A stretch of 49,030 nucleotides of DNA, from the IMG/VR virus record IMGVR_UViG_2721755658_000001. One strand, written 5' to 3'. The notes beneath the pieces were generated by a model. That model was given only the letters and a program-made list of their open reading frames with translations, had not been told where the DNA came from and made no database searches. This document shows, one piece after another, positions 1-49,030 of the stretch. The position numbers and the translations under genes are program-made. The stretch comes from a virus. Taxonomy: Duplodnaviria > Heunggongvirae > Uroviricota > Caudoviricetes. How positions within the stretch are numbered: the first letter of the stretch is position 1; every line of letters starts with the position of its first letter.

Positions 1-1
1 A

Positions 2-1282
2 TTAATTTTTCATTGCTTCGTTATGGGGCATGGTTGGGGCAAACTCGCTTAACTGTGTATTTAACAAAGCTACCTGTGCATTATTGTTTTCAGACATCCA
101 TTTTCCGTATACCTGAAATACCATTTGCGCATCTGCATGGCCCATCTGGTTTGCTATAAATGCCGGGTTAGCACCAGCTGTCAGCGACCAGCAGGCATAA
201 GTATGTCTCGACTGATATGATTTTCGATGGCGGAGTCCGGCACGTTTTATCGCTGCGTCCCACATCTGCCTTATTGAGTCAACGGTAAAATGGTCACCAT
301 AATTTTTTACTCTCGCTGACACTTCAGGTTGAAAAACAAAGGTGCATTTATGTTTTTCTGTTCTGCCATACTCTCTGAGGTGAACATCAATGATATGCTC
401 TTTGCTCAGTCTCGTTAATGTCATCTGACTCCGGAGAGCGTCGATTGCTGGCTTAATAAGATGAATGACCCGATTGGTTCCCGCCTGTGTTTTTGGGACC
501 GTGAAACGGTCTTTTGCTAAATTTCTCCTGATCATCATTGTTCCATTTTTCAGATCTATGTCCTCCCATCCAAGTGCACACAGCTCACCAGGGCGAACGC
601 CAGTATAAACAGAAACACACCATAAATTTTTGGCTTGCTGATTTCTGCACGCATCGATAAGACGGATGAATTCCTCCCGCGAAAGAGGATCCGGAATGGT
701 TCTTGATTCCTTTAATGGCGAGATCCCCTTAAACGGGTTATCTGCCAGGTAACCGTTATCAACACCAAACTGGAACACGGCGTTAAGATTTGTCATGTAA
801 TTATTTACAGTTACAGCCGATCTCCCTGGTTGTGTAACAATATAGTTACTTTTGGGGATCTGGTATCCAGTCAGTAGCTCTTTACGAACCTCCAGTAATT
901 TTTCTTTATTAATCGATGAGGCAAGATTTTTTTCACCGATTATGCTCAGGATATTTTTGATGACGGCACGGTATGTGTTGAGTGATGTTTTTGCGACTTC
1001 AGTTTCTTTCAGTGCCAGAAATTTTTCAGCCAGTTCTTTTATGGTTAAATCTTGTCGGGCCTCACCAAATTTTTCCAGATTGCGTGAGGAGGGAAACTGT
1101 TTTGCATAGTCGAAAACACCAGTTTTTATTGCGTAACAAACAGAGGCGCGTAGCTCACCTGCAACGCGCCTGTTTTTTGCTGTGTCAGGAACCCCCAGGT
1201 TTTCCCTGACTCTTACGCCTTTATAAACAAACCAGATACGTAATTTCCCTCCATGGTTTTCCACGCCTGTCGGATATTTCAT
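2..1282 (-). CDS. int: Phage integrase, tyrosine recombinase
   Basis: C-terminal catalytic region (..SRHTYACWSLTAGANPAFIANQMGHAD..) typical of lambda-family integrases; start chosen at MKYPTG (SD-like GAGAAG upstream); ORF could start 15 nt earlier at 1297. Confidence 0.9.
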   Translation of the reverse strand: MKYPTGVENHGGKLRIWFVYKGVRVRENLGVPDTAKNRRVAGELRASVCYAIKTGVFDYAKQFPSSRNLEKFGEARQDLTIKELAEKFLALKETEVAKTSLNTYRAVIKNILSIIGEKNLASSINKEKLLEVRKELLTGYQIPKSNYIVTQPGRSAVTVNNYMTNLNAVFQFGVDNGYLADNPFKGISPLKESRTIPDPLSREEFIRLIDACRNQQAKNLWCVSVYTGVRPGELCALGWEDIDLKNGTMMIRRNLAKDRFTVPKTQAGTNRVIHLIKPAIDALRSQMTLTRLSKEHIIDVHLREYGRTEKHKCTFVFQPEVSARVKNYGDHFTVDSIRQMWDAAIKRAGLRHRKSYQSRHTYACWSLTAGANPAFIANQMGHADAQMVFQVYGKWMSENNNAQVALLNTQLSEFAPTMPHNEAMKN

Positions 1283-1316
1283 TTCAACTTCTCTCATTAG
1301 TTAGTGTGGCTTTTAG

Positions 1317-1568
1317 TCAAGTAAGATGACGTCTTGGTCTTGCTGATGCCTGGCGCTCAATCCAGCGATCAATTTCTTCCAGGTTGTAAAAGCATGGACT
1401 GTTATCCCATGGCATACCGTCATGAGCGACATGCTTATATTCCCTTCCTTCCATAAACGATTTTTCCCGGGCCTTTTTTAACGTACCTTTTTTTATTCCT
1501 TTCAGCGCAATTAACTGCTCTTCGGATACCCATTTGCCGGGAGAGACAATCATGATTACTTCGCTCAT
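1317..1568 (-). CDS. xis: Excisionase-like protein (Xis)
   Basis: 83-aa ORF directly upstream of int on the same strand; GREY motif resembles lambda Xis DGREY. Confidence 0.65.
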   Translation of the reverse strand: MSEVIMIVSPGKWVSEEQLIALKGIKKGTLKKAREKSFMEGREYKHVAHDGMPWDNSPCFYNLEEIDRWIERQASARPRRHLT

Positions 1569-1640
1569 CGATTTCTTTATCTCTTACATCAGACGAGCGC
1601 CGGTTGCAGAATACCAGTCACAACCGGCGACAGTTGAACA

Positions 1641-4112
1641 TTAAGAATCAGCCTGACTCGGGATCAGTTTTTGCCAGATAGCTGAAACGTATTTTGCCTG
1701 GTAACGGGCGTCATCAAGTGCATTATGGCGCTCACCTTCGAATGGAATAGCCGTTCTGGCATCGAAGTCTATGGCTTTCCCCAGCTCAACGATTGTGCGT
1801 ACATCGCGATCGTTGTAGTAACGCCACGGGCAGGGGATCCCCTGCCGTTCGTATGAACGGCGCAAAATCGTGTTGTCGAAGTTGGCTCCATTTCCCCAGA
1901 CATGAACAAAAAATTCACCGGAGTTTTCGTCGATAAATTCCCGCAATTGTAACAGTGCATCATCTAACGGGATTTCATCGGTCATAATGGCAGATTGCGC
2001 TTCGCGTGATTGTTTAAGCCACCATTTAATGGTGTCCCGATCAATGACTCCGCCAGCAGTTTCCAGATCGATAGTCTTACTAAATTCCGGTCCCATATCT
2101 CCGGTTTGCGGATCGAAAAATATTGCACCTATTGAGATAATCGGGGCATCGGGATTTTTTCCCATGGTTTCAAGGTCGATCATCAGATGAATCCCCGCTC
2201 TGCTGGTGGATGTGAGATTATGATGACCGTTTGCCTTAATTAAGGGATCTGACGCCTCGCCAGTTTCACTATCGCTGGCATGATGCTGATTGCCGCCAGT
2301 GTTCTCCTTGTGCTGATGCGCAGTGCCTTCCATTTCCTCCGGATCATTTTCCTGAACTTCAGGCTGATTCTCTCCATCGAATATTTCCTGGTATGTTGCG
2401 TCACCCATCACCGCACCACAATCAGGGCAGTTGCCGCCACCGCTCTGACCGCAGGCGGTGCAGATCTTTTCCGGTTCCTGTTGCACTACTGGTTCAGGTT
2501 GTTTCGTTTCTGGCTCGTTTTGTTGCGTATTTGGGCTGTTTTGTTCCGCTTTCTGGTCGTTCTGTTCCGTTTCTTGCTGGTTCTGGTTCACAGAATCGCG
2601 GGTCTGGATCCCCTTAATCCATTTCGGATCATTCGGGTCGCTAATCCCTTCAACAAATTCACCACGTGATACTGCAAGCAGTTCATCGGCGTCAGGCTGG
2701 CTGATATTGGCTGCCTGCATAATTTTGTTTACTTCGTCAGCGGTAACTTTTACTGACCCTGGTTGTGCGGTCGTGTCAGATGCACCAGTATTTTGTTGTG
2801 AACCTGAGTATGTACCGTTTTTGCGGGCGAAATATTCTTCTTTCGTGATTTCAGTAGCCCCAGCAGACAGCGCCTTATCCAGACCAGAAAGTTTATTTGC
2901 GCGACCGTATTTTTCGCCATCCTTGTCGGTGAAGAGGAAGTAGAACGGCCCCTCACGTTCTACAGATGGTTCGACTTCCACTTTGCATTCGGTTTTTTCG
3001 TTGTCTGGAATTGCCGTTTCCACTGCATCAGTTTCTGGTACTGGCGACGAGAGAGTATCAGTTGCGCTCTGATTTGTTCCTTCATCTTCAAACACGCCCT
3101 TTGTAGTCAGGTATTCAGTAATGTATTTGTTCAGTGCCACAGGGTCTTTGTGAATGTCGATCGGACGTTCACGGACAAGGCCAAAAATAGTCTGGCGGTC
3201 GTAGCGAAGGGCATCAGGCTGTTTGCGCATTGATGCCGAGATACGCTTCCAGTCTTCGCGGTCGTTGTCGATAACTTCATTTTTTGCCCAGCGATGGATG
3301 CTGCCGTCAATGTTTCCGGCATCCACATCACCAGGCCAGAGAGCGTAGGCCAGTTCGTCATCCAGTGTTTTCCATGTCTGCTTGTATTCGCGATGAATGG
3401 CAGCAATGACCGGGTTGATTTTTCCTGTTGAATTTTCAGTGTGCTGTTGATTGGCTCTGGCGCGGGCGAGATCAACAACAGACGTGTATTTTCCGGCTTC
3501 CTTGCGTTCACCTTCGCGACGTTTTTTCCAGATGCGCATCTCTGCCTGAATTTCGGGCCATTTGGCACCAGGCTTACATTTATGCTTAACCCACCCGATG
3601 GCATGCAGCTTAAGCTCCGGATACATAGCGTTAACTTCTGGCATTTTCATCAACGCTTCAACGATATGGCCGTCGAATGTTGCCATGTCTTCCTGCAACA
3701 ATTCCTGTGCGCTAATCACCATATCAACAGTGATGTTTTCACATGTGTCGAACTTAACCATGACAGCGTTCTGTACTTCAGGGGCTAGGTTGTCAAAAGT
3801 GACGTTCATCGGATCGGATTCAGTCTCGACCGGGACAAAGGAAGCAGACGCCTCATCCCAGCGGTTTTCCTGCATATATTCAGCATCCCAGGAATCGAGG
3901 GCAGGGCGGGGTATACCGGGTTTATCCTCGCAAACAAGAAATTTATAAGCGCAGTCCTGAGCAGCCGGATAATGTTCCAGGAATTGCCAGTGAAATTTTG
4001 CGCGGGCGCGACGTTCATCACCGGCTTCAATGGCAGTGGCTACAGCGACGGCACCTTCTTCCTTTATTGCCTGTTCGTCCGGAATGGCGGCGCAAATAAA
4101 GACTTTACTCAT
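1641..4112 (-). CDS. Exonuclease, 823 aa (RecE/exodeoxyribonuclease VIII-like region plus C-terminal DEDDh-type 3'-5' exonuclease domain)
   Basis: C-terminal motifs DLETMG ... HNALDDARYQAKY typical of DnaQ-like exonucleases; central CxxC..CxxC zinc ribbon; position in early-left operon. Confidence 0.75.
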   Translation of the reverse strand: MSKVFICAAIPDEQAIKEEGAVAVATAIEAGDERRARAKFHWQFLEHYPAAQDCAYKFLVCEDKPGIPRPALDSWDAEYMQENRWDEASASFVPVETESDPMNVTFDNLAPEVQNAVMVKFDTCENITVDMVISAQELLQEDMATFDGHIVEALMKMPEVNAMYPELKLHAIGWVKHKCKPGAKWPEIQAEMRIWKKRREGERKEAGKYTSVVDLARARANQQHTENSTGKINPVIAAIHREYKQTWKTLDDELAYALWPGDVDAGNIDGSIHRWAKNEVIDNDREDWKRISASMRKQPDALRYDRQTIFGLVRERPIDIHKDPVALNKYITEYLTTKGVFEDEGTNQSATDTLSSPVPETDAVETAIPDNEKTECKVEVEPSVEREGPFYFLFTDKDGEKYGRANKLSGLDKALSAGATEITKEEYFARKNGTYSGSQQNTGASDTTAQPGSVKVTADEVNKIMQAANISQPDADELLAVSRGEFVEGISDPNDPKWIKGIQTRDSVNQNQQETEQNDQKAEQNSPNTQQNEPETKQPEPVVQQEPEKICTACGQSGGGNCPDCGAVMGDATYQEIFDGENQPEVQENDPEEMEGTAHQHKENTGGNQHHASDSETGEASDPLIKANGHHNLTSTSRAGIHLMIDLETMGKNPDAPIISIGAIFFDPQTGDMGPEFSKTIDLETAGGVIDRDTIKWWLKQSREAQSAIMTDEIPLDDALLQLREFIDENSGEFFVHVWGNGANFDNTILRRSYERQGIPCPWRYYNDRDVRTIVELGKAIDFDARTAIPFEGERHNALDDARYQAKYVSAIWQKLIPSQADS

Positions 4113-4204
4113 TTTGTTTTACCTCATTACAGATTTAAGGGTGAACAAATCCCTGCCATTGCTGGCATATAAGAATGAAATCGGATGTTTATTACGGAAC
4201 TGTT

Positions 4205-4396
4205 TTAAAGACCTGCCGGGATTTCGTTATTATCCTGGTGAATAACTTTATCGACCGGGTAACAGTTACCGGGAATTTTCTGTTCGGTTGCTGCAGTCAT
4301 ACACTCCTGCATTGTCCTGTGAACACTGACTGCAATATCAACTGGCTCTCCGGAAACAAGAAAAACTGTCAGAACAAGCGCAAATGCTGAATTCAT
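4205..4396 (-). CDS. ydfD: YdfD-like small membrane lysis protein (63 aa)
   Basis: 63-aa ORF with N-terminal hydrophobic segment; ATGA overlap with dicB stop; SD AAGGA 8 nt upstream. Confidence 0.7.
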   Translation of the reverse strand: MNSAFALVLTVFLVSGEPVDIAVSVHRTMQECMTAATEQKIPGNCYPVDKVIHQDNNEIPAGL

Positions 4397-4581
4397 TGTG
4401 CACATCCTTTTGGCATCAGACGTAAACGAGCCAGCATTGAAACAATGCATATTTTATTTAATAGCTCCCGTTCTTGTTTTCTCTTGTTAATGGCATCTTC
4501 AGTAAATACAGGGTTACTGATAGTGACACCAATTTCAAAACAACCTTCAGACGTATTAACGTTTGGTAATAACGTTTTCAT
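4393..4581 (-). CDS. dicB: Cell division inhibitor DicB (62 aa)
   Basis: Protein MKTLLPNVNTSEGCFEIGVTISNPVFTEDAINKRKQERELLNKICIVSMLARLRLMPKGCAQ matches recalled DicB; dicF lies immediately upstream. Confidence 0.85.
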   Translation of the reverse strand: MKTLLPNVNTSEGCFEIGVTISNPVFTEDAINKRKQERELLNKICIVSMLARLRLMPKGCAQ

Positions 4582-4750
4582 TATCGCGTCCTCAACAATG
4601 AATTTTGTGATGCAGTGCCTGGTGCCTCCAGGTGACGTTAACCAGTTAACAATTAACGCCGGATACAGAGAATCCACCCATAACACTGTTTTTGGTTTTA
4701 ACTGTTCCGCGTGCGCTTAGCCGCATTCACCGCATCACAAAATTCACTTT

Positions 4751-4808
4751 AAAAACGGCGGCAGAGCAGTCACGGAGTAAAACTGATACCGCCAAACGTC
4801 ACCAGAAA
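4751..4808 (-). ncRNA. dicF: DicF small regulatory RNA (ftsZ-targeting sRNA of the dicB operon)
   Basis: Reverse complement reads TTTCTGGTGACGTTTGGCGGTATCAGTTTTACTCCGTGACTGCTCTGCCGCCGTTTTT, matching recalled DicF with its terminator hairpin. Confidence 0.85.
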
Positions 4809-5067
4809 ATTGATAACAGAGGGCGTTGCAGCGGGGTTGTCACTTAAGCGTATGGTCAACCTGACAACTCGGTGTCCTCAACGGGGAAGGAATAACCCCG
4901 CCATACTTACCGCCGCGCCATTTCGCGGGTTGCCACAACCGGAAGCGCACGGTCGAATTAAATTTAACGACACCGTACAGTGAGACGAACTTCGCCGTGC
5001 GCTTTCGTGTTGTGTGCCTGCTTTTAACCACGTCAGGCGAGGTGGTATCCTTAAAATCACCACAGTT

Positions 5068-5643
5068 TTAAGGATTCATTAAGCAATGTCGCAACCACCA
5101 ATAAATCCGCTTAAGAACATGAAAATTGATTACTGGTATAAAGCGCTTACAGTTGTTGGCGCTGCGTTGTTTGTCTTTAATGGATCGTCTTTTTTTGACA
5201 GATATCCCGTTGTTCCATTGGGTTTTTTGTCCTCCGGCATCTTTTTTATTGGTTTGGGGGAGTGGATTAATCACCCTCTCAAAGTGAGATTTATTGGTCC
5301 TGGAGTTTGGACTCGTGGATATAATCGTTCTTCGTGCGCACTCGGTATCATCTTCGACATACTTGGTTGTTTCCTGATTGTTACAGGAGTCGTCAAGTTC
5401 TTCTGATGTAAAACCGCAAATGGGGCACGTAACGGGAATTTTGAAAAGCGTTTCTCCGGGTTCCAGAACAAAATTTTCTGCGGTCTGATTTTGCTTCTCA
5501 TATTTGTGCTCCGCGTCATTGTGAGAGCACATTCTTATTCTGAGTGCCTGTTTAAACTCACTGAAGCTGAGAGCTTCTTCGCCTTCGGCAAGACCTTCGA
5601 AGTATTCTTCGTAAGCCTTTTCCATGATTGTGTCGAAATCCAT
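5068..5643 (-). CDS. Hypothetical protein of the dicB operon (YdfB/YdfC region, apparently one fused ORF; CPICG zinc-ribbon motif)
   Basis: ORF starts 1 nt after ydfA stop; N-terminal half acidic and protein-like; C-terminal half overlaps a plus-strand ORF and is less convincing. Confidence 0.45.
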   Translation of the reverse strand: MDFDTIMEKAYEEYFEGLAEGEEALSFSEFKQALRIRMCSHNDAEHKYEKQNQTAENFVLEPGETLFKIPVTCPICGFTSEELDDSCNNQETTKYVEDDTECARRTIISTSPNSRTNKSHFERVINPLPQTNKKDAGGQKTQWNNGISVKKRRSIKDKQRSANNCKRFIPVINFHVLKRIYWWLRHCLMNP

Positions 5644-5644
5644 A

Positions 5645-5800
5645 TCACTCACCTGAGTTTCTTTCCAGCCAGCGACGGGCACCATTTTCGGTTTTAAACG
5701 TTTTGCTTTTGGTATACGTCATCGCGGTGAACGTACCGTCCTGGTTGGGGAACACGCCACATACCAGAGATTCGCTGTTGCCAAGATCGAAAGTATCCAT
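5645..5800 (-). CDS. ydfA: YdfA-like small protein (51 aa), first gene of dicB operon
   Basis: 51-aa ORF with GAGG SD; directly downstream of the operator-containing intergenic region. Confidence 0.65.
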   Translation of the reverse strand: MDTFDLGNSESLVCGVFPNQDGTFTAMTYTKSKTFKTENGARRWLERNSGE

Positions 5801-5987
5801 GCTGACCTCATTTCCCCTTAACGCCGGGGTAGCGGAACAAAAACCTGCTGCATAGTTATTAAAGTTGAACCCTGCCGTCATGTTCTTACGCCTCGGGCTG
5901 GCTACTTAACCCCTGACCACTGCCTGGTAACTCGAAGTATTGCCCTGCATTCTGTGGAGCGGGGTGAGTTGGTATGAAAAGAAGGAT

Positions 5988-6024
5988 ACCCATAGGTATT
6001 TAAAAAGTAAATACCCATGGGTAA
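5988..6024. promoter_or_regulatory. Two palindromic operator sites (TACCCATAGGTA, TACCCATGGGTA) upstream of the dicB operon
   Basis: 12-bp palindromes at 5988-5999 and 6013-6024, 25 bp apart; same motif recurs between repressor and cro. Confidence 0.6.
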
Positions 6025-6065
6025 CTTTTTGCGGTGTCTTAACTGGTGACTAGTTGTTTGGTGAG

Positions 6066-6485
6066 CTATGATGCGTTTTGTGCTTTCTTTTTACGGATTT
6101 CTTCGTAGATCATATTGTAATACTGTTTTTTCTCTTCAAGAGTTTTTAATAAGTTATCCGCTTCACTTTCTGGCAGTTCGTCTAAGAGATCTAAAAAAAT
6201 ACGTTGTCGTGGCGTTAGAACCCTTGTTTCATAACTGGAGGCTGTGTTCGTTGATGATGAAACGATACCATCCATCCATCCCCGGGGTAACCCAAAGGAC
6301 TCTTCGATAATCTCCACCATATCATCAGCGATCCGTTTTTTTCCCTTTTTCCCCTCTGGGTACAACATTCTTGATACATAAGAAGGCTCGCGCCCGATCT
6401 TTCTGGCCACGTTAACCGCTTTACCATCGCATTTCTCATCACGAATTTTGATGAGTTGCTGTCGTCTAAATTCATATTTGTCCAT
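6066..6485 (-). CDS. Prophage repressor (HTH DNA-binding protein, CI/DicA functional analogue)
   Basis: HTH-like segment VNVARKIGREPSYVSRML; divergent from cro-like gene; operator overlaps its start codon. Confidence 0.7.
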   Translation of the reverse strand: MDKYEFRRQQLIKIRDEKCDGKAVNVARKIGREPSYVSRMLYPEGKKGKKRIADDMVEIIEESFGLPRGWMDGIVSSSTNTASSYETRVLTPRQRIFLDLLDELPESEADNLLKTLEEKKQYYNMIYEEIRKKKAQNAS

Positions 6486-6560
6486 AGGTAAATAATAGAT
6501 GCGATTACTGCAAGGTAAACAACCTGTGGGTATTGACTTTTGTTTACCTATGGGTATTCT
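6480..6560. promoter_or_regulatory. Right operator/promoter region: three operator copies and a candidate PR promoter for the cro-like gene
   Basis: Operator-like sites at 6480-6491, 6521-6532, 6545-6556; -35 TTGACT 6533-6538, -10-like TATTCT 6555-6560. Confidence 0.55.
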
Positions 6561-6585
6561 TTGCTGTGTTTACTAAGGAGTAGCT

Positions 6586-6867
6586 ATGGAAGAATTAAGA
6601 ATATTTCTCAATTCTCTTTCGTCAGATGAACAGCGTATGTTTGCATGCGAGTGTGGTACCAGCATCGGTTATCTAAGAAAGGCATTGAGTAAAGGTCAAG
6701 TGTTAGGGGCATCGTTATGTGTCCTTATTGAGCGAGCCAGTAATGGTGAAGTTACACGTCAGCAACTAAGGCCTTTTGATTGGATGAATATTTGGCCCGA
6801 GCTGGAAGATACCAAAACGTTAACACAACCACTTTCTAGGAGCTTGATTCATGAAAATCAAGCATGA
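6586..6867 (+). CDS. Cro-like / YdaS-family HTH protein
   Basis: 93-aa ORF with strong SD TAAGGAG, divergent from repressor; YdaS-like sequence pattern (recalled family). Confidence 0.65.
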   Translation: MEELRIFLNSLSSDEQRMFACECGTSIGYLRKALSKGQVLGASLCVLIERASNGEVTRQQLRPFDWMNIWPELEDTKTLTQPLSRSLIHENQA

Positions 6868-7276
6868 ACACATCCGCATGGCGATGAATGCCTGGGCGCA
6901 TCCGGACGGTGAAAAAGTTCCGGCAGCTGAAATAACCAGGGCTTATTTTGAACTGGGTATGACGTTCCCAGAACTGTATGACGACAGCCATCCGGAAGCC
7001 CTGGCTCGCAATACCCAGAAAATTTTCCGCTGGGTAGAGAAAGACACCCCTGATGCAGTTGAAAAAATTCAGGCGTTGTTACCAGCGATCGAAAAGGCAA
7101 TGCCACCTTTGCTGGTGGCCAGAATGCGCAGCCACAGTTCAGCTTATTTTCGGGAGCTGGTGGAGACGCGGGAGCGACTGGTGAGAGACGCTGATGATTT
7201 TGTCGCAGTGGCAATCGCCGGTTTCAATCAGATGAACCGTGGTGGCCCGGCAGGAAATGCTGTGGCAGTGCATTGA
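6851..7276 (+). CDS. YdaT-family protein
   Basis: Begins MKIKHEHI, characteristic of YdaT-like prophage proteins; SD AGGAG 8 nt upstream; overlaps previous gene. Confidence 0.6.
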   Translation: MKIKHEHIRMAMNAWAHPDGEKVPAAEITRAYFELGMTFPELYDDSHPEALARNTQKIFRWVEKDTPDAVEKIQALLPAIEKAMPPLLVARMRSHSSAYFRELVETRERLVRDADDFVAVAIAGFNQMNRGGPAGNAVAVH

Positions 7277-7347
7277 GTGATAATAGCCATATCGAATCGC
7301 TTCCGGCAACTCGTGAGTAAAAAGATTCGGTATCAGAAGAGGTGAGT

Positions 7348-8418
7348 ATGGCTAACGCCTGGCTCAGATTATGGCATGACATGCCAAATGACCCTAAGTG
7401 GCGAACAATTGCCAGGGTGTCAGGGCAGCCAATTGCAACAGTGATGGCAGTGTATATCCACCTCCTGGTGAGCGCGTCACGAAATGTCACGCGAGGTCAC
7501 ATTGATGTCACGACAGAAGATTTAGCAAGTGCGCTCGACGTGACAGAAGAGGTAATTGATTCAATTTTGCAGACGATGCAGGGGCGGGTACTTGATGGTG
7601 ATTTAATCACTGGATGGGAAAAACGCCAGGTGCTGAAAGAGGACAACGGCAATATTTCGCAAACCGCAAAATCTCCTGCAGAGCGCAAGAGGGCGCAGCG
7701 AGAGAGGGAAAGAAAGCGGGAACAAAATGGCGATTGTCACGGCGCGTCACGAAATGTCACGCACATGTCACGACGAGTCACGACAGATAAAGATACAGAT
7801 AAAGATACAGATCAAGAAGATCAAAACACTATGGTCCATGGCGTAAAAAACGCCACGAACCAGGCAGGGGATGTTCAGACCGTCAATCTTGGTCAGCCAG
7901 CAGGCACGACACCGGAAGCCGATTCAGCGTATGCGCTGAAAGCCGATTCGGGCGCTGTGCAGCAGGTGATGACCGCAAGGGCGGAGCAATCACACCAACT
8001 GCAGCAGCCTGAAGCCGATTCCGCCATTCAGCGGGAAGCCGATCGGGTAGTCCCGGAAAACACCGGGCAGTCTGTGGGACGAGTGGATTATCCGGATGTG
8101 TTCGAACAGGTCTGGCGGGAGTACCCGTTGCGTGCTGGGGCAAACCCGAAGAAATCCGCTTTCAGTGCCTGGAAGGCCAGATTACGCGAGGGGGTGCCAC
8201 CAGAGGCCATGCTGGATGGCGTGAGGCGTTACGCAAGATACCTGGCGGCTACCAGGAAAACGGGAACGGAATTTGTTCAGCGAGCTACGACGTTTTTTGG
8301 ACCGGACCGGAATTTTGAAAACCCTTGGTTGCTCCCGGTAAGCGGCACGAACAACCAGCGTTGTGTGAATCATATTTCTGAACCGGATACCGAAATTCCG
8401 CCGGGCTTCAGGGGGTAA
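7348..8418 (+). CDS. Phage replication initiation protein (replisome organizer), contains the candidate origin iterons
   Basis: Position after cro module; SD GAGG upstream of ATG 7348 (ORF opens with GTG at 7342); internal GTCACG iterons; basic/acidic linker. Confidence 0.65.
   Translation: MANAWLRLWHDMPNDPKWRTIARVSGQPIATVMAVYIHLLVSASRNVTRGHIDVTTEDLASALDVTEEVIDSILQTMQGRVLDGDLITGWEKRQVLKEDNGNISQTAKSPAERKRAQRERERKREQNGDCHGASRNVTHMSRRVTTDKDTDKDTDQEDQNTMVHGVKNATNQAGDVQTVNLGQPAGTTPEADSAYALKADSGAVQQVMTARAEQSHQLQQPEADSAIQREADRVVPENTGQSVGRVDYPDVFEQVWREYPLRAGANPKKSAFSAWKARLREGVPPEAMLDGVRRYARYLAATRKTGTEFVQRATTFFGPDRNFENPWLLPVSGTNNQRCVNHISEPDTEIPPGFRG
7476..7818. repeat. Candidate replication origin: two clusters of GTCACG iterons at helical spacing plus tandem 12-bp repeats
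   Basis: GTCACG at 7476, 7486, 7496, 7507 and at 7736, 7746, 7756, 7767, 7777; tandem ACAGATAAAGAT at 7783-7818; A-rich tract follows. Confidence 0.55.
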
Positions 8419-8458
8419 GTGTTTATTTCAGGTTATGAGGTAATTTTCAGGAGGACTT

Positions 8459-8881
8459 GTGGCAAAAGTATTTACACAGGAAGAGCGGGAAAAAATTAAA
8501 GGGCAGATTGTTGAGCTAGTACGCCGGAGTGGGCGCGAGACGTTACGGCAACTGAAAGCCAAGACAGGTGCGACAAGATATCTGATGAGCGTTCTTGCCA
8601 GAGAGCTGGTTGCCAGTGGCGATGTATACAACTCCGGCTACGGGTTATTCCCGTCTGAACAGGCGCGTAAGGACTGGCAAAACGCCCGCAAAAAACTCTC
8701 GAGGGCAAAGGGGAATAAACCGGCTATGGTTGATCCGGAGCTTATCTGGTCATTACCTGACGGAGAAATACGTCGCTACGACAGGCATCATAATATAATT
8801 TGTAGTGAGTGCCGTAAAAGCGAAGTTATGCAGCGCATATTGTCGTTTTATCAGGGGGATTCTCAGTATTTATTGAAGTGA
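8459..8881 (+). CDS. Hypothetical phage protein (140 aa)
   Basis: GTG start with AGGAG SD 4 nt upstream; contains CxxC pair. Confidence 0.5.
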   Translation: MAKVFTQEEREKIKGQIVELVRRSGRETLRQLKAKTGATRYLMSVLARELVASGDVYNSGYGLFPSEQARKDWQNARKKLSRAKGNKPAMVDPELIWSLPDGEIRRYDRHHNIICSECRKSEVMQRILSFYQGDSQYLLK

Positions 8882-9588
8882 AGAGACTAAAGAGCATTAA
8901 TACATATGTGAATTGAAATTTTCATGGTACAGGGGAGAGCTAGCGTGGTTGTCCGCTTTGTGCTAGAGGTGGATATTGAGGGGTATCAGAGGATATTTAA
9001 AATGGATGGTCCGTTTTACAGATGTACTTACATAATCACTGCCTAGTTGCTTCCTTTATGCCACGCTTTTATGCCCCAAAGATAGGTGTTGATGATAGCG
9101 GTAGTCGGTTCGGTGTAATACAACTGCTCGGTTACCGTAATCACTAATGGTGCCTGAGATTGCTTCTACGTAAGGGGGTAAGGAGTTGGCTCTGAGCATG
9201 TCAGCAACGAGGCCATAGTCTGCTGACTTCGGGGGGGCATTCAGGAGCAGAATGAACAGATGGGGCGGGATTGGCTAATAATCTTACCCATGGCGAATGT
9301 TAGCGACATGATCATATTCAGGTCATCAGCGGTCATCCGTGTCATCTAGGGCTCTATCCTGACAGAAAACTATCCGGCACACTGCGTGAAAAATCAGAGT
9401 AAATGATACCTTCAGAGCATACAGGAGAAAGTCGACGCTTTTCAAACGTGTGCCTTAAGAATTAGAGGATAATATAACAAAAATGAAATTTAGGATAACA
9501 TCAGACTTGACATAGCTAGGTTATTGTAACTAAATGCGGTAAAACTAATCAGAAAAATTTTCGTTATTTTTTATAGAGAGAATAATCT

Positions 9589-10113
9589 ATGGAGAAAACA
9601 TTTATTTCGGAAATATTATCAGCTTATCATCATTTACAATTAGAAAATGCAAATGAAGCAGCCACAAGACTAAAAGTGATAGATCGGGTATTAAAGGAAG
9701 TCTTGATGTGGACTGATAGTGATATAAAACCAGAAGAGCATGTGACTGAAGATGGTTTGACAACTTATGCTGATTATATACTAAAAACAGCTAATATTGC
9801 TCTTGTTGTTGAAGCTAAAAAGGCAGGGCCAAGCTTTAGTACAATTCCAGGAAAAAGAAAAATAAAGCTAAGTAATAGTTTTTTACAAAGTGATCTTGGT
9901 GAAGCGATAATACAAGCTAGAGATTACGCCAGGAAATTTGGTATAGATTATGCTGTCGCTACGAATGGAAATGTATGGGCATGTTTTGCAGCTCAGAGGC
10001 ATGACAATGTCAAATTTAATGATTCAATAGCGCTTGTGTTCTGGTCGTTAGAAGATTGCTTAAATGATAATTATCAAGAATTCTATGATTTACTTAGTCG
10101 TGAAAATGGGTGA
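9589..10113 (+). CDS. N-terminal fragment of IS1-interrupted defence-like gene: PD-(D/E)xK nuclease domain (HsdR-N / Mrr-like)
   Basis: Motif ..ADYILKTANIALVVEAKK.. (D ... EAK); ORF terminates at a stop codon supplied by the IS1 left end. Confidence 0.7.
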   Translation: MEKTFISEILSAYHHLQLENANEAATRLKVIDRVLKEVLMWTDSDIKPEEHVTEDGLTTYADYILKTANIALVVEAKKAGPSFSTIPGKRKIKLSNSFLQSDLGEAIIQARDYARKFGIDYAVATNGNVWACFAAQRHDNVKFNDSIALVFWSLEDCLNDNYQEFYDLLSRENG

Positions 10114-10163
10114 TGCTGCCAACTTACTGATTTAGTGTATGATGGTGTTTTTGAGGTGCTCCA

Positions 10164-10439
10164 GTGGCTTCTGTTTCTATCAGCTGTCCCTCCTGTTCAG
10201 CTACTGACGGGGTGGTGCGTAACGGCAAAAGCACCGCCGGACATCAGCGCTATCTCTGCTCTCACTGCCGTAAAACATGGCAACTGCAGTTCACTTACAC
10301 CGCTTCTCAACCCGGTACGCACCAGAAAATCATTGATATGGCCATGAATGGCGTTGGATGCCGGGCAACAGCCCGCATTATGGGCGTTGGCCTCAACACG
10401 ATTTTACGTCACTTAAAAAACTCAGGCCGCAGTCGGTAA
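10164..10439 (+). CDS. insA: IS1 InsA
   Basis: 91-aa ORF matching IS1 InsA (zinc finger CPSC..CSHC). Confidence 0.95.
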
Positions 10440-10861
10440 CCTCGCGCATACAGCCGGGCAGTGACGTCATCGTCTGCGCGGAAATGGACGAACAGTGGGG
10501 ATACGTCGGGGCTAAATCGCGCCAGCGCTGGCTGTTTTACGCGTATGACAGGCTCCGGAAGACGGTTGTTGCGCACGTATTCGGTGAACGCACTATGGCG
10601 ACGCTGGGGCGTCTTATGAGCCTGCTGTCACCCTTTGACGTGGTGATATGGATGACGGATGGCTGGCCGCTGTATGAATCCCGCCTGAAGGGAAAGCTGC
10701 ACGTAATCAGCAAGCGATATACGCAGCGAATTGAGCGGCATAACCTGAATCTGAGGCAGCACCTGGCACGGCTGGGACGGAAGTCGCTGTCGTTCTCAAA
10801 ATCGGTGGAGCTGCATGACAAAGTCATCGGGCATTATCTGAACATAAAACACTATCAATAA
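10358..10861 (+). CDS. insB: IS1 InsB (transposase, produced as InsAB' by -1 frameshift)
   Basis: 167-aa ORF matching IS1 InsB; slippery TTAAAAAACTC near 10412. Confidence 0.95.
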
Positions 10862-10862
10862 G

Positions 10863-12869
10863 TTGGAGTCATTACCTGAAAATGTTATATCGGGAAGTCT
10901 AGAAACAGCACTTTTAGGTCGCGTCGAAAATCAAATAGAATTTAGAAAATTAAGAAGTTTTTATTCGCAACAAAACAGAACACAGACAAATAATCCAATA
11001 TATCATTTGATTGCTGATGAATTAAGGTTGGCTTTTTCTGATTCTATACTTTACTTGGATGAAGACTCCTTTGATAAATGTTATGTTTCAACACCAGAAA
11101 CTATGAGATTCGATAGTAAAATTAGAATGAATATAGGTAGGCGTTCAAGTGTGCTGAATGGTGAAGTACTAAAAGGGCTTAATGATAAAGATACAAAAAG
11201 AATAGTTGATAAGTTTCAGGTTAAAGGGAAGAAAAAAATAAAAGTCAGAAATGACAAACCTCTCGCGATCTTGTTACTTGGGACTGTAGGTGCAGGTAAA
11301 ACAACATTTCTTCATTACATGAGAAAGGTTAGAATAAAAGAGTTTTTTTCAAATCAATGTGATATCTTGACGCCGCATTGGGTTCATATAGACTTTCTAG
11401 ATAATCCATCAGAAAGTTCAATAGTCGATTTTATTTATAAATCAATTCTGGAATATATCAATAAGCATCCTGTTTTGAGTAATAAGGATTTTGTATTTGA
11501 TGCATTTCGAGAAGATATTGAGGCGATAAAATCAGGACCTCTTTTTTTATTGAGTGAGGATCAAAAAAATACCAGAATCTCGGATTTTTTATATGAGCAA
11601 TATAAAAAGGTAAAACCTTATGTTGATAAAATAATAAGTCGCGTTACAAAAGAGACATCTTTTTTTCTTGTTATTGATAACGTTGATCAGATCGAGTTTG
11701 ATGATATCCAGTCCCGGATATTTACCGAATCATTTTCAATTTCCAGAGCGCTTTCATTAAATTTAGTACTTTCATTGAGGCAGTCTACATTTATCAAACA
11801 TAAAAACTCACCTGCTATAGATGCTTTCGATTTTGAAGTTATACAAATAGATCCACCGAGAATAAGTAGTGTGATTGCAAAACGCTTTGCACTAGTAAAG
11901 TATATGACAAGTAATAAAAGTGGAAATTTTATTGCAGAAAATGGCGCTAAAGTTGTATTGGATGATATATCACAATTAGTCGATATTATTAGTGGGTCTG
12001 TGCTGGGAAGTGAGATTGGAACACGTATTGAAGTTCTTGCTACGGATGATGTTCGATTAGCATTACGTATGACTCGTGAGTTCTTAGAAAGAGGGTATAC
12101 GAGTCCAGGTAAAGCAGTACAAATTTTCAGAGAACAAGGAAGGTATCTTCTTCCACGTCATGAGGCATTTAGAGCTATATTACTGGGTACTGAGTTGACT
12201 TATAGCGAGTCAACGTCGACTATTGCGAACCCGTTTGATTCGAATTTAGCTGTGACACAAATGCAATTATTGAGGCTGTACATTCTTAATGTTATCGTTT
12301 CGTATGCAAGCGATCCCGGATTCAGACAAATCGATGGTTCGGTAATAACTGAAAAGTTAAGGTTAATTGGTATAGGTGACTCTTTCACGCATCGAGTTCT
12401 CGTTGATTTATGCAATAAAAGGTTTTTGTTCACCGTAAATCACGGAGATCCAACAGCTTCATCAAGTTTCATTCCTTCTCGGCTGGGGGGGTATATTGCA
12501 AAAGAACTTATTAGTAATTTCACGTTTATAGAGTGTATGCTTTATGATACATATATTGCTGATGCTAAGGTATGGAGTAGATTAAGAGATCTGAGTGCTA
12601 GAATTGAGTCTGAAAGAGATGTAATAAAAAGGATCACAATGCGTGTAAGTCGAGCAAAAACTTTCTATTATCAAATGGAAAAACTTATTTCACCGCTTTG
12701 TTCCGAAGCTATTATAAGAGGGTTGCCTTCACAATGGTGTTCTAACCCTCTTCAGGAGCGTTTACCTGAGTTAAGAAAAGAACTAAGAAGAGTTCTTAAT
12801 TCTGCAAAAAAAACATATCAACCGAAACAGGATGATTCGTCTAAGTATTTCCTTGATGAAACGGTTTAA
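10863..12869 (+). CDS. C-terminal fragment of IS1-interrupted defence-like gene: STAND/NACHT-like P-loop NTPase plus helical C-terminal domain
   Basis: Walker A LLLGTVGAGKTTFLHYM, Walker B-like FFLVIDNVDQ; first 7 codons derive from the IS1 right end (TTG start); in frame with the upstream fragment once IS1 is removed. Confidence 0.7.
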   Translation: MESLPENVISGSLETALLGRVENQIEFRKLRSFYSQQNRTQTNNPIYHLIADELRLAFSDSILYLDEDSFDKCYVSTPETMRFDSKIRMNIGRRSSVLNGEVLKGLNDKDTKRIVDKFQVKGKKKIKVRNDKPLAILLLGTVGAGKTTFLHYMRKVRIKEFFSNQCDILTPHWVHIDFLDNPSESSIVDFIYKSILEYINKHPVLSNKDFVFDAFREDIEAIKSGPLFLLSEDQKNTRISDFLYEQYKKVKPYVDKIISRVTKETSFFLVIDNVDQIEFDDIQSRIFTESFSISRALSLNLVLSLRQSTFIKHKNSPAIDAFDFEVIQIDPPRISSVIAKRFALVKYMTSNKSGNFIAENGAKVVLDDISQLVDIISGSVLGSEIGTRIEVLATDDVRLALRMTREFLERGYTSPGKAVQIFREQGRYLLPRHEAFRAILLGTELTYSESTSTIANPFDSNLAVTQMQLLRLYILNVIVSYASDPGFRQIDGSVITEKLRLIGIGDSFTHRVLVDLCNKRFLFTVNHGDPTASSSFIPSRLGGYIAKELISNFTFIECMLYDTYIADAKVWSRLRDLSARIESERDVIKRITMRVSRAKTFYYQMEKLISPLCSEAIIRGLPSQWCSNPLQERLPELRKELRRVLNSAKKTYQPKQDDSSKYFLDETV

Positions 12870-13716
12870 AAGATGGGGCTAGTATGCCCCATGCTATTAT
12901 CTTACTAAAATAAATTTGGAAGTGCTGTTACAATAGATAGAGGCTCATTGTCGAGTCTCTGTTTAAATTAGTTGGTTATTTTATGTTTATTTGTTTCGAT
13001 ATCAAATAAAAAATCAATAAAGACAGCTTTGTTGCTAGTATTTAATTCTGTAGTAATATACGGATAGTTGTTTTCTGATATACCACATATCTTTAATTGT
13101 TGGTTTTTGTCTTAGTTGATTTAAATTCAACCAACCACTCCAGCAACCTAAATATTCCTCCAGTTCCAAACAATGAATATATGATCAGGAGCATAGCACT
13201 GCTCTTCATTAAAAATTTACACTTAGTTTTGAGAAAACTGCTTACGTTATCTTAACTCTGAATTTGTATATCTTAAGAAGTGCTAGTTATATTTAGTTGT
13301 TGTGTTCCATGTTTTACAGAAAAATCAGAGAAACTGTACTCAATAGTTGCATCTCATCACTGATGAGACCGCCTTGTATTTATCAAGACTGGTGTACGTC
13401 CGATACAGAAAGTTGTCGTGCTGGTCCTCAAATGTGCGCTGGCTATTGCGGGTAATGGCAATTTATTGTCTTGCTATTGTCCTTATGGATCGCCTTTCTG
13501 ATTGATTTTATATTGGCGAGGTAACGGGAGTTAAGTACAATGGCTGCGGGTGCTTGAGGCTATCTGTCTCAGGCATGAACACCAAAGGCAGATAGAGAAA
13601 AGCCCCAGTTAACATTACGCGTCCGGCAAGACGCTTAACATTAATCTGAGGCCAATTTCATGCTTTGCACATGTAGGTTAGCCTCTTACGTGCCGAAAGG
13701 CAAGGAGAAGCAGGCT

Positions 13717-13872
13717 ATGAAGCAGCAAAAGGCGATGTTAATCGCCCTGATCGTCATCTGTTTAACCGTCATAGTGACGGCACTGGTAACGAGGAAAGAC
13801 CTCTGCGAGGTACGAATCCGAACCGGCCAGACGGAGGTCGCTGTCTTCACAGTCTACGAACCTGAGGAGTAA
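13717..13872 (+). CDS. hokD: Hok-family type I toxin (51 aa), HokD/RelF-like
   Basis: MKQQKAMLIALIVICLTVIVTALVTRKDLCEVRIRTGQTEVAVFTVYEPEE; SD AGGAGA 8 nt upstream. Confidence 0.85.
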   Translation: MKQQKAMLIALIVICLTVIVTALVTRKDLCEVRIRTGQTEVAVFTVYEPEE

Positions 13873-13940
13873 GAGACTTGGCGAGGGAGAAATCCCTCGC
13901 CGCCTCTGATGTGTCAGGCATCCTCAACGCACCCGCGCTT

Positions 13941-13965
13941 AACCCGCTTCGGCGGGTTTATTTTA
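13941..13965 (+). terminator. Rho-independent terminator downstream of hok
   Basis: Stem CCCGC-TTCG-GCGGG followed by a T-run; preceded by a second hairpin at 13881-13902. Confidence 0.6.
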
Positions 13966-14330
13966 TCTGTAAATATTTTTATAAAAATAATGCCCACACA
14001 CAGCATAAAACAAAAAGTATCACAGATAAAAAAGGAGCGTAATGTGCAGATTTGTTGTTTTCCATATTTACTCACTTTAACATAATCAATATTGATATGG
14101 TTGTTGTTTCGGTGGTTTCAAACGAGATGTTATGGTGATCTGGTAAAATTGCATAACATTAAAATTTAATTTATCTAATCGCTTTTAATAATAAGCGTTG
14201 TGTTTATCCCAGCAATCTGTTGTTTGACTTTTATTCCATTAATGTAGGGGCTTTACACTGGAACCAGTTTATTTATACTTTATACGCCAGCCTGAACAAC
14301 TGGCACCTGCTGCGCCAGCAGAGACAACCG

Positions 14331-14609
14331 ATGGCGCACGATACCAAATTACATAATTCTGATGATTCTGCCGTCTTTGCCAGCAGGTGCGGACGGCGTT
14401 TTCATGCATTCAAATCGGACTGGTTCCAGCATCCACCATGCACTGAAGAGCAGGCTGAATGGATAATTCAGTGTTACCGCAGGCGCGGATACGAGGTTAA
14501 GAAAGCCCTTAGTCTCGACTACCGTCACTGGATAATCTCAGTCAGATTGCCTTACTCCGAACGCCCACCACGTGCGTCCCGCACTTTCCAGCAACGGATC
14601 TGGAGGTAA
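14331..14609 (+). CDS. Small hypothetical protein upstream of ydfU (Rem-like position)
   Basis: ATG-initiated 92-aa ORF in the position of rem in K-12 Qin; weak SD. Confidence 0.45.
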   Translation: MAHDTKLHNSDDSAVFASRCGRRFHAFKSDWFQHPPCTEEQAEWIIQCYRRRGYEVKKALSLDYRHWIISVRLPYSERPPRASRTFQQRIWR

Positions 14610-14610
14610 C

Positions 14611-15660
14611 GTGCGGGTATTACTTAGACCTGTTCTGGTGCCTGAGCTTGGGCTGGTGGTCCTTAAGCCGGGCCGTGAATCCATACAGATATTTCATAAT
14701 CCTCGAGTGCTGGTGGAACCGGAACCAAAAAGCATGCGTAATCTGCCATCCGGAGTCGTTCCTGCCGTTGGCCAGCCGCTGGCGGAAGACAAAACATTGC
14801 TGCCGTTTTTTAGTAACGAACGGGTGATTCGTGCTGCTGGCGGCGTTGGCTCATTGTCTGACTGGCTATTACGTCATGTTACATCCTGCCAGTGGCCTAA
14901 TGGCGATTACCATCACACTGAAACAGTCATTCACCGTTATGGTACCGGCGCAATGGTGTTGTGTTGGCACTGCGACAACCAACTGCGTGACCAGACATCG
15001 GAATCACTGGAGCTGCTTGCTCAACAAAATCTGACAGCATGGGTGATTGACGTCATCCGTCACGCAATAAGCGGTACGCAGGAGCGGGAATTATCTTTGG
15101 CTGAATTATCCTGGTGGGCGGTCTGCAATCAGGTGGTGGATGCACTACCTGAGGCTGTATCGCGTCGTTCGCTGGGATTACCAGCGGAAAAAATCTGCTC
15201 GGTGTACCGCGAAAGCGACATCGTACCGGGAGAGCAGACCGCCACCAGCATATTGAAACAACGCACAAAAAATCTTGCACCGTTGCCTTACGCCCACCAG
15301 CAACAAAAACTACCACAGGAAAAGACGGTGGTAAGCATCACCGTTGATCCAGAGTCTCCGGAATCTTTCATGAAGCTGCCTAAACGTCGCCGCTGGGTTA
15401 AGGAGAAATACACACGTTGGGTTAAGACACAGCCGTGTGCTTGCTGCGGTATGCCAGCCGACGATCCGCATCATCTGATTGGTCACGGGCAGGGCGGAAT
15501 GGGAACAAAAGCACATGATCTCTTTGTGTTGCCTTTGTGCAGAAAGCATCACAACGAGCTGCATACGGATACAGTGGCATTTGAAGAGAAGTATGGCTCC
15601 CAACTGGAGCTGATATTTCGTTTTATCGATCGCGCGCTGGCAATTGGCGTACTGGCGTAA
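14611..15660 (+). CDS. ydfU: YdfU-like protein (DUF968, HNH-like C-terminal cysteine/histidine motif)
   Basis: GTG start 4 nt after SD GGAGG gives 349 aa; C-terminal PCACCG..HHLIGHG..CRKHHNELH. Confidence 0.8.
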   Translation: MRVLLRPVLVPELGLVVLKPGRESIQIFHNPRVLVEPEPKSMRNLPSGVVPAVGQPLAEDKTLLPFFSNERVIRAAGGVGSLSDWLLRHVTSCQWPNGDYHHTETVIHRYGTGAMVLCWHCDNQLRDQTSESLELLAQQNLTAWVIDVIRHAISGTQERELSLAELSWWAVCNQVVDALPEAVSRRSLGLPAEKICSVYRESDIVPGEQTATSILKQRTKNLAPLPYAHQQQKLPQEKTVVSITVDPESPESFMKLPKRRRWVKEKYTRWVKTQPCACCGMPADDPHHLIGHGQGGMGTKAHDLFVLPLCRKHHNELHTDTVAFEEKYGSQLELIFRFIDRALAIGVLA

Positions 15661-15673
15661 GTGGAGAACGAGC

Positions 15674-16426
15674 ATGAACCTTGAAGCCTTACCAAAATAT
15701 TACTCCCCAAAATCTCCAAAATTGAGCGATGACGCTCCAGCGACAGGCACCGGTTGTTTAACAATTACGGATGTAATGGCAGCGCAGGGGATGGTGCAGT
15801 CGAAAGCACCACTTGGGTTGGCCTTATTTCTGGCAAAAGTTGGTGTTCAGGACCCTCAGTTTGCGATTGAAGGCCTGCTAAATTACGCGATGGCACTGGA
15901 TAACCCGACATTGAACAAATTGAGTGAAGAAATCCGGTTACAGATTATTCCTTACCTTGTGAATTTTGCCTTTGCTGATTACTCCAGGTCTGCGGCAAGT
16001 AAGGCTCGCTGTGAGCATTGTTCAGGTACGGGATTTTATAATGTATTGCGCGAAGTGGTGAAACACTACAGACGCGGGGAATCTGTAATCAAGGAAGAAT
16101 GGGTGAAGGAACTATGTCAGCATTGCCATGGTAAGGGCGAAGTCAGCACAGCGTGCAGAGGGTGTAAGGGTAAAGGGATTGTTCTGGATGAAAAAAGAAC
16201 CCGGTTTCATGGCGTACCGGTATATAAGATTTGTGGGCGTTGTAATGGAAACCGGTTTAGTCGTTTACCGACCACGCTGGCACGACGTCATGTCCAGAAG
16301 CTGGTACCAGACCTGACCGATTATCAGTGGTATAAGGGGTATGCGGACGTCATTGGTAAACTGGTAACAAAGTGCTGGCAGGAAGAAGCATACGCGGAAG
16401 CGCAATTGAGGAAGGTGACGAGATAA
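15674..16426 (+). CDS. quuQ: Late-gene antitermination protein Q (phage 21/82 type)
   Basis: 250-aa protein with CxxC..CxxC zinc finger; followed by candidate PR' and tR'. Confidence 0.85.
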
Positions 16427-16457
16427 ATGATTTTTGCTGAAGATGGCGACATGATGT

Positions 16458-16486
16458 TTGCATTTTTCAAAAAACATGGATAAGAT
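16458..16486 (+). promoter_or_regulatory. Candidate late promoter PR' (-35 TTGCAT, 17-bp spacer, -10 TAAGAT)
   Basis: Sequence match to sigma-70 consensus immediately downstream of Q. Confidence 0.5.
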
Positions 16487-16533
16487 TTTCTCAACGATGG
16501 GCTTTGTGTATCCGACGTTTAGAAAAAAGTAGA

Positions 16534-16558
16534 AAACCCGCTTATAAGCGGGTTTTTG
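16534..16558 (+). terminator. Candidate tR' terminator (target of Q antitermination)
   Basis: Hairpin CCCGC-TTATAA-GCGGG followed by TTTTT, about 50 nt downstream of the -10. Confidence 0.6.
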
Positions 16559-17101
16559 TGCTTTAAATGGGGCAATAGAGATATTGAATCTCATCCCGGG
16601 ATAAACATTGGCAGTTGAAGGTCCACGCGAACCATTTATCCGGCAAAATTCCACGCGTAATCCTGTGGTAATTTCTTCTGCATCTCGAAGATTGAGAGCT
16701 GAAACGTGAAGCTGGGCATCGATACGCCATCGGATGGGAATATAAGACCTTTGCTGCTTTTGTAGTCAAAGTTTTTGACAATTCCTGTCATTTTAGGGGA
16801 CAGAAAAACTCCTTAATACTGATAACCTGGTGCACCATACACACGTTCCTGGAGAAAACTACTTTTTTGATAGGGTTGAAGGTGGCTGGATGTCTAAAAT
16901 AAACATTGCTTCATATGTTCAACTATGAGTTAATGACTGCGTCGGTTTGAAGAACAGACGATATACGAAGTAGTTTACTAAAGCAGTTCTCATTTCAGGT
17001 GTTATTCACTTATTCCTTCTTTGAGTCTCTCCAATTAAGTACGAAGTCGTTTCTGTTATGCAAACCATTTATGCCGAAAGGCTCAAGTTAAGGAATGTAG
17101 A

Positions 17102-17317
17102 ATGTCAAATAAAATGACTGGTTTAGTAAAATGGTTTAACGCTGATAAAGGTTTCGGCTTTATTTCTCCTGTTGATGGTAGTAAAGATGTGTTTGTGCAT
17201 TTTTCTGCGATTCAGAATGATAATTATCGAACCTTATTTGAAGGTCAAAAGGTTACCTTCTCTATAGAGAGTGGTGCTAAAGGTCCTGCAGCAGCAAATG
17301 TCATCATTACTGATTAA
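17102..17317 (+). CDS. cspB: Cold-shock protein CspB
   Basis: 71-aa CspA-family protein [38 protein letters not shown].. Confidence 0.9.
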
Positions 17318-17597
17318 AATTCATCGCTCGTCTGTATACGATAACGAAGAAGGCTGATGCCTGAGTAGAGATACGGACAGAGTAGTGAATATTGGATCTC
17401 TTTAATGAAAATTAAGGAGGTCCAATACATGAAACAATGGCCAGCATATTTGGCAAAATCTTAATCAGGAAAAGTATGCTAACCATTGTGGTGAAGTGCA
17501 GGTTTGCTGCATGAATAGTTTTACAGCAGAAGCTAACTGCTGGCATGGCAAAACAAAGTGCGTAAGTGGATGACTCCCACAAAAAGCACCACAATCT

Positions 17598-17621
17598 CAA
17601 ACCCGCTCAGGCGGGTTTTTT
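17598..17621 (+). terminator. Rho-independent terminator
   Basis: Stem CCCGC-TCAG-GCGGG followed by T6. Confidence 0.6.
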
Positions 17622-17680
17622 ATTATCTGCTTTAAATATATTATTAAAATATAAAAAATACTTGTTACTAATAAAATCAA

Positions 17681-17851
17681 TCAGGCTACAGCTTTAAGAT
17701 TTGTCTGGAATACTTTGTTGCAATGAGGGCAGATCAAAAGGGCACCTTTTTGTACTCTTGAAAAACTGTGTTCTGACTCTTGGGTGCAGTTTGGGCAGGA
17801 ACATTTAACGAGATAATTACGGCGTGATTTTGAGTCTTTACGTTCTGACAT
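17681..17851 (-). CDS. Small zinc-ribbon protein (56 aa)
   Basis: CxxC..CxxC motifs (CPNC ... CPHC); SD AGGAA 6 nt upstream of ATG. Confidence 0.55.
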   Translation of the reverse strand: MSERKDSKSRRNYLVKCSCPNCTQESEHSFSRVQKGALLICPHCNKVFQTNLKAVA

Positions 17852-18071
17852 AGGCTTTTCCTGTATAAATGGCCGTATACAGTACACTAAATATGAAAAC
17901 ATTTCTCGTATTATTATTTTATATATGACTTTCTTTAAAAAATAATTACTCACATTTTTAATGTGTATGTTTCTTTAGCGCCGTTGAGAACAACGTGTGC
18001 TGTCAAAACTACCCCGTAGACTCCGATCTTTTCAAACATATTGCACCATCCGTGTACATCGGGGTGAGGAT

Positions 18072-18287
18072 ATGAAATCAATGGATAAGTTAACAACAGG
18101 TGTTGCCTATGGCACATCGGCGGGTAATGCTGGTTTCTGGGCATTGCAGTTACTCGATAAAGTAACTCCGTCACAGTGGGCTGCAATCGGTGTGCTGGGT
18201 AGCCTGGTTTTTGGCCTGCTGACGTATCTGACAAATCTTTATTTCAAGATTAAAGAAGACAGGCGTAAGGCTGCGAGAGGAGAGTAA
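18072..18287 (+). CDS. essQ: Holin, phage 21 S (pinholin) family, with dual start (MKSMDK...)
   Basis: ..[67 protein letters not shown], close to recalled S21. Confidence 0.85.
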
Positions 18288-18291
18288 TTCA

Positions 18292-18546
18292 ATGACTCAA
18301 AACTATGAACTGATTGTGAAAGGGATCCGCAATTTTGAGAATAAAGTTACGGTAACTTTAGCATTACAGGACAAAGAACACTTTGACGGTGAAATTTTTG
18401 ACCTGGACATCTCGCTGGACCGTGTTGAAGGTGCCGCGCTGGAGTTTTATGAGGCAGCAGCCAGAAGGAGCATCAGACAGGTCTTCCTGGATGTTGCTGC
18501 CGGGTTATGTGAAGGGGATGAGCAGTCGCCGGAAAGCGCCCCATAA
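18292..18546 (+). CDS. Hypothetical protein in lysis cassette (YdfR-like position)
   Basis: ATG with SD GAGAGGAG; 84 aa. Confidence 0.55.
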   Translation: MTQNYELIVKGIRNFENKVTVTLALQDKEHFDGEIFDLDISLDRVEGAALEFYEAAARRSIRQVFLDVAAGLCEGDEQSPESAP

Positions 18547-18563
18547 TTTTAGAGGCGCAGAAT

Positions 18564-18842
18564 GTGTGGATAACCTACAAAGGAAAGCTACCGGGAAGAA
18601 TTACTGGTTCTCTGAAGACGCCACCGACGGCATTGCGGTCAGAAAAAGATGATATTGAATCGCCCATTGAAAAACTGGAGGGCAGCGTCGCTGATCTGAA
18701 TAAAAAATTGTCGGTGCTGATTCCTTCTGAAGATGAAAAAAAACGCCGCGATGAGCAGTTTGCGGCGTTTTACGATTATTGCATTGAAGTTACTCGCAGG
18801 AATTTTGTGAAGATTTTTGAGGAGGGTAAATCTCTTCAGTAA
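18564..18842 (+). CDS. Hypothetical protein
   Basis: GTG start with SD AGAGG 8 nt upstream; 92 aa. Confidence 0.4.
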   Translation: MWITYKGKLPGRITGSLKTPPTALRSEKDDIESPIEKLEGSVADLNKKLSVLIPSEDEKKRRDEQFAAFYDYCIEVTRRNFVKIFEEGKSLQ

Positions 18843-19050
18843 GCTTATTGGCGGACGCTGCAATTAATTCAGGAAGGTCCGCAAGGTCATCTGTCAGTGG
18901 ATATGATGAAAAATCGGCGGCAGTTCTGTTAAGAAGCGCTTTAACTAATTCCTTTTCCTTCTCCGGCAACAAGTTGATTAGAGCTACGACTGCTTGCCTG
19001 AGTGCGATTAAATCAGCAAAAGTTTGTTTTGGTAGATTTGTGTAATCCAT
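18790..19050 (-). CDS. Hypothetical protein (86 aa), antisense to the lysis operon
   Basis: ATG with SD AGAGG; protein-like amphipathic sequence; overlaps 3' end of the previous ORF. Confidence 0.4.
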   Translation of the reverse strand: MDYTNLPKQTFADLIALRQAVVALINLLPEKEKELVKALLNRTAADFSSYPLTDDLADLPELIAASANKLTEEIYPPQKSSQNSCE

Positions 19051-19163
19051 AGTCGCCTCTGTGTTTATCAGATTGACACCCTCCTCCCGCCAGTGCCCAT
19101 CACTGATGAGGTAAGATTTAACATATCCGGGGATTTGAAGCCGATAAATCCTGATAAATATCC

Positions 19164-20191
<1,028 letters not shown>

Positions 20192-20554
20192 ATTAATATT
20201 AAATCGGATTATTTTTAGCGCTGAATGTGAAATTTAAATAAAAAGGACTCTTCCATGAGTCAATATCCTTGAAATCTTAAGGGTAAGATAAAAGGTCATT
20301 AGACAGAATGACACGTTTTATTAATAAATAAAGCTATTGTTTCATTCGTGTGTTTTTCTTTACAAAAGTAATCCTTGCTATGGTTGGTTAATCATGCGTT
20401 AATGGTGTTCTGGTTTGTTACAAAATTATCTGAAGCAGTCATTGTTATAATTTTATTATTTGTACCTCTTGAGATTTCCTTGTTGGTTTTTCTCTTTGAT
20501 ATTTTTTTTCGGACCATTCTGCCCAAGGGCTAACTTCTTCAAAAGGTAATAATG

Positions 20555-20767
20555 ATGTCTAACAAAATGACTGGTTTAGTGAAATGGTTTAACCCTGAAA
20601 AAGGTTTTGGTTTCATCACGCCGAAAGATGGTAGCAAAGATGTGTTTGTGCATTTCTCAGCTATTCAGAGCAACGATTTCAAAACGTTAACTGAGAATCA
20701 GGAAGTCGAATTTGGTATTGAGAACGGACCTAAAGGCCCTGCAGCTGTTCATGTAGTGGCACTTTGA
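20555..20767 (+). CDS. cspI: Cold-shock protein CspI
   Basis: [70 protein letters not shown]. Confidence 0.9.
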
Positions 20768-20971
20768 GGTAGAAAATATTACAAACCATATTCACTTTAG
20801 ATGCCCGTGTTGCCATGGTTCTCAGTATAGAACATCATCTTTTGATGTTTCTGACAGAAATCCTTTCGGGGCAAAATGTATCTTTTGTAAATCAATGATG
20901 ATTACATTTGATAATATTTCACAATACTTAAATGTTAGCCATCTGTCGTTAGATTTAAGAAAGTGAAAATG

Positions 20972-20994
20972 AAGGCTCCTTCGGGAGCTTTTTT
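20972..20994 (+). terminator. Rho-independent terminator after cspI
   Basis: Stem AAGGCTCC-TTCG-GGAGCTTT with T-run. Confidence 0.55.
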
Positions 20995-21038
20995 GCTTAG
21001 TGTCTAGTCGATGGATACTCACATATTACGGTAACATT

Positions 21039-21269
21039 ATGAAAAAAATAATAGTTTTTTTTAACTCTGAACCAGCAATGGTAGTGCCAGTGATGACCGG
21101 AGTTAACACCATCATGCGTGAATATCCAAATGGCGAAACAACACACCTCACTGTAATGGCTGCAGGGTTTCCATCTCTGACCGGAGATCATAAAGTCATT
21201 TATGTAGCAGCGGATCGACATGTAACTTCAGAAGAAATTCTGGAAGCAGCAATGAGACTCTTGAATTGA
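21039..21269 (+). CDS. Hypothetical small protein (76 aa)
   Basis: ORF only; no convincing SD. Confidence 0.3.
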   Translation: MKKIIVFFNSEPAMVVPVMTGVNTIMREYPNGETTHLTVMAAGFPSLTGDHKVIYVAADRHVTSEEILEAAMRLLN

Positions 21270-21441
21270 TTTGATTCTAATGCATTGATAATAAATGATA
21301 ATCATTTTTATCTGTTTGTGTGAAATTTAGACCGTCGTATGTTGATTATTGCGATGTTTCATCTTATCTTTTATACGTTTGCTCCATATAATTGACACTA
21401 CTGTGTACCTGGAAAGTCATAACAGACTAAAAGAGGAAATG

Positions 21442-21615
21442 ATGAACATTGAAGAGTTAAAAACAAAAACAGAAGCAGATATTTCTGAATATATAACAAA
21501 AAAAATCATTGAGCTTAAGAAAAAGACCGGGAAAGAAGTTACCAGTATCCAGTTTACTGCACGGGAAAAAATGACTGGTCTTGAAAGCTATGATATCAAG
21601 ATTGATTTAATCTAG
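21442..21615 (+). CDS. gnsB: GnsA/GnsB-family protein
   Basis: MNIEELKTKTEADISEYITKKIIELKKKTGKEVTSIQFTAREKMTGLESYDIKIDLI; SD AAGAGG. Confidence 0.85.
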   Translation: MNIEELKTKTEADISEYITKKIIELKKKTGKEVTSIQFTAREKMTGLESYDIKIDLI

Positions 21616-21910
21616 TCTGTTTATAGTATTAGCATCAATTTCTCATCAGATGCTATTCAACAATACAAATTACCCATAAACCTCGTTTTTACGGGGTTTT
21701 GTTATATTTAAACATTACCGAATAGGTATAAATCTCGATTGTCGATGGTATTGGTTGTGTGACAATACCTAGTCTTTCCGGTATGCCTGAAGAGAATACA
21801 AACGACAGATTATGTAAGGGAAACGCGCTGAATCTTTAACTCTTTCATGCTGAGTGATTTGACGTTATATTTTTAGCCGTAAGTGAAGAGCAAACGCATG
21901 GAGCGACAAA

Positions 21911-22117
21911 ATGCATAAAGATCAATACACTGATGCCCCCTCCCAGGAGCAGGTTCGTGTAAAAACTATGCTTAATAGCACCATTTCGATGGGTTACCCG
22001 GATGTTGTAATTGCATGTATAGAACATCAAGTGTCTCTGGAAGCATTCAGGGCAATTGAGGCCGCGTTAGTAAAGCACGATAAGAATACGAAGGATTATT
22101 CCCTGGTGGTTGACTGA
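21911..22117 (+). CDS. Hypothetical phage protein (68 aa)
   Basis: ATG with GGAG SD. Confidence 0.45.
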
Positions 22118-22483
22118 TCACCATAACTGCTAACCATTCTGACCATTTCACAAGTGACAGAGTCAATATCGTATTCTGTCACTGTCAGGCTAATACAGCA
22201 ATGCAATTCAACTACAGCAATGCCTCGTATTTAGGTGAATTTACAATATCGTCCAGTTCGGATGCCGGCTGCATTTCTGAAGATAAGGCATTTCGGTTCT
22301 CGTATTTTCCCCTCATGCTCGTCAGTCCTGCGCGTAGTAAGAAACAGGACACTCACACTAATTTGTGTGGGCATGCTGTGATGTCCTTCTGAATTATCCC
22401 CATGCCATTATGTAAAGCTCTGTTACAGATGCTCGTCACGGTTGTCAGGCTGTCGGGTCCTCCCAGTGGGGGGCCCTGCCACG

Positions 22484-22495
22484 GGGCGGGAGCGT
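22484..22495. other. Candidate cosN (cohesive-end site), about 175 bp upstream of the terminase small-subunit gene
   Basis: GGGCGGGAGCGTCGCGG resembles lambda left end GGGCGGCGACCTCGCGG. Confidence 0.6.
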
Positions 22496-22669
22496 CGCGG
22501 AAAAAGGCTAGTTTTTGAAATTTCATCCGTCATCACCACTACTGTAATAGATTGATATTACAGTATTTTTATTTTTGTGGTGTCGATTTTGATTGTTTTT
22601 TGTTCATCACTAACACCGTTTGCCTAAAGTCGTTCGCAAGATGCATGTTTAAAACATTCTGGAGCGGGT

Positions 22670-23164
22670 ATGGATCGAGAGTTAAAAAATCTGACGCTGA
22701 ATATCAGTCAATTGGCGGCACTGTCAGGTGTACATCGCCAGACTGCTGCGGCAAGGCTGCAAAATCTACCCGTTGCAGGGGGGCATGAAAGCAACCTCAA
22801 GCTTTATCGGGTGGTTGATATTGTGTCGGCATTTCTGGCATTACCACCGCCGGTTGCAGAAGGCGAAATGGACGCACATGAGCGCAAAGCCTGGTATCAG
22901 TCTGAACGTGAGCGTCTTAAGTTCGAACAGGAAACGGCACAACTCATTCCGGCCAGTGATGTCAGACGGGAGTTTGCCATCTGGGCAAAAGCGGTCGTGC
23001 AGGTGCTGGAGACATTACCGGATATTCTTGAACGTGACTGCGGTCTGCAGCCTGCCGCTGTGAGCCGTGTTCAGTCCATTATTGATGATCTGCGCGATCA
23101 GATAGCCCTGCGGGTGACTGAAGCAGGTGCGGATGATGAGGAGGAATTACAGCAGGAGGAGTAA
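22670..23164 (+). CDS. Terminase small subunit (lambda Nu1-like)
   Basis: N-terminal HTH-like LNISQLAALSGVHRQTAAARL; position immediately upstream of the large subunit. Confidence 0.8.
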   Translation: MDRELKNLTLNISQLAALSGVHRQTAAARLQNLPVAGGHESNLKLYRVVDIVSAFLALPPPVAEGEMDAHERKAWYQSERERLKFEQETAQLIPASDVRREFAIWAKAVVQVLETLPDILERDCGLQPAAVSRVQSIIDDLRDQIALRVTEAGADDEEELQQEE

Positions 23165-25266
23165 TGCTGAATCAGGAAACCGCAAAGGCAGCACGAACCG
23201 ATTCAGGTTATATCCTTCGCGCACCGAGACGAATGCGGGTTGCTGATGCCGTTGCTCAGTATATGCGGGTGCCCATGGGGGCAGGGAACTCAGTCCCGTG
23301 GGATCCGCTGGTGGCACCGTATGTTATTGAGCCTATGAACTGCCTGGCCTCGCGTGAATACGACGCAGTGATATTTGTTGGCCCGGCACGAACCGGCAAG
23401 ACTATCGGCCTGATTGACGGCTGGGTGATTTACAACGTGATTTGCGATCCTGCTGATATGCTGATCATTCAGATGACGGAGGAAAAAGCCCGCGAACACT
23501 CCAAAAAACGACTCGCCAGAACGTTTCGCGTCAGCCCGGAAGTGGTCAGTCGCCTGAGTCCGAACAAAAATGACAACAACGTTTATGACAGAACATTCCT
23601 TGCTGGCAACTACCTGAAAATCGGCTGGCCGTCAGTCAATATCATGTCTTCATCAGATTATAAATGCGTGGCGCTGACGGATTATGACCGTTTTCCGGAA
23701 GATATTGATGGTGAGGGGGATGCCTTCTCTCTTGCCTCAAAACGTACCACCACATTTATGTCCAGTGGTATGACGCTGGTGGAGAGTTCCCCCGGCAGGG
23801 ATGTGAAGGATGTGAAATGGCGACGGACTTCACCGCATGAGGCTCCACCAACCACGGGGATCCTGTCGCTCTATAACCGTGGCGATCGCCGTCGCTGGTA
23901 CTGGCCCTGTCCACACTGTGGTGAGTATTTTCAGCCCTGCGGCGATGTGGTTGCTGGTTTCCGTGATATTGCCGATCCTGTGCTGGCAAGTGAGGCGGCT
24001 TATATTCAGTGTCCTTCCTGTTCAGGACGGATTTTGCCTGAACAAAAACGCGAGCTGAACGGACGTGGGGTCTGGTTACGGGATGGTGAATCCATCAATG
24101 CAGATGGCAGTCGTTATGGTGATCCCCGGCGTTCACGTATTGCGTCATTCTGGATGGAGGGTCCGGCAGCTGCTTATCAGACACTCTCGCAACTCGTTTA
24201 CAAACTGCTTACTGCAGAACAGGAATACGAGACAACCGGAAGTGAAGAGACACTCAAGACGGTTATCAATACCGACTGGGGATTACCTTATCTTCCCCGC
24301 GCCAGCATGGAGCAACGAAAAAGTGAATTGCTTGAGCAGCGGGCAGAGCCAGTTCCTTCCCGCAGTGTGCCGGATGGCGTTAATTTCCTTGTGGCGACAG
24401 TGGATGTGCAGGCGGGACGTCATCGCCGTTTTGTGGTTCAGGTAACGGGCTATGGCAGCCGTGGCGAACGCTGGATTATTGATCGTTACAACATCACGCA
24501 GTCATTGCGCGGTGACAGCGACGGGGAGAGCCAGCGAATTGATCCGGCCAGCTATCCGGAAGACTGGGATGTCCTGCTGACGGATGTTTTTCATAAAAGC
24601 TGGCCGCTGGCCTCCGACCCTTCTCAACAAATGCGACTGATGGCAATGGCGGTGGACTCCGGCGGTGAAGACGGGGTCACTGATAATGCCTATAAATTCT
24701 GGCGTCGTTGCCGTCGTGATGGCCTTGGTAAACGTATTTACCTGTTTAAGGGCGACAGCATCCGGCGAGCAAAACTGATCACCCGTACATTCCCTGATAA
24801 CACCGGACGAACGGGCCGACGGGCGCAGGCCGCAGGTGATGTGCCGCTCTGGCTTCTTCAGACGGATGCCCTGAAAGACCGGGTGAATAACGCGTTATGG
24901 CGTGACTCGCTAGGTCCCGGCTATGTGCATTTCCCTGACTGGCTGGGGAGCTGGTTTTACGACGAACTGACGTATGAAGAGCGGAGCAGTGACGGGAAAT
25001 GGAGTAAGCCGGGTCGCGGTGCCAACGAAGCTTTTGACCTGATGGTGTATGCCGAGGCTCTGGTCATTCTGCATGGATACGAAAAGATCCGCTGGCCGGA
25101 TGCACCGGAGTGGGCGAGCCGGGAAACCTGGCTGGAGTGTGTCCCGGACAGTACCGAACCGTCACCCTCACCGGAACCGGTACCCACGCCTGTTAAAAAA
25201 CAAAAACGGAAGAAAACAGTAACTGACGATGTTAACCCCTGGCTGACTTCCGGAGGATGGTTATGA
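23164..25266 (+). CDS. Terminase large subunit (lambda gpA family)
   Basis: 700 aa; Walker A VIFVGPARTGKT; ATGA overlap with the small subunit. Confidence 0.9.
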   Translation: MLNQETAKAARTDSGYILRAPRRMRVADAVAQYMRVPMGAGNSVPWDPLVAPYVIEPMNCLASREYDAVIFVGPARTGKTIGLIDGWVIYNVICDPADMLIIQMTEEKAREHSKKRLARTFRVSPEVVSRLSPNKNDNNVYDRTFLAGNYLKIGWPSVNIMSSSDYKCVALTDYDRFPEDIDGEGDAFSLASKRTTTFMSSGMTLVESSPGRDVKDVKWRRTSPHEAPPTTGILSLYNRGDRRRWYWPCPHCGEYFQPCGDVVAGFRDIADPVLASEAAYIQCPSCSGRILPEQKRELNGRGVWLRDGESINADGSRYGDPRRSRIASFWMEGPAAAYQTLSQLVYKLLTAEQEYETTGSEETLKTVINTDWGLPYLPRASMEQRKSELLEQRAEPVPSRSVPDGVNFLVATVDVQAGRHRRFVVQVTGYGSRGERWIIDRYNITQSLRGDSDGESQRIDPASYPEDWDVLLTDVFHKSWPLASDPSQQMRLMAMAVDSGGEDGVTDNAYKFWRRCRRDGLGKRIYLFKGDSIRRAKLITRTFPDNTGRTGRRAQAAGDVPLWLLQTDALKDRVNNALWRDSLGPGYVHFPDWLGSWFYDELTYEERSSDGKWSKPGRGANEAFDLMVYAEALVILHGYEKIRWPDAPEWASRETWLECVPDSTEPSPSPEPVPTPVKKQKRKKTVTDDVNPWLTSGGWL

Positions 25267-25475
25267 ATCAGAATGATATTGAAGCCATGATTCAGCGTTA
25301 TACGGAAGCTGAAATGGCGGTGCTGGACGGAAAATCCGTCACTTTTAATGGTCAGCAGATGACCATGGAAAACTTATCTGAGATCCGGCAGGGGCGGCAG
25401 GAGTGGGAGCGCCGCCTTGCGGCTCTGATTACACGACGACGGGGGCATCCCGGGTACCGGCTGGCGAGGTTCTGA
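25263..25475 (+). CDS. Head-tail joining protein (lambda gpW-like)
   Basis: 70 aa, C-terminal ..RRRGHPGYRLARF; SD GGAGG 7 nt upstream. Confidence 0.75.
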   Translation: MNQNDIEAMIQRYTEAEMAVLDGKSVTFNGQQMTMENLSEIRQGRQEWERRLAALITRRRGHPGYRLARF

Positions 25476-26983
25476 TGGCAATTCTTGATGATGTGATTGG
25501 CGTTTTTTCACCAGGATGGAAAGCGGCAAGGCTGCGTTCCCGTGCGGTGATCCAGGCTTATGAGGCCGTAAAAACGACGCGGACACACAAAGCCCGACGG
25601 GAGAACCGAACTGCCGACCAGTTAAGCCAGTACGGGGCCGTGTCGTTACGTGAGCAGGCTCGTTACCTTGATAACAACCACGATCTGGTCATTGGTGTAT
25701 TTGACAAGCTGGAAGAACGGGTGGTGGGGAAAAACGGGATTATTGTCGAGCCACATCCGGTATTACGCAATGGGGCCATTGCCCGTGATCTGGCAGCGGA
25801 GATACGTACCCGATGGAGTGAATGGTCTGTCAGTCCGGAGGTCACCGGGCAGTTTACCCGTCCGATGCTGGAACGTCTGATGCTGCGTACCTGGCTGCGC
25901 GATGGTGAGGTGTTTGCCCAGATGGTTTCCGGGCGCATAAACAGCCTGACGCCTTCTGCCGGTGTTCATTTCTGGCTGGAGGCGCTCGAGCCGGACTTTA
26001 TTCCCATGACCAGTGATGAGAGCAACAGGCTGAATCAGGGCGTGTTTGTTGATGACTGGGGGCGTCCCGAAAAATATCTGGTGTATAAAAGCCGTCCCGT
26101 ATCCGGGCGGCAGATGGAAACCAAAGAAGTGGATGCAGAGCGAATGCTGCATCTTAAATTTGTTCGCCGTCTGCACCAGATGCGCGGGACGTCTTTGTTG
26201 TCCGGTGTGCTGATCCGCCTCAGTGCTCTGAAAGAGTATGAAGATTCTGAGCTGACTGCAGCAAGGATCGCCGCTGCTCTGGGGATGTACATCCGGAAAG
26301 GCGACGGACAGAGCTATGAAACGGATGGTAATGACAGCAAGGAGAATGAACGCGAGCTTACCATTCAGCCAGGCATTATTTACGACGATCTGAAACCCGG
26401 CGAAGAAATCGGAATGGTGAAGTCGGATCGCCCCAATCCTAACCTTGAAACTTTTCGTAATGGTCAGTTGCGTGCCGTGGCTGCGGGCAGTCGTCTGAGT
26501 TTTTCCAGTACAGCGCGCAACTATAACGGCACTTACAGCGCCCAGCGTCAGGAGCTGGTTGAATCTACTGATGGCTACCTGATCCTGCAGGACTGGTTTA
26601 TTGGTGCCGTCACCCGCCCGATGTACCGTGCCTGGCTGAAACAGGCTGTGGTATCCGGTGTTATCAGGCTACCCCGCGATCTGGACCGATCTTCACTGTA
26701 TACCGCGGTGTATTCCGGACCGGTGATGCCGTGGATTGACCCTGTTAAGGAGGCTGAGGCCTGGAAAATTCAGATTCGTGGTGGAGCGGCGACAGAATCA
26801 GACTGGGTACGTGCAGGTGGTCGTAATCCAGATGATGTCAAACGTCGGCGCAAGGCCGAAATTGATGAAAACCGCAAGCTGGATCTGGTATTTGATACCG
26901 ATCCGGCCAGTGATAAAGGAGGCAGCAGTGCCGCAACGAAACGACAGGAGCCGCAGCACACCGACGACCAGTCCGAAGAATAA
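25475..26983 (+). CDS. Portal protein (lambda gpB family)
   Basis: 502 aa; position between W and the protease/capsid gene. Confidence 0.85.
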   Translation: MAILDDVIGVFSPGWKAARLRSRAVIQAYEAVKTTRTHKARRENRTADQLSQYGAVSLREQARYLDNNHDLVIGVFDKLEERVVGKNGIIVEPHPVLRNGAIARDLAAEIRTRWSEWSVSPEVTGQFTRPMLERLMLRTWLRDGEVFAQMVSGRINSLTPSAGVHFWLEALEPDFIPMTSDESNRLNQGVFVDDWGRPEKYLVYKSRPVSGRQMETKEVDAERMLHLKFVRRLHQMRGTSLLSGVLIRLSALKEYEDSELTAARIAAALGMYIRKGDGQSYETDGNDSKENERELTIQPGIIYDDLKPGEEIGMVKSDRPNPNLETFRNGQLRAVAAGSRLSFSSTARNYNGTYSAQRQELVESTDGYLILQDWFIGAVTRPMYRAWLKQAVVSGVIRLPRDLDRSSLYTAVYSGPVMPWIDPVKEAEAWKIQIRGGAATESDWVRAGGRNPDDVKRRRKAEIDENRKLDLVFDTDPASDKGGSSAATKRQEPQHTDDQSEE

Positions 26984-28955
26984 TTCCTGGTTCAGGATGC
27001 AGGCAGGTCACCAGAGTGACGCGGATATTTATATTTATGACGAGATTGGTTTCTGGGGTGTTACGGCGAAGCAGTTTATCAGTGATCTGAATGCACTGGG
27101 CGATATCACCCACATTAATCTCCATATTAATTCACCGGGTGGCGATGTCTTTGAAGGCATCGCCATTTTTAATGCACTGAAAACACATGGTGCGTCCATT
27201 ACCGTTTATGTCGACGGTGTGGCGGCGTCAATGGCGTCGGTCATTGCGATGGTGGGAAACCCGGTCATTATGCCGGAAAACTCCTTCATGATGATTCATA
27301 AACCATTTGGCTTTACGGGCGGTGATGCGGAGGACATGCGCACCTATGCCGACCTGCTCGATAAAGTTGAGGCGGTTCTGTTACCCGCTTATGCACAGAA
27401 AACCGGGAAAACCACCGATGAAATTGCTGCCATGCTGGCGGATGAGACCTGGATGTCCGGTGCCGAATGTCTGGCACAGGGATTTGCTGATCAGGTGACA
27501 CCAGCCGTTAAGGCAATGGCATGTATTCAGTCAAAACGTACAGAGGAATTTAAAAAGATGCCGGAATCCATTCGAAATATGATTACTCCGCCACGCAACA
27601 GTGCTCCACGCGTACAGGATGATGGACCTGCAGCCTCCCGGACGCCAGTGCAGGCAGCAGCACCCGTGGTGGATGAAAACAGCATCCGTGCGCAGGTCCT
27701 GGCAGAGCAAAAAGCGCGTGTAAACGGTATTAATGATCTGTTTGCCATGTTTGGCGGGCGTTATCAGTCGTTGCAGGCTCAGTGTCTTGCCGATCCTGAA
27801 TGTTCGCTGGAGCAGGCCCGCGAAAAGCTGTTGAACGAGATGGGGCGCGAGTCCACGCCATCCAATAAAAATACCCCGGCTCATATTTATGCCGGTAACG
27901 GTAATTTTGTGGGGGACGGGATCCGCCAGGCGCTGATGGCGCGCGCCGGGTTTGAAAAAACTGAACGTGATAATGTCTACAACGGGATGACCCTGCGTGA
28001 ATATGCCCGTATGTCACTGACTGAACGTGGTATTGGTGTTTCCAGTTATAACCCGATGCAGATGGTCGGTGCGGCGTTCACACACAGTACGTCTGACTTC
28101 GGTAATATTCTGCTGGATGTTGCGAACAAAGCCATTCTGCAGGGCTGGGAAGATGCCCCTGAAACCTATGAACAGTGGACGCGGAAAGGTCAGTTGTCTG
28201 ATTTTAAAATTGCCCATCGTGTGGGTATGGGGGGCTTCAGTGCTCTGCGTCAGGTGCGTGAAGGGGCAGAATATAAATACGTCACCACCGGAGATAAACA
28301 GGCCACTATTGCACTGGCGACCTATGGCGAGCTGTTCAGTATCACCCGTCAGGCCATTATCAATGATGATCTGAATATGCTGACCGATGTCCCGATGAAG
28401 CTGGGCCGTGCGGCGAAATCCACTATTGCCGATCTGGTTTATGCCATTCTGACGTCTAACCCGAAAATCTCCACAGATAATGTAAGTCTGTTCGATAAAG
28501 CGAAACATGCAAACGTACTGGAGAGCGCGGCAATGGACGTGGCATCGCTGGATAAAGCCCGCCAGTTGATGCGCGTTCAGAAAGAGGGTGAGCGTCATCT
28601 GAATATTCGTCCTGCGTTCGTACTGGTACCGACGGCGATGGAGTCTGTTGCTAACCAGGTCATTCGCTCCTCAAGTGTCAAGGGGGCTGACATTAACGCC
28701 GGTATTATTAACCCGGTGAAAGATTTTGCGACCGTTATTGCAGAGCCTCGTCTTGATGATAACAGCCAGACCACCTTCTACCTGGCTGCGTCCAAAGGCT
28801 CCGATACGATTGAAGTGGCTTATCTCAACGGTGTGGATACGCCATATATTGATCAGATGGAGGGCTTCAGTGTGGATGGCGTGACAACGAAAGTGCGTAT
28901 TGACGCTGGTGTTGCGCCAGTTGATCACCGCGGCCTGGTGAAATGTACGGCGTAA
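26928..28955 (+). CDS. Head maturation protease (ClpP/S49-like) fused to major capsid protein
   Basis: ClpP-like motifs GVAASMASV and MIHKP at the N-terminus, capsid-like C-terminal half; GTG start 5 nt after AAGGAGG (alternative ATG at 26997). Confidence 0.8.
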   Translation: MPQRNDRSRSTPTTSPKNNSWFRMQAGHQSDADIYIYDEIGFWGVTAKQFISDLNALGDITHINLHINSPGGDVFEGIAIFNALKTHGASITVYVDGVAASMASVIAMVGNPVIMPENSFMMIHKPFGFTGGDAEDMRTYADLLDKVEAVLLPAYAQKTGKTTDEIAAMLADETWMSGAECLAQGFADQVTPAVKAMACIQSKRTEEFKKMPESIRNMITPPRNSAPRVQDDGPAASRTPVQAAAPVVDENSIRAQVLAEQKARVNGINDLFAMFGGRYQSLQAQCLADPECSLEQAREKLLNEMGRESTPSNKNTPAHIYAGNGNFVGDGIRQALMARAGFEKTERDNVYNGMTLREYARMSLTERGIGVSSYNPMQMVGAAFTHSTSDFGNILLDVANKAILQGWEDAPETYEQWTRKGQLSDFKIAHRVGMGGFSALRQVREGAEYKYVTTGDKQATIALATYGELFSITRQAIINDDLNMLTDVPMKLGRAAKSTIADLVYAILTSNPKISTDNVSLFDKAKHANVLESAAMDVASLDKARQLMRVQKEGERHLNIRPAFVLVPTAMESVANQVIRSSSVKGADINAGIINPVKDFATVIAEPRLDDNSQTTFYLAASKGSDTIEVAYLNGVDTPYIDQMEGFSVDGVTTKVRIDAGVAPVDHRGLVKCTA

Positions 28956-28978
28956 ACGTCGCAGACAACAACTCTGAT

Positions 28979-28998
28979 GGCCCGTAAGGGCTTTTTTT
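28979..28998 (+). terminator. Hairpin plus T-run after the capsid gene
   Basis: GCCC-GTAA-GGGC followed by T7. Confidence 0.5.
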
Positions 28999-29041
28999 GT
29001 ACCTGAAATCAGCCCCTGAACGGGGCTGTGCGGAGACAGTT

Positions 29042-29365
29042 ATGGCAAAGAATTTTGTAGAAGAAGGAAAAACGGTGGCGATTGTTGCCAGTGCAGCCAT
29101 CAGCAGCGGAGATCTGGTGCAGGTGGGTGATGTTTTTGCGGTGGCGCTGACCGATATTCCACAGGGAGAAACAGGCGACGGCATAACCGAAGGTGTGTTT
29201 ATGCTGCCTAAGCTGAAAACGGATGACATGAAAACGGGTAAGAAGGTTTATCTGAAGTCAGGAAAAGTTCAGCTGACTAACAGCGGCTCTGATCCGCTGG
29301 TCGGGGTTGTATGGGCAGATGCCGGAACCAGTGCAGAAGAAGTGCCGGTAAAACTCAATGTCTGA
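29042..29365 (+). CDS. Small head protein (DUF2190-like, possible decoration protein)
   Basis: 107 aa; SD GGAG; position after major capsid. Confidence 0.6.
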   Translation: MAKNFVEEGKTVAIVASAAISSGDLVQVGDVFAVALTDIPQGETGDGITEGVFMLPKLKTDDMKTGKKVYLKSGKVQLTNSGSDPLVGVVWADAGTSAEEVPVKLNV

Positions 29366-29633
29366 TCCCTTTTCCCGGCTGGCAGCGCGTATGGATGCGA
29401 TCACGGTCAGAAAGATGGGAAAGACAGCCTCGATTAATGATGTCGATATGACTGTGATCCCGGGAGAAACACTGGCAGAGCTGAATGCTCTGTCCGGACC
29501 TGCGGTCTCTCTGGTGGTGTTTTCTTCGGGATACCGCCCACGGCGCGGGGATCGCGTTGTTTATGACGGACAACAATGGACGGTCACACGGCATGAACGT
29601 TTTAACGGTAAGCCAATGATCTTTATTGAGTAA
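29358..29633 (+). CDS. Head-tail connector / head completion protein
   Basis: 91 aa; position between head and tail genes. Confidence 0.55.
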   Translation: MSDPFSRLAARMDAITVRKMGKTASINDVDMTVIPGETLAELNALSGPAVSLVVFSSGYRPRRGDRVVYDGQQWTVTRHERFNGKPMIFIE

Positions 29634-29644
29634 AGAGGTGTGGG

Positions 29645-30223
29645 ATGAAGGGGCTTGAGAATGCCATCCGCAATCTGAACAGCCTTGATACCCGTATGGT
29701 GCCACAGGCCAGCGCATGGGCGATAAACCGTGTGGCACAGAAAGCGGTCTCGGTTGCCACCCGGCAGGTTGCCGGGAATACCGTTGCGGGAGATAACCAG
29801 GTGAAAGGGATCCCCCTGAAACTGGTACGTCAGCGTGTCCGGGTGTTTAAAGCCAGTCCGTCAGGAAAAATGACGGCCAGGATCCGCGTTAACCGGGGCA
29901 ATCTGCCCGCCATTAAGCTGGGGACAGCCCGGGTCAGACTGGCCCGGCGTGGTGGAAAACTGCAGTACCGTGGCAGTGTGCTGAAGGTGGGTAAATATCT
30001 TTTCCGGGATGCGTTTATTCAGCAACTGGCGAATGGTCGCTGGCATGTGATGCGACGTATTGATGGCAAAAATCGTTACCCCATTGATGTGGTGAAAATC
30101 CCGCTGTCCGGACCGCTGACACAGGCATTTGAAGATGCCCGCGACCACATCATTGCTGCGGAAATGCCGAAACAGCTGGGGTATGCACTGAAACAACAAC
30201 TGAGGTTATGGCTGACCCGATGA
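29645..30223 (+). CDS. Minor tail protein Z-like (192 aa)
   Basis: Size and position as lambda gpZ; SD AGAGG. Confidence 0.65.
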   Translation: MKGLENAIRNLNSLDTRMVPQASAWAINRVAQKAVSVATRQVAGNTVAGDNQVKGIPLKLVRQRVRVFKASPSGKMTARIRVNRGNLPAIKLGTARVRLARRGGKLQYRGSVLKVGKYLFRDAFIQQLANGRWHVMRRIDGKNRYPIDVVKIPLSGPLTQAFEDARDHIIAAEMPKQLGYALKQQLRLWLTR

Positions 30224-30621
30224 ACCGACATACACAAATCCGCCAGGCCGTACTGGCACGCCTTCGGGAACAGTGTGGAGACAGCGCCACGTTTTTTGAC
30301 GGGCTTTCGGCATTTATTGATGCGCAGGAACTGCCTGCCGTGGCGGTGTGGCTGAGTGATGCTCAGTACACCGGAAAAATGACGGATGAAGATGACTGGC
30401 AGGCTGTTCTGCATATTGCCGTCTTCATCCGGGCACAGGCACCGGATTCAGAGCTGGATATGTGGATGGAGAGCACCATTTTCCCTGCCCTGAATGATAT
30501 ACCGGCACTTTCCGGACTCATCGACACCCTGATCCCACTCGGTTTTAACTATCAACGTGATAATGAGATGGCCACCTGGGCGATGGCGGAAATCACGTAC
30601 CAGATCACGTACACGAATTAA
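30220..30621 (+). CDS. Tail terminator protein (lambda gpU-like)
   Basis: ..ATFFDG..PAVAVWL..EYTG..ELDMWMES..IPALS.. aligns with recalled lambda U; ATGA coupling. Confidence 0.85.
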   Translation: MNRHTQIRQAVLARLREQCGDSATFFDGLSAFIDAQELPAVAVWLSDAQYTGKMTDEDDWQAVLHIAVFIRAQAPDSELDMWMESTIFPALNDIPALSGLIDTLIPLGFNYQRDNEMATWAMAEITYQITYTN

Positions 30622-30631
30622 GGAGGTGGTA

Positions 30632-31375
30632 ATGACCACACCAAATCCACTGGCAAAGACGAAAGGTGCGGGGACGACGTTCTGGATGTATACCGGCAAC
30701 GGCGATGCGTTTGCGAACCCTTTGTCGGACACTGACTGGCTGCGTCTTGCGATGGTGAAGGATCTGCAACCTGGCGAAATGACCGCTGATGCAGAAGATG
30801 ACACTTATCTCGATGATGAAGATGCAGACTGGAAAACGACAACCCAGGGGCAGAAATCCGTTGGTGATACTTCGGCGACGCTGGCCTGGCGTCCGGGTGA
30901 CAGCGGGCAGAAAAAACTGGTTCAGTTGTTCGACTCCGGTGAAGTCTGCGCGTTTCGTATCAAATATCCCAACGGCACTGTTGATGTTTTCCGTGGCTGG
31001 CTGAGCTCACTGGGTAAAACCATTGCCTCAAAAGACGTGATGACCCGCACTGTGAAAATCAGCGGTGTGGGGCGTCCGTATCTGGCAGAGGAAGGCACTG
31101 AAACCGTGAGCGTTACCGGGCTGACAGTATCACCGGCGTCTGCCAGTGTAAAAGTGGGAGCAACCACCACGCTGACCTTTACAGTAAAACCTGACGGAGC
31201 CAGTGACAAAGCGATCAGTGTGCATTCGTCAGATCCACAGACTGCCACGGTTACCCTGAACGGACTTGTGGCCACGGTAAAAGGCGTGAAGCAGGGCAGT
31301 GTCAGCATTGTGGGCATGACCGCTGACGGGAATTTTGTGGCTGTGACTGCGGTGACTGTCAGCGCAGCAGGTTAA
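30632..31375 (+). CDS. Major tail protein (lambda gpV-like) with C-terminal Ig-like domain
   Basis: SD AGGAGG; C-terminal Big_2-like segment. Confidence 0.85.
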   Translation: MTTPNPLAKTKGAGTTFWMYTGNGDAFANPLSDTDWLRLAMVKDLQPGEMTADAEDDTYLDDEDADWKTTTQGQKSVGDTSATLAWRPGDSGQKKLVQLFDSGEVCAFRIKYPNGTVDVFRGWLSSLGKTIASKDVMTRTVKISGVGRPYLAEEGTETVSVTGLTVSPASASVKVGATTTLTFTVKPDGASDKAISVHSSDPQTATVTLNGLVATVKGVKQGSVSIVGMTADGNFVAVTAVTVSAAG

Positions 31376-31394
31376 CAGGACGATACTCATCATT

Positions 31395-31420
31395 TGCCCC
31401 GGTTATGCGGGGCTTTTTTG
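31395..31420 (+). terminator. Hairpin plus T-run after the major tail gene
   Basis: GCCCC-(loop)-GGGGC followed by T6. Confidence 0.5.
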
Positions 31421-31435
31421 CAGGTGGAGAACATG

Positions 31436-31822
31436 ATGTTTCTGAAACAGGACACGTTTAATTATGAAAAACAGTCCGTGGTGCTCAGTGAGCTGTCCGG
31501 GCTGCAGAGAATTGAATATCTGACGTTTGTTCAGCAGCGAACGGCAAAGTTTGATGCCGGGGAGGGAGAACTGCCGGAGGCTGAACGACAGATTGCTTTT
31601 CTGCGGATGGGGATGGATATCAATGCCTGGCTGGTTTCCCGCTCACTGTGGAATGCGGATCAGTCTAAGGATGTAGAGACGCTTTGCGCATCCGTTATTA
31701 CAACATGGTCGTATGATGCCCTGGGTGCGGGGGCGGAGATGGTTCTGTCGCTGAGCGGTATGGGGGCCATTGATAATGCCGTGGATGATGAGCATGAGGC
31801 GCTGACGCCGGAAAAGTCCTGA
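31436..31822 (+). CDS. Tail assembly chaperone (lambda gpG-like)
   Basis: MFLKQDTF.. resembles lambda G MFLKTESF.. Confidence 0.8.
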   Translation: MFLKQDTFNYEKQSVVLSELSGLQRIEYLTFVQQRTAKFDAGEGELPEAERQIAFLRMGMDINAWLVSRSLWNADQSKDVETLCASVITTWSYDALGAGAEMVLSLSGMGAIDNAVDDEHEALTPEKS

Positions 31823-31830
31823 CGCGGGAA

Positions 31831-32160
31831 ATGCAGTTTGTCATGCGGCTTGCCCGGGAGTTCCGGCGGGCAGACTGGCGGCGGATGCTGTCGGAAATGT
31901 CGGCCACTGAGCTTGGTGAGTGGGGCGATTATTTCCGGATGCAGAGCTTCAGTGATGTGTGGATGGATGCGCAGTTTGCCTCGCTGAAGGCATTGATCGT
32001 GAGAATGGTGTCCGGCAGCAGTGATGCTGCGGTGGCTGATTTCAGCCTTTTACCGGAAGAGAACGGGATACCGGAGCGAACGGACGAAGAACTGATGCAT
32101 CTTGGGGAAGGTATTTCCGGAGGTGTGCGTTATGGACCAGATAGCCAACCTGGTCATTGA
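31831..32160 (+). CDS. Tail assembly protein T-like (probably also made as a G-T frameshift fusion)
   Basis: ORF in the -1 frame relative to G, directly following it. Confidence 0.7.
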   Translation: MQFVMRLAREFRRADWRRMLSEMSATELGEWGDYFRMQSFSDVWMDAQFASLKALIVRMVSGSSDAAVADFSLLPEENGIPERTDEELMHLGEGISGGVRYGPDSQPGH

Positions 32161-35100
32161 TTTGGGGATTGATGCGGCAGAGTTTAAAAATGAAATTCCC
32201 CGTATCAAAAACCTTCTGAATGGTGCAGCCAGCGATGCAGAACGGTCTTCTGCCCGTATGCAGCGTTTTATGGAGCGTCAGACTCAGGCCGCCCGGCAGA
32301 CAACGCAGGCAGCTTCTTCGGCTGCAACAGCCGCATCCGTCCATGCGCAGACGGTGGAGAAGAACGCACAGGCTCATGAACGCATGGCCCGCGAGGTGGA
32401 GAAAACCCGCCAGCGCATGGAGGCACTGAGCCAGAAAATGCGCGAGGAACAGGCGCAGGCCATGGCTCTGGCGGAGGCTCAGGATAAAGCGGCTGCTGCG
32501 TTTTATCGTCAGATTGACAGTGTGAAACAGGCCAGTGCGGGGCTGCAGGAATTACAGCGTATTCAGCAGCAGATCCGACAGGCCAGAAACAGTGGCGGGA
32601 TTGGTCAGCAGGATTATCTGGCGCTGATTTCTGAGGTTACTGCGAAAACCCGTGTTCTTACACAGGCTGAGGAAGAGGCTACCCGACAGAAAGTGGCGTT
32701 TATCCGTCAGCTTAAAGAGCAGGCAACCCGCCTGAATCTTTCATCTTCTGAGTTGCTTCGTGCTAAGGCAGCCCAGCTGGGGGTAAGCAGTGCTGCAGAA
32801 GTGTATATCCGCAAAATGGAGCAGGCAGGAAAAGCCACGCATTCGCTGGGTCTGAAAAGTGCAGCAGCCCGCCAGGAGATAGGCGTTCTGATAGGTGAAC
32901 TGGCCCGCGGCAATTTAGGGGCGCTGAGGGGATCCGGGATAACGCTGGCTAACCGTGCCGGATGGATAGACACACTGATGTCACCGAAAGGCATGATGCT
33001 TGGCGGGGTTATTGGCGGTATTGCCGCGGCCGTCTATGGTCTGGGTAAAGCCTGGTATGACGGTCAGAAGGAGGGGGAAGAATTTAACCGCCAGTTGTCG
33101 CTGACGGGGCATTATGCCGGAGTCACTGCCGGGCAGCTGTGGACGCTCAGTCGTGCTATTTCCGGGAATGGTATCACGCAACATGCTGCAGCCGGTGCGC
33201 TGGCTCAGGTGGTGGGGAGTGGTGCATTTCGTGGAAACGATATCGGTATGGTGGCGAGAGCTGCCGCACAGATGGAGCGATCGGTTGGCCAGTCGGTCAG
33301 CGATACCATAAATCAGTTTAAGCGGCTGAAGGATGATCCTGTAAATGCCGCGAAGGCTCTGGACAATGAGCTGCATTTTCTTACTGCCACTCAGCTTGAG
33401 CAGATACGCGTCCTTGGGGAGCAGGGGCGGTCCAGTGATGCTGCACGGATAGCCATGTCTGCACTGGCAGAGGAAACCGGTCGGCGTACTGCGGATATTG
33501 ATAATAACCTCAATGCGCTTGGCAGTACGCTGAAGTATCTGTCTGATTTGTGGAGTCGTTTCTGGGATGCGGCCATGAATATTGGTCGTGAAGACTCGCT
33601 GGATGAACAGATTGCCGCTTTACAGGAGAAAGTGTCGCGGGCGAAAAGACTCCCCTGGACGGCATCATCTTCTCAGGTTGAATACGATCAGCAGCGTCTT
33701 AACGATCTTCAGGAGAAAAAACGCCAGAAGGATTTGCAGGATGCAAAAGAGCAGGCAGAGCGGAATTATCAGGAGCAACAGAAACGCCGTAATGCTGAAA
33801 ATGCTGCACTGAACCGGATGAATGAAACGGAAGCAGCACGACATCAGCGTGAAATTGCGCGTATTAATGCCATGCAGTACGCCGATCAGGCTGTCAGGGA
33901 TGCGGCGATACAACGTGAAAATGAACGTTACGAGAAAGCCCTGGCATCCGGTAAGAAAAAAACACGCGAAACCCGTAATGATGAGGCCACCCGGTTATTG
34001 CTGCAGTACAGTCAGCAACAGGCACAGGTGGAAGGACAGATTGCTGCTGCCAGACAGTCAGCAGGCATTGCCACGGAAAGGATGACAGAAGCGCATAAAC
34101 AGCTTCTGGCTCTGCAGCAGCGCATCAGCGACCTGGACGGGAAAAAACTGACGGCAGATGAAAAGAGTGTGCTGGCCCGTAAAGATGAACTGATTCAGGC
34201 ACTGACGCTGCTGGATGTAAAACAGCAGGAGCTTCAGAAACAGACGGCACTCAACGAGCTGAAGAAAAAAACAATTCAGCTGACCAGTCAACTGGCTGAA
34301 GAAGAGCGCGCTCAGCGTCAGCAACATGACCTGGATATCGCCACGGTGGGTATGGGTGATCAGCAGCGACAGCGATATCAGGTACAACTGAGTCTTCGCC
34401 AGAAATACCAGCAACAGCTGGAGCAGTTGAGGCGGGATAGTGAGCAGAAAGGGACATATAACACGGATGACTACAGAAAGGCCGAGCAGGCGCTGACGGA
34501 GAGCCTGAACCGACAACTGAATGAGAATCGCCGTTACTGGCAACAGCTTGAAGTTGTGCAGGGTAACTGGAAAAACGGAGTCCTGCGTGCATTTCAGGAT
34601 TTTACCGTGGATGCAGATAATACGGCAGAAACAGCAGAACAGGTGTTCTCGTCAGCCTTCAGCAACATGGGAAATGGCCTGGCAACTTTTGTCACTACCG
34701 GCAAACTCAATTTCAAATCCTTCACCTCTTCTGTGCTGTCAGATATGGCGAAAATCCTGGCGCAGGCAACCATGATGAAATCGATAAAAGGGATTGGCAG
34801 TGTACTGGGATTTGATCTCAGCAGCCTTTCCCTGAATGCCAATGGGGGGATTTATCAGTCTGCTGATTTGAGTCGTTACAGTGGCACGGTGGTTAACCGT
34901 CCGACGTTTTTTGCTTTTGCAAAAGGCGCGGGTGTGATGGGGGAAGCGGGACCTGAAGCCATTCTGCCATTGCGTCGTGGTGCTGACGGTAAGCTGGGGG
35001 TTGTGGCGGATATTGGGGGTTCAGGTATGGCGATGTTTTCCCCGCAGTACAACATCGAGATCAATAACGATGGCACGAACGGGCAGATAGGTCCGGCTGC

Positions 35101-35197
35101 CCTGAAGGCGGTTTATGACCTCGGGAAAAAAGCGGCAGCGGACTTTATGCAACAGCAGGCCCGTGATGGTGGTCGGTTAAGTGGAGCATATCGGTAA
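32132..35197 (+). CDS. Tail tape measure protein (lambda gpH-like)
   Basis: 1021 aa; C-terminus ..NNDGTNGQIGPAALKAVYD.. as in lambda H. Confidence 0.9.
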   Translation: MDQIANLVIDLGIDAAEFKNEIPRIKNLLNGAASDAERSSARMQRFMERQTQAARQTTQAASSAATAASVHAQTVEKNAQAHERMAREVEKTRQRMEALSQKMREEQAQAMALAEAQDKAAAAFYRQIDSVKQASAGLQELQRIQQQIRQARNSGGIGQQDYLALISEVTAKTRVLTQAEEEATRQKVAFIRQLKEQATRLNLSSSELLRAKAAQLGVSSAAEVYIRKMEQAGKATHSLGLKSAAARQEIGVLIGELARGNLGALRGSGITLANRAGWIDTLMSPKGMMLGGVIGGIAAAVYGLGKAWYDGQKEGEEFNRQLSLTGHYAGVTAGQLWTLSRAISGNGITQHAAAGALAQVVGSGAFRGNDIGMVARAAAQMERSVGQSVSDTINQFKRLKDDPVNAAKALDNELHFLTATQLEQIRVLGEQGRSSDAARIAMSALAEETGRRTADIDNNLNALGSTLKYLSDLWSRFWDAAMNIGREDSLDEQIAALQEKVSRAKRLPWTASSSQVEYDQQRLNDLQEKKRQKDLQDAKEQAERNYQEQQKRRNAENAALNRMNETEAARHQREIARINAMQYADQAVRDAAIQRENERYEKALASGKKKTRETRNDEATRLLLQYSQQQAQVEGQIAAARQSAGIATERMTEAHKQLLALQQRISDLDGKKLTADEKSVLARKDELIQALTLLDVKQQELQKQTALNELKKKTIQLTSQLAEEERAQRQQHDLDIATVGMGDQQRQRYQVQLSLRQKYQQQLEQLRRDSEQKGTYNTDDYRKAEQALTESLNRQLNENRRYWQQLEVVQGNWKNGVLRAFQDFTVDADNTAETAEQVFSSAFSNMGNGLATFVTTGKLNFKSFTSSVLSDMAKILAQATMMKSIKGIGSVLGFDLSSLSLNANGGIYQSADLSRYSGTVVNRPTFFAFAKGAGVMGEAGPEAILPLRRGADGKLGVVADIGGSGMAMFSPQYNIEINNDGTNGQIGPAALKAVYDLGKKAAADFMQQQARDGGRLSGAYR

Positions 35198-35526
35198 TGG
35201 AGACGTTTCACTGGAAAGTGCGCCCGGATATGAATGTGGTATCAGAGCCGAAAGTGGTGACAGTGAAGCTGGGCGATGGTTATGAACAGCGTCGTGCGGC
35301 GGGACTGAATAACCAGTTGTCGACTTACAGCGTGACGATACGTGTTCGTAAATGTGAACACCCATCTTTAAAAGCCTTTCTGGAACGGCACGGTGGCGTC
35401 CGTGCATTTCAGTGGACGCCACCTTATGACTGGAAACCGATCAGGGTGGTTTGTCGTAAATGGTCGGCAAGCGTGGGGGCGCTGTGGGTAACCATCACGG
35501 CAGATTTTGAACAGGTCGTGGCATAG
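35197..35526 (+). CDS. Minor tail protein M
   Basis: 109 aa, lambda gpM-like. Confidence 0.9.
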   Translation: METFHWKVRPDMNVVSEPKVVTVKLGDGYEQRRAAGLNNQLSTYSVTIRVRKCEHPSLKAFLERHGGVRAFQWTPPYDWKPIRVVCRKWSASVGALWVTITADFEQVVA

Positions 35527-35535
35527 GAGGCTCTG

Positions 35536-36234
35536 ATGCAGGATATTCCACAGGAAACACATCATGAGACGACACGCCTCACTCAGTCAGCCCAGGTGGT
35601 GCTCTGGGAAATCGATCTGACAGAGGTCGGTGGTGAACGTTATTTTTTCTGTAATGAGCAGAACGAAAAAGGTGAGCCGGTTATCTGGCAGGGGCGGCAG
35701 TATCAGGTATACCCCATTCAGGGGACGGGATTTGAACTGAACGGCAAGGGCAGTGCTGCCCGTCCGACACTGACGGTTTCTAACCTGCACGGCATGGTCA
35801 CCGGGATGGCGGAAGACCTGCAGAGTCTGGTCGGAGGAACGGTGGTCCGGCGTAAGGTTTACGCCCGTTTTCTGGATGCGGTGAACTTCGTCAACGGAAA
35901 CAGTGACGCCGATCCGGAGCAGGAGGTGATCAGCCGCTGGCGCATCGAGCAGTGCAGCGAACTGAGCGCGGTGAGTGCCTCTTTTGTACTGTCCACGCCG
36001 ACGGAAACGGACGGTGCCGTTTTTCCGGGACGTATCATGCTGGCCAACACCTGCACCTGGACCTATCGCGGTGATGAGTGCGGTTATCACGGTCCGGCGG
36101 TCGCGGATGAATATGATCAGCCGACGTCCGATATCACGAAGGATAAATGCAGCAAATGCCTGAGCGGCTGTAAGTTTCGCAATAACGTCGGCAACTTTGG
36201 CGGCTTCCTTTCCATTAACAAACTTTCGCAGTGA
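35536..36234 (+). CDS. Minor tail protein L
   Basis: 232 aa, lambda gpL-like with C-terminal cysteine cluster. Confidence 0.9.
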   Translation: MQDIPQETHHETTRLTQSAQVVLWEIDLTEVGGERYFFCNEQNEKGEPVIWQGRQYQVYPIQGTGFELNGKGSAARPTLTVSNLHGMVTGMAEDLQSLVGGTVVRRKVYARFLDAVNFVNGNSDADPEQEVISRWRIEQCSELSAVSASFVLSTPTETDGAVFPGRIMLANTCTWTYRGDECGYHGPAVADEYDQPTSDITKDKCSKCLSGCKFRNNVGNFGGFLSINKLSQ

Positions 36235-36983
36235 ATCCCATGACAGAGACAGAATCAGCGATTCTGGCGCACGCCCGGCGATGTGCGCCAGCGGAGTCGT
36301 GCGGCTTCGTGGTGAGAACACCGGAGGGGGAAAGATATTTTCCCTGCGTGAATATCTCCGGTGAGCCGGAGGAGTATTTCCGGATGTCGCCGGAGGACTG
36401 GCTGCGGGCAGAGATGCAGGGTGAGATTGTGGCGCTGGTCCACAGCCACCCCGGTGGTCTGCCCTGGCTGAGTGAGACCGACCGGCGGCTGCAGGTGCAG
36501 AGTGATTTGCCGTGGTGGCTGGTTTGCCGGGGGGCGATTCACAAGTTCCGCTGTGTGCCACATCTTTCCGGGCGGCGCTTTGAGCACGGGGTGACGGACT
36601 GTTACACGCTGTTCCGGGATGCTTACCATCTGGCGGGGATTGAGATGCCGGATTTTCATCGCGAGGATGACTGGTGGCGTAACGGTCAGAATCTCTATCT
36701 GGATAATCTGGAGGCCACAGGGCTGTATCAGGTGCCGTTGTCAGCGGCGCAGCCGGGCGATGTGCTGCTGTGCTGTTTTGGTTCATCGGTGCCGAATCAT
36801 GCCGCCATTTACTGTGGTGACAGCGAGCTGCTGCACCATATTCCTGAACAACTGAGCAAACGAGAGAGGTATACCGACAAATGGCAGCGACGCACACACT
36901 CCCTCTGGCGTCACCGGGCATGGCACGCATCTGCCTTTACGGGGATTTACAACGATTTGGCCGCCGCATCGACCTTCGAGTGA
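36231..36983 (+). CDS. Tail assembly protein K (NlpC/P60 and JAB-like)
   Basis: 250 aa, lambda gpK-like. Confidence 0.9.
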   Translation: MNPMTETESAILAHARRCAPAESCGFVVRTPEGERYFPCVNISGEPEEYFRMSPEDWLRAEMQGEIVALVHSHPGGLPWLSETDRRLQVQSDLPWWLVCRGAIHKFRCVPHLSGRRFEHGVTDCYTLFRDAYHLAGIEMPDFHREDDWWRNGQNLYLDNLEATGLYQVPLSAAQPGDVLLCCFGSSVPNHAAIYCGDSELLHHIPEQLSKRERYTDKWQRRTHSLWRHRAWHASAFTGIYNDLAAASTFE

Positions 36984-37528
36984 AAACGGGGTCCGAAGCC
37001 ATCCGGGCGCTGGCCATGCAGATCCCGGCGTTTCGTCAGAAACTGAGCGACGGCTGGTACCAGGTACGCATTGCCGGGCGTGATGCAGGTGAAACCGAAT
37101 TGTCTGCCCGTCTTAATGAGCCGCTGGCAAATGGTGCCGTGATCCACATCGTGCCGCGTCTGGCGGGAGCTAAAAGTGGCGGTGTGTTTCAGGTGGTGCT
37201 GGGGGCGGCGCTGATTGCGGTGGCATGGTGGAACCCTGTGGGCTGGCTGGGTGCCGCGGCTGTATCGGGCATGTATGCGGCAGGGGCCAGTATGATCCTG
37301 GGCGGAGTGGCGCAGATGCTGGCACCGAAAGCCAGGACGCCCACGGCAGCAAGTACAGATAACGGCAAACAGAACACCTATTTCTCCTCACTGGATAACA
37401 TGGTTGCCCAGGGCAATGTTCTGCCCGTTCTGTACGGTGAAATGCGCGTGGGGTCGCGGGTGGTCTCTCAGGAGATCAGCACGGCAGACGAAGGGGATGG
37501 TGGTCAGGTTGTGGTGATTGGTCGCTGA
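36881..37528 (+). CDS. Tail assembly protein I
   Basis: Begins MAATHTLPLASPGMARICLYGDLQRFGRR as lambda gpI. Confidence 0.9.
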   Translation: MAATHTLPLASPGMARICLYGDLQRFGRRIDLRVKTGSEAIRALAMQIPAFRQKLSDGWYQVRIAGRDAGETELSARLNEPLANGAVIHIVPRLAGAKSGGVFQVVLGAALIAVAWWNPVGWLGAAAVSGMYAAGASMILGGVAQMLAPKARTPTAASTDNGKQNTYFSSLDNMVAQGNVLPVLYGEMRVGSRVVSQEISTADEGDGGQVVVIGR

Positions 37529-37588
37529 TGAAAAACGTTTTATGTGAAACCGCCTCCGGGCGGTTTTGTCGTTTATGGAGCGTTAGGA

Positions 37589-40500
37589 ATGGGTAAAGGC
37601 AGCAGTAAGGGGCATACTCCGCGCGAAGCGAAGGACAACCTGAAGTCCACGCAGTTGCTGAGTGTGATCGATGCCATCAGCGAAGGGCCGGTTGAAGGTC
37701 CGGTGGATGGATTAAAAAGCGTGCTGCTGAACAGTACGCCAGTGCTGGACACTGAGGGGAATACCAACATCTCCGGCGTCACGGTGGTGTTCCGGGCCGG
37801 TGAGCAGGAGCAAACACCGCCGGAGGGATTTGAATCCTCCGGCTCCGAGACGGTGCTGGGTACGGAAGTGAAATACGACACGCCGATCACCCGGACCATC
37901 ACGTCGGCAAACATTGACCGACTGCGTTTTACCTTCGGCGTGCAGGCACTGGTGGAAACCACCTCAAAGGGGGACAGGAATCCGTCGGAAGTCCGCCTGC
38001 TGGTTCAGATACAACGTAACGGTGGCTGGGTGACGGAAAAAGACATCACCATTAAAGGCAAAACCACCTCACAGTATCTGGCCTCGGTGGTGGTGGGTAA
38101 CCTGCCGCCGCGCCCGTTCAATATCCGGATGCGCAGGATGACGCCGGACAGCACCACAGACCAGCTGCAGAACAAAACGCTCTGGTCGTCATACACCGAA
38201 ATCATCGATGTGAAACAGTGCTACCCGAACACGGCACTGGTCGGCGTACAGGTGGATTCGGAGCAGTTCGGCAGCCAGCAGGTGAGCCGTAATTATCATC
38301 TTCGCGGGCGCATTCTGCAGGTGCCGTCGAACTATAACCCGCAGACGCGGCAATACAGCGGTATCTGGGACGGAACGTTAAAACCGGCATACAGCAACAA
38401 CATGGCCTGGTGTCTGTGGGATATGCTGACCCATCCGCGCTACGGCATGGGGAAACGTCTTGGTGCGGCGGATGTGGATAAATGGGCGCTGTATGTCATC
38501 GGCCAGAATTGCGACCAGTCGGTGCCGGACGGCTTTGGCGGCACGGAGCCGCGCATCACCTGTAACGCTTACCTGACCACACAGCGCAAGGCGTGGGATG
38601 TGCTCAGTGATTTCTGCTCGGCGATGCGCTGTATGCCGGTATGGAACGGGCAGACGCTGACGTTCGTGCAGGACCGACAGTCGGATAAGGTGTGGACCTA
38701 TAACCGCAGTAATGTGGTGATGCCGGATGATGGCGCGCCGTTCCGCTACAGCTTCAGCGCCCTGAAGGACCGCCATAATGCCGTTGAGGTGAACTGGATT
38801 GACCCGAACAACGGCTGGGAGACGGCGACAGAGCTTGTTGAAGATACGCAGGCCATTGCCCGTTACGGTCGTAATGTCACGAAGATGGATGCCTTTGGTT
38901 GTACCAGTCGGGGGCAGGCACACCGAGCCGGGCTGTGGCTGATTAAAACGGAACTGCTGGAAACGCAGACCGTGGATTTCAGCGTGGGCGCAGAAGGGCT
39001 TCGCCATGTGCCGGGCGATGTTATTGAAATCTGCGATGATGACTATGCCGGTATCAGCATCGGTGGTCGCGTGCTGGCGGTGAACAGCCAGACCCGGACG
39101 CTGACGCTCGACCGTGAAATCACGCTGCCATCCTCCGGCACCACGCTGATAAGCCTGGTTGACGGTGAGGGTAATCCGGTCAGCGTGGAGGTCCAGTCCG
39201 TCACCGACGGCGTGAAGGTGAAAGTGAGCCGTGTTCCTGACGGCGTTGCTGAATACAGCGTGTGGGGGCTGAAGTTGCCGACGCTGCGCCAGCGCCTGTT
39301 CCGCTGCGTGAGTATCTGTGAGAACGACGACGGCACGTATGCCATCACTGCCGTGCAGCATGTACCGGAGAAAGAGGCCATCGTGGATAACGGGGCGCAC
39401 TTTGACGACGACCAGAGCGGCACGGTGAACGGTGTCACGCCGCCAGCGGTGCAGCACCTGACCGCAGAAGTCACTGCAGACAGCGGGGAATACCAGGTGC
39501 TGGCCCGCTGGGACACGCCGAAGGTGGTGAAGGGCGTGAGCTTCCTGCTTCGCCTGACCGTGGCAGCGGATGACGGCAGTGAGCGGCTGGTCAGCACGGC
39601 CCGGACGACGGAAACCACTTACCGCTTCACACAACTGGCTCTGGGGAACTACAGGCTGACAGTCCGGGCGGTAAATGCGTGGGGGCAGCAGGGCGATCCG
39701 GCGTCGGTATCGTTCCGGATTGCCGCACCGGCAGCGCCGTCGCGGATTGAGCTGACGCCGGGCTATTTTCAGATAACCGCCACGCCGCATCTTGCGGTTT
39801 ATGATCCGACGGTACAGTTTGAGTTCTGGTTCTCGGAAAAGCGGATTGCGGATATCAGGCAGGTTGAAACCACAGCACGCTATCTTGGCACGGCGCTGTA
39901 CTGGATAGCCGCCAGTATCAATATCAGGCCGGGCCATAATTATTATTTTTACGTTCGCAGTGTGAACACCGTTGGCAAATCGGCATTCGTGGAGGCTGTT
40001 GGTCAGCCGAGTGATGACGCATCCGGCTATCTGGATTTTTTCAAAGGCGAGATAGGGAAAACCCATCTGGCTCAGGAGCTGTGGACGCAGATTGATAACG
40101 GTCAGCTTGCGCCTGACCTGGCTGAAATCAGGACATCCATTACGGATGTCAGCAATGAAATCACACAGACCGTCAATAAGAAACTGGAAGACCAGAGTGC
40201 AGCGATCCAGCAGATACAGAAGGTTCAGGTTGATACAAATAATAATCTGAACAGCATGTGGGCTGTGAAGCTGCAGCAGATGCAGGACGGACGCCTTTAT
40301 ATTGCGGGTATCGGTGCCGGTATTGAGAACACCCCCGACGGCATGCAGAGTCAGGTGCTGCTGGCGGCAGACAGGATTGCGATGATTAATCCTGCAAATG
40401 GCAACACAAAACCGATGTTTGTTGGTCAGGGTGATCAGATATTCATGAATGAAGTGTTCCTGAAATATCTGACGGCTCCCACCATTACCAGCGGCGGTAA

Positions 40501-41068
40501 TCCTCCTGCATTTTCCCTGACACCGGACGGAAAGCTGACCGCTAAAAATGCAGATATCAGTGGCAGTGTGAATGCGAACGCCGGGACGCTCAACAACGTT
40601 ACGATAAATGAAAACTGTCAGATTAAAGGGAAACTGTCAGCCAACCAGATTGAAGGCGATATTGTCAAAACAGTGGGTAAGGCTTTCCCGCGGGACTCCC
40701 GGGCACCGGAGCGGTGGCCATCAGGGACCATTACCGTCAGGATTTATGACGATCAGCCGTTTGACCGGCAGATTGTTATTCCGGCGGTGGCATTCAGCGG
40801 TGCTAAACATGAGAGAGAGCATACTGATATTTACTCCTCATGCCGCCTGATAGTGAAGAAAAATGGTGCTGAAATTTATAACCGTACCGCGCTGGATAAT
40901 ACGCTGATTTACAGTGGTGTTATTGATATGCCAGCTGGTCACGGCCACATGACGCTGGAGTTTTCGGTGTCAGCATGGCTGGTAAATGACTGGTATCCCA
41001 CAGCAAGTATCAGCGATTTGCTGGTTGTGGTGATGAAGAAAGCCACCGCAGGCATCAGTATCAGCTGA
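37589..41068 (+). CDS. Tail tip host-specificity protein J
   Basis: 1159 aa beginning [20 protein letters not shown] as lambda J; preceded by conserved hairpin GAAACCGCCTCCGGGCGGTTT. Confidence 0.95.
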
Positions 41069-41135
41069 ATTTTATAACCCATATACGGGCGCCAGAAATG
41101 GCGCCTTTTTTATTGCAGAAAAGCGAGAGGTAATT

Positions 41136-41735
41136 ATGCGTAAAGTTTGTGCAGCCATTTTGTCCACAGCCATCTGTCTGGCCGTATCCGGTGCGCCTGC
41201 ATGGGCGTCTGAGCAGCAGGCCACACTGAGCGCAGGGTATCTTCATGCCCGTACGAACGCTCCCGGCAGCGATAATCTGAACGGGATTAACGTGAAATAC
41301 CGTTATGAGTTTACGGACACGCTGGGGCTGATTACGTCATTCAGTTATGCCAACGCTGAAGATGAGCAAAAAACGCATTACAGCGATACCCGCTGGCATG
41401 AAGATTCCGTGCGTAACCGCTGGTTCAGCGTAATGGCGGGGCCGTCTGTGCGCGTGAATGAATGGTTCAGCGTGTATGCGATGGCGGGTGTGGCTTACAG
41501 CCGTGTGTCGACTTTCTTCGGGGATTATCTCCGCGTAACTGACAACAAGGGGAAAACGCACGATGTGCTGACCGGAAGTGATGACGGTCGCCACAGCAAC
41601 ACGTCTCTGGCGTGGGGGGCTGGCGTGCAGTTTAACCCGACCGAATCCGTGGCCATTGATATTGCTTATGAAGGCTCCGGCAGTGGTGACTGGCGCACTG
41701 ACGGTTTCATCGTGGGTGTCGGTTATAAATTCTGA
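41136..41735 (+). CDS. lom: Lom outer-membrane protein (Ail/Lom family)
   Basis: 199 aa with signal peptide; beta-barrel C-terminal ..GVGYKF. Confidence 0.9.
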
Positions 41736-41762
41736 TTAGCCAGGTAACACAGTGTTATGACA

Positions 41763-41789
41763 GCCCGCCGGTTCAGGCGGGCTTTTTTG
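41763..41789 (+). terminator. Rho-independent terminator after lom
   Basis: GCCCGCC-(loop)-GGCGGGC followed by T6. Confidence 0.6.
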
Positions 41790-41799
41790 TGGGGTGAAT

Positions 41800-44700
41800 A
41801 TGGCAGTAAAGATTTCAGGTGTACTGAAAGACGGCACAGGAAAACCGGTACAGAACTGCACAATCCAGCTGAAAGCAAAACGTAACAGCACCACGGTGGT
41901 GGTGAACACGGTGGCCTCAGAAAATCCGGATGAAGCCGGGCGTTACAGCATGGACGTTGAGTACGGTCAGTACAGCGTTATTCTGTTGGTGGAAGGATTC
42001 CCGCCGTCACATGCCGGGACCATCACCGTGTATGAAGACTCCCGACCCGGTACGCTGAATGATTTTCTCGGTGCCATGACGGAGGATGATGCCCGGCCAG
42101 AGGCACTGCGCCGTTTTGAGCTGATGGTGGAAGAGGTGGCGCGTAACGCGTCCGCGGTGGCACAGAACACGGCAGCCGCGAAGAAGTCAGCCGGCGATGC
42201 CAGCACATCAGCCCGTGAGGCGGCAACCCATGCGACTGATGCTGCAGGCTCAGCACGCGCAGCCAGCACGTCAGCCGGACAGGCCGCGTCGTCGGCTCAG
42301 TCAGCGTCTTCCAGCGCAGGAACGGCATCAACAAAGGCCAGTGAAGCATCGAAAAGTGCTGCTGCTGCAGAGTCCTCAAAAAGCGCGGCAGCTACCAGTG
42401 CCAGTGCCGCGAAAACGTCAGAAACGAATGCCGCAGCGTCACAACAATCAGCAGCCACTTCTGCATCCACCGCGACCACGAAAGCGTCAGAAGCTGCCAC
42501 CTCAGCCCGGGATGCGGCGGCCTCAAAAGAGGCAGCGAAATCATCAGAAACGAACGCATCCTCGAGCGCCAGTAGCGCAACTTCCTCGGCAACGGCGGCA
42601 GGAAATTCCGCGAAGGCGGCAAAAACGTCCGAGACGAACGCTAAGTCTTCTGAGACGGCTGCGGGACAGAGCGCCTCAGCTGCGGCAGGCTCAAAAACAG
42701 CGGCTGCATCATCTGCCAGCGCCGCGTCAACAAGTGCCGGGCAGGCCTCAGCCAGTGCCACCGCCGCCGGAAAATCGGCAGAAAGCGCCGCATCATCCGC
42801 TTCAACAGCCACAACGAAGGCTGGCGAAGCCACTGAACAGGCCAGCGCAGCAGCGAGTTCTGCTTCCGCAGCGAAGACATCCGAGACGAACGCGAAAGCG
42901 TCGGAAACCAGCGCAGAATCCTCAAAAACGGCTGCCGCATCGTCCGCCAGTTCGGCGGCGTCATCGGCATCATCGGCGTCTGCTTCAAAAGATGAGGCGA
43001 CCAGACAGGCGTCAGCAGCGAAGGGCAGCGCCACGACAGCATCCACGAAGGCGACAGAGGCAGCTGGCAGTGCGACGGCGGCAGCACAGAGCAAAAGTAC
43101 GGCGGAATCCGCGGCAACGCGCGCCGAGACAGCGGCAAAACGGGCAGAGGATATTGCATCCGCCGTGGCGCTTGAGGATGCGAGCACGACGAAAAAGGGG
43201 ATAGTACAGCTCAGCAGTGCGACCAACAGTACGTCTGAAACGCTGGCGGCAACGCCAAAGGCAGTAAAATCAGCCTATGACAATGCAGAGAAACGTCTGC
43301 AGAAAGACCAGAACGGCGCTGATATACCCGATAAGGGACGCTTCCTGAACAACATTAACGCGGTCAGTAAAACAGACTTTGCTGATAAGCGTGGTATGCG
43401 TTATGTGCGGGTTAACGCTCCTGCAGGTGCAACATCTGGAAAATATTACCCTGTTGTTGTTATGCGTTCTGCTGGCTCAGTAAGCGAACTGGCATCAAGG
43501 GTCATTATCACCACGGCAACGCGAACCGCAGGCGATCCGATGAATAACTGCGAGTTTAACGGATTTGTTATGCCTGGTGGCTGGACTGACAGGGGGCGTT
43601 ATGCTTATGGAATGTTCTGGCAATATCAAAACAATGAACGAGCCATCCACTCAATAATGATGAGTAATAAGGGCGATGATTTGCGCTCTGTGTTCTATGT
43701 TGATGGCGCTGCTTTCCCTGTTTTTGCGTTTATCGAAGATGGCCTGTCAATATCCGCACCTGGTGCTGATCTCGTTGTTAATGATACGACCTATAAGTTT
43801 GGGGCAACAAATCCAGCGACTGAATGTATCGCGGCGGACGTTATCCTTGATTTTAAGAGTGGGCGTGGTTTTTATGAGTCTCATTCGTTAATCGTTAACG
43901 ATAATTTGTCGTGCAAAAAACTTTTTGCCACAGACGAAATTGTAGCGCGTGGTGGTAATCAGATTCGAATGATAGGTGGGGAGTATGGTGCATTATGGCG
44001 TAATGATGGCGCTAAAACTTACCTGCTGCTTACCAATCAAGGTGATGTTTATGGTGGCTGGAATACATTAAGACCGTTTGCTATTGATAACGCAACCGGC
44101 GAACTGGTTATTGGAACCAAACTGTCCGCAAGTCTGAACGGTAATGCATTAACAGCAACAAAGCTGCAAACGCCAAGACTGGTTTCTGGTGTTGAGTTTG
44201 ATGGTTCCAGAGATATTACTTTAACCGCCGCGCATGTGGCTGCTTTTGCCAGAAGGGCAACGGATACATATGCCGATGCGGATGGTGGCGTTCCCTGGAA
44301 TGCCGAATCAGGTGCTTACAATGTCACCCGCTCTGGCGACAGCTATATTCTGGTTAACTTCTATACCGGAGTCGGAAGTTGCCGGACCTTGCAGATGAAG
44401 GCGCATTACAGAAATGGTGGTCTGTTCTACCGTTCTTCAAGAGACGGTTATGGTTTTGAGGAAGACTGGGCAGAAGTTTATACCTCGAAAAATCTTCCAC
44501 CAGAAAGCTACCCAGTCGGCGCACCAATCGCGTGGCCATCAGATACCGTTCCGTCTGGTTATGCCCTGATGCAGGGGCAGACTTTTGACAAATCTGCTTA
44601 CCCGAAACTTGCAGCCGCTTATCCGTCAGGCGTGATCCCTGATATGCGTGGCTGGACGATTAAGGGCAAACCTGCCAGTGGTCGGGCCGTATTGTCTCAG

Positions 44701-45150
44701 GAACAGGACGGCATTAAATCGCATACCCACAGCGCCAGCGCATCCAGTACGGATTTGGGGACGAAAACCACATCGTCGTTTGATTACGGCACTAAATCCA
44801 CGAATAACACCGGGGCGCATACCCATAGTGTTAGCGGTACGGCTGCTTCAGCCGGTGCACATACCCATTCGATGACATTTGTTTCAGGTGGTTCCAGTGG
44901 TGCTCCGGGAAGTGGAGCATCTGATTATTCTAAATACAGTGTTAACACTTCTTCTGCAGGCGCTCATACGCACTCTGTATCGGGTACTGCTGCAAGCGCA
45001 GGTGCACACGCACATACTGTGGGTATTGGTGCTCATACGCACTCCGTTGCGATTGGTTCACATGGACACACCATCACCGTTAACGCTGCTGGTAACGCGG
45101 AAAACACCGTCAAAAACATCGCATTTAACTATATTGTGAGGCTTGCATAA
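41800..45150 (+). CDS. stf: Side tail fibre protein
   Basis: Begins [38 protein letters not shown] as lambda Stf; Ala/Ser-rich repeat region; C-terminal GAHTHS repeats. Confidence 0.9.
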
Positions 45151-45725
45151 TGGCATTCAGAATGAGTGAACAACCACGGACCATAAAAATTTATAATCTG
45201 CTGGCCGGAACTAATGAATTTATTGGTGAAGGTGATGCATATATTCCGCCTCATACAGGTCTGCCAGCAAACAGTACCGATATTGCACCGCCAGATATTC
45301 CGGCTGGCTTCGTGGCTGTTTTCAACAGTGATGAGTCATCGTGGCATCTCGTTGAAGATCATCGGGGTAAAACGGTTTATGACGTGGCTTCCGGCGACGC
45401 GTTATTTATTTCTGAACTCGGTCCGTTACCGGAAAATGTTACCTGGTTATCGCCGGAAGGGGAGTTTCAGAAGTGGAACGGTACAGTCTGGGTGAAGGAT
45501 ACGGAAGCAGAAAAACTGTTCCGGATCCGGGAGGCGGAAGAAACAAAAAACAGCCTGATGCAGGTAGCCAGTGAGCATATAGCGCCACTTCAGGATGCTG
45601 TAGATCTGGAAATCGCAACGGAGGAAGAAACCTCATTGCTGGAAGCCTGGAAAAAGTATCGGGTGTTGCTGAACCGTGTTGATACATCAACTGCACAGGA
45701 TATTGAATGGCCAGCACTGCCGTAG
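45150..45725 (+). CDS. tfa: Tail fibre assembly protein
   Basis: 191 aa; overlaps stf stop. Confidence 0.85.
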
Positions 45726-45822
45726 GGTAAAACATATAAATTCTATAATTAGATGTATCTTTCCATTTACGGCAAGGAAGGGGGCTTGGAAGACGTAAAG
45801 CATCTCACACCGAGATTATTTT

Positions 45823-46413
45823 TTATATGTCAGGTGTCTGAAGTTTTGCTTTGGCTCTTAAAATGGTTTGCCGCGAGGTTTTGAATTCCCGGGCAATGGC
45901 ACTTATACTTACACCTGACTTAATTCGTTCGAATACCACCTGTTTCTGTTCTTCATTTAACACAGGTGGTCGACCAAAACGTTTCCCTGCGCCGCGGGCT
46001 CTTACTATCCCGGAATGAGTGCGTTCAAGTAAAAGGTCTCGTTCAAATTCAGCGACTGCTGAAATTACGTGCATCATCATTTTTCCTGTTGGACTGGTCA
46101 GGTCAATGCCCCCCAATGCTAAGCAATGCACTCTGATACCTGTTTCGGTCAGTTGTTCCACTGTTTTCCTGATATCCATTGCATTACAACCAAGGCGATC
46201 CAGTTTTGTCACAATCAATTGATCACCACATTTCAGGCGAGCAAGCAACCGGTTAAAACCAGGACGCTCACTGGTTGCTGCTGAGCCGCTAATGTGTTCT
46301 TCGATTATTTGCTGAGGTTTGATTTTAAAACCTGCACTTTCGATTTCCCGGCGTTGATTTTCGGTGGTCTGATCCAGCGTTGATATCCGACAGTAAGCAA
46401 AAATTCGAGACAT
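45823..46413 (-). CDS. pinQ: Serine recombinase, DNA invertase Pin family
   Basis: N-terminal catalytic region (..[11 protein letters not shown]..) and C-terminal HTH typical of Hin/Gin/Pin invertases. Confidence 0.9.
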
Positions 46414-46728
46414 AGTGAGACTCTATACGAAATTGGTGTTCATATCATAATGCATCTCAGAAAATAATTTTGATTATTTTTGTGCATATTTGTATGTACA
46501 CGTTCGAAAATAAACGAATGCGTATGCAACCCCGTAATTTTGGTGAGACCCAAAATCGATTTTGTGAAAAATGGCTTTAACTCGGTTTGTTTTTCGAGTT
46601 CCGGGCAGACTCAAGGAAGAAGAATAGTGTTGCGTGTTATTTTAACCAGATTTCAATTTGTTTGGTCGTGGAAAAGTGGAGCAAAATGTTGTTAAAGTGG
46701 AAAAATGATAAAAAGTAAGTTTGTTATA

Positions 46729-46962
46729 TTACATTTTACCATTTAAATTTTGGTTGTCTTTAAGAACTGATATCGCTGTTTGTAATAATTCTTTGTTATC
46801 CAGCCATGATTTTTTCTTTATGTTTCCTTCAATGTAATCAAGCAATGTTCTGGTATTGATAGGTCTTCCCTGTTTTGCTACTTCCACTACAGCATCCCCT
46901 AGGATAATTCTTACTTCAGGAAGCTGCGCAGGGAACCACTTTAGGGTGTCTTTTGATTTCAT
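46729..46962 (-). CDS. ydfK: YdfK/YnaE-family cold-shock-induced protein (77 aa)
   Basis: MKSKDTLKWFPAQLPEVRIILGDAVVEVAKQGRPINTRTLLDYIEGNIKK..; SD AAGGA 8 nt upstream (ORF extends to 46995). Confidence 0.8.
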   Translation of the reverse strand: MKSKDTLKWFPAQLPEVRIILGDAVVEVAKQGRPINTRTLLDYIEGNIKKKSWLDNKELLQTAISVLKDNQNLNGKM

Positions 46963-47746
46963 GAAGATATTCCTTAAAATATTATTGATTTTCATTGCGA
47001 TATTGTATGTCTGATTCAGGATATGTTGACTTATACATCGGTTTTGTCTGGGTTATTGGATATGCCAATCCCTAATTTTATTAGGGCATGACTAAAAATG
47101 CTGAATATGATAAGGAGAGAAGTGATTATCAGTATGCTGTTCATATAGCCTCGAATTAGTAATGTGTTATATATGATATAGTTGACAATTTTTATCTTGG
47201 GTGTTCTTAAAGTTCGTAGATAAACATTGTCGTTTCAGGTATACAGGAATGCTAACAGGTGGCGGCAAAAATCAGGCGGTTTATGGCGCAATCTGAAGTG
47301 GCAACTGCAAACTATCTTATGCAGAGACTCTACACGGATTGGGTTTAAAAGTATACATAGATAACAATTTTTATCTGAAGAAGAAAAATATCAAGGTGAT
47401 ATAGCCTATATGCCTTTGATGCGGAGGAATGAATGTGATGGGAGTGATGTATCTGAATAGTTGAAAAACCGCAGACACGCCTTATGCAAGAAAGTGCTGC
47501 GGTTGGCTGGTAAATTTTTCGATAGTGCGAGTATTGAATGATTTCCAGCCGTTATTGATTTTACGCGTAAATCCATGAAAAAACTACTTATCTGTTGGGG
47601 AGTTTTTTGGGGCATATATGGGACAGAAATAGGCCCCAGATAGACACTGAGATCGAACTTAGGATGCTTTTAAAAAAATGCAACTATCTGAAAAAACCTA
47701 GAAAACGCCAAGGAAACCACAGGATGGGAAAAAACACCTGTGAATT

Positions 47747-49030
47747 ATGGATTTCCAGTTATATTCGCTCGGCGCAGCGTTAGTGTTTCATGAAATATTT
47801 TTTCCTGAATCATCAACGGCAATGGCGTTAATTCTGGCAATGGGAACCTACGGTGCAGGTTATGTGGCGCGTATTGTCGGAGCATTTATTTTCGGCAAAA
47901 TGGGCGACAGAATAGGGCGTAAAAAAGTGCTCTTTATTACCATCACCATGATGGGGATCTGTACCACCTTAATTGGTGTGTTACCGACCTATGCACAGAT
48001 TGGTGTTTTTGCACCCATCTTGCTGGTGACGTTGCGTATTATTCAGGGGTTGGGTGCAGGTGCGGAAATTTCCGGTGCCGGTACGATGCTGGCGGAATAT
48101 GCGCCAAAAGGTAAGCGCGGAATTATCTCCTCATTTGTGGCTATGGGAACTAACTGCGGAACCTTGAGCGCAACGGCAATCTGGGCCTTTATGTTCTTCA
48201 TTCTCAGTAAAGAGGAACTGCTGGCGTGGGGATGGCGTATACCGTTCCTGGCGAGCGTTGTCGTGATGGTCTTTGCTATCTGGTTGCGTATGAATCTGAA
48301 AGAAAGCCCGGTCTTTGAGAAGGTTAACGACAGTAACCAACCGACAGCAAAACCTGCACCTGCTGGTAGCATGTTCCAGAGCAAATCCTTCTGGCTGGCA
48401 ACAGGGCTGCGTTTTGGTCAGGCGGGTAACTCCGGGTTAATTCAGACTTTCCTTGCAGGCTATTTAGTGCAGACGTTATTGTTTAACAAAGCAATTCCAA
48501 CAGATGCATTGATGATCAGTTCGATTCTCGGCTTTATGACCATTCCGTTCCTTGGTTGGTTATCCGATAAAATTGGTCGCCGGATCCCGTATATTATTAT
48601 GAATACCTCCGCGATTGTGCTGGCATGGCCAATGCTTTCTATCATTGTAGATAAAAGCTATGCCCCGAGCACCATTATGGTTGCACTGATTGTGATTCAT
48701 AACTGTGCGGTGCTGGGATTATTTGCTCTGGAAAACATTACCATGGCAGAAATGTTCGGCTGTAAAAACCGCTTTACCCGGATGGCTATTTCTAAAGAAA
48801 TTGGTGGTCTTATCGCTTCCGGTTTTGGTCCTATCCTGGCGGGTATTTTCTGCACCATGACGGAATCCTGGTATCCGATCGCCATTATGATCATGGCATA
48901 TTCAGTGATTGGTTTAATCTCTGCGCTGAAAATACCAGAGGTGAAAGACCGTGATTTAAGTGCGCTGGAAGACGCTGCGGAAGATCAACCGCGTGTTGTA
49001 AGAGCTGCGCAACCTTCCAGAAGTCTGTAA
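47747..49030 (+). CDS. ydfJ: MFS transporter of the metabolite:H+ symporter family (YdfJ), 5'-truncated at the prophage junction
   Basis: Begins inside the conserved family motif (..WYDF..LYG.. appears as MDFQLYSLG); in-frame TGA at 47741 and no upstream start; 12-TM-like hydrophobic profile. Confidence 0.8.
   Translation: MDFQLYSLGAALVFHEIFFPESSTAMALILAMGTYGAGYVARIVGAFIFGKMGDRIGRKKVLFITITMMGICTTLIGVLPTYAQIGVFAPILLVTLRIIQGLGAGAEISGAGTMLAEYAPKGKRGIISSFVAMGTNCGTLSATAIWAFMFFILSKEELLAWGWRIPFLASVVVMVFAIWLRMNLKESPVFEKVNDSNQPTAKPAPAGSMFQSKSFWLATGLRFGQAGNSGLIQTFLAGYLVQTLLFNKAIPTDALMISSILGFMTIPFLGWLSDKIGRRIPYIIMNTSAIVLAWPMLSIIVDKSYAPSTIMVALIVIHNCAVLGLFALENITMAEMFGCKNRFTRMAISKEIGGLIASGFGPILAGIFCTMTESWYPIAIMIMAYSVIGLISALKIPEVKDRDLSALEDAAEDQPRVVRAAQPSRSL

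Follow-up and report, generated by a model that had tools for sequence, protein, structure and literature searches.

The AT-rich region at positions 8882–14219 is a mosaic of modules in a Qin-type lambdoid E. coli prophage and not a single island. The window, which is the whole stretch of viral DNA analyzed (49,030 nucleotides), carries here a true variable slot (8964–13245) between a Ren-like DUF977 gene and a hok backbone. The best explanation of the whole, in which good though incomplete confidence can be placed, is a three-module mosaic with plasmid-derived cargo, a putative defence gene broken by IS1, and the hok backbone. Such a feature is mostly of an ordinary kind, being a prophage accessory slot in which the cargo was recently killed by IS1 and the seemingly empty DNA is wreckage together with hok/sok regulation. 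The main interesting lead of this stretch, if the proposal set out below is true, would be a new single-gene defence family.

Composition and borders of the variable slot

The GC content of 8882–14219 was 0.393, as against 0.486 for the whole window, 0.505 for the replication genes on the left (6586–8881), and 0.501 for 14220–16426 on the right. The lowest GC content over 1 kb was 0.317, at 11001–12000, and the GC content was uneven inside the region, at 0.34 in the cargo gene fragments, 0.534 in IS1, 0.512 in the hok locus, and 0.308 downstream of hok. Further AT-rich islands of the window lie at ~ 16.5–18, 20–22, and 46–47.5 kb.

Two tracts, termed tract A (8882–9588; 707 bp) and tract B (12870–13659; 790 bp), lack open reading frames of 60 or more amino acids whatever the frame. 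No other ORF-free stretch of the window is as long, the third longest being 410 bp. Composition-matched shuffles were likewise devoid of such a reading frame in 43% of trials for the 707-bp tract and 61% for the 790-bp tract, and the tracts therefore resemble ordinary non-coding DNA and are not statistically depleted of ORFs. These data uphold the preliminary description in its claims that the region is more AT-rich than the flanking phage genes, at ~ 0.50, and that ORF-free tracts occur at about 8.9–9.6 and 12.9–13.7 kb. The further claim that tracts of this length are unusual is correct for their rank within the window but not in comparison with shuffled sequence. Of the decayed genes, promoters, or small RNAs that the tracts had been suggested to hold, a decayed gene, promoter regions, and the hok regulatory RNA were found, while Rfam gave no new small RNA. 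The content of the two tracts is thus accounted for by a pseudogene and a decayed micro-ORF, by the leader of the hok mRNA, by intergenic or regulatory DNA, and by orphan DNA.

The left border of the slot is formed by a backbone tail (8882–8963) that 883 E. coli genomes share at ~ 85% identity and that follows the gene ending at 8881, identified as DUF977/phrog_142 'Ren-like'. Comparison of E. coli genomes placed the end of left-flank homology at 8963–8979, and the adjoining junction DNA (8964–9054) belongs to this cargo lineage, being present only in the seven cargo-carrying genomes. The right border is at 13246, from where conserved backbone runs to 13959 in ~ 1000 E. coli genomes.

The contents of the slot were compared in ten related prophages taken from annotated loci, a sample and not a full census, and eight distinct contents were observed, with both flanks common to seven of the ten. 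The contents were the 834-residue nuclease-ATPase gene of the window; a 47%-identical paralogue in reversed orientation in a Rac-like prophage; AbiH with a 463-residue protein; SMODS with SLATT; an FRG-domain protein; IS110 with a helix-turn-helix protein and an acetyltransferase; two hypothetical proteins; and, in K-12, flxA/ydfV/relBE. Flanks conserved in ~ 880–1000 genomes, enclosing contents that include AbiH, SMODS-SLATT, and two nuclease-ATPase paralogues, give the slot the character of a hotspot in the sampled prophages. Among 5426 complete E. coli genomes, the content seen in the window was confined to 7, and it is not that of all Qin-like prophages, in line with the proposal of a variable accessory locus of Qin-type prophages. 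The extent originally proposed for the cargo island, 8882–14219 between the replication genes and Q, has to be revised: accessory AT-rich DNA does lie there, but it occupies 8964–13245 together with a mini-slot at 13960–14283. Similarly, the K-12 Qin slot had been said to hold flxA, relBE, and hokD; it does hold flxA/ydfV/relBE, but hok is the conserved right flank and not cargo.

The K-12 Qin prophage has the same backbone position, with the order dicC ... (ydfX ydfW flxA ydfV relB relE) hokD rem ydfU ydfT(Q), the genes in brackets being those of the slot. It differs from the window in having neither the replication genes nor the Ren-like gene. Homology between the two begins only at 13703, so that K-12 keeps just the coding part of hok whereas the window has a full-length hok leader, which indicates that the hok leader/sok region was replaced by relBE in K-12.

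The cargo borders were searched for att-like repeats, direct or inverted, and nothing above chance matches was obtained. Given the conserved flanks and the lack of such border repeats, the simplest route of exchange would be homologous recombination between the shared flanks, through which cargo, consisting mostly of defence-type accessory genes, would be swapped. In this respect the slot is similar to the P2/P4 hotspots as outlined by Rousset et al. (2022; PMC9122126), where a short slot between conserved phage flanks is filled by many alternative cargoes, mostly of the defence type; it differs from the hotspots outlined there in phage family (Qin/Rac-type lambdoid) and in position, from the Ren-like gene to hok, where the lambda nin region begins. 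The literature searched contained nothing describing this slot. The hotspot is precisely bounded (8963 and 13246), belongs to prophages that are very common in E. coli, and is a lead in itself, as it could be mined for further defence genes.

The IS1-interrupted cargo gene and its product

The cargo gene is present in two pieces on the plus strand. The N-terminal fragment (9589–10108; codons 1–173 plus 1 nt, in an ORF of 9589–10113) encodes a PD-(D/E)xK/HsdR_N-like nuclease domain, and the C-terminal part (10877–12869) encodes a linker, an ORC/STAND-type P-loop ATPase, a winged helix, and a C-terminal helical bundle. Between them lies a 768-bp IS1 on the plus strand (10109–10876), recognized by its length of ~ 768 bp, its terminal inverted repeats (GGTGATGCTGCC.../...GGAGTCATTACC), the insA (10164–10439) and insB (frame 10358–10861) reading frames, and a target duplication in the range of 8–9 bp, here the 8-bp TGAAAATG at 10101–10108 and 10877–10884. 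This IS1 has 99–99.9% identity to IS1 copies annotated in phage records and is missing from all seven E. coli genomes with this cargo. Excision in silico restored an 834-residue protein identical to an intact allele in E. coli GF3-3 (WP_112869014.1). Since IS1 at codon 174 is the only lesion, the cargo gene of this genome is almost certainly non-functional, its loss being recent. The interruption of this defence-like gene had not been noted in the preliminary description.

The restored protein comprises an N-terminal PD-(D/E)xK nuclease, a P-loop ATPase of the ORC/Cdc6-STAND clade, a winged helix, and a helical C-terminal domain. Residues D62, E75, and K77, and those of the Walker A and B motifs, are invariant across 48 homologues; Walker A reads G306xVGxGKTT314, and the Walker B region is a hydrophobic strand running to D438, followed by D441. 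Pfam HSDR_N_2 matched 36 of the 48 members (best E 5e-7), and HSDR_N_2, AAA_16, nSTAND_NTPase5, NACHT, and KAP each matched between 18 and 40; at E<0.01, NACHT was present in 20 and nSTAND_NTPase5 in 34, the protein of the window itself falling below Pfam cutoffs. The AF2 model of a 93%-identical homologue (P0001; pLDDT 81) placed the winged helix at 632–704, with only a helical bundle of ~ 100 residues after it, and neither this model nor Pfam gave any C-terminal repeat sensor (TPR, LRR, or WD40). The best fold matches of the modelled protein were DNA-loading AAA+ proteins with winged helices, namely Cdc6/ORC, TnsC, and BrxC, and a sequence search of the PDB with the family profile returned matches at P-loop level only.

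The nuclease-ATPase family corresponds to phrog_14719 and is labelled unknown or hypothetical in PHROGs and NCBI. It has at least 399 homologues and 584 clusters (50% identity, E<=1e-30), nearly all of ~ 800–870 amino acids. No family-level HMM in PADLOC-DB v2.0.0, which covers systems named up to 2023, matched it; marginal domain matches were obtained to mREase_II (E 3e-4), to DrmMI and REase_MTase_IIG (~ 1e-7 in some members), and weakly to a type I REase. Nothing specific to the family or its accession was found in the literature. The neighbours of the homologues include Septu PtuAB, SIR2-HerA (in two lineages), Shedu, the TIR proteins CAP12/PCTIR, a caspase, and RES-Xre; Septu, SIR2-HerA, Shedu, and TIR genes are frequent among them. 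Non-defence contexts also exist, with an Aeromonas homologue located between a T6SS and thrABC, and another beside a GGDEF/EAL gene.

Several described proteins share part of this architecture. As in STAND NTPases, a P-loop with Walker A and B motifs is followed by helical and winged-helix domains. In contrast to Avs and bacterial NACHT proteins, which are nuclease-fused STAND/NLR-like ATPases, the cargo protein is ~ 830 residues long and has no TPR, LRR, or WD40 sensor; it also matches no PADLOC model for these systems, its NACHT score is under the Pfam cutoff, and its best fold is Cdc6/ORC and not NLR. The N-terminal PD-(D/E)xK nuclease recalls HsdR, but the SF2 helicase/translocase motor and adjacent hsdM/hsdS are lacking. 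BREX BrxC and RADAR RdrA are components of multigene systems without a fused PD-(D/E)xK nuclease and show no sequence-level match to the cargo protein.

The cargo gene, when intact, would probably defend against phages. This is suggested by the defence-type settings of the family, with Septu, SIR2-HerA, Shedu, and TIR neighbours, and by the prophage slot itself. The intact protein would be a single-gene anti-phage sensor-effector, in which a phage cue sensed by the C-terminal/winged-helix part would drive NTP-dependent assembly and so activate the nuclease. Note that in fold the protein comes closest to DNA-binding initiator ATPases, and a DNA-sensing enzyme would fit this equally well.

One alternative, less probable although the most serious, is that the 834-residue protein is an NTP-dependent restriction-type enzyme and not a STAND-like sensor; it would recognize modified or replicating phage DNA directly through its ORC/Cdc6-like ATPase and winged helix and cut with its HsdR_N-like domain, without killing the cell. 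The top fold matches (Cdc6/ORC, TnsC, BrxC), the resemblance of the N-terminal domain to the HsdR nuclease, the weak PADLOC matches to DrmMI, a type IIG REase-MTase, and a type I REase, and the missing repeat sensor domain are all consistent with such an enzyme. However, Pfam detected no helicase or translocase domain, neither hsdM/hsdS nor any other methyltransferase partner adjoined the gene in any locus examined, and Pfam also matched NACHT, nSTAND5, and AAA_16.

A wider form of the sensor-effector proposal can be offered tentatively, with rather less than even confidence. The phrog_14719 protein may be the founding member of a new and widespread anti-phage system made of a single gene, which would recur in an undescribed Qin/Rac-type hotspot downstream of the Ren-like gene; as cargo of IncF-type plasmids, the gene may be exchanged beside a tyrosine recombinase and its 14-6-14 core site. 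A large unnamed nuclease-ATPase family, strongly associated with defence islands and available as a 100% identical intact allele in E. coli GF3-3, is the lead that follows.

Plasmid-type DNA in tract A

The part of tract A next to the junction DNA carries a putative pseudogene remnant on the minus strand (9055–9345), corresponding to the N-terminal ~ 112 codons of a plasmid-type tyrosine recombinase. In a tblastn search with plasmid integrases, residues 48–112 aligned to 9234–9055, and the aligned segment contained an in-frame stop; the match reached E 1e-5 when 1 kb was searched and was lost at E 1e-3 when the search space was larger. DNA matches to the 5' end of integrase genes occur at 9203–9245 and 9303–9345, and the distance from the start codon of the remnant (9345) to the ATG of the cargo gene is 243 bp, compared with 243–244 bp in two intact plasmid loci (L004 and L016). 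The identity of the remnant thus rests on a weak protein match combined with DNA matches and collinearity. Only residues ~ 1–112 are recognizable, with a stop and frameshifts, and the C-terminal catalytic domain (R-H-R-Y) is missing, which makes the remnant a pseudogene stump. The same recombinase family was also sought in other slot variants, the 'recombinase' pseudogene of C5 and ydfW/ydfX of K-12, and no tblastn match was obtained.

The region upstream of the recombinase (9346–9480) is 72–76% identical to plasmid integrase upstream regions and resembles those on Enterobacter and E. coli plasmids regardless of cargo. It includes a candidate core site, a 14-6-14 inverted repeat (TCTACTTTTTCAAA-CGTACA-TTTTAATAAGTAGA) that occurs with 0–3 mismatches in six plasmid-type loci and has arms agreeing at 12 of 14 positions; the copy in the window (9432–9466) is degenerate, with more than nine mismatches. 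The 5' region of the cargo gene (9481–9588, plus strand), with a candidate promoter element TTGACA at 9507–9512, aligned at 86–87% identity with plasmid loci containing the same gene (L016, L024, and L021) and did not align with plasmids carrying other cargo.

At larger scale, 9323–12892 of the window is 86% identical to an IncF-like contig with TraI, YafO, an intact divergent 329-residue integrase, and IncFII RepA, and the pairing of integrase and cargo gene was found also in L004 and L024. The closest relatives in general are on IncF-type plasmids, with 86% DNA identity and 93–99% protein identity. The cargo derives from a locus of the IncF-type plasmid kind in which a tyrosine recombinase and its upstream site were paired with a divergent 834-residue gene. 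In the phage, the gene with its terminator and the shared intergenic region are retained, the recombinase is reduced to its decayed 5' third, and 353 bp of orphan DNA completes the set. Another lead is the plasmid recombinase, which has a candidate core site and adjoins cargo that varies from plasmid to plasmid.

The plasmid relatives raise the question of whether the gene serves plasmids, as a maintenance factor or one in conflicts between plasmids or mobile elements, and reached the prophage accidentally, having nothing to do with phage defence. On IncF-type plasmids its closest relatives do have a resolvase-like recombinase, TA systems, and RepFII as neighbours, and Klebsiella and Enterobacter predominate in the 90% cluster. 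This explanation is nevertheless improbable: the same prophage slot has been taken independently by two distant paralogues, chromosomal homologues in several phyla adjoin Septu, SIR2-HerA, and Shedu, the family is itself a PHROG family, and anti-plasmid and anti-phage defence can coexist.

Tract B and the hok/sok backbone

Tract B is made up of a terminator, an orphan segment of 353 bp, a 29-codon ORF with a frameshift, and the promoter and leader of hok. The terminator-like hairpin of the cargo gene (12873–12892, plus strand) marks the end of homology with the plasmid loci. It is followed by AT-rich orphan DNA (12893–13245) with no ORF longer than 44 amino acids, for which no match was found, even in distant mode, in plasmids or in E. 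coli outside the seven cargo genomes, and which has no counterpart in the loci of close homologues.

It is hardly likely that the ORF-free tracts are functional non-coding cargo elements (a small RNA, a regulatory RNA acting on the nuclease-ATPase gene, or sites of recombination) and not products of decay: both accompany the gene in all seven E. coli genomes at 98–99.9% identity, and 9346–9588, including the candidate core site, is ~ 86% conserved with plasmid loci, but the seven genomes are too alike for conservation to inform, Rfam in E-value mode detected only the hok leader, the flanking regions of more distant homologues on both sides are unlike the tracts, and the core-site copy of the window is degenerate with its recombinase a stump. 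A conserved non-coding RNA in tract A was likewise rejected, as the upstream regions of distant homologues (that of Aeromonas, the Rac-like paralogue, and a 72% homologue) share nothing. An Rfam match to rsmX, located on the hok terminator, was attributed to chance.

From 13246 to 13547 (plus strand) the sequence upstream of hok is conserved at 86–93% identity in ~ 1000 genomes. This segment includes a decayed hydrophobic ORF of 29 codons (13418–13505) with a weakened Shine-Dalgarno sequence and a 2-bp deletion near 13451. In an alignment read by eye, substitutions in its frame among six prophages were nearly all synonymous, and the peptide is encoded in phages Tritos, Evi, mEp460_ev081, and HannyBb. 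A promoter scan placed a promoter-like site at 13513–13541.

The hok/sok/mok type I toxin–antitoxin locus (13548–13965, plus strand) consists of a leader (13548–13722), mok (13660–13872; 70 amino acids) with hok inside it (13717–13872), and a terminator (13941–13958). Rfam RF01794 matched over the full length of the model (115.7 bits), with a predicted Sok target region; Pfam HOK_GEF (PF01848) matched hok with E 5.8e-22; and a 5' GGGTGC at 13548 is complementary to a 3' GCACCC near 13930, as in a fold-back. Both hok/sok and the sequence upstream of it belong to the conserved backbone and not to the cargo.

A second small variable slot follows the hok terminator (13960–14283; 31% GC) and contains no credible ORF. 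It is conserved in four of the compared loci (L001, L002, L008, and L009) and is replaced in UTI89, C5, 2015C, WR3-3, and EC42405, with a doc toxin gene in EC42405; in K-12, its place is taken by rem.

The prophage slot and its alternative contents

The region 8882-14219 was found to have a GC content of 39.3%, against 48.6% for the whole window, 50.5% for the replication genes upstream and 50.1% for the ydfU-Q block downstream. The contrast with the flanks noted in the preliminary description is therefore real, and composition is also uneven inside the region, with 53% GC in IS1, 51% in the hok locus, 31-37% in the DNA that they interrupt and 42% in the tract 8882-9588. Comparison of a sample of ten related prophages, seven of which had both flanks in common while K-12 and a Rac-like prophage lacked parts of them, revealed eight different contents at this position. 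These comprise the nuclease-ATPase cargo gene (intact in E. coli GF3-3, two ORFs in EC42405); a frameshifted AbiH gene with a 463-aa protein (AHB21); two hypothetical proteins (UTI89); SMODS and SLATT with an unrelated recombinase fragment (C5); IS110 with HTH and acetyltransferase; an FRG-domain protein; flxA/ydfV/relBE in K-12, flxA and relBE having been named for its Qin prophage in the preliminary description; and, in the Rac-like prophage, a paralogue (L008 6001-8451, L009 4487-6937) that is 47% identical to the cargo protein and lies in the opposite orientation, without an adjoining hok. Of 5426 E. coli genomes, 8 carry this paralogue, and one copy is split in two. Among 5426 complete E. 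coli genomes, just 7 have the window's cargo; the gene is split differently in two of them, and none contains the IS1. The feature belongs to a familiar class, that of prophage accessory hotspots in which the cargo is decaying. The earlier interpretation as a variable accessory locus of Qin-type prophages was largely correct but needs four corrections.

The slot is narrower than the 8882-14219 first assigned to it. Homology to prophages sharing the backbone stops at 8963 (8963-8979) and restarts at 13246, in one case at 13296, and the first 82 bp of the tract starting at 8882 are backbone. The gene ending at 8881 is DUF977, labeled Ren-like in PHROGs, so that, by the standard gene order of lambda, the slot corresponds to the ren/nin junction. 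A DicF sRNA gene at 4756-4807 (minus strand) confirms a Qin-type early-left region.

The hok/sok locus (13246-13959) is conserved backbone, a flank of the slot and not part of its cargo as first described. Rfam RF01794, the hok mRNA leader, matches it full length on the plus strand, Hok lies inside a mok frame (Pfam), and a promoter-like site, a terminator and 5'/3' complementarity are consistent with a complete locus. In K-12 Qin, by contrast, homology to the window begins only at 13703, the hok leader being replaced there by relBE. Directly after the hok terminator, comparison with other prophages revealed a second small variable slot (13960-14283), occupied elsewhere by rem (K-12), a doc-family toxin gene with a small ORF (EC42405) or a 130-aa ORF (WR3-3). 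The 129-aa TTG ORF listed at 14220-14609 probably has an internal start, because its phrog_1212 match is restricted to the C-terminal 66 residues and a 92-aa gene is annotated at this place in related prophages.

The interrupted cargo gene and its protein family

The ORF starting at 9589 ends after 174 codons, and a complete IS1 of 768 bp (10109-10876), flanked by the 8-bp duplication TGAAAATG, precedes resumption of the reading frame through to 12869. In silico removal of IS1 and one duplication copy gave a single 834-aa ORF identical at 834 of 834 residues to the intact GF3-3 protein, annotated 'hypothetical'; thus IS1 is the sole lesion, and its insertion is presumably recent.

The protein belongs to a large family: one search returned at least 399 matches, and 584 clusters (50% identity, E<=1e-30) were counted, nearly all members being 800-870 aa, from Proteobacteria and beyond. 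Source names were confined to 'hypothetical', 'P-loop NTPase fold protein' and 'HsdR N-terminal domain-containing', and in PHROGs the family is phrog_14719, listed as of unknown function. Residues D62, E75 and K77 (PD-ExK motif), the Walker A loop and D438/D441 are invariant, and Pfam matches were weak but consistent (HSDR_N_2, AAA_16, nSTAND_NTPase5, NACHT, KAP). An AlphaFold model of a 93%-identical homologue (P0001; pLDDT 81, pTM 0.74) showed, in order, an alpha/beta nuclease, a linker, a P-loop core with lid, a winged helix and a helical C-terminal bundle. PADLOC gave no family-level match. Homologues neighbor Septu PtuAB, SIR2-HerA (two lineages), Shedu SduA, a CAP12/PCTIR TIR protein, a caspase, and RES-Xre with Mrr. 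Other homologues lie in contexts with no relation to defense. The protein is most likely a single-gene defense nuclease switched by its NTPase; the trigger could be a phage protein, as for STAND proteins, or DNA, as for a restriction-type enzyme. In the window prophage the gene earlier called defense-like is dead, split by IS1.

Truncated or split alleles recur in the family besides this IS1 hit. Many truncated members were found in E. coli in the clusters of P0001 and P0089, among them forms of 450-500 aa and one of 398 aa that occurs on 58 contigs, which suggests recurrent inactivation, although some may be assembly breaks. Speculatively, this pattern would be consistent with the gene being costly or toxic. 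The family and the hotspot are worthwhile leads, both still candidates.

A recombinase remnant and plasmid relatives

On plasmids of Enterobacter, Klebsiella and E. coli, the start of tyrosine-recombinase genes, comprising their first codons and the DNA upstream, matches positions 9303-9480 at 72-76%. At the protein level, residues 48-112 of the recombinase aligned in translated searches to 9234->9055 on the minus strand, interrupted by an in-frame stop; this match is weak alone and collinear with those at the DNA level. The cargo gene's closest relatives lie on an IncF-like contig (86% DNA identity over 9323-12892), where an intact 329-aa recombinase is divergent from the nuclease-ATPase gene with 244 bp between them; in the window, 243 bp separate the remnant's ATG (9345) from that of the cargo gene (9589). 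A 72% homologue is paired with the recombinase in the same way, and so is the Phytobacter gene, next to which the recombinase is frameshifted too.

Within the intergenic region lies an inverted repeat of 14-6-14 layout, TCTACTTTTTCAAA-CGTACA-TTTTAATAAGTAGA, which six plasmid-type loci with differing cargo retain with 0-3 mismatches and of which the window has a degenerate copy (9432-9466). Copies were located at L016 5843-5876, L004 5867-5900, L010 5130-5163, L011 3685-3718 and L024 3845-3878 of the compared loci, ~ 90-110 bp upstream of the plasmid recombinase gene. Between loci with different cargo, conservation stops just past the repeat, and the plasmid cargoes beyond it are the nuclease-ATPase with a TIR protein, a 162-aa ORF with InaA kinase/PP2C, and IS1. 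Our interpretation of these sequence data is that the repeat is a candidate core site of the recombinase and the plasmid locus a candidate cargo-exchange point.

ORF-free tracts and a small hydrophobic ORF

The tracts 8882-9588 and 12870-13659 hold no ORF of >=60 aa in any frame and are, as described, long: they are the two longest ORF-free stretches of the window. Their length had been called unusual; 43-61% of same-composition shuffles of the two tracts also lacked such an ORF, and the tracts therefore simply look non-coding. Decayed genes, promoters or small RNAs had been suggested within them, and the recombinase remnant, a promoter-like site and the hok leader were indeed found, but no new RNA.

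Four pieces make up the second tract. The first is the terminator-like hairpin of the cargo gene (12873-12892), at which homology to plasmids ends. It is followed by 353 bp of orphan DNA that matched nothing elsewhere, by ~ 300 bp of conserved backbone and by 112 bp at the start of the hok leader (13548-13659). An unannotated 29-codon hydrophobic ORF, MLVLKCALAIAAVMAIYCLAVVLMDRLSD (13418-13505), lies just upstream of the hok promoter. A 29-aa peptide is encoded behind an AGGAGG site in five other Qin/Rac-like prophages (L002, L012-L015), with substitutions that, on reading of their alignment (A3), are almost all synonymous, and also by the sequenced phages Tritos, Evi, mEp460_ev081 and HannyBb. 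In the window, the ribosome-binding site of this ORF is weakened and a 2-bp deletion shifts its frame.

Elsewhere in the window, the third-longest ORF-free stretch (46996-47405; 410 bp, 35% GC) lies in an AT-rich island at ~ 46-47.5 kb. Two of the other AT-rich islands are explained by matches to the cspA-type thermoregulator 5' UTR (16941-17333 and 20408-20813), which parallel cspB/cspF/cspI of K-12 Qin. A full-length match to the Rfam IS009 RNA was located near the right end (45493-45691, plus strand).

Follow-up and report, generated by a model that had tools for sequence, protein, structure and literature searches.

An IS1-interrupted single-gene member of the DS-14 family, very probably an anti-phage defence gene, in a Caudoviricetes prophage

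Judged by sequence comparison, a gene in the 49,030-nucleotide stretch of viral DNA analyzed here (IMG/VR record IMGVR_UViG_2721755658_000001; hereafter the window) is a broken new member of the already known DS-14 family. The locus is very probably a mobile, single-gene anti-phage system that has been inactivated by an IS1 element and that, when intact, most likely acts as an ATP-gated nuclease.

The gene is present as two open reading frames (ORFs) on the plus strand, at 9589..10113 (174 aa) and 10863..12869 (668 aa). Removal of IS1 and one copy of the flanking repeat in silico results in an ORF of 2505 nt (834 codons) with zero internal stops, in which the protein reads ..LSREN before the junction and VISGSLE.. 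after it. The repaired 834-aa protein shares 100% identity with P0121 (WP_112869014.1), an intact protein recorded from 70 public contigs, including E. coli GF3-3. Since both agree residue for residue, the in-frame joining cannot be attributed to chance. The IS-free arrangement is also found in all seven gene-carrying genomes (99.5-100% nucleotide identity) out of 5426 complete E. coli genomes searched. An earlier, sequence-only reading of this DNA had described two same-strand frames parted by IS1, which rejoin in frame into 834 aa once the element is removed, and had proposed a search for IS-free alleles elsewhere in E. coli; the repair, the identity to P0121 and the empty site in GF3-3 prove this description right in every detail, and the seven genomes supply the alleles.

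The 5' part of the gene (9589..10108) holds codons 1-173, the first base of codon 174 and with these the entire PD-(D/E)xK domain, including the catalytic residues D62 (9772-9774) and E75-A-K77 (9811-9819). The 3' part (10885..12869) runs from the final two bases of codon 174 through the stop, likewise on the plus strand. Left unrepaired, the 5' ORF reads 5 bases of IS1 and stops at 10113; the TTG at 10863, the listed start of the 3' ORF, lies inside the IS1 end and is a product of mechanical ORF calling. Four bases past the stop a GC-rich hairpin with a T-rich tail (12873..12892, plus strand) matches the terminator consensus only; terminator-like sites are no more frequent in this region than expected by chance, and the hairpin is suggestive by position alone. 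A promoter scan upstream of the gene gave no convincing promoter (matches not above chance) and an Rfam search found no RNA elements beside it.

The inserted element (10109..10876, plus strand) shows all characteristics by which IS1 is generally recognized: a length of 768 bp, terminal inverted repeats of ~23 bp, insA and insB frames, and a target duplication of 8-9 bp. It begins with GGTGATGCTGCCAACTTACTGAT and finishes with ...AAGTTGGAGTCATTACC, which together form the imperfect inverted ends. Inside the element, and on the same strand, lie insA (10164..10439; Pfam matches Zn_ribbon_InsA 1.3e-21 and HTH_Tnp_IS1 4.7e-31) and the insB frame (10358..10861), and the IS1 transposase is matched by DDE_Tnp_IS1 (2.3e-78). 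The target-site duplication TGAAAATG flanks the element as an 8-bp direct repeat (left copy 10101..10108, right copy 10877..10884) and is present once in the empty site of E. coli GF3-3. According to a search for IS1 ends the element occurs once in the window. Its GC content is 53%, against 34% in the defence gene.

IS1 has entered at the exact boundary between the nuclease domain and the remaining protein. As it thereby parts nuclease from ATPase, the allele in the window has almost certainly lost its function. Once repaired, the sequence does not differ from an intact allele, and this speaks for a recent insertion. The disrupted allele is absent among the 5426 complete E. coli genomes, and the exact IS1 junction has no match in the GTDB species representatives. 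At other loci, DS-14-type genes have been disrupted independently. Being a recent IS1 pseudogene, the window gene should be left out of counts of active defence systems.

Precisely because the cut falls at the domain boundary, it might be argued that the two fragments (the 174-aa nuclease and the ATPase) still cooperate like the products of two-gene nuclease-NTPase operons, of which complex-forming examples are described (10.1101/2025.07.10.664194). The insertion indeed lies between the folded nuclease domain (which ends around residue 170) and the linker, and apart from IS1 both fragments are free of mutations. Nonetheless we consider such cooperation very unlikely. It is not evident where translation of the downstream fragment would begin (its listed start, TTG at 10863, belongs to the IS1 end, with no ribosome-binding site to be seen), and IS1 insertions are usually polar. 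In addition, the 174-aa product is recorded nowhere else, which indicates that the fragment arrangement has not spread.

A full-length AF2 model (pLDDT 85.4, pTM 0.83) was made on a 93%-identical relative (P0001) as a stand-in for the repaired protein, whereas the nuclease domain was modelled from the window's own N-terminal ORF. Residues 1-170 match the fold of PD-(D/E)xK nucleases of the HsdR/type IIG type. In the P0001 model these are followed by a linker (residues 174-295), an AAA+ core (296-499; nt 11250-11861) that is also supported by structural matches, a lid (500-610; nt 11862-12194), a winged helix (~655-712; nt 12327-12500) and a helical tail (713-834), all encoded on the plus strand. 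Walker A (G306-T-V-G-A-G-K312-T-T; 11280..11306) has invariant G306, G309, G311 and K312, and the Walker B strand (FFLVID438-N-V-D441-Q; 11661..11690) has invariant D438, N439 and D441. Together with D62, E75 and K77, these Walker residues are invariant in 58 family members, down to 20% identity. Both the nuclease motifs and the Walker motifs pointed out in the sequence-only reading are thus real, and the corresponding PD-(D/E)xK fold and P-loop NTPase are present.

Two arginines deserve attention. R564 (12054..12056, plus strand) is invariant, is part of the lid motif DDVRLALRMTREF and lies in the first part of the modelled lid helix 563-576; it is a candidate AAA+ sensor-2 arginine, and the motif presumably resembles the GDAR-type motif of Cdc6/ORC. 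R472 is nearly invariant in the 58-member alignment and is located at the end of strand beta-4 in the P0001 model, which we take to be the position of the sensor-1 arginine in STAND proteins. The same model has a helical insertion of ~90 residues from beta-2 to Walker B, at what we assume to be the position of the initiator-specific motif; its helices 353-430 are inserted in a soluble, confidently modelled domain. Past the AAA+ core just ~330 residues follow (lid, winged helix and helical tail, with ~120 residues past the winged helix), and the sensor-like tail that had been proposed earlier is, in the model, no Avs-type repeat sensor. Across the family, variation is greatest in the linker, winged helix and tail. 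Structural matches of the ATPase are best for Cdc6/ORC/TnsC, with NLRs next. All Pfam matches of the repaired protein stay below threshold. A profile search against solved structures returned just generic P-loop matches (G-alpha, IF2), which were discarded as not meaningful.

Evidence for a defensive role comes from DS-14 itself (E. coli WP_040091717.1, 816 aa, working name RMOR), reported in the DefensePredictor study (Science 2026; PMC13092281) and flagged there as TRUE for both defensive and replicated. For the plaque assays the gene was cloned together with its native promoter into a low-copy plasmid in E. coli MG1655; the log10 protection came to 4.70 for Bas50, 3.70 for Candy (a T-even phage) and 1.15 for RB69; among the matches listed these are 3 of the 24 panel phages, all of them large myoviruses (PMC13092281). 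The authors annotate a PDDEXK domain at 27-167 and an AAA+ (ORC1) domain at 270-569, and their HHblits comparison of DS-14 with bNACHT09 has a probability of 99 (PMC13092281). No mechanism has been published for DS-14. As a proxy for DS-14 we used P0089, which is 99.7% identical over the 399 N-terminal DS-14 residues compared. P0121 and P0089 align collinearly with 47% identity over 820 residues (748 bits, 11 gap positions or 1%); via this proxy the homology to DS-14 extends over the full length, and the build is the same as well (one gene, with PD-(D/E)xK at the N-terminus followed by an ORC-like AAA+ ATPase).

Two claims of the earlier reading are affected by this result. The proposal that this prophage gene acts on its own in anti-phage defence gains support, as the 47%-identical homologue protected E. 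coli MG1655, whereas the statement that no family could be named no longer holds, the family being that of DS-14. It should be noted that 47% identity is no guarantee of equal activity or phage range; as divergence is strongest in linker, winged helix and tail, the phage range may differ from that of DS-14. PADLOC v2 and NCBIfam gave no family-level match for the repaired protein. Over the 58 relatives PADLOC reported only DrmMI, mad8, type IIG and some candidate (PDC) families, each in at most 15 members, and the main matches are taken as matches to the nuclease domain. Kaur et al. 2020 do not mention the architecture.

Genomic context bears on the question whether the gene is defensive at all. 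In the window it directly follows a replication initiator/replisome-organiser gene and a DUF977 gene, and its ATPase is nearest to replication initiators, so one could assign the protein to the replication module of the prophage, as an ORC/Cdc6-like initiator or loader that carries a nuclease and assists phage replication or recombination. We regard this as extremely improbable. Besides the protection obtained with DS-14, the gene is missing from almost all related prophages (7 carriers among the 5426 genomes), its GC content (34%, against 48.6% for the window) lies 14 points under that of its surroundings, and the prophage keeps its own replication initiator and helicase-loader gene. In a Rac-like prophage the gene is antisense to the replication operon, and further copies are located at the end of a (filamentous) Pf prophage, in an ICE-like (PRTRC) island, on conjugative IncF plasmids and as a lone islet in the chromosome. 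On the basis of DS-14 protection, rarity, low GC and mobile contexts, the identity as a replication protein was rejected.

Relatives with 93% identity reside on IncF plasmids of Klebsiella, Enterobacter and Serratia, and the family comprises 586 clusters (50% identity, E < 1e-30); among deposited phage genomes no carrier was found at megablast level. The window gene and the P0089 gene each lie directly beside a DUF977 gene of a lambdoid prophage, with a different neighbour on the other side. In every context examined it is a lone gene, and no modification gene is adjacent; in a Cupriavidus island an N6_Mtase gene is found ~2.5 kb downstream, on the opposite strand and with other genes between.

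From these observations a mechanism can be proposed for the intact system. The effector would be the HsdR/type IIG-type PD-(D/E)xK DNA nuclease, and the AAA+ ATPase with its lid and winged helix would serve as nucleotide-gated switch and assembly module. In the uninfected cell the protein would be kept off, with no methyltransferase partner that protects self DNA. An infection cue, we infer, is sensed either by the ATPase module or through the variable regions (linker, winged helix, tail); ATP-dependent assembly would then gather the nuclease domains, presumably by oligomerisation, and DNA would be cut, with phage restriction or abortive infection as the probable result.

The ATPase takes an intermediate position, with the initiator clade (ORC/Cdc6/TnsC) on one side and the STAND/NLR clade on the other. 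According to one explanation of the cue, plausible though short of an even chance, a specific phage protein binds the winged helix and tail; STAND-type oligomerisation would follow, DNA would be cleaved indiscriminately and infection aborted, as in Avs/bNACHT systems. This fits the layout of the single chain (effector at the N-terminus, NTPase in the centre, variable region at the C-terminus), the nearly invariant R472 and the Pfam matches among the 58 members (nSTAND5 in 24, NACHT in 14), as well as the narrow range of DS-14 (3 of 24 panel phages among the matches listed). A remote relationship to STAND/bNACHT is likely on sequence grounds, as the HHblits result links DS-14 to bNACHT09. Nonetheless, for the repaired protein NACHT stays under its gathering score (18.6 vs 26.7 bits) and nSTAND5 under its cut-off (15 vs 34); ORC, Cdc6 and TnsC outscore every NLR; the effector is never swapped in the best 150 relatives, unlike in Avs families; and no repeat or large sensor domain follows the winged helix. 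With the 400-aa criterion of PMC13581612, a large C-terminal sensor (TPR, LRR, WD40 or other of at least 400 aa) is absent in the model, and neither the repaired protein nor the 58 relatives match a Pfam repeat family. In length, moreover, the C-terminal region falls far short of the sensors known from Avs or bNACHT proteins. Of the sequence-only reading the defence part stands, while the NLR/NACHT label is only approximate.

Alternatively, the ORC/Cdc6/TnsC-like module could assemble on a feature of phage DNA, after which the HsdR-type nuclease cuts independently of any methyltransferase; we deem this possible but doubtful. Candidate features are modified bases, ends and replication intermediates. 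The winged helix after the lid, as in Cdc6/Orc1, and the insertion ahead of Walker B point in this direction, and ATP-coupled type I, IIG and ISP enzymes employ a nuclease of the same type. Moreover, T-even phages, whose DNA is hypermodified, make up two of the three phages affected by DS-14. For Bas50 (Vequintavirus), on the other hand, we know of no DNA hypermodification, a conserved basic patch is not identifiable from the protein sequence and the discrimination between self and non-self is left unexplained; a T4 row for DS-14 is also missing among the matches listed in PMC13092281. A stricter form, which appears rather unlikely, is that the protein is a true initiator-clade AAA+ ATPase and not an NLR, so that DS-14-type systems would constitute a distinct, methylation-independent class of restriction in which assembly on a DNA feature licenses the fused nuclease. 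Such assembly would proceed on DNA as for TnsC or ORC, and no receptor for a phage protein would be involved.

For the DS-14 family as a whole, the window protein adds a second, divergent subfamily (47% identity to DS-14); validation of this defence system has so far come from plaque assays only. Given the fixed architecture and the invariant nuclease and ATPase sites, a mechanism established for one member should transfer to the others. As the ATPase lies at the boundary of ORC/Cdc6 and STAND, the choice between protein and DNA sensing bears on how NLR-like switches relate to DNA-loading AAA+ machines.

Compared to known systems, the protein combines familiar parts in a different manner. With HsdR, BpuSI and DrdV it shares the nuclease fold, but it has no SF2 translocase, methyltransferase or specificity subunit (neither the repaired protein nor the 58 relatives have a Pfam match to a helicase or MTase domain). 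RdrA (RADAR), KAP NTPases and BrxC (BREX) are likewise defence-associated P-loop ATPases with large helical insertions, whereas the window gene lacks a partner deaminase or BREX genes and carries its own nuclease; the KAP_NTPase Pfam family matches 13 of the 58 relatives and not the repaired protein, and the model gives no sign of a transmembrane insertion. The order of AAA+ base, lid and winged helix, with a helical insertion ahead of Walker B, resembles in the model that of Cdc6/Orc1 and TnsC, although identity is just 10-16%, the window protein is fused to a nuclease and its context suggests no role in replication or transposition. Like the window protein, in which residues 1-170 form the effector, Avs and bNACHT proteins join a nuclease effector at the N-terminus to a central NTPase switch in one polypeptide, and are also mobile and defence-associated. 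Unlike these, the window protein has no large repeat sensor, is about half the size of Avs1-4, belongs to a family with a fixed effector and has the invariant R564 in the lid, at the position expected of an AAA+ sensor-2 residue; STAND structures are not its closest structural relatives, ORC/Cdc6 and other replication initiators and transposition ATPases being the better fold match. DS-14 and the window protein belong to separate subfamilies (816 vs 834 aa), their genes have opposite orientations relative to the phage operon and only the window copy is interrupted by IS1, but both are encoded by a single gene adjoining a DUF977 gene of a lambdoid prophage and both run from PD-(D/E)xK through AAA+ to winged helix and tail, with the same catalytic and Walker residues.

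The two same-strand ORFs at 9589..10113 and 10863..12869 (plus strand, from ORF calling) are parted by a 768-base element (10109..10876) whose terminal sequences are IS1 ends and which codes for InsA and the DDE transposase of IS1 (Pfam E-values 1e-21 to 2e-78). A search of the window gives a single IS1 end match, at this element. On either side stands the direct repeat TGAAAATG (10101-10108 and 10877-10884). The ORFs and IS1 lie where a previous sequence-only reading had placed them, and the 8-bp duplication that it named is confirmed. In-silico deletion of IS1 and one repeat copy yields a stop-free ORF of 2505 nt (834 codons), matching the in-frame product of about 834 aa proposed there. The repaired protein is identical across all 834 residues to P0121, an intact protein recorded on 70 public contigs. 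The gene is uninterrupted in 7 complete E. coli genomes (99.5-100% nucleotide identity), and in each of them the two halves of the query overlap by exactly the 8-bp repeat. The IS-free allele of E. coli GF3-3, WP_112869014.1, matches the repaired ORF in full, and the empty site in the GF3-3 prophage reads ...GTCGTGAAAATGTTATATC... Together, the identity to P0121, the seven uninterrupted genomes and this empty site are decisive for a single gene split by IS1.

The insertion looks recent, given that the repaired allele carries no further change with respect to the intact one. No second IS1-split allele is present among 5426 complete E. coli genomes, the IS1 junction has no exact match in the GTDB species representatives, and no other record of the 174-aa 5' product was found. 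The element lies precisely at the junction of nuclease and linker and thereby uncouples the effector from its switch. The 3' fragment is without a credible translation start: its TTG (10863) falls within the end of IS1. On sequence grounds we consider the locus inactive in the window; it would be very surprising if the two fragments kept residual activity as a split system.

Where the sequence-only reading had named no family, similarity places the gene as a further, disrupted member of the recently validated DS-14 family. PADLOC v2 (2023) and NCBIfam hold no model for the protein, PHROGs lists it as phrog_14719 ('unknown function') and its RefSeq name is 'hypothetical protein'. Tables S6-S8 of DefensePredictor contain the 816-aa E. 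coli protein WP_040091717.1 (working name 'RMOR', published name DS-14) under the category 'remote defense homolog', with defensive and replicated both TRUE (PMC13092281). Over the 399 N-terminal residues printed there it is 99.7% identical to P0089, a protein from the homologue search that served as proxy. P0089 in turn aligns collinearly with the repaired window protein at 47% identity over 820 residues, 11 positions (1%) being gaps. Cloned into MG1655 on a low-copy plasmid with the native promoter retained, DS-14 is tabulated with plating drops of 10^4.70 for Bas50, 10^3.70 for Candy and 10^1.15 for RB69 (PMC13092281). Candy is phiLS50-11, of the Tevenvirinae, and Bas50 is a Vequintavirus. 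The 47%-identical homologue blocks large lytic myoviruses, and this protection in plating supports the reading of the window gene as a single-protein defence. In the same tables the authors' HHpred matches are PDDEXK (BpuSI_N, 27-167, probability 0.99) and an AAA+ ATPase (ORC1, 270-569, probability 0.99), while HHblits leads to bNACHT09 (probability 99, 54% coverage) (PMC13092281). Mechanism is not examined in the paper or its preprint, and DS-14 is named there solely as a PD-(D/E)xK protein that has a large additional domain (PMC13092281). The residual interest of the locus is how the DS-14 family works.

The AlphaFold2 model, built for the 93%-identical cluster representative with 65 homologues, is confident (pLDDT 85.4, pTM 0.83), and conservation was scored over 58 relatives, down to 20% identity. 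Residues 1-170 form an alpha-beta-beta-beta-alpha-beta PD-(D/E)xK core in which E23, R27, E49, D62, Y63, E75, K77 and Q109 are invariant; D62, E75 and K77 bear out the N-terminal nuclease recognized earlier. A weakly conserved helical linker (174-295) leads to the P-loop core (296-499). Here the Walker A (GxxGxGK312T) and Walker B (D438-N-x-D441) motifs, both also spotted from sequence, are invariant, R472 at the end of strand 4 is nearly so, and a helical insertion of ~90 residues separates strand 2 from Walker B. The lid (500-610) has an invariant R564 within the motif DDVRLALRMTREF, and is followed by a winged helix (about 655-705) and a variable helical tail to residue 820. One mobile protein thereby joins a restriction-type nuclease to an AAA+ ATPase, and the active sites of both are strictly conserved.

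Structural comparison of the ATPase region places the NLR-type proteins ZAR1 (9.8), NRC2, EfAvs5 (9.5), CED-4 (9.5), RdrA (9.4) and NLRP9 (9.2) behind ORC, Cdc6 and TnsC, and Foldseek ranks the relatives in the same order. Among the 58 relatives, Pfam matches are to AAA_16 (38), AAA_22 (28), nSTAND_NTPase5 (24), NACHT (14) and KAP_NTPase (13), all five of which remain below the Pfam threshold for the window protein itself. Given this ranking and match pattern, the ATPase is an AAA+ module bordering the initiator clade and STAND, and no clear NACHT. Of the STAND/NACHT-like assignment made earlier, a remote bNACHT link is likely, but likeness to ORC/Cdc6 is at least equal.

A profile search against 1.84 billion cluster representatives finds 2074 relatives with E < 1e-3, of which 586 have E < 1e-30. 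The top matches almost all measure 800-870 aa and align from nuclease through tail, with no effector swap among the best 150. The traits of the gene are those of mobile defence cargo: GC content is low (34% against 48.6% for the window), it is rare (7 of the 5426 complete E. coli genomes, with DS-14 proper in 8), and it stands alone in every context examined. The window and GF3-3 copies are each part of a Qin/DicB-like lambdoid prophage, with a replication initiator/replisome organiser and DUF977 on one side and hok/sok, DUF968 and Q on the other. P0089 adjoins DUF977 in a Rac-like prophage, antisense to the phage operon, with nin-region DUF1367 and YbcO on its other flank. The Cupriavidus member is found in a PRTRC-type island, and that of Aeromonas is a lone gene separating a T6SS cluster from thrABC. 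In P. aeruginosa the gene occupies the end of a Pf filamentous prophage; ORFs of 97 and 231 aa (7875-8168 and 8251-8946 on contig L007), neither with a Pfam match, precede it on the same strand and may be either its partners or genes of the prophage. Klebsiella and Enterobacter carry copies of 93% identity on IncF conjugative plasmids, and so does Serratia marcescens (pCAV1492-199, NZ_CP011641.1, 4001-7571), where the gene is broken by IS903B after about residue 634. This is an inactivation in the same gene family independent of the IS1 event. One E. coli copy of DS-14 proper, in strain C8, has its annotation divided between two ORFs (both hypothetical proteins). Insertion or frameshift thus destroys the gene repeatedly (NZ_CP011641.1, NZ_CP029448.1), which fits a defence gene that is costly to keep.

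Rfam matches in the window comprise DicF (4756-4807, minus strand) and, on the plus strand, sok antitoxin RNA (13548-13722, adjoining the hok ORF at 13660-13872), two cspA-type 5'UTR thermoregulators (16941-17333 and 20408-20813) and the IS009 sRNA (45493-45691), which marks a Qin/DicB-like lambdoid prophage with small-RNA and cold-shock-type morons. Most of the early region is 95-99.6% identical to the GF3-3 prophage. One difference is a block around 5025-5543, overlapped by a minus-strand ORF (5068-5685; 205 aa, phrog_35040, function not assigned) that has no Pfam match. The other is the end of aligned homology after DUF968 (15660 onward), where the Q antiterminator is the next ORF in the window whereas GF3-3 has RusA in between. 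No tRNA genes were found in the window; GF3-3 carries tRNA-Ile and tRNA-Arg after Q. An 823-aa exonuclease gene (1641-4112, minus strand, phrog_2082) is intact in the window; the GF3-3 annotation gives its counterpart as a pseudogene containing an internal stop.

As the nuclease has no modification partner, it would have to be kept inactive until infection. The ATPase, lid and winged helix may constitute a nucleotide-gated assembly switch of the kind found in NLRs and in ORC, Cdc6 and TnsC; ATP-dependent assembly would then be expected to let the nuclease domains meet and so license DNA cleavage. A protein trigger sensed with NLR-like logic is a plausible if tentative proposal, consistent with the narrow range of phages listed for DS-14 in the DefensePredictor tables, the order of effector, NTPase and variable tail, and the remote bNACHT similarity. 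The very short C-terminus argues against it, and the sensor-like tail that the sequence-only reading likened to Avs is not borne out. A DNA-directed mechanism, which we regard as somewhat less likely, would agree with the better structural match to AAA+ proteins that load onto DNA, the winged helix, the very short C-terminus, the HsdR-type nuclease and the position of the helical insertion, which we take to be the initiator-specific motif site of initiator-clade AAA+ proteins.

Avs proteins possess a large C-terminal sensor whereas the window protein is without a sensor of that type, and its NTPase is at least as similar to ORC/Cdc6 as to STAND.
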